NCBI GenBank assembly: GCA_013043995.1
Contig: JABEVL010000029.1
Span: 1 to 29,913, forward strand
DNA: 29,913 bases
Direction of reading: 5' to 3'
DNA from: Spirochaetales bacterium
GTDB lineage: Bacteria; Spirochaetota; Spirochaetia; JABEVK01
Under the pieces are notes generated by a model that ran no database searches, had not been told where the DNA came from, and saw nothing but the letters and a program-made list of their open reading frames with translations. The translations under genes and the position numbers were made by a program. Shown here piece after piece: positions 1 to 29,913 of the stretch (positions within the stretch are counted from its first letter, which is position 1; each line of letters begins with the position of its first letter).

Positions 1-1
1 T

Positions 2-2266
2 CGTTCCGTTGGTGAACTTTTGGCCAACGTGATGAAGACGGCCTTCACCCGGATGGAGCGCATCGCCAAGGAGCGGATGACCCTCAAGGAAATCGAGACC
101 TTGAAGCCTCAGGACCTCGTCTCAATCAAGCCCGTCGTTGCCGCTATCAAAGAATTCTTTGGTTCCAGTCAGCTGTCACAGTTTATGGACCAGGTTAATC
201 CTCTGGCGGAATTGACGCATAAGCGCCGTTTGAACGCCTTGGGACCGGGTGGTCTTTCCAGGGATCGCGCCGGTTTCGAGGTCCGAGACGTTCACTACAC
301 GCACTACGGCCGGATGTGCCCCATTGAAACTCCTGAAGGGCCGAACATCGGTCTGATTGTTTCTTTGGCCAGCTACACCCGAGTCAACGACTACGGCTTC
401 CTTGAAACACCCTACCGCAAGGTTGAAAACGGCAAGGCTTCAAAAAAGATCGAATACCTTTCAGCGATTGACGAAGAAAAGTATTACATCGCCCAGGCTG
501 GAGCCAAAATCAGTGCTGAGGGTGTCTTTTTCGAAGATCAGGTTTCCTGCCGTAAGGCCGGTGACTACACCTCGAAAGAACCTGCGGCCATCCAGTACAT
601 GGACGTTTCCCCAAAACAAATCATTTCTGTTTCTTCCGCGTTGATCCCTTTCTTGGAGCATGACGACGCTAACCGGGCCCTGATGGGTTCGAATATGCAA
701 CGTCAGGCTGTTCCTCTTCTTTTTCCCGATCCTCCGATTGTTGGAACGGGTATGGAGCGCAAGGCCGCTTACGATTCGGGGGTCTTGGTTAAGGCCAAGC
801 GTCCCGGGGTTGTAACCCATGTTTCTTCTACCCATATTCATGTTCAGCCTGACGGGGCCAAAGATCCCTCTGAGCGCGACCTGTACGAGCTGATCAAATA
901 CGCTCGGACGAACCAGGACACCTGCTTCAATCACAGGCCGATTGTTCGGGAAGGTGACATTGTTGCCAAAGGTACTGTTCTGGCTGACGGTCCCGCCACT
1001 TTGGACGGTGAGTTGGCTTTGGGGCGCAATTTGCTTTTGGGCTTTGTTCCTTGGAACGGCTACAATTATGAGGACGCTATTCTGATTTCCGAGCGAGTTG
1101 TCAAGGAAGACGTCTTCACCTCCATCCATATCAAAGAATTTTCTACCGAAATCCGTGAAACGAAACTTGGCCCCGAGCGGATTACCCGCGACGTGCCGAA
1201 TTGTTCCGAAAAGGCTCTCGAAGACCTGGACGAGGAAGGCGTCGTGCGCATCGGCGCCAGGGTGACGGCGGGTTCGATCCTTGTTGGAAAGGTGACTCCC
1301 AAGTCAGAAACAGAGACGACGCCGGAGTATAAACTCCTGAATTCGATCTTTGGTGAAAAAGCCAAGGACGTCAAAGACTCTTCGTTGCGCCTTCCGCACG
1401 GGATCGAGGGGACGATCATCGACATCCAGCGTTTGAAACGTTCCGAGGGTGATGACCTCCCTCCCGGGGTCGACGAAGTTGTGAAAGTTCTTGTGGCCAA
1501 AAAGCGCAAACTCCGGGAAGGTGACAAGATGGCAGGCCGCCACGGTAACAAAGGTGTTGTGGCCCGCATTTTGCCTGTTGAAGACATGCCCTTCCTCGAG
1601 GACGGTACCTCGCTGGATATCTGCTTGAACCCCTTGGGCGTTCCTTCTCGAATGAACTTGGGGCAGATTTTGGAATCCGAGTTGGGTATGGCGGGTTATC
1701 TTTTGGGTGAACACTACTCCACTCCTGTTTTCCAGTCAGCCAGCGCAGAAATGATCGAAGACAAGCTGGAACAGTCGGGTTTTTCCCGCACGTGTAAGGC
1801 CATTCTTCGGGACGGCCGTACGGGCGTTCCCTTTGTGAACCCAGTCATGGTCGGGATTATGTACGTCTTGAAGTTGCACCACCTGGTCGACGACAAGATG
1901 CACGCCCGATCGACAGGACCCTACTCCTTGGTCACACAGCAACCCTTGGGCGGCAAAGCGCAGTTCGGTGGGCAGCGGTTGGGTGAAATGGAAGTCTGGG
2001 CACTTGAGGCTTATGGCGCTGCGAACACTTTGCAGGAGCTCCTGACGATCAAGTCCGACGACATGACCGGACGCGCCAAAATCTACGAGGCGATCGTCAA
2101 GGGCGAAGCCACGAGCGCTGCGGGGATTCCCGAATCGTTCAACGTGCTGGTGCAAGAATTAAGGGGATTAGGCCTGGATATGTCCATTTTTGACGCCAAG
2201 GAGCGCCAAATTCCCCTGACTGAACGGGACGAAGAATTGATAGCCAAACAGGGCAGCGCCTTTTAA
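2..2266 (+). CDS. rpoB: RNA polymerase beta subunit, 3' part (gene begins before the window)
   Basis: Open frame from the window edge ([10 protein letters not shown]...). Contains the Rif cluster [40 protein letters not shown] and [19 protein letters not shown]. Confidence 0.99.
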
Positions 2267-2287
2267 TCGGATCGACGGGAGCACCTC

Positions 2288-5200
2288 ATGAGAGATATTC
2301 AAGAATTTGACAGCATTTTGATCAAGCTGGCCTCGCCGGAACAGATCCGGGCGTGGTCGTACGGCGAAGTCAAGAAACCAGAAACCATTAACTACAGAAC
2401 CCTCAGACCCGAAAAAGACGGTCTGTTCTGTGAGAGAATCTTTGGTACGACGAAAGAGTGGGAGTGTTACTGCGGAAAGTTCAAGTCCATCCGCTATAAG
2501 GGCGTCATTTGCGACAGGTGCGGCGTTGAGGTCACGCACTTTAAGGTCCGCCGCGAAAGAATGGGGCACATTGAGCTCGCCAGTCCCGTTTCTCATATTT
2601 GGTATTACCGCTCTGTGCCCAGCCGCATGGGCTTGCTTCTCGATCTTCCCATTGCAGCGTTGCGCTCCATTCTCTACTACGAAAAATACATCGTTACTGA
2701 CGCCGGTGATACGGACCTGAAACGTGGGCAGTTGTTGACAGAAGAAGAGTACATGGAAGCCCAGGACAGGTACGGGATGACCTTCAGCGCCGGAATTGGT
2801 GCCGAAGCAATTCGTACGATGCTAGATACGCTCAATTTGGATCAGATGTCGGCAACCTTGCGTCAAAAGATGGTCGAGAAGGGCAACAAGGTTGACAAGC
2901 GTCTTTTGAAGCGGATCGAAATCGTCGAGAATTTCCGCGACTCCGGCAACAAGCCGAGCTGGATGATCATGGATGTTATTCCGGTGATACCGCCGGAACT
3001 GCGCCCCATGGTTCAGCTCGATGGAGGCCGTTTTGCCACTTCCGACCTGAACGACCTCTACCGGCGTGTGATCAACAGAAATAACCGGTTGAAACGACTC
3101 ATCGCCCTCAACGCTCCTGACATCATCATCCGGAACGAAAAAAGGATGCTGCAGGAAGCTGTGGACGCTTTGTTTGACAACAGTAAAAAGAAAAAAGTTG
3201 TCAAAGGGGCTTCGAACCGTCCGCTTAAGTCACTCTCTGACCTTCTGAAGGGCAAGCAAGGTCGTTTCCGCCAAAACTTGCTGGGAAAGCGCGTCGATTA
3301 CTCGGGACGTTCTGTCATCGTCGTCGGCCCCGAACTGAAACTCCATCAGTGCGGTCTGCCGGCCAAGATGGCCCTCGAACTTTTCAAGCCCTTCATCATG
3401 AAAAAGCTTGTCGAAAAAGACGTTGTTTACAACATCAAAAAGGCCAAGACCCTCGTCGAACAAGAAACGGAAGAAGTCTGGGCGATTCTGGACGACGTCG
3501 TGAAAGAACACCCCATCCTTTTGAATCGTGCGCCGACTTTGCACCGTTTGGGAATTCAAGCTTTCGAGCCTGTTCTTGTCGAAGGTAAGGCGATTGAGCT
3601 CCACCCCCTGGTTTGCCACGCTTACAACGCCGACTTTGACGGCGACCAGATGGCCGTTCACGTTCCTTTGACCCAGGCTGCGCAGATTGAGTGCTGGACT
3701 TTGATGCTGGCTCCCAACAACCTCTTGAACCCTGCCAACGGAACCCCCATCGTCTTCCCCTCGCAGGACATGGTTTTGGGGATCAACTACTTGACTCGTG
3801 CCATGCCCAAGGCCCAGGGTTCGGGACGTCTTTACTCAAGTCTTGAAGAAGTTCAGATGGCCGTTGAGGCTGGAGCATTGCACTATCAAGCCCCGATCCG
3901 CTGCCGCCACCGAAAAATGGGCGACGCCTACTTCGAGACAACTGCGGGTCGGCTGATTCTCAATGATGAGCTGCCCGAGGAAATTGAGTTTGTCAATGAA
4001 GCTATGGGTGACAAGCAGATTAAAGCCTTCATCGCCCGTGTCTACGCCAAGCATGGTCCCTACTTGACCGTCCGCATGCTCGACATCATCAAAAACATGG
4101 GATTCCGGTATGCGACGATCTTTGGGGCGTCCATCGGTCTTGCCGACGTTGTGATTCCCAAGGAAAAGTCCACCCTGATCAAGGGCGCTAACGACGAAGT
4201 GGCTAAAATTCAGCGCCAGTACCTCGACGGTGTTATCACGGGCGAGGAACGCTACAACAAGGTCGTTGACACCTGGTCCAAGACCAACGACGAGCTGACC
4301 GACATCATGATGAAGACCCTCAAACAAGACAAGGACGGTTTCAACTCGATTTACATGATGGCCGACTCGGGAGCGCGAGGTTCCAAGAACCAAATTCGTC
4401 AGTTGGCAGGTATGCGCGGTTTGATGGCGAAGCCCTCAGGCGATATCATTGAACTCCCCATCCGTTCGAACTTTAAAGAAGGTCTCTCGGTTATCGAATT
4501 TTTTATCTCGACGAACGGTGCTCGAAAAGGTCTGGCGGACACGGCTCTTAAAACAGCCGACGCCGGCTACCTGACTAGAAGGCTGGTCGACATCGCGCAG
4601 GACGTCGTGGTGAACGACGAGGACTGCGGTACGATCAACGGTATCGACGTTTCGGCCATCAAGGATGGTGAGGAGGTTCGTGAATCTCTCTCCGAGCGCA
4701 TTTCGGGCCGATTTACCCTGGAGCGCGTCAAGCATCCCATCACCGGTGAAATTATCGTCGACGTCAACGAAGAGATATCGAACGAAAAAGCTCTGGCGAT
4801 TGAAGAATTGGGCATTGAAACTGTCCGGGTTCGTTCTGTCCTGACCTGTGAAGCCAAGCATGGGGTCTGTCAAAGATGCTACGGCCGAAATTTGGCAACC
4901 AACAGGACTGTCAATATCGGCGAAGCTGTCGGTATTATCGCGGCGCAGTCCATCGGCCAGCCTGGTACTCAGCTCACGATGCGAACCTTCCATATCGGCG
5001 GTGTTGCAACAAAGGGTGCCGAAGAAAACAAAACGGTCCTCAAGTACCCCGTCATCGTCAAAGAGGTCCGAGGAAGCTCGGTGCCGCAGCAAGACGGAAA
5101 CCTTCTTTTCACGCGTAAAGGAAGCCTGACCGTGGCGAAAATTTTCGACACGATTGAGGTGGGTGCCGGCGATAAACTCGTTGTCCAGGAAGGACAAAAG

Positions 5201-6550
5201 GTGATCGACGGTTTGCCTCTGATCGAACGAAAGGGTCAAACTGTCACCTCAAAACATATTGCCTTTGTCTACATCAAGGACAAACGCCTTTTCCTGGTCT
5301 CACAGGAGATGAAGGTCGAGATTCGAAACGGCTCGACGCTTTTTGTCAAAGCAGGCGACGTCGTTGCCGCGAATGAAACACTTGCGACTTTTGACCAGTT
5401 TGCCGAGCCGATCATCGCTGAAGCAACCGGGATTGTCAAATTTAAGGATATCATCCTCGGAACGACACTGCGCGAAGAAGTAAACCCCGACACGGGAAAC
5501 ATCGAAAAGAAAATTACGGACTACGCCCTGGAAGAACTCGATCCTGCTATTTTCATTCTGGATGAGAATAATCTTGATAAGGTTTTGGCGTCCTACGTTC
5601 TTCCTGGCGGAGCCTACCTTTCGATTGAAGAGGGGACCAAGGTCCGCAGCGGCGCCGTGCTGGCCAAGTTGCTCAAAGAATCAGGCAAAACCCAGGATAT
5701 TACGGGTGGTTTGCCCCGAGTTCAGGAGCTTTTTGAGGCGCGCCGGCCCAAAAGCGGTGCTGTGCTTTCCAAAATTAGCGGTATTGCACGTCTGAAGCCG
5801 ATATCAAAAGGGAAGCGAATTATTGAGATCGAAGATCCTTACGGTGGCATTCATTTGCACAAGGTTCCCGTCGGAAAGCTTCTTCTCGTCCGCGACGGTG
5901 ACCCTGTAGAAGCCGGCGAACCCTTGTGTGACGGTACGGTTGACCCCCACGATGTGCTGGAAGTTTCGGGGGAAAACGCCTTGCAGGCGTTCTTAGTCAA
6001 CGAAGTTCAAGGAATTTACCGCCTTCAGGGTGTCAAAATCGACGACAAACACATCGGAATCATCATTCGTCAGATGATGCGTAAGGTCGAAATCATGGAA
6101 GTCGGCGACACCAAGTTTATTTTTGGTCAGTCGGTGGATAAGTACAACTTCCACAGGGAAAATGAACGGATCGTTCGCGAAGGTGGTCAGGCCGCCGTGG
6201 CTCGGCCTCTGCTTTTGGGGATCACCCGCGCTTCCCTCAACATCGAGTCGTTTATTTCTGCAGCTTCTTTCCAGGAGACGACAAAGGTGCTCACAAATGC
6301 GGCCATCGCCGGAAAAATTGATGAGCTCCGCGGCTTGAAGGAAAATGTCATCATCGGGCACCTGATACCTGCCGGTACTGGGATGAAGAAATATAAAAAT
6401 CTCAGGTTGTTCGATCAAAACCGGGAAGACTTGGACGCTCACATCGCTGAAATTCTTGAAACCCGCCGACGCGACAAAGAACAGGCGGCCCTCGAAGAAA
6501 ATCGTAAAGCGATGGCGATGATGGAAGAGGAGTCTGACGACGAAGAATGA
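2288..6550 (+). CDS. rpoC: RNA polymerase beta' subunit
   Basis: N-terminal zinc site CYCGK...CDRC, catalytic [35 protein letters not shown]-like [12 protein letters not shown]; SD GGAG upstream. Confidence 0.99.
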
Positions 6551-6571
6551 AAGGGGGGCGGGGCAGGTCTC

Positions 6572-6601
6572 TTGCCCTGCCTGCCTGATCTGTGCTACTG
6601 T
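6572..6601 (+). promoter_or_regulatory. Possible sigma70 promoter for rpsL-rpsG
   Basis: TTGCCC (6572-6577), 18 bp spacer, extended -10 TGcTACTGT (6593-6601). Overlaps a GC-rich hairpin (6557-6581) that has no U-tract. Confidence 0.35.
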
Positions 6602-6701
6602 AACCTGATTTTCTGGGGCCCGACATGCTGACCTTTTGTTAAAAGGACGGGTACCCGGGATGGAATGTGGTTGCCATTGGCAACCTGTCATGGAGAGCTT
6701 C

Positions 6702-7076
6702 ATGCCTACCATTAACCAGTTGGTGCGCTCTGGTCGAGACAAGGTTCTTTCAAAAACCAAGTCTCCTGCTTTGCAATCCTGTCCTCAAAAACGTGGTGTT
6801 TGTACTCGTGTAATGACGGTTACACCCAAAAAACCGAACTCAGCTCTGAGAAAAGTTGCCCGTGTTCGCCTTTCCAACGGAATTGAAGTGACGGCTTACA
6901 TTCCTGGCATTGGGCACAACCTTCAGGAACACTCTGTTGTCGTGATTCGCGGCGGTAGGGTTAAGGACCTTCCGGGTGTTCGTTACCACATCATCCGTGG
7001 AGCCAAAGACGCTCTGGGTGTTGCTAAGCGGATGAGAAGTCGCTCAAAATACGGCGCAAAACGGCCAAAGGCGTAA
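6702..7076 (+). CDS. rpsL: 30S ribosomal protein S12
   Basis: [35 protein letters not shown]. Start placed at ATG 6702 (SD GGAG at 6692-6695), not the ORF-track TTG at 6636. Confidence 0.99.
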
Positions 7077-7089
7077 GGGGGATTTTTAA

Positions 7090-7560
7090 ATGCCGAGAAA
7101 AAGCTATGACGCAAACCGTCCTCTCTCTCCGGACCCCTTGCATAACTCCATTGTCGTGGCGAAATTTGTCCGCCGCATGATGCAGCACGGCCAGCTGATG
7201 ACCTCTCAAAAGATCCTTGAGGGTGCTTTTGGGATTCTGAAAGAAAAATCAGGCCGTGAACCTTTGGAAGTTTTTCTGAAGGCTCTTGATAACGTCAAGC
7301 CTGTTGTTGAGGTTAAGTCCCGCCGAGTTGGTGGGTCAACCTACCAAGTGCCTGTTGAAATTCGAGACTCTCGCCGCGAAGCCCTTTCGCACCGCTGGAT
7401 CATTCTTGCGAGCAGAGGACGGAGTGGAAAGTCGATGGCAGAGAAACTGGCTGCCGAGCTTTTTGATGCTTTTAATAACACAGGGACAGCCTTTAAGAAA
7501 AAAGAGGATACTCATCGCATGGCTGAGGCCAATAAAGCCTTCAGTCATTACAAGTGGTAG
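7090..7560 (+). CDS. rpsG: 30S ribosomal protein S7
   Basis: PDP..NS, VEVKSRRVGGSTYQVP, KKKEDTHRMAEANKAFSHY; follows rpsL. Confidence 0.98.
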   Translation: MPRKSYDANRPLSPDPLHNSIVVAKFVRRMMQHGQLMTSQKILEGAFGILKEKSGREPLEVFLKALDNVKPVVEVKSRRVGGSTYQVPVEIRDSRREALSHRWIILASRGRSGKSMAEKLAAELFDAFNNTGTAFKKKEDTHRMAEANKAFSHYKW

Positions 7561-7577
7561 ATTCTCTGATTTGATAG

Positions 7578-7606
7578 TTGACAGAAGTTTTGCAATCTGT
7601 TAGCTT
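7578..7606 (+). promoter_or_regulatory. sigma70 promoter upstream of the tuf leader
   Basis: Perfect TTGACA (7578-7583), 17 bp spacer, extended -10 TGtTAGCTT (7598-7606). Confidence 0.75.
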
Positions 7607-7612
7607 GTCCAA

Positions 7613-7931
7613 GAGTTTTTGACCCTTCGGGGCAAGTGCTAAAATAGGCTTAAGCCTCCTTTGGCACCTCTGCCGGAAGGTAGCGTTCTTTGGTGGTGTT
7701 TGAAAGAAAAGGCAAACTGCTGATTTTGTCAGTAAGTGCGTTTCTTGGATAAACCCAAGTCATTTTGACTGTTGTACTTACGACCGTCCGATGTCTAACC
7801 TCTTTGCGCACCTCTGGCAGAAAACGATAAAGATCATTTAAGATCTTTGCACCATTTTTTAATTAGAATGGTTTAAGTTTGAAACCTAATAGGTTGCTGT
7901 ACTTATTGAAAAATAAGCCAAGGAGGAAGGG
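7613..7931 (+). ncRNA. Candidate structured cis-regulatory 5' leader of the tuf-S10 operon (family unassigned)
   Basis: About ten short hairpins including cUUCGg, GGAA and GAAA tetraloops, plus a 10-bp long-range anti-SD/SD pairing (7655-7665 with 7917-7926). No ORF with an SD. No match by eye to RNA families I know. Confidence 0.5.
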
Positions 7932-9119
7932 ATGGCTAAGGAAAACTTCGTTCGTTCGAAGCCCCATATCAACGTTGGAACTATTGGTCACGTCGACCAT
8001 GGTAAAACGACCTTAACTGCTGCACTCACGTCTTACTGTGCTAAGAAGCATGGTGGAAAAGAAATGAAATACGAGGATATCGATAACGCTCCTGAAGAAA
8101 AAGAGCGCGGTATCACGATTAATACGCGGCACGTTGAGTACGAATCTAATGCTCGTCACTACGCCCACGTCGACTGTCCCGGACACGCTGACTATGTTAA
8201 AAACATGATCACGGGTGCTGCACAGATGGATGGTGCTATTCTTTTGGTTGCGGCCGACTCGGGTCCGGAGCCGCAAACGCGCGAACATATTCTTTTGGCT
8301 AAACAGGTCGGGGTTCCTAATATGGTCGTCTTCATGAACAAGATGGACCTTGCTGACCCTGAATTGGTTGAACTTGTTGAAATGGAAGTTCGAGATCTTT
8401 TGACTCTTTACGGGTTTAATGGTGAAAAAACTCCTTTTATCAAAGGTTCGGCTTTCAAGGCCATGTCTAATCCCAACGATCCTGAGGCGACAAAGTGTCT
8501 TGATGAGCTCCTTGAAACCATGGATAAGTACTTTATCATTCCTGAACGTCCTCTGGATAAACCTTTCCTGATGCCGATTGAAGACGTTTTTTCGATTTCT
8601 GGTCGCGGTACCGTTGTTACGGGCCGTGTCGAACAGGGTAAGGTTAAAATTGGTGATACTTGTGAAATTGTTGGAATTAAACCGACTCTTTCAACGGTTA
8701 TTACTGGCGTTGAAATGTTCAATAAAAATCTGGATGCGGGTCAGGCTGGCGATAATATCGGTGCTTTGTTGCGCGGTATTGAAAAGAACCAGGTGGAACG
8801 TGGTCAGGTTTTGGCAGCTCCTAAGTCTATTACGCCTCACACGAAATTTAAAGCGACAATTTACTGCTTGAGCAAGGAAGAGGGTGGCCGTCATAATCCG
8901 TTCTTCACTGGCTATCGCCCCCAGTTCTACTTCCGAACGACGGACGTAACGGGTTCGGTAACCCTTCCTGCTGATAAGCAAATGGTTATGCCTGGCGATA
9001 ACACGGAACTAACTGTCGAATTGATCCATCCTATTGCTATGGATAAAGGACTTCGCTTTGCCATCCGTGAAGGTGGACGCACTGTTGCTTCCGGCCAAGT
9101 TATTGAAGTTATTCAGTAA
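7932..9119 (+). CDS. tuf: Elongation factor Tu
   Basis: [22 protein letters not shown]. The [10 protein letters not shown] and [12 protein letters not shown] segments resemble Borrelia-type EF-Tu. Strong SD AAGGAGG. Confidence 0.99.
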
Positions 9120-9131
9120 AAGAATGAGTAA

Positions 9132-9165
9132 AAGTTCCGTTCTTAGGAGCGGAACTTCTTTTTTT
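9132..9165 (+). terminator. Intrinsic terminator between tuf and rpsJ
   Basis: 11-bp stem AAGTTCCGTTC/GAGCGGAACTT, loop TTAG, followed by C and T7. Confidence 0.8.
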
Positions 9166-9176
9166 GGGAGATAGGG

Positions 9177-9485
9177 ATGGCAAGTGACAGAATTCGTGTA
9201 AGATTGCGCGGTTTCGATGTAGAGTTGGTTGATCAGAGTGCGAAAGCAATCGTGCAGACCGTAAACAAAGCGGGAACAAAGGTGGCAGGCCCTATTCCGC
9301 TTCCTACGAAGATCAATAAGTTTACTGTTTTGCGATCTCCTCACGTCAATAAAAAGTCTCGGGAACAATTTGAAATGCGAACGCACAAGCGTTTGATTGA
9401 TATTCTCGAGCCCACCCCCGCAGTTATGGAAGCTTTAATGAAATTAGAGCTCCCGGCTGGTGTCGATGTGGATATTAAGCAGTAA
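9177..9485 (+). CDS. rpsJ: 30S ribosomal protein S10 (NusE)
   Basis: [41 protein letters not shown]. Confidence 0.99.
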
Positions 9486-9500
9486 TACTGAGGTTAGAAA

Positions 9501-10121
9501 ATGATCGGAGTTATCGGAAGAAAGATTGGGATGACTCAGGTTTTCGATGAAAGTGGAAAACTCACACCTGTCACCGTGATTAAAGTAGAACCGAATGTTG
9601 TTTTAGCTCAGCGTGAGATGGAAAAACATGGTTATAAGGCCTTGGTTGTTGGGACTACTCCTGCAAAAGAAAAGGCTTTAACAAAACCTGAACTAGGTCA
9701 ATTTGTCGAAGGTGTCGCTCCTCAACGTTTAGTTTTGGAGTTTCGTAACTTTGAAAAAGATTGCAAGGTTGGTGAAAGTTTTGGCCTTGAGCTTTTCGAA
9801 AATACTGGTTTTGTTGATGTGAGCGGTGTCTCGAAAGGAAAGGGTTTCCAAGGCGTTATGCGCCGCTACAACTTTAAGGGCGGTGAAGAGACTCATGGCT
9901 CTAAGTTTCACCGTGAGCCTGGATCGACGGGTCAGTCGACGACACCTCGTAAAACCTTTAAGGGTGTCAAGTTGCCCGGTCATATGGGCCGTGAAAAGGT
10001 TACGATTCTGAATCTTCGCATCGTTAAGGTTGATCAAGAAAATCAAGTTGTTCTGGTGAAGGGAGCTATTCCTGGAGCTAGAAATAGTTATGTTATTGTT
10101 CGTCATGCGGTAAAGAGGTAA
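9501..10121 (+). CDS. rplC: 50S ribosomal protein L3
   Basis: GRKIGMTQVF, SKGKGFQGVMRR, HREPGSTG, GHMG. Confidence 0.99.
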   Translation: MIGVIGRKIGMTQVFDESGKLTPVTVIKVEPNVVLAQREMEKHGYKALVVGTTPAKEKALTKPELGQFVEGVAPQRLVLEFRNFEKDCKVGESFGLELFENTGFVDVSGVSKGKGFQGVMRRYNFKGGEETHGSKFHREPGSTGQSTTPRKTFKGVKLPGHMGREKVTILNLRIVKVDQENQVVLVKGAIPGARNSYVIVRHAVKR

Positions 10122-10126
10122 GGGAT

Positions 10127-10768
10127 ATGGAAAAGAAAGTCTATTCCGTTCAAGGAAAAGAGATTAAAACCATAACTCTTTCAGATGAGGTGTTTGCCCG
10201 AGAGATCAGTGAAGGTTCAATCTATAACGCGATCAAGAATGAGCTTGCTAATCTCAGGGTTGGTACTGCAGATACGAAAACAAGAGCCGATGTCCACGGC
10301 GCTCACCAAAAACTTTGGAAACAAAAAGGCACTGGGCGTGCTCGTATGGGAACAAAGCAGTCCCCTGTTTGGGTAGGCGGTGGTGTGGTTTTTGGTCCTC
10401 ATCCGAGAGACTATAGTTATGCTATGCCTCGCAAGGTCAAGCAGTTGGCTATGAAATCGATTCTGAGTTTAAAGGCAGCCACTGACGGGTTTAAACTCGT
10501 GGAGAATTTTACAGTCCCAACGGGAAAAACGGCTGACCTTGTAAAGATTCTTAAGAATTTAGTAGCACTCAAAGAAAAGACTGTCATTATCCTGAAAGAT
10601 GATGATGAGTTTTTCAAACGGGCTGCGAGAAATCTTCCCTGGTTAAGTTTCCTTACTTTTAATCGACTTCGTGCTCACGATCTTTTTTACACCAAGAATC
10701 TTCTTGTTATGGAGTCAGCGGCAGTGAATCTTTCGGGGTTTTATTCCTCTGAAAAGAGTGAGGTTTGA
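10127..10768 (+). CDS. rplD: 50S ribosomal protein L4
   Basis: GTADTKTR, KQKGTGRAR, GGGVVFGPHPR; position in the S10 cluster. Confidence 0.98.
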   Translation: MEKKVYSVQGKEIKTITLSDEVFAREISEGSIYNAIKNELANLRVGTADTKTRADVHGAHQKLWKQKGTGRARMGTKQSPVWVGGGVVFGPHPRDYSYAMPRKVKQLAMKSILSLKAATDGFKLVENFTVPTGKTADLVKILKNLVALKEKTVIILKDDDEFFKRAARNLPWLSFLTFNRLRAHDLFYTKNLLVMESAAVNLSGFYSSEKSEV

Positions 10769-10770
10769 AG

Positions 10771-11076
10771 ATGGAAAACTTAGCTGTAATTATAAAGCCG
10801 CTTTTGACTGAAAAGTCGAATCTTTTGCGAGAAGGAAAGTCCAAGAAGTATGCTTTCCGTGTCGATGCAAGAGCGAATAAATTTCAGATCCGACAAGCTG
10901 TTGAAGCCCTGTTTAACGTAAAGACAACGAACTGTCACATCATTAATGTGATCGGCAAAAAGAAGAGTTTGGGGATGCGTGGTGGTCGCCGAACTCCTGG
11001 CACGACTTCGGCCTGGAAAAAAGCTTACGTTACTTTGGTCGCTGATCAGAAGATTGAAAAGTTTGAAGGCGTTTAA
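10771..11076 (+). CDS. rplW: 50S ribosomal protein L23
   Basis: IIKPLLTEKS, ANKFQIRQAVE, WKKAYVTL. ATG 10771 chosen (SD GAGGT at 10760-10764). Confidence 0.97.
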   Translation: MENLAVIIKPLLTEKSNLLREGKSKKYAFRVDARANKFQIRQAVEALFNVKTTNCHIINVIGKKKSLGMRGGRRTPGTTSAWKKAYVTLVADQKIEKFEGV

Positions 11077-11090
11077 CGGAGTAATATAAG

Positions 11091-11912
11091 ATGGCGATAA
11101 AAACTTTTAATCCAGTAACAAAAAGTCTTCGTGGTACTGCCCTCCTGCGTTACGATGACATAACTCGTTCGACCCCCGAAAAGTCTTTGACTACAGGTAA
11201 AATGGAGAAGGCTGGCCGTTCTAACGGTCGCATCAGTGTTCGCAGAAAGGGTGGTGGGCATAAAAAACTTCTGCGCTTGGTCGATTTTCACCGCGAAAAA
11301 TTTGGCGTGCCTGCCGTTGTTAAAGAAATCGAGTACGATCCCAATCGTTCTTCACACTTGGCCCTTTTGTCCTACAAGGATGGGGTTAAACGCTATATTC
11401 TGGCTCCGCGGGGCGTTAAAGTGGGTGATGCTTTGATGAGTGGACCACAGGCGCCCATTCGTGATGGCAATGCGCTTCCTTTGGAAAATATTCCTGTGGG
11501 AAGAAATATTCACGGCATTGAGTTGCAGTTGGGTAAAGGCGCTCAGTTGGCACGTTCTGCGGGTACATCGGCTCAACTGGCTGGTTTTGACGGTGATTAC
11601 GCGATAGTTAAACTTCCTTCCGGTGAAATGCGAATGGTCTTTAAAAAATGTATTGCGACCATTGGCGAAGTCGGAAATGAAGATCATATGAACGTCAAGA
11701 TTGGCAAAGCAGGGCGTAACCGTTGGCTGGGAAAACGTCCGTCCGTCCGTGGTGTGGCTATGAACCCTGTTGATCACCCCCTGGGCGGTGGACAGGGCAA
11801 GACCTCGGGTGGTCGTCATCCTGTAACCCCTTGGGGACAGCCAACAAGAGGTTATAAAACCCGTCAAAAGAACAAGTCTTCCGATCGCTTTATTATTAAG
11901 CGACGGAAGTAG
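11091..11912 (+). CDS. rplB: 50S ribosomal protein L2
   Basis: [35 protein letters not shown]. Confidence 0.99.
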
Positions 11913-11921
11913 GAGTGAATC

Positions 11922-12203
11922 GTGTCTCGATCTGTTAAGAAAGGTCCGTACATTGCGAAGCATCTCTACAAAAAAATTGTTGAGATGGGAAAGGATAACG
12001 ATCGAAAGATGGTTAAAACCTATTCTCGTACCTCCACTGTTATTCCTGAAATGGTGGGTTTCACAATTTCTGTCTACAATGGAAAAACTTGGATTCCTGT
12101 TTACATTACTGAGGATTTGGTTGGTCATAAATTAGGAGAATTTTCTCCTACTCGGACCTACCGTGGTCATGCGGGCTCCGATAAAAAGGCAGGGAAAAAA
12201 TAA
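11922..12203 (+). CDS. rpsS: 30S ribosomal protein S19
   Basis: [26 protein letters not shown]; GTG start. Confidence 0.99.
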
Positions 12204-12559
12204 TGGAGACAAATAAAGGCTTTTCGGCCTTTGCGCGTGGGCTTCCCATGTCGGCAAAGAAAGTCCGCCCGCTGGCTGACCATTTGCGGCGAAAGAAAGT
12301 TTCTGATGTCTTGGCCTTGCTTGAAGTTATGCCGCATAAAGGTGCTTACTTTTTAAAGAAAGTGATTCAGTCAGCTGCTTCAAACGCTGTTTATCAAAAT
12401 AAGCAACTTGATGAGGATCAGCTCGTTGTTTCTCGTCTGATGATCGACGAAGGTCAAAGCTCGACTAAGGTTTGGCCCCGTGCCCGTGGTCGAGCAGACC
12501 GTTTGAAAAAACGCACCTGCCACATAACTGTTGAAGTCGAAGAAAAAGGAGCGAAGTAA
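12203..12559 (+). CDS. rplV: 50S ribosomal protein L22
   Basis: SAKKVR, SAASNA, PRARGRA, KRTCHITV; position in the cluster. Confidence 0.96.
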   Translation: METNKGFSAFARGLPMSAKKVRPLADHLRRKKVSDVLALLEVMPHKGAYFLKKVIQSAASNAVYQNKQLDEDQLVVSRLMIDEGQSSTKVWPRARGRADRLKKRTCHITVEVEEKGAK

Positions 12560-12562
12560 TCC

Positions 12563-13261
12563 ATGGGCCAGAAAGTTCATCCATACGGTTTACGGCTCGG
12601 TATCAATAAAACTTGGAAATCCCGTTGGTTTGTTGATCCCCGGGACTACGCCAAGACGCTTCATGAAGATCTTAAATTGCGAAAGGCAATTATGGATTTG
12701 CCCGAAACCAAGGGTGCCGATATTTCGGATCTTGAAATTGTTCGCCAGCCTCAAAGAATTACGGTTGTTATTAATACAGCTCGTCCTGGTGTGATCATCG
12801 GTTCTAAGGGTGCCAACATTGAAAAGATTGGAGAAAGCCTTCAAAAGCTTGTGGATAAGAAAGTTTCCATAAAAATTAAGGAAATTAAGAAGCCAGAAGG
12901 TGACGCTCAGATTGTGGCCTTGAATGTCGCGCGTCAACTTAAAAATCGTGGCTCATTTCGAAAGGCTTTAAAACAGGCGATCACGAATTGTATGAAGACC
13001 GGTGCGCAAGGTATTAAGATCATGATTTCAGGTCGCTTGGGTGGTGCCGAGATGGCTCGTACCATGCAACTGAAAGAAGGTCGCGTTCCTTTGCAAACAT
13101 TAAGGGCCAACCTGGATTATGGTTTTGCGGAAGCATTTACGACTTATGGTGCTATTGGTGTCAAAGTTTGGGTTTTTAACGGTGATATTTACGAAAAAAA
13201 CTCAAAAGAAGACGCTGGTGTTTTGGTTAAGAAAAGTCTCGATAAGAAGGATGGGAACTAA
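12563..13261 (+). CDS. rpsC: 30S ribosomal protein S3
   Basis: [15 protein letters not shown] domain [27 protein letters not shown]. Confidence 0.99.
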
Positions 13262-13263
13262 TC

Positions 13264-13686
13264 GTGTTAGCACCTAAGCGCATGAAGTTCAGGAAGAAAC
13301 AACGCGGACATTTTCGTGGCGTAGCAACGACTTGTAATACTCTGGCTTTTGGCGAATTCGCGCTTGCAGCTGTTGAAACTCTTTGGATCACAAACCGTCA
13401 GATAGAAGCTGCGCGTGTTGCCATGACTCGTCACATTAAACGCGGTGGTAAGGTTTGGATCAGAATTTTCCCTGATATGCCTTATACGAAGAAACCTGCT
13501 GAAACTCGTATGGGTAAGGGAAAGGGAAATGTGGAAGGTTGGGTTGCTTTAGTTAAACCTGGCACGGTTATTTTTGAAATGGCTGGTGTTTCGCAAGAAT
13601 TAGCCACTGAAGCCATGGCCTTGGCGAGTGCTAAGCTTCCGATTAATACAAAGTTTATTCAAAGACGGGAGTTGGGTGGATCATGA
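13264..13686 (+). CDS. rplP: 50S ribosomal protein L16
   Basis: [26 protein letters not shown]; GTG start. Confidence 0.99.
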
Positions 13687-13883
13687 AAGACCGTTTCAAA
13701 GAAATCTCCAGGGCAGAAGCCCTGGCTAAGGTTGCCGAACTTAAAAAGGAATACCTTGATTTTCGTTTTCAAATGGTTTTGGGCCATGTTGAAAATCCAC
13801 TTCACAAACGGACATTGCGTCGTCAGATCTCTCGTTTGAACACGATTGTTTCTGAGTTTGATCGGGGAGTAAGGAAGGCTTAA
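13683..13883 (+). CDS. rpmC: 50S ribosomal protein L29
   Basis: ELKKE..DFRFQ...G.VENP...RRQISRLNT; position in the cluster. Confidence 0.95.
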
Positions 13884-13884
13884 C

Positions 13885-14145
13885 ATGACAGACGTAAAGA
13901 TCATTAAGAAGATTTTTCAAGGTAAAGTCGTTAGTGACAAGATGGAAAAGACGATCACGGTTCTTGTAGAACGTCGAACTCTGCATCCTATTTATCAAAA
14001 ATATGTTACGCAGAGCAAAAAGTTTAAAGCTCACGATGAAACCAATGATGCGAAGGTTGGTGATATTGTTCGGATCATCGAATGTCGCCCGATCAGTAAA
14101 GACAAAACCTGGAATCTTCTTGAGATTGTCGAGCGGGCAAGGTAA
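13885..14145 (+). CDS. rpsQ: 30S ribosomal protein S17
   Basis: [34 protein letters not shown]. Confidence 0.99.
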
Positions 14146-14156
14146 AGGGGTAGGTT

Positions 14157-14525
14157 ATGGTTCAGCAAGAAACCTTTTTGAATGTTGCTGATAATACCGG
14201 CGCAAAGCTGGTGCAGTGCATTCGTGTGTTGGGTGGTACAAGTCGTAAGTATGCCAGTGTTGGTGACCTGATTATTGTTGCTGTTAAAGAGTCGATTCCT
14301 ACGGCAATGGTTAAGAAGGGTGACGTTCAGACAGCTGTTGTCGTTCGTGTGCACAAGGAGTATAGGCGTCCTGACGGAACATATATCCGTTTTGATGACA
14401 ACGCTTGTGTGATTATTGATGAGGCTTATAATCCCAAAGGTAAAAGAATATTTGGGCCTGTAGCACGTGAACTTCGTGATAAAGATTTTATGAAGATCAT
14501 TTCCCTGGCTCCGGAAGTAGTGTGA
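14157..14525 (+). CDS. rplN: 50S ribosomal protein L14
   Basis: [33 protein letters not shown]. Confidence 0.99.
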
Positions 14526-14533
14526 GGTTTGAG

Positions 14534-14842
14534 ATGAAGACCAAACTGAAGAAAAATGACCTTGTTAAGATTCTTACGGGAAAAGACAAGGGGAAGACCG
14601 GTCATATCATTGAGATCGATCCTGTCAAGGAACGTGTCCTTGTTGAAGGCTGCAATATGAAGAAAAAAACCATGAAGCCGCGCAGTCAGCAAGACAAAGG
14701 TGGCATCATGGAAATTGAGGGATCTTTGCACCTCTCGAACGTCATGGCGGTCACAAAAAACGGTAAACCTTCTCGCCTGGGTTTTAGATTTGAAGAGGGC
14801 AAAAAAATTAGGTTTGCTAAATCAACTGGGGAGGCTCTTTGA
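14534..14842 (+). CDS. rplX: 50S ribosomal protein L24
   Basis: KOW motif [25 protein letters not shown] 14534 chosen (SD GAGG). Confidence 0.97.
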
Positions 14843-15411
14843 TGGCTGAAAAGAAAGCCTCGACAACTTATCATCCTCGCCTCAAGGTGATCTATAAAGA
14901 TAAGGTTGCCAAGGAATTGATGGAAGAATTTCAATATTCATCGGTTATGCAGGTGCCTAAGATTGAAAAGGTTGTTGTAAGTGTTGGCATGGGGGAAGCT
15001 CTTAATAACAAGAAGCTTTTGGATGCCACAGTGAAGGAACTTGGTCAGATTACGGGTCAAAAAGCTGTAAAAACCAAAGCAAGAAAATCTGTCGCAAACT
15101 TTAAAGTGCGCGAAGGCCAAGAAATTGGCGCGATGGTGACTTTGCGCGGTGATACGATGTACGAATTTCTTGACCGATTGTTGAGCGTTGCTCTTCCTCG
15201 CGTTAAAGATTTTCGTGGCGTCAATGCAAATGCGTTTGACGGTCATGGCAATTATTCTTTGGGGATAACTGAGCAGATCATTTTCCCTGAGATTGATTAT
15301 GATAAAATTGAGAAAGTGAGCGGGTTAAACGTAGCTATCGTTACGTCGGCTCCCACGGATCAAGAAGCTAGAAGCCTTTTGAAAAGGCTTGGCATGCCCT
15401 TTAAGAGGTAA
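14842..15411 (+). CDS. rplE: 50S ribosomal protein L5
   Basis: [35 protein letters not shown]; TGATG overlap with rplX. Confidence 0.99.
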
Positions 15412-15414
15412 TTT

Positions 15415-15600
15415 ATGGCTAAAAAATCTCTGATTATCAAAAGCCAAAAAAAGCAGAAGTACTCTACTCGACAGTACAATCGCTGTCTGGTTTGTGGTCG
15501 TCCGCGTGGTTATATCAGTAAGTTTCAATTGTGCCGCTTGTGTTTCCGGAAGTATGCCAGTGAAGGCCTTCTCCCCGGCGTAACCAAGTCGAGCTGGTAG
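15415..15600 (+). CDS. rpsN: 30S ribosomal protein S14, zinc-binding (type Z, C+) form
   Basis: 61 aa, RCLVCGRPR and CRLCFR, ends GVTKSSW. Confidence 0.98.
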
Positions 15601-15615
15601 TGGAGGAAGAAAGAA

Positions 15616-16014
15616 GTGTCTGTTTCCGATCCAATTGCTGACATGCTGACGAAAATCCGAAACGCCAGCGAAGCCAAGTTCGAAAAAGTTGACATCGCAA
15701 CCTCAAAGCTAAAACTCGAAGTTGTGAAGATTCTTAAGAATGAAGGCTATATAAAAAACTTTAAGAAAGTTGTCCAAGACGGTCAAAATGCCTTGAGGAT
15801 TTTCTTAAAGTACGATGATAAGAATTCTGGAGTTATCCATGGTCTCCGGTCGTATTCTACACCGGGACGTCGGGTTTATTCAGGGTATAAAGAAATGCCT
15901 CGCGTTTTGAATGGTTATGGAACTCTGATTGTTTCAACATCTCAAGGCGTAACAACAGGTCGAAAAGCTGCTGAAAAGAAAGTCGGCGGCGAGTTGATCT
16001 GTACGGTTTGGTGA
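15616..16014 (+). CDS. rpsH: 30S ribosomal protein S8
   Basis: [33 protein letters not shown]; GTG start. Confidence 0.99.
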
Positions 16015-16030
16015 GTTAAGGAGATCTGGA

Positions 16031-16573
16031 ATGTCTCGTATAGGCAATATGTCCATAGAAGTGCCTAAGGGCGCTAAGGTCAGTTTTTCAGGTGATCTTT
16101 TTACTGTCGAAGGACCGAAAGGAAAACTGACTCAGAGCTATGATCCTTGTATTAGTTTTACCCAAGAGGGCTCCTTGATTCGAGTTGTTCGTTCGAGCGA
16201 GGAAAAATCTGTTAAAGCTAAGCACGGGCTTTACCGCAATCTTTTGAATAATATGCTGATCGGTGTCGTTCAGGGTTTTTCTCGAGTTTTGGTAATCAAT
16301 GGTGTCGGGTACCGGGGAGAAGTCAAAGGAAACATTTTGACTCTGAACTTGGGCTACTCGAATCAAATTGAGTACATGATCCCTAAAGGTGTTCAAATCG
16401 CTGTTGAAAACAATACAAAGATTTCAATAGCTGGAATTAGCAAAGAACAAGTGGGTCAGGTTGCCAGTGAGATTCGTAGTCTGCGAGCTCCTGAACCTTA
16501 CAAAGGGAAGGGAATTCGCTACGAAGACGAGACGATTCGGCGCAAGGTCGGAAAGTCAGGCGTTAAGAAATAA
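16031..16573 (+). CDS. rplF: 50S ribosomal protein L6
   Basis: MSRIG, GPKGKL, GVGYR, PEPYKGKGIRY. Confidence 0.99.
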   Translation: MSRIGNMSIEVPKGAKVSFSGDLFTVEGPKGKLTQSYDPCISFTQEGSLIRVVRSSEEKSVKAKHGLYRNLLNNMLIGVVQGFSRVLVINGVGYRGEVKGNILTLNLGYSNQIEYMIPKGVQIAVENNTKISIAGISKEQVGQVASEIRSLRAPEPYKGKGIRYEDETIRRKVGKSGVKK

Positions 16574-16585
16574 CGGGAGTTGGGC

Positions 16586-16945
16586 ATGAAGAAACTGATT
16601 GCAAAAGCAAAACGCAGACAACGAAGGAAGCTTCGTATTCGAGAGATTGTGCGCGGAACTTCTTCTCGTCCGCGGTTGAGTGTTTTTCGATCCAATCTCC
16701 ATTTTTATTGTCAGGCAATTGACGATCTGAGCGGTACAACTTTAGTTGCTGTGTCTGACCTTGAAAAGGATCTCCAGGCTAAAACCATGAATTCTGAGAC
16801 TGTCAAGAAACTGGGTCAGACCTTGGGAAAGCGGCTTAAAGAGAAAAAGATCGAGACTGTTGTTTTTGACCGTGGTGGTTTTCAGTATCACGGTGTCATT
16901 AAGAATTTTGCCGATGCAATTCGCGAATCGGGCATCAAGTTCTAA
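16586..16945 (+). CDS. rplR: 50S ribosomal protein L18
   Basis: RPRLSVFRSN, VFDRGGFQYHG, ADAIRESG. ATG 16586 chosen (SD GGAG). Confidence 0.98.
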   Translation: MKKLIAKAKRRQRRKLRIREIVRGTSSRPRLSVFRSNLHFYCQAIDDLSGTTLVAVSDLEKDLQAKTMNSETVKKLGQTLGKRLKEKKIETVVFDRGGFQYHGVIKNFADAIRESGIKF

Positions 16946-16954
16946 GGGGTAAGT

Positions 16955-17452
16955 ATGGATCAGGCTAGAGATAATAAAGAGTACGTTGAAAAACTGATCC
17001 GGCTGAACCGGGTTGCTAAAGTCGTGAAAGGCGGACGGCGATTTTCTTTTTCAGCCATGGTCGTAGTTGGGGACCGTAACGGAAACGTTGGTTATGGCTT
17101 TGGTAAAGCTAATGACGTTTCTGAAGCTATCCGCAAAAGCGTAGAGAAGGCAAAACGAAATATGATGAATGTTCCTGTTAAGAATGGAACTTTGCCACAT
17201 GAGTTGAATACGACCTATAAAAGTTCACACGTGCTTTTAAAACCGGCAGCGCCCGGTACGGGTATTATTGCGGGCGGCCATGTCCGAGCAGTTATGGAAG
17301 CTGTGGGTGTGAAAGATGTCCTGAGCAAGTCGATCGGCTCTGGTAATTCTGTCAATGTCGTCAAAACAGTTTTTAAAGGTTTTGTAGAAATGATCGACGC
17401 CAAAAAAATGTCTTTAGGACGTGGTAAAGCGTTGAAGGAACTGTGGGGTTAG
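16955..17452 (+). CDS. rpsE: 30S ribosomal protein S5
   Basis: [26 protein letters not shown]. Confidence 0.99.
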
Positions 17453-17455
17453 GCG

Positions 17456-17641
17456 ATGGCAAAAAAAATTCGCGTCAAGCTCGTACGGAGCACGATTGGT
17501 AAGAATCCGAATCAAGTTGCTACTGTTAAAGCTCTTGGTTTGCGAAAAATAGGTTCAGAAGTGGAGTTTGAGGTCAACGCTTCCCTTTTGGGCATGGTTG
17601 AGACCGTGGCACACCTGGTGGTGTGGGAGGATGTTAAATAA
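17456..17641 (+). CDS. rpmD: 50S ribosomal protein L30
   Basis: KLVRSTIG, ALGLRKI, GMVETVAHLV. Confidence 0.97.
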   Translation: MAKKIRVKLVRSTIGKNPNQVATVKALGLRKIGSEVEFEVNASLLGMVETVAHLVVWEDVK

Positions 17642-18102
17642 TGGAAAATCCGTATATTCTCAGAGCTCCCATCGGTGCAAACACGAAGAAAACGATTATT
17701 GGACGCGGTCGATCTAGCGGGACGGGTGGAACTTCTGGTCGAGGAAATAAAGGACAAAAATCTCGTTCTGGCGGGGGTGTTCGACTTGGCTTTGAAGGTG
17801 GTCAGACTCCCTTGTTTAGGCGTTTGCCTTCCCGGGGTTTTTCAAATGCCGTTTTTACGGTCAGATATTCTGTAGTTAACCTTTCTCTTCTCGAGCAAGC
17901 TTATGAAAATGGCGATACCGTCAATTTTGAGTCTCTTGTGGCTAAAGGCTTGATTAAGCGAAGCGAGACCCTTGTTAAGGTTCTCGGAAAAGGTACCTTG
18001 ACCAAGAAACTTACTGTCTCTGTCGACAAGCTTTCTGAAAGCGCTAAATCCGCGATCGAGAAAGCCGGTGGAAAGGTTGTTTCTGTGGTCGAAAATTCTT
18101 AG
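17641..18102 (+). CDS. rplO: 50S ribosomal protein L15
   Basis: GRG.SSG.GGTSGRGNKGQKSRSG, GFEGGQTPL.RRLP.RGF. Confidence 0.99.
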   Translation: MENPYILRAPIGANTKKTIIGRGRSSGTGGTSGRGNKGQKSRSGGGVRLGFEGGQTPLFRRLPSRGFSNAVFTVRYSVVNLSLLEQAYENGDTVNFESLVAKGLIKRSETLVKVLGKGTLTKKLTVSVDKLSESAKSAIEKAGGKVVSVVENS

Positions 18103-18114
18103 TGGGATCATAGA

Positions 18115-19437
18115 ATGGCTGGAACCGCGCTTGTCGACATTTTTCGCATCAAGGATCTTCGGGACAGAATTTTTTTCACCATCGGTGTGCTTCTAGTTTT
18201 TCGTCTGGGAGCTGTTTTGCCGATTCCTGGAATTAATGTCACTGCTCTAAAGACTTTTTTCTCTCATCAGCAGTCTAATGGAAGTTCCCTGACAGATTAT
18301 TTTAACTTCTTTTCAGGTGGAGCTTTCGACCATTTTTCTTTGTTCATGTTAGGCATTATGCCCTACATTTCAATGTCGATCATTATGCAATTGATCGTGG
18401 TTGTTTTTCCTCGAATGAAGAAAATTCAGGAAGAAGACGGTGGACGAAAAAAGATCCAACGATGGACGCGCATTGGAACTGTCGGAGTTTGTCTGATTCA
18501 GTCCTACGCTGTGACTTCTTACGCAAAAAGTATACCTGATGCTGTTTCAATTTCCCACTGGGCTTTTGTGTTAATAGCGATGCTGACAGTGACGACGGGA
18601 ACCTTATTCCTCATGTGGATGGGCGAACAAATCAATCAACGCGGAATTGGTAACGGTATTTCTTTGTTGATTTTTACGGGTATCGTAGCTCGAATCCCTG
18701 ATGCAGTTTATCAGTTGTTTCAAGCCATTCAACGTGGTGATCTTAACCCCGTCTTTGTTATTCTTGTCTTTCTGTTGTTTGTTGTCGTTATTGCCTTGGT
18801 TATATTCGAGCAGCAAGGGATGCGAAAAATCCCAGTCCACTACGCCAAGCGTGTTGTTGGAAAAAAATTATTTGGGGCGCAGAACACCTATATTCCTTTT
18901 AAACTTAACCCTTCTGGCGTTATTCCCATCATCTTTGCGAGTTCTTTCTTGATGTTTCCGCTCCAGATTGCAGGAAATTTGGGTGGCTCAGTACCTTGGT
19001 TGGCTGCGGTGGCCGAGTTTCTTCGTCCCCACGATTGGCCATATTTGGCTATTTACACCTTATTGATTATTTTCTTTGCTTATTTCTACACACAGGTTAC
19101 CTTGAACCCCGTTGAAATTTCTAAACAAATTCGTGAAAACGGTGGCTCGATCCCCGGTATTCGTTCTGAAAAAATGGAAGAGCATTTGACAAGAATCTTG
19201 AATAGGATTATCCTTCCGGGGTCCTTGTTCTTGGCTCTTATCGCGGTCATTCCTCAATTGATTGTGATGTGGATACCCGGTTTCCCTCAGGCGCTTGCCT
19301 ACATTATGGGCGGTACTTCTCTCCTGATTTTGGTTGGTGTTGACCTGGATACGATGAACCAAATTGAAGGACATCTGAGAATGCATCACCATGAAGGGTT
19401 TGCTAAGAAAGGCAAAATCCGGTCCAGGAATTTATAG
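18115..19437 (+). CDS. secY: Preprotein translocase subunit SecY
   Basis: LGIMPYIS, GIGNGISLLI, KLNPSGVIPIIFA, GGTSLLILVGV; about ten hydrophobic segments. Confidence 0.99.
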   Translation: MAGTALVDIFRIKDLRDRIFFTIGVLLVFRLGAVLPIPGINVTALKTFFSHQQSNGSSLTDYFNFFSGGAFDHFSLFMLGIMPYISMSIIMQLIVVVFPRMKKIQEEDGGRKKIQRWTRIGTVGVCLIQSYAVTSYAKSIPDAVSISHWAFVLIAMLTVTTGTLFLMWMGEQINQRGIGNGISLLIFTGIVARIPDAVYQLFQAIQRGDLNPVFVILVFLLFVVVIALVIFEQQGMRKIPVHYAKRVVGKKLFGAQNTYIPFKLNPSGVIPIIFASSFLMFPLQIAGNLGGSVPWLAAVAEFLRPHDWPYLAIYTLLIIFFAYFYTQVTLNPVEISKQIRENGGSIPGIRSEKMEEHLTRILNRIILPGSLFLALIAVIPQLIVMWIPGFPQALAYIMGGTSLLILVGVDLDTMNQIEGHLRMHHHEGFAKKGKIRSRNL

Positions 19438-19449
19438 GAGATTTGCTGA

Positions 19450-19563
19450 ATGAAAGTTAGAGTCAGCGTTAAACCAATTTGTGATCAGTGCAAAGTCATT
19501 CGCAGACATGGTGTTTTACGAATTATTTGTACTAACCCCAAGCATAAACAAAGACAGCGATAA
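19450..19563 (+). CDS. rpmJ: 50S ribosomal protein L36 (zinc-binding form; too short for the ORF track)
   Basis: Manual translation: [37 protein letters not shown] (37 aa); SD AGGAG upstream. Confidence 0.98.
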
Positions 19564-19574
19564 GGAAAATATTT

Positions 19575-19940
19575 ATGGCCAGAATTGCGGGTATTGATCT
19601 TCCCAACAAACATATTGACATTGCTTTGACCTACATTTATGGGATAGGAAGAGCTTCTGCTACGAAGATTTGTCAAAAAACGAAAATTGATCCTGACAAG
19701 AAGACAAATGATCTCAATCAGGATGAAGTCAATGAGCTGAGGAAAATTATTGAGAATGACTTTGTTGTGGAAGGGCGCTTGCGTTCCGAAGTTTCTCTTA
19801 ATATTAAAAGATTGATGGATATTGGTTGCTATCGGGGATTAAGGCACCGGCGGGGTTTGCCGGTCAGAGGTCAACGGACAAAGACCAATGCCCGTACGCG
19901 TAAAGGTAAGCGGAAGACAGTTGCGAACAAGAAGAAGTAA
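19575..19940 (+). CDS. rpsM: 30S ribosomal protein S13
   Basis: [42 protein letters not shown]. Confidence 0.99.
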
Positions 19941-19954
19941 GCGGGGGCATAATT

Positions 19955-20335
19955 TTGGCTAAGGTTAAGAAGAAGAAAGAAAAAAAGATTGTTTTTGAAG
20001 GGAATGTTTTTATACAGGCTACATTCAATAACACTATTGTGACTGTTACTGATATGCGCGGTAATGCTCTTTCATGGGCATCAGCTGGCGGATTGGGTTT
20101 TCGTGGTGCTAAGAAGTCTACCCCTTTTGCAGCCCAAACAACTGCTGAAAATGCGGTAAATAAGGCAAAAGAGTACGGACTTCGTGAATTGCACGTTTAT
20201 GTTAAGGGACCTGGTGTTGGGCGAGAATCTGCTATTCGTTCGATGGGCGCTCTTGGCTTCCGTGTGAAGAGCATTCACGATGTTACTCCTATTCCGCACA
20301 ATGGTTGCCGTCCTCGTAAAAGTCGGCGTGTCTGA
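19955..20335 (+). CDS. rpsK: 30S ribosomal protein S11
   Basis: [35 protein letters not shown]; TTG start. Confidence 0.99.
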
Positions 20336-20365
20336 TTTAGTTCAGTTCAAACCGACTCAGGGAGT

Positions 20366-20393
20366 GACCGGTCTTAGGATCGGTCCTTTTATT
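20366..20393 (+). terminator. Weak terminator-like hairpin between rpsK and rpoA
   Basis: Stem GACCGGTC/GATCGGTC, loop TTAG, followed by CTTTTATT. Confidence 0.5.
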
Positions 20394-20418
20394 GTTCCGA
20401 GGATATTAAGGAGTTGAA

Positions 20419-21471
20419 ATGGCGAGAAAAAATCTTTTAAAGGGCTTTAAACGACCGAAAGGCCTGCATTTCGAACAGAGTGATCTGAGTCCGAATTATG
20501 GCAAATTTATCGCTTACCCTTTTGAACGCGGATTCGGGCATACGATCGGCAACACCCTGCGGCGTGTTCTTCTCTCCTCGATTCAGGGTTATGCGGTTTC
20601 GGGTATTCGTATCACGAGCTTTAATGAAGCTGGAACTCCCCATCTTCTCTCGAGTGAGTTTGAGCCTATTCCCGAAGTTGTTGAGGATACTGCGGTTATT
20701 TTGGCAAACCTCAAGAGTTTGCAGCTGAAGGTTCCTGGCGACCTGGATTCAGTGACGATTCTTGTTGAAGCCAAGGGAAAAGACAAATCGAGCATCACTG
20801 GCGCTGACCTGTGCGTGTCCGGAGTTGAGGTCATGAATCCAGATTTGCACATTGCAACCCTTTCTGGCAAAGCCAACCTAGAGCTTGAAATTCAGATAGA
20901 CCTCGGGCGCGGTTACGTTCCTGCAGAAGTCCATGAGAAAAGCGTGGAAGTTCAAAACACGATTGCTGTGGATTCAATTTTCTCGCCGATCAAAAAAGTC
21001 AAATACGCCGTTGAAGACACTCGTGTTGGACAACGCGCTGACTTTGATAAGCTTATCCTTGAGATCTGGACCGATGGGACGATTTCTCCCGAAAATGCCT
21101 TAGCTGAAGCTGCTAAGATTTCCAAAGATCATTTCAGCATTTTTATAAACTTTAATGAAGATGATATCTCAGGGGACGCTGAAATCACTGAGGATGAGGT
21201 AGCTGTTAAGGCCTTGTTGAACACTCCTGTCGAGGATCTTGAGTTGTCCGTTCGTTCGAGCAACTGCTTGAAAAACGCTAACATCAAAACAATTGGCGAA
21301 CTGATCCATAAGTCTGAGGACGACATTGCCAAAACTCGTAACTTTGGTAAAAAGAGTCTTGAAGAAATCAAACTCAAGCTAAAAGAAAGAAACCTTTCTT
21401 TTGGTATGAATGACACCAGTCAAATTATCCAGGCGATGAAACTCGCCCAGCAGAACAAGGAAGCTGTATGA
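20419..21471 (+). CDS. rpoA: RNA polymerase alpha subunit
   Basis: [48 protein letters not shown] and [11 protein letters not shown]. Confidence 0.99.
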
Positions 21472-21977
21472 ACAACAAGACAGGTTTCAACCGACTTAAT
21501 CGTCGGGCTGGACAACGACGAGCGTTACTGAAAAACATGGTAACCTCTTTATTCCAGTACGAAAGAATTACTACGACTAAGGCCAAGGCTTTGGAGGTTC
21601 GCCGTTTTGCAGAAAAAATGGTAACCCGTGCCAAGGTGGACTCGGTTCACAACCGAAGGGAAGTTTCCAAAACTATTACAAATGAGACGGTTCTTAGAAA
21701 ACTTTTTACAGTTCTCGGGCCGCGTTTCCAATCTCGAATGGGCGGCTACACACGGATTTTGAAAATTGGGCAGCGTTATGGTGATGCGGCTGAAATGGTT
21801 CTTTTAGAGTTTGTCGAACGTTCGGGACAAACCGCTGCTCCTGAGGCTCCGACCACCAGCAACAAAAAGTCCAGCTCGGAAGAGACGAAGAAAGCTTCCT
21901 CAGCTGAGGCCGCTCAGAGCTCCAAGCCCAAAAAAGCAACTAAAGCTAAAGAAAAAGTTCCAGCTGAGACAAAGTAA
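21468..21977 (+). CDS. rplQ: 50S ribosomal protein L17 with low-complexity C-terminal extension
   Basis: [36 protein letters not shown]; Ser/Lys/Ala/Glu-rich tail. Confidence 0.98.
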
Positions 21978-22004
21978 ACTCGCTGAGATTTTTTGCCGAT
22001 GATG

Positions 22005-22034
22005 AAGGAGGTCCTCTATGGGGCCTCCTTTTTT
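22005..22034 (+). terminator. Intrinsic terminator ending the ribosomal protein/alpha cluster
   Basis: Stem AAGGAGGTCC/GGGCCTCCTT, ending in a run of six T (22029-22034). Confidence 0.75.
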
Positions 22035-24728
22035 ATGTCATCACTTGCCCGACTCTCCATAGCTCTGCTTTTCTCAACCTTGGTTTTTACTGCCTTCGCT
22101 CTTGTTGCGTTCACGGGTCTTTTTCCCTGGATTGAAGCTCAATTTTATTTCCCGCGGGTGGTCACCCACCTTCAAAACCGCTTAGAATCACAAGAATCTG
22201 GTTTGCTTGAATGGGAAAAGTCGGTTGAAAAGAAAATTCAAGCTTTTGTAGACACAAAAGTCTTAAACGGGGTGTTTGACCCGACACAAAGTCGGTTAAA
22301 GATTAAGCAACGCTACCAGACAACAAAACTGTTTCTCCAGGGTTTTCAAAGTGGCGCTATTTTGCGCGTTTCAGACGCTTCCCTGTCAGAATTGCACTTT
22401 TCTTCTTCAGACGAAGACATCCTTAGGCAAGGGCAGTTGAGTCTTACCTATAAAAGAGTAACCGATTTAACCGATGCCGCTATCTTAATGACTTTGAAGA
22501 AAGATTCTCCATCAGCTCAAAAACAGCTCCTCTGGGACAACAAAAGTCATTCATTTGTTTTTGTCTGGCCTTGGCGAGATCCTGAATCTGATATTTCGGG
22601 GCTCCTTCTTTTGACTCTAAGTCTGGAAGACGCTCAGAATTATCTGTTTCAAAAAGATTTATTGGGATTTCACGAGACGTTTTTGATGGCGGGTTGGGGA
22701 TTGCCTCTTTTTTTTGATTCGGGTCCTCAGGATCCAAGCCTAGAAGCTCGGGTGCAAACTTTGAGCTCACGAGGGGTTTGGCCACCGGTTCAAAAGCTTG
22801 CTCAAAGTAGTGAGGGGGCAACCTGGATGCTCATCACAGCGCGGCAACATTCTGGTTCGATCTTTGGAAAACCGGCGGTGCTTGTTTTACAAAACCGGCT
22901 CGAACTGAGCTTGGGGTTGAAAGTTATCATCTTAGCCAGCTTTTACACCGTATGTTTTTTACTGATTTTTTTGATTCTGAACGGAAGGGCCGATCCTGTC
23001 TCAAACGTGAGTCAAAAAGTTAAAAGATTTCAGATCCAGGTTTTAAAACAGTACCTGGACCAAAAAGAAAAAGAAAAAACACTCGAACTCAGAAAAACGT
23101 TGCTGAGGCATTCGGATCAGATCAAGCTGGATATCCTTAAAAGTCTCGGCAAGGTACGTCCCAAGGATGAATCCTGGGTCAGGGATTACATCAGCCGCAG
23201 TTGGTCTGAAATTCTGACCCTTTTGGGCGGAAATGAAGGAACTACCCCCGACGACACACCGCAAAAAACTGCTGAGTTGGATTGGAACAAGCTCGAGGCT
23301 GTTCTTGAACGAGTGATTTCAAGGGTCGGGTTGAAATTGCAGCCTTCAAGCGCGGAATCGCAAAAACAAGGAAAACAAGACTCAATCCAACGTTTCAACC
23401 TTCAGACCAAGGAAAAGCTTGAGGAAGAGGTGGAAGAACTTGAAGAACTTGAAGAGCTCGAAGAGGAGGAAAAAAATCCTGGTTCTGCCGACCGATCAGA
23501 GCAAACTGAAGAATTTGAGGAGGCCGAGTCTTTAGAAGAACTCGATGAGGCCGAAGAGCTTGAAGAACTTGAAGAAGCCGAAAGTGTTGAGGACGTCGAA
23601 GAAGCCGAAGAAATAACAGAGGGAGAGGAGGGTGATCCGGGAGAGGAACGAGCGACGAGCGCTGCAGTGGAAGAGCTTGAGGAGCTTGAAGATGCCGATG
23701 AAGAGCCGCTCACCGACCCAGGATTTCAGCCTGTCTCCGCTTCGGGTTCGAGCGACGCTCAAAAGTACTCGCCGTCCGCTTCTTTTTTACCAGATAATGA
23801 TAGCTTGAGGTTGCACCAGAACGAAGAGCTCGAAGAACTTGAAGCAGATTCCTCGGGTTTAGCCGACCTTGAGGAGCTGCCCCAGCAAGATGGATCCCTT
23901 GAGCTTCTCGGAAAGGTCGATGGACACGACGGCTCTTCCTTTTCCATGAACTCAACCCTCACGGAAGTATTGGAACCAGATGAAGAGGCCGAAGACCTTG
24001 AAGAGCTGCTGTCGTTGGAAGAAGGAGAAAATCAGGAGGGGGACAGTCCAAAAAACGGACCCCCGGAAAGGATGTTCATTCCGCTTGAGGAACTGGACAG
24101 GGCCTGGGGAACTGGTGATGACCAGGTTTTTGAAGAATCGGGAGACCTTGTCCGGCTTTCAGACCAGGTGTTTCAATCGGTCCAAGAGCCCCAGGATGAG
24201 TTTGGTCGTCTTGTCGGAGGTGTCCTGCACAAGGATTCTCCTGTTCTTGTAGAGGAGTTTATTCCTCAGCGAGAATATTGGCCCTGGGTCTGGACGGGGG
24301 GCGGATTTGACCTGGAGAGGTTTTTTGGTCCACAAAAACAAGATGTCTCGCGTGTGTTCCGCGGCTTAAACGAGCTTACGAGTGATTTTGGTGCTTTCAG
24401 TTGTGCCCTTATAGAGTCGGAAGACGGGGTCTGGAAAGCCACAGCGAGCGTGGGATTCAGCGATCAGGGAAAGTTGCGGCTGAACTTTGTCCCCTCGAGT
24501 TCTTTAGCGAAAGACTGCCTGGAGAAGAGGGGAGTCCATGTTTTAGACGGTACGCCAGGGCACAATCGCCTGATATGGGAATCTTTTCACGCTAAGGATG
24601 TGCGCTACCTAGGCGCTGTCGTCTTGCTCCCTGGCTTAAGGAATTCTCAACTCGTTTGGTTGCTCCTGGGGTACAAAACCTACCCTCAAAACCTTTTGGA
24701 CCATTTGAAGCCCAGAATCCTTCAATAA
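22035..24728 (+). CDS. Uncharacterised membrane protein (~897 aa): TM, ~260-aa extracytoplasmic region, TM, helical segment, Glu-rich repeat region, GAF-like C-terminal domain
   Basis: Long clean ORF with two hydrophobic stretches (LSIALLFSTLVFTAFALVAFTGLF; LGLKVIILASFYTVCFLLIFLIL) and 13 EEL motifs. ATG 22035 is preferred because the ORF-track start (21993) lies before the terminator. Domain labels are inference. Confidence 0.8.
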   Translation: MSSLARLSIALLFSTLVFTAFALVAFTGLFPWIEAQFYFPRVVTHLQNRLESQESGLLEWEKSVEKKIQAFVDTKVLNGVFDPTQSRLKIKQRYQTTKLFLQGFQSGAILRVSDASLSELHFSSSDEDILRQGQLSLTYKRVTDLTDAAILMTLKKDSPSAQKQLLWDNKSHSFVFVWPWRDPESDISGLLLLTLSLEDAQNYLFQKDLLGFHETFLMAGWGLPLFFDSGPQDPSLEARVQTLSSRGVWPPVQKLAQSSEGATWMLITARQHSGSIFGKPAVLVLQNRLELSLGLKVIILASFYTVCFLLIFLILNGRADPVSNVSQKVKRFQIQVLKQYLDQKEKEKTLELRKTLLRHSDQIKLDILKSLGKVRPKDESWVRDYISRSWSEILTLLGGNEGTTPDDTPQKTAELDWNKLEAVLERVISRVGLKLQPSSAESQKQGKQDSIQRFNLQTKEKLEEEVEELEELEELEEEEKNPGSADRSEQTEEFEEAESLEELDEAEELEELEEAESVEDVEEAEEITEGEEGDPGEERATSAAVEELEELEDADEEPLTDPGFQPVSASGSSDAQKYSPSASFLPDNDSLRLHQNEELEELEADSSGLADLEELPQQDGSLELLGKVDGHDGSSFSMNSTLTEVLEPDEEAEDLEELLSLEEGENQEGDSPKNGPPERMFIPLEELDRAWGTGDDQVFEESGDLVRLSDQVFQSVQEPQDEFGRLVGGVLHKDSPVLVEEFIPQREYWPWVWTGGGFDLERFFGPQKQDVSRVFRGLNELTSDFGAFSCALIESEDGVWKATASVGFSDQGKLRLNFVPSSSLAKDCLEKRGVHVLDGTPGHNRLIWESFHAKDVRYLGAVVLLPGLRNSQLVWLLLGYKTYPQNLLDHLKPRILQ
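23421..23700 (+). repeat. Degenerate 9-nt tandem repeats (GAAGAACTT-like) encoding EEL units
   Basis: For example GAAGAACTT GAAGAACTT GAAGAGCTC GAAGAG at about 23433-23465; further copies lie downstream. Confidence 0.7.
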
Positions 24729-24734
24729 AAACGG

Positions 24735-24763
24735 TTGCTTTGCTTACAATTTTGTTATATAAT
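24735..24763 (+). promoter_or_regulatory. sigma70 promoter of rny-ymdB-tlyA
   Basis: TTGCTT (24735-24740), 17 bp spacer, perfect TATAAT (24758-24763). Confidence 0.8.
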
Positions 24764-24797
24764 CCGTTCACGACAAAAGTGTCGCAGAGGAGTGTTT

Positions 24798-26330
24798 ATG
24801 GAAGTCATCCTGACGGTGATCATAAGCCTCGCTGCCGGACTTTTCCTTGGTTGGATTGTACGATGGCTGTACGCCAAATATCAACTTTCTTCTGCGGAGC
24901 AAAAAGCCGAACGCATAAAGCAGGAAGCCTCTAAAGAGGCCGAGAACATCAAGAAGGAGATGTTGCTGGAGGCAAAAGACCAGCTCATCCGGGATCGAAA
25001 CGCCCAAGAACGTGATCTGCGTGAACGGCGAATAGAGGTTCAAAAGCTTGAGAAGCGATTGCTCCAAAAAGAAGACAACCTAGAAAAGAAACTGGCGGGA
25101 GTAGAACAACAAATTGCTCTGTTTGCTAAAACAGAAAAAGAATTGGCGGCGCGTGAGGCTGTTCTTTCTGAGCAAGATGAAACTCTCAAGCGAGAGATAG
25201 AACGTATTTCAGGCCTCACCGCGGACGAAGCGAAGCGCATCATTATCCAGAAGATGGAAAATGATGCCAAGCACGATGCCCAGGTGATCATCAACAAGAT
25301 TGAGCAAGAGGCTCTGCATACGGCGGACAAAAAAGCCAGTGACATTTTAGTCACGACCCTGCAGCGTCTGGCCACCGAGGTCACTTCGGAAGTGACGGTA
25401 ACTTCTGTCAGCTTGCCGAACGAAGAGATGAAAGGGCGGATCATCGGGCGGGAAGGCCGCAACATCCGTACCCTTGAAACTTTGACGGGTGTCGACGTGA
25501 TCATTGACGACACTCCCGAAGCCGTCGTGATTTCATGTTTTGATCCCATCCGTAAGGTCATTGCAAAAACGTCCTTAGAGCGCCTGATTCAGGACGGAAG
25601 GATTCATCCGGCGCGGATTGAAGAAGTCGTCAGCAAGGTGGCCAAAGAAATCACCCAGATGATTTTTGAGGAAGGTGAGCGGGTTTGTTTTGACCTGGGC
25701 ATCCATAACATGGTCCCTGACCTGGTCAAGGCTTTGGGCCGCCTCCACTTTAGAACCTCGTACGGGCAAAACGTCCTGGCTCATTCGAAAGAGGTCGCCG
25801 TTCTGGCTGGTATGCTGGCGGCGGAAATTGGGCTGGATCGAGATATTGCTCGCCGCTCGGCTCTTTTGCACGACATCGGGAAAGGCATGGAATCCGAGGG
25901 CGACGAGAACCACGCAGAGTTGGGCGCTGAGTTTGCTAAAAAGATGGGGGAAGATCCCAAGATCGTCAACGGAATCGCCGCGCACCATAACGACGTGGAA
26001 CCTATTTGCCCTGAATCTGTCCTGGTGCAGATTGCGGACTCCATTTCGGCCAGCAGGCCCGGAGCACGCCGAGAAACTCTGGACAATTACATCAAACGGC
26101 TAGAGGGTTTGGAAACAATCGCCAACAGTTTTGAGGGTGTAGAGAAGTGTTACGCGATCCAGGCTGGTCGAGAGGTGAGGATCATTGTGAACAATGAAAC
26201 GATCAACGACCAGGGAGCCCGAGAATTGGCCAAGGGAATTGCAAAGAAAATTGAGTCTGACCTGAACTACCCTGGACGAATCAAGGTGACGATCATTCGT
26301 GAAACCCGAGTGGTCGAGTACGCGCGTTGA
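24798..26330 (+). CDS. rny: Ribonuclease Y
   Basis: N-terminal TM anchor, coiled coil, KH ([14 protein letters not shown]), HD domain (HSKEVA...LLHDIGK), C-terminal [11 protein letters not shown] 24798 with SD GAGGAG. Confidence 0.98.
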
Positions 26331-27151
26331 TTGAGTCCCAACCGAATTTGAAGGCCCTGTTTCTGGGAGACGTCGTTGGACGTCCCGGCCGCAGGGCCGT
26401 TCTTTTTTTTCTCCCCCAGCTCATTGCGCAACGACAACCGGATTTGGTCGTCGTGAACGCTGAAAACGCCGCAGACGACGGGTTGGGCCTGCTGCTCGAA
26501 CATTATTCCGAGCTCCGCGCCTTGGGTGTCGACGTTGTGACAACGGGAAACCATGTCTGGGAAAAAACTGAGCTGAATGAACTTTTAGAAAAGGAAGACC
26601 GACTTTTAAGGCCTGCGAACTACCCCTCGCGTCTGCCCGGAAGAGGACTCGTGATTTTTACCCTAGAGAGGGGACCCCACATCGGGACCGAGGTTGCCGT
26701 CTTGAATTTGCAAGGGCGCTACAGGATGTCCCCGATTGACGACCCCTTTCGTGCGGGCTTTCAGCTTGTTGAAGAAACCAGAAAAAAAACAAAGCTCATC
26801 TTCATCGACTTTCATGCAGAAGATTTTTCTGAAAAGGAAGCCTTCCCTTGGGCGATGGACGGGACGGTGACGGGAGTCGTGGGAACCCATACGCATGTTG
26901 CGACCCAGGATGCGCGAATTCTTCCCCGGGGCTGCGCGGCCCAAACCGACCTCGGGATGTGCGGTCCCCTCAACTCCGTCATTGGTAGCCGTCCTGACCT
27001 CAGCATCGAGAGAAGTTTGACCGCAGTTCCCTTGCGGAATGAGGTACTTGAGGGGCCGGCCGAAGTCCGTGGACTTTGGATCGCGGCGGATACGGAAACC
27101 GGGTGCGCTGTTTTAGTAGAAAGCTTGTGTCTGGGACCGTACGGGGTCTGA
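26327..27151 (+). CDS. ymdB: YmdB-like (TIGR00282-type) metallophosphoesterase
   Basis: [48 protein letters not shown]; directly after rny. Exact start uncertain. Confidence 0.92.
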
Positions 27152-27158
27152 CTCGATC

Positions 27159-27890
27159 GTGGCTAGCCTGGGTCCCCGTCTTTTAGACTACCTCGTTGAA
27201 CTTTTTCCCGACCAAACCCGCGAGTCCTTGTTCGCTCGGATCCTTTGCGGTGACGTGGACGTGGACGGGGAGCGCATAAAAGACCCGAAGACCCGCGTTA
27301 ATCCGGGAGCCGGAGTGGCTCTCAGCAGCAAGAAGTTTGTCAGCCGCGGCGGATTAAAACTGGAAGCTGCACTGGAACTCTGGAAGCCTGCAGTTGAAGG
27401 TCGGGTTTGGTTGGACGCGGGGGCCTCGACAGGCGGCTTTACGGATTGCCTGTTGCAAAGAGGTGCCAAGCTTGTCCACGCCATCGACGTGGGGAACAAT
27501 CAGCTCGCCTGGAAATTGCGCTCAGATCCCCGCGTGAAAGTTCAGGAAAAAATGAACATCATGGACGTGAAGGAGCTTGATCCCCAGCCATTTGGGGCAA
27601 CGGCTGACCTTTCTTTTCGCTCATTAAGAGGTGCCGCCCGGAAAATCCTTTCCTTAACAACGGGCAACCTTCTTGTGGCTCTTGTCAAACCTCAGTTTGA
27701 GTGGCTCGATCCCGATCCTAAATTTTCGGGTATCGTTCCTGACCAACGAAGTTCCAAGATCCTTGAAATTCTTTTTGCCGATTTGGCGTCAGAAGGGGTT
27801 CGTGTTCGCGATTGTATCTTGAGTCCTATTCGCGGACACAAGGGGAACCAAGAATCACTTGTCTGGTTGGAGCGAATTTCAGGGGGTTAG
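27159..27890 (+). CDS. tlyA: TlyA family rRNA 2'-O-methyltransferase
   Basis: S4-like N-terminus, FVSRGGLKL, DAGASTGGFTDCLLQRGA, LVKPQFE, SPIRG.KGN.E. Confidence 0.95.
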   Translation: MASLGPRLLDYLVELFPDQTRESLFARILCGDVDVDGERIKDPKTRVNPGAGVALSSKKFVSRGGLKLEAALELWKPAVEGRVWLDAGASTGGFTDCLLQRGAKLVHAIDVGNNQLAWKLRSDPRVKVQEKMNIMDVKELDPQPFGATADLSFRSLRGAARKILSLTTGNLLVALVKPQFEWLDPDPKFSGIVPDQRSSKILEILFADLASEGVRVRDCILSPIRGHKGNQESLVWLERISGG

Positions 27891-27897
27891 AGGTCCT

Positions 27898-27990
27898 CCC
27901 TTACAAATGGATTAGCTGTCAGCACCGGTGATTTTCGGAACTTTATCAGCGGTGCTGACAAGCCAAACCCGGTCGAAATCGATGTTAGAT
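27898..27990 (-). mobile_element. Degenerate attC-like integron cassette recombination site
   Basis: On the minus strand, RYYYAAC (ATCTAAC) overlaps the toxin stop codon, followed by a 5-nt spacer, an L''-like TTTCGACC and a perfect 11-bp inverted repeat (27917-27927/27950-27960). The right end has only GTAAGGG instead of GTTRRRY. Confidence 0.5.
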
Positions 27991-28407
27991 GTCTTCCTTC
28001 ATGAATGGATTCACCAGCAAGACTCCCCGGTAAGTTTGGCCTGGATTCATGTCTTCGGAAAAGACAAATTCACAATTTGCCTTTTCGGCAGCTGCGATGA
28101 TCAGAGAATCCCAAAACGGTAGCCTCGAGATCGTACCAATGTCGATGGCTTCCTCAATCAACTCAAGATCATTATTCACCACCTCGAGGTTTCGAAAATT
28201 ATGGACGATGTTCTTGATGATGAAGGTATCGGCTTTCAACTTGGTTGAGGCTACGACATAAAACTCTTTGATGACCTGAGTTGAGATTACGGGCTGGTGA
28301 ACTTCTACCAATCTTTTGAGAATGTTTCTTGCTCGGTCTCGTTTCCCCAAGTCACGCTGGTCGATTGAGTAAACAAACAGGTTTGTGTCGACGAAAATTT
28401 TAGACAC
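27985..28407 (-). CDS. PIN-domain (VapC-like) toxin
   Basis: IFVDTN, QVIKEF, WDSLIIAAA, SEDM acidic PIN tetrad. Probable GTG start at 28407 overlaps the antitoxin end. Confidence 0.9.
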   Translation of the reverse strand: MSKIFVDTNLFVYSIDQRDLGKRDRARNILKRLVEVHQPVISTQVIKEFYVVASTKLKADTFIIKNIVHNFRNLEVVNNDLELIEEAIDIGTISRLPFWDSLIIAAAEKANCEFVFSEDMNPGQTYRGVLLVNPFMKEDI

Positions 28408-28624
28408 GGTAAAGATCTTCTCTGTTCCAGCGTTCACCAGAAGACGACACGTTTGCCTTATCCATCAAAGAAAACATGTCATCAAGCCACCTATTTTGTT
28501 TCCTTACAACGGTTTGTTCAATCAGCCGTCGGACCAAAACATTGAAAGAGACATTGTGTTGGCGAGCGTACTCTCGACCCGCTTGGAGCACATCCTCTTC
28601 AATGGAAAGCGTGATGTTTTTCAT
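28400..28624 (-). CDS. Ribbon-helix-helix-type antitoxin
   Basis: MKNITLSIEEDVLQAGREYARQHNVSFNVLVRRLI (beta strand plus two helices); SD GAGGTG; directly upstream of and overlapping a PIN gene. Confidence 0.85.
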   Translation of the reverse strand: MKNITLSIEEDVLQAGREYARQHNVSFNVLVRRLIEQTVVRKQNRWLDDMFSLMDKANVSSSGERWNREDLYRV

Positions 28625-28634
28625 ATTCACCTCA

Positions 28635-28668
28635 CACATAGTATGTGCGCACTCGTAAAGACCGTCAA
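28635..28668 (-). promoter_or_regulatory. TA promoter with palindromic operator
   Basis: TTGACG (28668-28663), 17 bp spacer, CATACT (28645-28640). The palindrome CACATA-N-TATGTG (28635-28647) covers the -10 box. Confidence 0.75.
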
Positions 28669-28704
28669 GCTTTTCGCTCTTGGCGCCCGCAGGGTCCGCC
28701 TAGA

Positions 28705-28789
28705 GCTGAACCTGCGTTTTGGGTGGCACGAGCCTTGTTATGCAAGGGGCGTGACGGCCAAATAAGTCAGGTTGAAAAATATGTTAAGT
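28705..28789 (-). mobile_element. Truncated attC-like site
   Basis: On the minus strand: ACTTAAC (RYYYAAC) 10 nt after the vapC stop, a 5-nt spacer, then TTTCAACCTGAC pairing with GCAGGTT with an extrahelical A, and a long imperfect internal stem. No GTTRRRY after L'. Confidence 0.6.
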
Positions 28790-28798
28790 GCAAAAGAA

Positions 28799-29200
28799 CT
28801 AGTTGTTCCACCAGGTCTCGATTTTCAAGCCCTCTATCCGACCGAATTCTTTGGTATTGCGAGTTACGAGAGTTCCGTCGTGGAACCTGGTAATAGCGGC
28901 AATCAGAAGGTCATTTGGTCCCACAATTTTGCCTTCCTCCTCGGTTTGCTTTCGAATTGCAGCATATTCGTAGCAGACCGGCTCATCGAAAGGCGTGACT
29001 TCAAATGGCTCCAGAAATTGCTCGAGCTGATCTTGCGTCTTCTGAGGATTCTTGCTCTTGTATGCGCCCAGAAGAAGCTCGGCCTTCACCAGCGATGGAA
29101 TCTTGATTTCGTTGGGCGGTGTAGAGAGTATTTTGCGTCGGATTGATTCGGAGGATCCGTTCAAGAAGTAAATGCACGTATTGGAGTCGAGAAAATACAT
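28799..29200 (-). CDS. vapC: VapC family PIN toxin
   Basis: YFLDSNTCI, AELLLGA, GPNDLLIAA, LVTRNTKEF.RIEGL; TGATG overlap with the upstream antitoxin. Confidence 0.95.
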   Translation of the reverse strand: MYFLDSNTCIYFLNGSSESIRRKILSTPPNEIKIPSLVKAELLLGAYKSKNPQKTQDQLEQFLEPFEVTPFDEPVCYEYAAIRKQTEEEGKIVGPNDLLIAAITRFHDGTLVTRNTKEFGRIEGLKIETWWNN

Positions 29201-29430
29201 CAGAAGGACTCTCGCGGACTATCACCGGTGAATTGTGGCTGAGCAGGTCTTTCAAATGTCTCATCGGAGATCACACCGTAAAGGTCTTCGTATCCCTTTG
29301 GATATACAGGCTCGACCTTCGATCGTATTTGGTCGGCTACCCATTTTGATATCGAGACATGCTGACGTGACGCAGCGCCCTCGACCTTTCTCAAGGTTGC
29401 TTCATCGATGTAGAGAGAGATTTGCGGCAT
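29200..29430 (-). CDS. CopG/RHH-type VapB antitoxin
   Basis: MPQISLYIDEATLRKVEGAASRQHVSISKWVADQI; translationally coupled to vapC. Confidence 0.85.
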   Translation of the reverse strand: MPQISLYIDEATLRKVEGAASRQHVSISKWVADQIRSKVEPVYPKGYEDLYGVISDETFERPAQPQFTGDSPRESF

Positions 29431-29446
29431 GAGATCCCCCTAAGCA

Positions 29447-29495
29447 ACAATAAGTCGCTCTGGATGAACTGTCAAGTATATGTCCACGTATACTT
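29447..29495 (-). promoter_or_regulatory. TA promoter with palindromic operator
   Basis: TTGACA (29475-29470), 17 bp spacer, TATTGT (29452-29447). The inverted repeat AAGTATA-N8-TATACTT (29474-29495) overlaps the -35 box. Confidence 0.8.
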
Positions 29496-29636
29496 ATTCC
29501 GATTTCCCCTGCCCGAAGCGTCCGGCTCCTCCTATATTTTTCGTCCAGCGACGCCCGCGACTCCTTTTGATTTCACCTCATACCTCTCCAGTTTTAGTTG
29601 GTATTTCACTGGGCCGAAATCCGGATACAAAGCTTT

Positions 29637-29913
29637 TCGTGTAGCCAGAACCCACATCGTCTCGATCATTTAGGAATTGCTTTTGGAGCTTCCCCATCGC
29701 CAATTCGTCTTCACGGTACCCAAGATCCTTAAGCCCTATTTCAAAAACGACAAGCGGCTCTTCGGCGAGGTCTCGAAGTTGATTTTCGAGTTGCTGTCGG
29801 GGTTCTTCAGCTTGGCGGCCCAGCGGGAGCTTTTGCGCGGGTGTGTCGCCTCTTACCAGTCGTTCGGAGAGTTTGCACGATTCCACCCGCATTGGCACGT
29901 TCTGGTCCTGGAA
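29637..29913 (+). pseudogene. IS91-family (HUH/Y2) transposase remnant, decayed at the 5' end, continuing beyond the window
   Basis: Manual translation from 29674: ELLLELPHRQFVFTVPKILKPYFKNDKRLFGEVSKLIFELLSGFFSLAAQRELLRGCVASYQSFGEFARFHPHWHVLVLE. This contains PHRQFVFT and the HUH motif HPHWH. An in-frame TAG lies at 29671-29673, and only an SCSQ trace of the zinc knuckle remains, in another frame. Confidence 0.8.

Follow-up and report, generated by a model that had tools for sequence, protein, structure and literature searches.

What is the function of the long untranslated region that precedes tuf, at the head of a ribosomal protein (r-protein) gene cluster, in an uncultured member of the Spirochaetales found in mine drainage? 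The stretch of DNA analysed (the window, 29,913 nt) was described in a first-pass annotation as carrying a structured tuf/S10 leader of ~320 nt, a candidate translational switch. A structured tuf/S10 leader with its own promoter is present at this locus and is conserved in relatives. As to what it senses, the reading we prefer, at a probability of about 60%, is that the leader would be an S8-sensing autoregulatory element for the r-protein cluster, with a probable NusB/S10 site; we infer that S8 and NusB/S10 bind the leader, and likewise how expression changes. The features discussed are listed in Table 1.

Table 1. Features of the tuf leader and the gene cluster behind it (positions in the window)
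Feature	Position	Strand	Details
Sigma-70 promoter, extended -10	7578-7606	+	TTGACA 7578-7583, 17-nt spacer, TG 7598-7599, TAGCTT 7601-7606
P1 hairpin	7623-7633	+	CCC-UUCG-GGG; alternative pairing closes leader over SD
P2 variable hairpin	7636-7667	+	GUGCUAAA..UUUGGCAC, nested AGGC-UUAA-GCCU; closing pairs covary
P3 5' strand and invariant ACCUCU	7666-7686	+	ACCUCU 7666-7671; P3 strand 7669-7686, long-range helix
BoxA-like element, candidate NusB/S10 (NusE) site	7685-7693	+	GUUCUUUGG; invariance, rRNA-leader match
S8-site mimic	7704-7746	+	Lower stem 7704-7709/7741-7746; core 7712-7739
S8 mimic, 5' strand (16S numbering)	7713-7719	+	C7713=639, A7714=640, A7715=641, A7716=642, C7717=643, U7718=644, G7719=645
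S8 mimic, 3' strand (16S numbering)	7733-7738	+	U7733=594, A7734=595, A7735=596, G7736=597, U7737=598, G7738=599
S8 mimic, upper stem		+	UGCUGA(U)/(G)UCAGUA, UUUU loop
P3 3' strand, then conserved AAAAC	7806-7821	+	GCGCACCUCUGGCAGA; MFE, alignment
3' hairpins	7828-7916	+	7828-7849, 7851-7872, 7883-7895 (AACCU-AAU-AGGUU), 7902-7916 (CUUAU..AUAAG, GNRA-type loop)
SD region and tuf start codon	7917-7934	+	GCC-AAGGAGGA; GCCAAGGAGGA invariant in family
tuf ORF	7932-9119	+	ATG 7932-7934
Intrinsic-terminator-like hairpin, tuf/rpsJ gap	9132-9166	+	11 bp and U7 tract; terminator scan
rpsH, ribosomal protein S8 (proposed ligand)	15616-16014	+	Gene map; co-directional cluster shared with tuf

Promoter, gene cluster and fold of the leader

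The strong promoter that had been proposed upstream of the leader was confirmed in the sequence, and the same architecture, TTGACA-N17-(TG-N)-TANNNT, was found to be common to all 20 family leaders; it was missed by a simple consensus scan on account of its TAGCTT -10 element. Transcription is predicted from this promoter to start at approximately 7612-7614. The region 7578-7931 probably consists of a promoter and the ~320-nt 5' leader with which one long unit (tuf - S10 - spc - alpha) begins; the proposed extent of this unit is 7932 to ~21977. Intergenic gaps from rpsJ to rplQ are all 16 nt or less, with the exception of rpsK-rpoA (83 nt), and rpsH lies in this gap-free gene cluster 7.9 kb downstream of the S8-site mimic. 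The rpsH translation contains, as VSTSQG, the conserved S-T-S motif through which S8 contacts RNA (PMC4176348). The U tract of the terminator-like hairpin between tuf and rpsJ runs into the rpsJ SD, an arrangement seen in almost every one of 32 Spirochaetia loci that were inspected. A search for sequencing runs matching this locus returned DNA metagenomes from mine drainage only.

The leader is folded beyond chance, with a minimum free energy (MFE) of -108.7 kcal/mol (z = -4.95) which was equalled by none of 100 shuffled sequences, and homologous leaders were found in all 20 family sequences, with compensatory changes in P2, in the stem of the S8-site mimic and in the hairpin before AACC; the first-pass description of a real, promoter-driven structured leader was thus borne out. 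Most of the hairpins which that annotation had listed are contained in the MFE fold (7646-7649/7654-7657, 7718-7724/7728-7734, 7771-7775/7780-7784, 7828-7835/7842-7849, 7851-7858/7865-7872 and 7883-7887/7891-7895), while those at 7670-7683 and 7744-7759 proved to be local alternatives and the one at 7902-7917 is absent from the MFE fold and backed by the alignment consensus. Among the 3' hairpins, covariation is seen in the one before AACC, no changes occur in the AACC/GGUU hairpin, the last is variable in its loop and closing pair, and that at 7828-7849 is an insertion found only in this genome.

The central domain is closed by P3, a helix of 16 bp in the MFE fold whose 3' strand is 7806-7821; it is kept in 14 sequences, where changes are one-sided only. 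The 3' strand of P3 reads GCUCUUCCGGUGGA in relatives, and the substitutions in this genome preserve pairing (UG to UA, GU to GC). Of the 20 family leaders, all but one retain the ACCUCU segment. A local hairpin identified in the terminator scan (CUGCC-GGAA-GGUAG, 7670-7683) overlaps the 5' strand of P3 in a boxB-like position.

At the 5' end, the P1 sequence can alternatively pair with the SD region, CCUUC (7624-7628) with GGAGG (7922-7926) and GGC (7631-7633) with GCC (7917-7919). This long-range pairing was chosen by the MFE fold and by both alignment consensus folds, and forcing the local P1 hairpin costs only 1.8 kcal/mol. The tuf SD is predicted to be paired in this genome, and holding it single-stranded costs ~5 kcal/mol. 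No covariation was observed between P1 and the SD, both strands being invariant in the 14 sequences of genera g1 and g2, and the P1 element is missing from the family's other genera (half of its genera). In P2 the closing pairs vary in concert (GC/CG/AU and AU/GU/CG/UG), while the interior is wholly different between species.

The first-pass annotation had not recognised the leader as a known riboswitch or r-protein leader, and it named an Rfam search as a check. When this was run, no Rfam 15 covariance model matched the whole window at gathering score, only noise was returned for 7450-8050 at E <= 10, and no match was obtained for 16 related loci across the class. RAGATH-33 was discarded (15.8 bits against a threshold of 120), as were tRNA or tmRNA remnants. 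A small minus-strand ORF (7650-7811) was also discarded, the conservation pattern being that of RNA helices.

The S8-site mimic and its distribution

The hairpin at the centre of the leader was compared with the S8-binding site of 16S rRNA, which is defined by conserved loop nucleotides of helix 21 (PMC4176348). Its asymmetric internal loop, CAAACUG / UAAGUG, corresponds to GAAACUG / (U/C)AAGUC in helix 21 of spirochaete 16S rRNA; against GAAACUG / UAAGUC, 11 of 13 positions are equal and the other two amount to one flipped base pair. The leader has every one of the seven loop nucleotides conserved in the published site (A595, A596-U644, G597-C643, U598-A640, N641 and A642). The G597-C643 pair (G7736-C7717) is present in 20 of 20 aligned family leaders, with A7715 positioned as N641, a position which is also A in spirochaete 16S rRNA. 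The bulged A642 corresponds to A7716, which is invariant in the 20-sequence alignment, and this alignment was built without the S8-site descriptor. The A595.(A596-U644) arrangement is matched at the level of sequence (A7734, A7735-U7718). The 644-596 pair covaries, being U-A in 14 and C-G in 6 family sequences (class-wide, U-A in 14 and C-G in 31); a G-C variant of the A596-U644 pair is known from Thermus (PMC4176348). The U598-A640 pair (U7737-A7714) is invariant and the flanking stems covary around the odd-numbered asymmetric loop; pair 638-600, for example, is found as U-A, C-G, G-C or U-G in the family, while the core pairs are invariant (20/20). The 599-639 pair is G-C in all 20 leaders, whereas rRNA and the E. 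coli operator both have it as C-G. No co-variation between leader and rRNA was detected at 598-640 in G044.

Taken alone, the motif is not a rare one: in this 1.9-Mb genome, 676 matches were obtained with a loose descriptor of the S8 site and 44 with a stricter one, which fails on this genome's own site due to a G.G mismatch at 637-601. The case for S8 therefore rests on conservation and not on the single sequence. A 16S search of this genome and nine family relatives recovered rRNA only on small contigs of one metagenome-assembled genome (G008), which has three different 16S fragments, and only the most spirochaete-like of these was used; neither helix 21 nor an rRNA leader was recovered for this genome itself, no rRNA operon being assembled for it or its genus.

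Of 72 Spirochaetia leaders, 48, representing 17 families, were found to have an S8-like site upstream of tuf, at a distance of 95-346 nt, and the other 24 were without one. Descriptor matches numbered 25 in 8.7 kb of spacers compared to 43 in 185.5 kb elsewhere. At each stem pair lying outside the descriptor, 39-45 of the 46 sequences had pairing bases, of 4-6 types per pair, compared to 4-35 of 46 in slid controls. The S8-like site travels with tuf and not with rpsG: in G044, tuf is 1.4 Mb from rpsG yet still has the site, while behind rpsG genes that have no tuf after them there are plain terminators and no S8-like site. At least one further family has a good promoter on the downstream side of the S8-like site, so that the arrangement, and perhaps the mechanism, is not uniform. 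A covariance model comprising the boxA-like block and the S8 hairpin (R1), searched against 151 genomes of the class with overly strict pre-filters, re-found only g1 and g2 and missed its g3 training members.

The boxA-like block and competing explanations

The second conserved element of the leader is the boxA-like block, in which G-Y-UCUUU is invariant in all 20 leaders (GUUCUUU, 7685-7691, in this genome) while the flanks vary. In the family it lies ~20 nt upstream of the S8 core and is mostly unpaired in the consensus fold, its first two nucleotides being inside P3. The identical sequence, GUUCUUUGG, begins both rRNA leaders of a spirochaete relative (G016), and a 16S contig from the same family has the similar GUUCUUUGAAAG. 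Positions 1-7 match the boxA consensus GYTCTTTAANA, which is gamma-proteobacterial and may differ in other groups (PMC5725501); where that consensus has AANA as its 3' half, this genome has GGUG and its relatives have UGGU or AGAG. In rpsG-tuf spacers the heptamer occurs more often than expected (10 times versus 2.5). Judged on these sequence features, the block is probably a NusB/S10 site, though the match spans only 7-9 nt and the block is missing from most families.

On this evidence the leader could be mainly a Nus-factor leader, in which NusB/S10 on GUUCUUUGG would serve Rho protection of a long untranslated transcript that is highly expressed, terminator read-through or S10 autoregulation, and the likeness to the S8 site would be coincidental or the hairpin bound otherwise. 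The invariance of the heptamer, its identity to a spirochaete rRNA-leader boxA and its enrichment in spacers would all be explained, as would the conserved terminator directly before rpsJ, which leaves no space for a promoter, and there are precedents in boxA elements upstream of rpsJ-containing operons and in NusE autoregulation (PMC5725501). We nevertheless consider this unlikely: the block was found in only ~5 families compared to 17 for the S8-like hairpin, its positions 8-11 deviate from the gamma-proteobacterial consensus, and an invariant internal loop that equals helix 21 nucleotide for nucleotide is left unexplained.

It is improbable that the leader is a non-regulatory structure (stabilising 5' hairpins or processing sites) or an independent small RNA before tuf. 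The stable UUCG hairpin ~10 nt from the predicted 5' end is typical of stabilisers, there is no terminator between leader and tuf, and no output mechanism has been demonstrated; the invariant single-stranded and internal-loop nucleotides, however, extend across genera and families beyond what stability needs, and a small RNA would lack a terminator of its own.

A role for the hairpin as operator for another protein encoded nearby, such as S7 (from the upstream rpsG), L4, S4 or EF-Tu, is very improbable. The site does directly follow rpsG in most genomes, and S7 and L4 of E. coli regulate the neighbouring str and S10 operons (PMC10931766), but where rpsG and tuf are separated the site stays with tuf, and its conserved nucleotides are those of the helix 21 S8 site, with no recognisable S7 or L4 site (23S rRNA, being unassembled, lay outside the comparison).

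The switch proposed in the first-pass annotation, in which CCUCCUUUGGC (7655-7665), as an anti-SD against GCCAAGGAGG (7917-7926), can close the whole leader over the tuf SD as an alternative to local hairpins, with EF-Tu, L4, S10 or a nucleotide as plausible ligand, is hardly credible: the complementarity is real in this genome (duplex of -16.5 kcal/mol, in a fold only 1.8 kcal/mol above the MFE), but the segment lies within variable P2, close relatives have unrelated and shorter sequences there (e.g. GUGCAGAUUUUCUGCAC), the equivalent duplex in the other 19 leaders reaches only -3.8 to -13 kcal/mol, and neither a ligand pocket nor an Rfam riboswitch match was found. Lack of conservation of this anti-SD was among the outcomes that the annotation itself had said would refute the switch. 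Its list of ligands had missed S8, while S10 may be partly right by way of the boxA-like NusB/S10 site.

Proposed output and relation to known systems

In the S8-sensing reading, S8 in excess of free 16S rRNA would bind the helix 21 mimic and lower expression of the unit which encodes S8, the classical scheme in which an r-protein feeds back through a mimic of its rRNA site. From 192 nt ahead of the tuf start, the site cannot compete directly with the ribosome in the way that the E. coli operator does. In the output that we prefer, S8 would stabilise the closed central domain (P3 and the S8 hairpin), the tuf SD would pair with a pyrimidine-rich anti-SD (7624-7628, 7666-7671 or ~7799-7802), and the untranslated transcripts would be ended by Rho or by the tuf-rpsJ terminator; even if S8 binding is granted, this output in the family is put forward tentatively, at somewhat less than even odds. 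An alternative, which we regard as somewhat unlikely, is that S8 disturbs a boxA-nucleated antitermination complex needed for terminator read-through. A general attenuator model was rejected on the terminator scan, which found nothing convincing downstream of the S8 site in the family and clear terminators in only a few others (f38 and f36).

A distinctly unlikely extension combines two inputs: a boxA Nus complex containing S10 would read through the tuf-rpsJ terminator, and S8 on the adjacent mimic would block or dismantle it. Were this so, excess S8 would shut the S10-spc-alpha block while sparing EF-Tu synthesis, and the locus would provide a case of r-protein-controlled processive antitermination in which a single sensor does the work that L4, S8 and S4 each do in E. 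coli through circuits of their own.

The closest known system to the proposed S8 sensor is the E. coli spc-operon S8 operator at the start of rplE (Cerretti 1988, Merianos 2004; summarised in PMC3616713 and PMC4176348). Each mimics, within an mRNA, the S8 site of helix 21, the regulated unit (for the leader, as proposed) includes rpsH, and the cores are nearly identical (GAAACUG / CAAGUC in E. coli, CAAACUG / UAAGUG in the leader). The strand order of the mimic is also that of the rplE operator (GCGAAACUGCAUGA...UCAUGCAAGUCC), with the 643-side strand 5', the 597-side strand 3' and the hairpin closing beyond 646/593. The E. coli operator, however, overlaps the rplE start codon and blocks initiation directly, whereas the leader site (7712-7739) is in a 5' UTR, 7.1 kb before the rplE start at ~14839; moreover, its 599-639 pair is flipped and it is contained in a ~320-nt multi-helix leader, from which it must act at a distance. 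Operators of the E. coli type are confined to the Gammaproteobacteria (PMC3616713), and the S8-site descriptor detected no such site at the rplX-rplE junction. The leader site is thus analogous to the E. coli operator in its proposed action and stands outside the homologous rplE-operator family.

How the spc and S10 operons are controlled in bacteria other than the Gammaproteobacteria is a recognised gap; a review from 2024 describes spc regulation in other species as still unknown, with no progress from phylogenetic studies (PMC10931766). If the S8-sensing reading is true, a whole class, including complete cultured-type assemblies, would use an S8 mimic to head a fused tuf-S10-spc-alpha unit; the same protein-RNA recognition would have been re-used at a new place, from which it has to act at a distance. 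A single sensor could then serve ~30 genes, and its combination with a boxA-like element would link r-protein feedback with Nus-factor control. The leader would then be a candidate for a new Rfam family, and a 40-nt hairpin, S8 and a reporter would make a simple testable system.

The boxA-like block may be compared with the boxA of the suhB and rpsJ operons (Baniulyte et al. 2017, PMC5725501), with which it shares GYUCUUU near the promoter, a location in a 5' leader and an operon that includes rpsJ. It differs in having GG(N)G in place of AANA as its 3' half and in being paired with an r-protein mimic, and ribosome occlusion in the style of suhB is impossible from a block more than 230 nt from the start codon.

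The S10-operon leader of E. coli is subject to L4-mediated attenuation and translational control. Like the tuf leader it is long, structured and placed before the S10 gene block, and both are proposed sensors of an operon product. The tuf leader shows no homology to it in sequence or structure, has no Rfam match and contains no internal attenuator terminator; its candidate protein is S8 as opposed to L4, and tuf is situated between the leader and rpsJ.

Setting and architecture of the tuf leader

The leader under study occupies most of the spacer between rpsG and tuf, downstream of rpoB', rpoC and rpsL, and the genes from rpsJ to rplQ follow tuf in an uninterrupted run in which all intergenic gaps are 16 nt or shorter, with the sole exception of the 83 nt between rpsK and rpoA. 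No rpsD (encoding S4) was found in that gap, where rpoA is the next gene; rpsD, the alpha-operon regulator gene in E. coli, is therefore not part of this cluster. The window and its family have no fusA between rpsG and tuf, and the window contains no tRNA or tmRNA. In one spirochaete genome (G044, locus L137) an EF-G-like gene lies 327 nt after rpsG and tuf is 1.4 Mb away, while locus L006 of genome G010 carries approximately 450 nt extra between rpsG and the tuf promoter, with abundant GAAGCGAAG-type repeats and a masked N run inside. The sequencing runs containing the window were mine-drainage DNA metagenomes only.

Coordinates of the tuf leader and its surroundings (forward strand)
Feature	Position	Remark
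rpsG	7090-7560	preceded by rpoB', rpoC, rpsL
rpsG-tuf spacer	7561-7931	371 nt
TTGACA	7578-7583	17-nt spacer with TG follows
TAGCTT	7601-7606	
P2, variable hairpin	7636-7667	
P3, long-range helix	7669-7686/7806-7821	16 bp
GUUCUUU	7685-7691	
S8-like hairpin	7704-7746	
A7714-U7737		16S 640-598
A7715		16S 641
A7716		16S 642
C7717-G7736		16S 643-597
U7718-A7735		16S 644-596
A7734		16S 595
tuf	7932-9119	
tuf-rpsJ spacer	9120-9176	57 nt
rpsJ to rplQ	9177-21977	uninterrupted gene run
rpsK-rpoA gap	20336-20418	83 nt

The promoter reported in the first-pass annotation is present as described, and most of the hairpins listed there recur in the minimum free energy (MFE) fold or in consensus folds (leader 7613-7945, MFE -108.7 kcal/mol, z = -4.95 against dinucleotide shuffles). 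The leader had also not been recognised as a known riboswitch or r-protein leader, and Rfam bears this out: there were no matches at the gathering score across the window, only noise at E<=10 in 7450-8050, and none in 16 related loci examined.

A set of 20 distinct leaders was assembled from a DNA search of relatives (8 of 11 genomes of the family had conserved islands), a metagenome scan, a scan of GTDB representative genomes and, for the remaining genera, the sequence upstream of tuf; the relatives recovered by pattern search were Spirochaetales MAGs. All 20 share the promoter architecture. In alignments the common plan begins with at least one hairpin, followed by ACCUCU, which does not vary, then a small hairpin, the likewise invariant G-Y-UCUUU and a variable insert, and continues with a hairpin bounded by CA(A/U)AC(U/C)(G/A) and (U/C)A(A/G)GUG, more hairpins, GCCAAGGAGGA and the ATG. 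The complete architecture of approximately 300 nt is common to two genera of the window's family, g1 and g2 (14 sequences), while the remaining genera keep only these modules.

A hairpin resembling the S8 site of 16S rRNA

The most widely conserved module, the S8-like hairpin, has an internal loop with flanking pairs that reads 5'-CAAACUG...UAAGUG-3'. In helix 21 of Spirochaetia 16S rRNA, including that on the most spirochaete-like of the 16S contigs in a same-family MAG, the corresponding strands are GAAACUG (639-645) and (U/C)AAGUC (594-599). The primary S8 site is defined by seven conserved loop nucleotides, an invariant A642 and the triples (G597-C643).N641 and A595.(A596-U644) (PMC4176348), and the leader hairpin agrees with this definition position by position; the sole mismatching pair is 599-639, which is flipped relative to rRNA. 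A family alignment built without the descriptor shows no change in the core pairs across 20/20 leaders, while pairs 644-596 (U-A 14, C-G 6) and 638-600 (U-A 12, C-G 6, G-C 1, U-G 1) covary, to an extent matched by none of 500 shuffles. The S8 protein encoded in the window retains the S-T-S RNA-contact motif. The E. coli rplE start (NC_000913.3) reads GCGAAACUGCAUGA...UCAUGCAAGUCC, with the strand order of the leader and nearly its letters, in agreement with the published S8 operator (PMC3616713); the leader element would work like that operator but lies outside its family. The literature searched yielded no paper on an S8 site ahead of tuf or on any spirochaete S8 operator, and a 2024 review (PMC10931766) describes the regulation of spc beyond the E. 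coli type as unknown.

With tuf as anchor, the site was found 95-346 nt upstream of the gene in 28 of 52 additional Spirochaetia genomes, giving 48 of 72 leaders in 17 families (24 without a site). The rpsG-tuf spacers, 8.7 kb in all, gave 25 descriptor matches, compared to 43 in 185.5 kb of flanks (both strands); the expected number in spacers was 2.0 (Poisson P ~4e-19, a value inflated by relatedness). Among 46 distinct sequences, each stem pair outside the descriptor's requirements forms in 39 to 45, using 4-6 pair types; with the partner shifted one or two columns, the figure is 4-35 of 46. A single genome offers many instances of the bare motif (676 loose and 44 stricter matches in the window genome), and the window's own site fails the stricter descriptor because of one G.G mismatch. 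The S8 site goes with tuf: in G044 it still lies 227 nt upstream of the distant tuf, and none of five rpsG genes without a following tuf had it, a plain terminator being found instead.

In family f6 (L115 of G016, L131 of G078) the S8-like hairpin adjoins the rpsG stop and is followed by a U-rich tail, containing GGUUCUUUG in G016, and then by a strong TTGACA-17-TACAAT promoter; here the site may act as, or within, the rpsL-rpsG terminator.

Pairing of the tuf Shine-Dalgarno sequence

It had been proposed that 7655-7665 pairs with the tuf Shine-Dalgarno (SD) sequence. The complementarity is real in the window genome (duplex -16.5 kcal/mol), and a fold with this duplex lies only 1.8 kcal/mol above the MFE; the equivalent duplex is weaker in the other 19 leaders (-3.8 to -13 kcal/mol). 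The segment lies inside P2, whose closing pairs covary among species and whose interior is unrelated between them (GUGCAGAUUUUCUGCAC in the nearest relatives), and as a conserved anti-SD it therefore fails. In the MFE and in both consensus folds it is CCUUC..GGC (7624-7633) that closes the leader, by pairing with GCC..GGAGG (7917-7926); neither strand of this predicted helix varies in g1/g2 and other genera lack the 5' element, leaving no covariation to judge it by. Predicted SD partners vary by species (5' CCUUC, CCUCC near position 220 or local U-rich runs), and the invariant ACCUCU is a possible third anti-SD. Opening the SD to single strand costs approximately 5 kcal/mol in the computed fold of the window genome, and its occlusion by leader pairing is plausible. 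The GUUCUUU block and the S8 hairpin both lie inside P3. All changes to this helix among the 14 sequences that retain it are one-sided and compatible with pairing, which weakly supports a conserved helix.

The boxA-like block and possible effects on expression

GUUCUUU is invariant in 20/20 leaders, with variable flanks and no conserved pairing partner among them. In the window the block reads GUUCUUUGG (7685-7693), which also starts both rRNA leaders of G016, immediately 3' of the promoter. The form on a 16S contig from the same family is GUUCUUUGAAAG, and other spirochaetes have variants of the GUUCAUUGAAAA type. The gamma-proteobacterial boxA consensus is GYTCTTTAANA, and boxA is reported upstream of rpsJ-containing operons (PMC5725501). 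The heptamer occurred 10 times in spacers (2.5 expected) and the extended form 8 times (0.47 expected), with six carrier loci from one family; families f2, f6 and f35 have similar blocks 3' of the S8 site. Judged from sequence, the chances that the block is a NusB/S10 site are roughly even.

The block is nearly duplicated by GUUUCUUGG (7740-7748), just 3' of the S8 hairpin, and AAAGAA (7704-7709) can pair with either copy. L030, L031 and L066 show similar three-way competition, which the other g1/g2 leaders lack. One family MAG, G008, contains three different 16S fragments (L067/C97, L068/C171, L069/C138). The boxA of one is of the E. coli type (GCUCUUUAACAA), and 5S-like sequence precedes one of them, which suggests that the bin is contaminated.

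Nearly all of 32 Spirochaetia loci (L029-L033, L088-L114) have a GC-rich hairpin and U tract between tuf and rpsJ. As the U tract enters the rpsJ SD, an S10-operon promoter would not fit there, and S10-spc-alpha expression may therefore depend on read-through. The tuf-rpsJ tail of L029 is the boxA-like GGCGUUCUUUGGAG.

The leader probably serves S8 feedback, a reading drawn from sequence comparison. S8 binding could close the leader, so that the SD is occluded and polarity follows, or could interfere with boxA-dependent read-through.

A terminator 3' of the S8 site was found in none of the window's family and in only a few other families. In f38 (L103, L109) and in G046 (L118) the S8-like hairpin is followed after 6-45 nt by a clear intrinsic terminator, an arrangement that resembles an attenuator and that the window's family lacks; an example from these loci is CAAGCUUGGGC-GGAA-GCCCAAGCUU followed by U5.

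Follow-up and report, generated by a model that had tools for sequence, protein, structure and literature searches.

Two VapBC pairs beside tlyA in a Spirochaetales genome: a probable remnant of an integron cassette array

In a Spirochaetales MAG (G000; 76% complete, 1.95-Mb assembly), two VapBC toxin–antitoxin (TA) pairs adjoin the housekeeping gene tlyA, which raises the question of whether they were once integron cassettes and, if so, how they came to rest beside a core gene. As the original prediction had stated, no integrase is present in the window, i.e. the whole stretch of DNA analysed (29,913 nucleotides), which covers 27.9 kb to the left of the TA region and whose contig ends 483 bp past antitoxin 2. 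The GC content of this contig is unusually low (0.479, against a 5th percentile of 0.489 among the G000 contigs). With a probability of roughly 0.8, positions ~27886–29523 are a short piece of an integron cassette array, comprising two VapBC cassettes on the − strand whose recombination sites have since been damaged. This cassette reading was also that of the original prediction, and it is largely supported. The three findings named there as speaking against it (no covariance model score at either attC site, no similar intact attC family in the genome, and homologous TA pairs that are never cassette-borne) all failed to hold. With a clade model that contains nothing from the window, the second site reaches 39 bits (E 3e-8), and a phd-PIN cassette flanked by two attC is found on contig C158 of the same MAG. 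Cassette-borne homologs were found for the vapC2 type (in G020, G033 and G004) but not for the vapC1 type, none of whose homologs adjoins an attC in the relatives examined.

The core gene and the two TA pairs are arranged as follows (window positions, strand in brackets):

27159–27890 (+): tlyA, core gene at the edge of the insertion, encoding an FtsJ-like rRNA methyltransferase (Pfam FtsJ and S4)
27985–28437 (−): vapC1, PIN-domain toxin, 150 aa (Pfam PIN, E 1.5e-9)
28400–28639 (−): antitoxin 1, DUF6364-like, probable start ATG at 28624 (Pfam DUF6364, 27.1 bits)
28668–28640 (−): TA1 promoter-like site; a 13-nt palindrome (28635–28647) covers the −10 element
28799–29200 (−): vapC2, PIN-domain toxin of the tRNA-fMet endonuclease type, 133 aa (Pfam PIN, E 2.5e-17)
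29200–29430 (−): antitoxin 2, DUF6364-like (Pfam DUF6364, E 4.7e-4, weak)
29475–29447 (−): TA2 promoter-like site (10/12 positions match)

Five relatives (G001, G002, G003, G004 and G009) have tlyA followed directly by a gerM-like gene, ptsI and der, and the tlyA site is therefore normally empty. The order rny-ymdB-tlyA is kept in eight relatives. In the window, the similarity of tlyA to its relatives stops near 27872, the last ~5 codons and the stop codon deriving from inserted DNA, and the TlyA proteins of the relatives are 9–22 residues longer. The gerM-like/ptsI/der block of G000 is located on contig C111, behind an IS3-type remnant and a 706-aa ORF. The cassette piece would now reside between the convergent core genes tlyA and gerM-like, in a lineage with chromosomal integrons. 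No contig-end overlaps joining C238 to C132, C158, C111 or C237 were found.

Judged by their sequences, both pairs are type II VapBC modules, in which the PIN toxin is preceded by a small antitoxin gene that overlaps it, by 38 nt in the first pair and by 1 nt in the second. Both toxin translations show the acidic residues that we take to be the PIN catalytic set. The pairs are co-oriented as predicted, with PIN toxins and weakly DUF6364-matching antitoxins on the − strand; the score of antitoxin 1 falls just below the cut-off, and vapC2 reaches 134 bits against NCBIfam NF047863 (cut-off 140). vapC1 and antitoxin 1 are 89 and 92% identical to their G002 orthologs, respectively, and antitoxin 2 is 68% identical to its G004 homolog. 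The claim that each pair carries its own promoter held in part. Promoter-like sites are correctly placed 5′ of each antitoxin gene, with −35/−10 elements conserved in the G002 and G001 orthologs (G002 keeps the −35, −10 and palindrome of TA1, and G001 the −35 context of TA2), but the two sites found represent no excess over the 1.6 expected from shuffles. Paralogy of the two pairs was considered as a source of the motif shared downstream of them and was rejected, as the toxins are mutually dissimilar and the antitoxins likewise show no detectable similarity.

The recombination-site elements of the locus are the following:

27886–27913 (−): diverged 28-nt direct repeat of the 3′ end of vapC1 with its R″-like heptamer (22/28 identical to 27984–28011)
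27914–27990 (−): attC-A remnant after vapC1; left arm and central stem, without L′ or R′
28685–28697 (−): small hairpin after R′ of attC-B, conserved in clade attC sites and read as the first bases of the TA1 cassette
28698–28792 (−): attC-B after vapC2, full length but damaged (covariance model R1 and HMM)
29511–29523 (−): probable TA2 cassette-start hairpin (pattern scan)

The left-half signature described in the original prediction was recovered at 27971–27990 and 28770–28789, in both cases as R″ (RYYYAAC), a spacer of ~5 nt and L″. The degenerate 20-mer common to the two copies, a pattern defined from these copies, has no other occurrence in the 1.95-Mb assembly. An HMM made from 50 attC sites of relatives gave exactly two matches in the 29.9-kb window, at both claimed sites. 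The covariance model R1 was built from five sites, none of them from the window: those adjoining intI in the relatives G001 and G002, and those of C158 in G000. Of 41 relatives, 22 yielded R1 matches, more than 120 in total, many of them in arrays (e.g. by intI on G020:C3). In a 55-site attC alignment, 88% were paired, compared with 28–38% when the partners were slid, and compensatory changes were seen in 32 of 39 pairs. An Rfam scan of 27000–29913 (E up to 10) returned chance matches only and no attC family. A CALIN, a cluster of attC sites without an integron integrase, takes at least two such sites and no integrase within about 4 kb; the locus holds one full-length site, attC-B, and one half-site, attC-A, 800 bp apart on the same strand.

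R1 matched attC-B at 28683–28792 (−) with 39.2 bits (E 2.9e-8 in the window and 1.8e-6 in the whole MAG), and the 50-site HMM did so with E 1.3e-10 (window). R″ (28783–28789), L″ (28770–28777) and the central stem are intact. Measured against intact relatives, L′ has been cut to 6 nt (28709–28714) by a 4-nt deletion, the model alignment shows five disrupted L-box pairs, and the R′ position (28698–28704) reads TCT in place of the GTT of the family. The small hairpin beyond R′ is present in most of the 50 aligned sites, with compensatory changes in all three of its pairs. Upstream of the corresponding hairpin of TA2 no attC was recognisable (R1 only 8 bits, no nhmmer match).

In attC-A, R″ (27984–27990) overlaps the stop codon of vapC1 and is followed by a 5-nt spacer, L″ (27971–27978) and a central stem-loop (27917–27960). 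The 50-site HMM matched it in nhmmer over HMM positions 2–41 (E 0.0073, window). When only the left arm was modelled, the site ranked fourth genome-wide (E 0.06), with one false positive scoring better, and under the covariance model it reached 6–9 bits, which is not significant (E above 1). That false positive, on C64, lies inside a histidine-kinase CDS. The identity of the adjoining 28-nt repeat was reached by none of 20000 shuffles. Translation of this repeat gives a peptide similar to the C-terminus of vapC1, and its sequence is close to the 3′ end of the ortholog in G002; it is what is left of a second gene end of the vapC1 type, lying where the right arm (L′/R′) of attC-A would be expected. 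No L′ complementary to L″ of attC-A was found, and at R′ there is only a GTA-type look-alike within the repeat. Right-arm profile HMMs (L′, R′, hairpin) matched neither window site, in keeping with decay of both.

The hairpins predicted after both toxin genes are real but shorter than the claimed 90 bp, with stems of ~58 nt (27911–27968) and ~45 nt, since pairing between the outer R and L boxes has been lost. When folded as ssDNA, intact control sites paired their R and L boxes (−35.3 and −29.5 kcal/mol), whereas attC-A and attC-B formed only their central stems, with no R- or L-box duplex on either strand. The reported loss of the canonical GTTRRRY was also seen, neither site having a GTT core at the R′ position. 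IntI cleavage requires the conserved AAC/GTT triplet within a paired R box. Both attC are damaged on the side that IntI cleaves, and we infer that IntI can now excise neither cassette.

The integron background of the lineage gives these sites their context. The search for intI and further attC elsewhere, suggested in the original prediction, yielded an intI piece on C132 and the attC pair on C158, contigs assigned to the same organism by binning and shared clade-specific features. The C132 gene, the sole intI piece in the MAG, encodes a contig-truncated integron integrase (residues 1–178) that scores 95 bits with TIGR02249 over model positions 1–100, compared with ~23 bits for XerC/XerD models, and shares 44% identity with the complete G001 IntI. 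Among 41 relatives, 10 have an IntI that passes the curated cut-off; a related-locus search with the IntI fragment as query found nothing. In G020:C3, a vapC2 homolog lies between two attC sites ~8 kb from intI, inside a full integron. In G033 an attC begins 10 nt past the stop codon of the vapC2 homolog, and in G004 one is found just upstream of the antitoxin 2 homolog. The closest orthologs of vapC1 (G002, 80% nucleotide identity) and of TA2 (G001, 72%) both have surroundings without attC. A typical cassette of this clade consists of the small hairpin after the previous R′, a promoter and operator, the antitoxin, the toxin and attC, whose R″ begins at the toxin stop codon or a few bases 3′ of it. 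The two units beside tlyA, ~800 bp (TA1) and ~826 bp (TA2), each follow this order and are both read on the − strand.

Could TA2 alone be a former cassette, with TA1 an ordinary mobile TA module whose left arm after vapC1 is a chance likeness on a terminator hairpin? The intergenic hairpin would then terminate the convergent tlyA and vapC1, and the insignificant covariance score of attC-A, the false positive that outscores its left arm and the missing attC next to vapC1-type homologs would all fit. We regard this as unlikely, however, given that the left arm accounts for one of the two HMM matches in the window, is on the correct strand, and begins at the stop codon of the toxin gene, as real cassettes do, 800 bp from attC-B. 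The conserved cassette-start hairpin of attC-B moreover leads directly into TA1, and a scan for a terminator-like T-run at the first hairpin found none. It is also improbable that the pair is still a small working CALIN, in which a tolerant clade IntI may accept the altered R′ and shortened L′ and allow excision or recombination. GTT is absent at R′ in 6 of the 50 array-borne sites of the relatives, so its loss is not proof of immobility; an intI is present in the MAG, the clade IntI has an extra N-terminal domain, and attC-B retains R″, L″, the central stem and the post-R′ hairpin. The missing box duplexes in the folds of both sites and the lack of any right arm in attC-A nevertheless argue for inactive sites.

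The transposase remnant that had been placed beside the array was confirmed as a 5′-truncated fragment:

29674–29913 (+): IS91-family (HUH) transposase gene fragment (NF033538 positions 80–159)

The fragment is 49% identical to residues 117–195 of the 441-aa transposase of G034. It lacks ~116 N-terminal codons, the zinc-finger domain and the terIS side, is cut at its 3′ side by the contig end, and has an HUH-type motif at the very end of the matched part; it is not a full transposase. A second partial IS91 copy is located at the start of C237. The L″ boxes of attC sites often include an IS91-type target tetranucleotide.

That an IS91-family element moved the cassettes, by one-ended rolling-circle transposition past terIS that carried an array piece to tlyA, seems very unlikely. 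One-ended transposition co-mobilises DNA on the terIS side (PMC13181058), and the cassettes are indeed situated on that side, upstream of tnpA. In G034, where no intI was found, an attC array adjoins the full-length tnpA, the two being arranged divergently as in the window. The truncated tnpA without its terIS side means, however, that a read-through product is not what is seen here; the oriIS end and target tetranucleotide lie past the contig end, and among the other 11 IS91-family matches in relatives only that of G034 shares a contig with an attC match. The hairpin and GTTC at 28676–28706, proposed as an IS91 end, were rejected as such, being inherited features of the attC family that are seen in sites with no IS91 nearby. 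The wider proposal, that integrase-less attC arrays of spirochaetes are repeatedly associated with, and perhaps relocated by, rolling-circle elements of the IS91 family, leaving the tlyA-side cassettes as a relic of HUH-mediated relocation, has in our view little chance of being correct.

For the preferred reading, a damaged piece of a cassette array, two candidate routes to the tlyA site are considered: IntI-mediated insertion at a non-canonical genomic site, and rearrangement via the IS91 and IS3 copies flanking the island. Both TA modules would still be active, with intact frames, conserved promoters and the acidic PIN residues kept. Addiction modules would resist deletion, which may be why the TA genes outlive their decaying attC sites.

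The locus shows, base by base, how cassette mobility is lost while the cargo genes stay intact. Because close relatives retain intact sites of this attC subtype, the inactivating lesions (the 4-nt loss in L′, the changed GTT core of R′ and the lost right arm) can be named. Cury et al. (2016, PMC4889954) had earlier suggested that clusters of degenerate attC represent a stage on the way to stable cassettes, and the locus illustrates this step for degenerate CALIN. It is a clear example of cassette fixation in the chromosome, and an unsurprising one, the concept not being new. The findings further indicate that toxin–antitoxin cargo can outlast its own recombination site, add non-Treponema Spirochaetales to the lineages with chromosomal integrons, and provide a clade-specific attC model.

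Similar to CALIN with degenerate attC (PMC4889954), the locus has cassette-like units with attC away from any intI. It differs in having one passable attC and one half-site, which places it formally nearer to a single isolated attC plus a remnant, and in that the exact lesions can be read against intact sites of the same subtype. The TA cassettes of sedentary chromosomal integrons (Vibrio; Richard et al. 2024, PMC13108822) are likewise type II pairs with their own promoters, and the phd-PIN cassette between two attC on C158 is an intact example in the same MAG. The pairs described here, in contrast, lie outside an array and beside a core gene, with their attC inactivated, and they persist only, with no array to stabilise. 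The inverted-integrase integrons of Treponema (Wu et al. 2013, PMC3607928; also PMC4889954) share a spirochaete host, but the genomes studied here are non-Treponema Spirochaetales MAGs in which G020 has the classical divergent layout, the IntI carries an N-terminal extension of ~75 aa, and many attC are followed by a conserved small hairpin. IntI-mediated insertion away from canonical sites (attG; isolated attC sites; Loot et al., bioRxiv 10.1101/2022.09.11.507474) likewise places cassettes in the chromosome away from attI and is a possible route to tlyA. The junctions here are, by comparison, too decayed for a G/TT crossover to show, and an origin by rearrangement is equally possible because IS91 and IS3 remnants flank the island. 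As in ISCR1 and complex class 1 integrons (PMC6218425), an IS91-family HUH transposase gene stands directly beside integron-derived DNA, although the transposase gene beside tlyA is 5′-truncated and unrelated to the 3′-CS context.

The two toxin-antitoxin pairs of the window, TA1 and TA2, are both of the VapBC type, and each toxin gene is followed by a site resembling an integron attC (attC-A after vapC1, attC-B after vapC2). The features are as follows, those on L loci being from relatives.

27985-28437, minus strand: vapC1, PIN toxin
28400-28639, minus strand: antitoxin 1, small
28799-29200, minus strand: vapC2, PIN toxin
29200-29430, minus strand: antitoxin 2, small
28685-28697 and, probably, 29511-29523: small hairpin of the kind that follows the R' box
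L065 (G001) 118-132, 2282-2296 and 3103-3118; L066 8123-8137; L070 3128-3142: relatives' copies of the small hairpin
29674-29913, plus strand: IS91-family transposase fragment, model positions 80-159 (matching residues 117-195 in a full-length relative of 441 aa)

The array of the congener G001, read directly, is made up of repeats that carry R''/L'' and L'/R' boxes, and the spacer after vapC2 is plainly like one of these repeats. A clade-specific covariance model (R1) was built from five sites: three in G001, a single G002 site and another on contig C158 of the MAG itself (G000), the window contributing none. RNAalifold folded these seeds in the canonical attC manner, L'' carrying an extrahelical base and 19 of 39 pairs being compensated. 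R1 matches more than 120 sites across 22 of the 41 relatives, many in arrays such as that beside the G020 intI. An alignment of 55 sites from fetched loci was 88% paired, compared with 28-38% when the partners were slid, and changes on both sides occurred in 32 of the 39 pairs.

With filters off, R1 matched attC-B over its full length (28683-28792, minus strand; 39.2 bits, E 2.9e-8, or 1.8e-6 for the whole MAG). A sequence HMM of 50 distinct attC sites had exactly two matches in the entire window, one after each toxin, confirming the original observation of two pairs with a shared downstream motif. This motif does not stem from gene duplication, since no similarity between TA1 and TA2 was detectable. 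The HMM match at attC-B (E 1.3e-10, HMM positions 4-118) and the R1 score make its membership of the attC family certain. At attC-A, R1 scored only 6-9 bits and the HMM match (27956-27992, E 0.0073) covered positions 2-41, taking in R'', the spacer and L'' and reaching just into the central stem. Genome-wide, this left arm ranked fourth (E 0.06), outscored by one false positive within a kinase gene and close to a genuine second attC on C158 (E 0.07). Its position adds to the case, because it is on the correct strand, starts at the toxin stop codon and lies one cassette length from attC-B. attC-A is thus probably an attC remnant.

Compared with the closest intact sites of the same subtype (e.g., on G004:C10 and the G001 seed site), attC-B has an L' shortened by a 4-nt deletion and TCT instead of GTT as the R' core, the rest being preserved, small hairpin included. 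attC-A retains its left arm, and its central stem (27917-27960) is perfect; the place of L'/R' is held by a diverged 28-nt direct repeat, in which the 3' end of vapC1 recurs together with its R''-like heptamer. The two copies (27886-27913 and 27984-28011) are identical at 22 of 28 positions, a level reached by none of 20,000 shuffles, and the vapC1 ortholog of G002 has a 3' end similar to the repeat. One possibility is that the right arm was lost by deletion between two tandem vapC1-type cassettes. Folded as single-stranded DNA, intact control sites formed a single long hairpin in which the R and L boxes were paired (-35.3 and -29.5 kcal/mol), whereas only the central stems of attC-A and attC-B folded. 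The lost pairing and lost GTT suggest that both sites may be immobilised, as predicted, a reading weakened by the fact that GTT is also missing at R' in 6 of 50 array-borne sites of relatives. Separately, the hairpin loop and inner stem of attC-A (27924-27948) match the last 25 bases of another contig (G000:C297 6959-6983) at 24 of 25 positions, possibly because a further copy of the subtype was broken there by assembly.

Directly after R', most sites of this family carry a small hairpin with a stem of 3-5 bp and a TTC-type loop, also found after the attI-like site beside the G001 intI. All three modelled pairs show compensatory changes. In a circularised cassette, the hairpin would fall right behind the cassette's own attC, and may thus represent an extension of the recombination site specific to the clade. 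In the spacer 5' of antitoxin 2, a 20-nt stretch that includes the hairpin (29509-29528) exactly matches G000:C7 3256-3275, inside a glutamate-synthase-like coding region (blastn-short E 4e-4).

Among the homologs searched in relatives, cassette versions were found for the TA2 type only. A vapC2 homolog in G020 is flanked by two attC sites within a complete integron, the toxin stop in G033 is followed by an attC 10 nt later, and the G004 antitoxin is closely preceded by an attC. None of the TA1 homologs searched had an adjoining attC, and neither had the closest TA2 ortholog (G001). The closest TA1 ortholog (G002, 80% nucleotide identity) has no attC in its surroundings, and its vapC1 extends three codons past the point where the window has R''. 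This ortholog (L117, G002:C21 5344-8787) has 89-92% protein identity, retains the promoter and palindromic operator, and shares its contig with tlyA, 17 kb away. The TlyA proteins of the window and G002 are only about 62-63% identical, and the far higher identity of TA1 suggests recent horizontal movement of the module. Such modules evidently move into and out of cassette contexts.

A contig-truncated integrase gene and further attC sites are located elsewhere in the MAG. C132 ends within a gene that, over its first 178 residues, reaches 95 bits against TIGR02249 (integron integrase; model positions 1-100), versus about 23 bits on the XerC and XerD models. This fragment and the complete IntI of G001 (396 aa) are 44% identical, an unusual N-terminal extension of ~75 aa included, and on C158 a phd-PIN pair is flanked by two attC sites. 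The extension precedes the SAM-like domain in IntI of this clade (G000:C132 2-535, L004; G001, L065 3878-5068); that of G001 weakly matches the HARP domain, below the cut-off (E 4e-4); this fold is known in annealing helicases that bind forked DNA. IntI exceeded the curated cut-off in 10 of the 41 relatives. The G001 intI and the array downstream of it share one orientation, which corresponds to the 'inverted' layout reported in Treponema (PMC3607928, PMC4889954).

The site after tlyA is empty in relatives: in G001, G002, G003, G004 and G009, tlyA is directly followed by a convergent gerM-like gene, ptsI and der. In the MAG this block is on C111, behind an IS3-type remnant and a 706-aa ORF without Pfam match. 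These arrangements make the TA region one edge of an inserted island, which supplied the last few codons and stop of TlyA. The other edge is at G000:C111 4356-7206 (L049), where the IS3-type remnant is an integrase core.

Relocation of the cassettes to the tlyA locus by the IS91-family element is unlikely. One-ended IS91 transposition co-mobilises the upstream (terIS) side (PMC13181058), on which the cassettes lie, and a related full-length gene of G034 directly adjoins an attC array, arranged in the same way. It is at this end, however, that the window copy is truncated, lacking the zinc-finger N-terminus (the remainder is cut by the contig end). The relatives yielded 11 further IS91-family matches, of which that of G034 alone shares a contig with an attC hit. 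In G034 (96% complete; 25 attC hits, no intI found) the transposase gene is divergent and 160 bp from the first attC of the array (G034:C15, L210, 4000-12000). The assembly of the MAG contains no complete IS91 copy; a second, partial copy at a contig end (C237 1-366, L002) comprises the N-terminal 118 codons with an in-frame TAG and has 88% nucleotide identity to the window copy over an 81-bp overlap. GTTC and the hairpin, once tied to IS91 ends, were rejected as such, both being ordinary in this attC family.

The MAG is 1.95 Mb in 327 contigs and 76% complete; the window takes up one of these, C238 (29,913 bp), from end to end. The GC content of the window (0.479) is below the 5th percentile for contigs of the MAG (0.489, the median being 0.549). 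Its synteny with congeners and its identity to them nevertheless assign it to this genus, and RNase Y is closest among named relatives to that of a 'Spirochaetales bacterium' MAG (90% identity). The assignment of the other cited contigs to the MAG by binning calls for caution.

The covariance score at attC-B, the integron background and the TA2-type cassettes of relatives support the proposed cassette and CALIN-like reading (clusters of attC sites lacking an integron integrase), strongly for TA2 with attC-B and moderately for TA1 with attC-A. Degenerate CALINs have already been proposed as a stabilisation route (PMC4889954), and the locus adds a well-resolved case to a kind of element already known.
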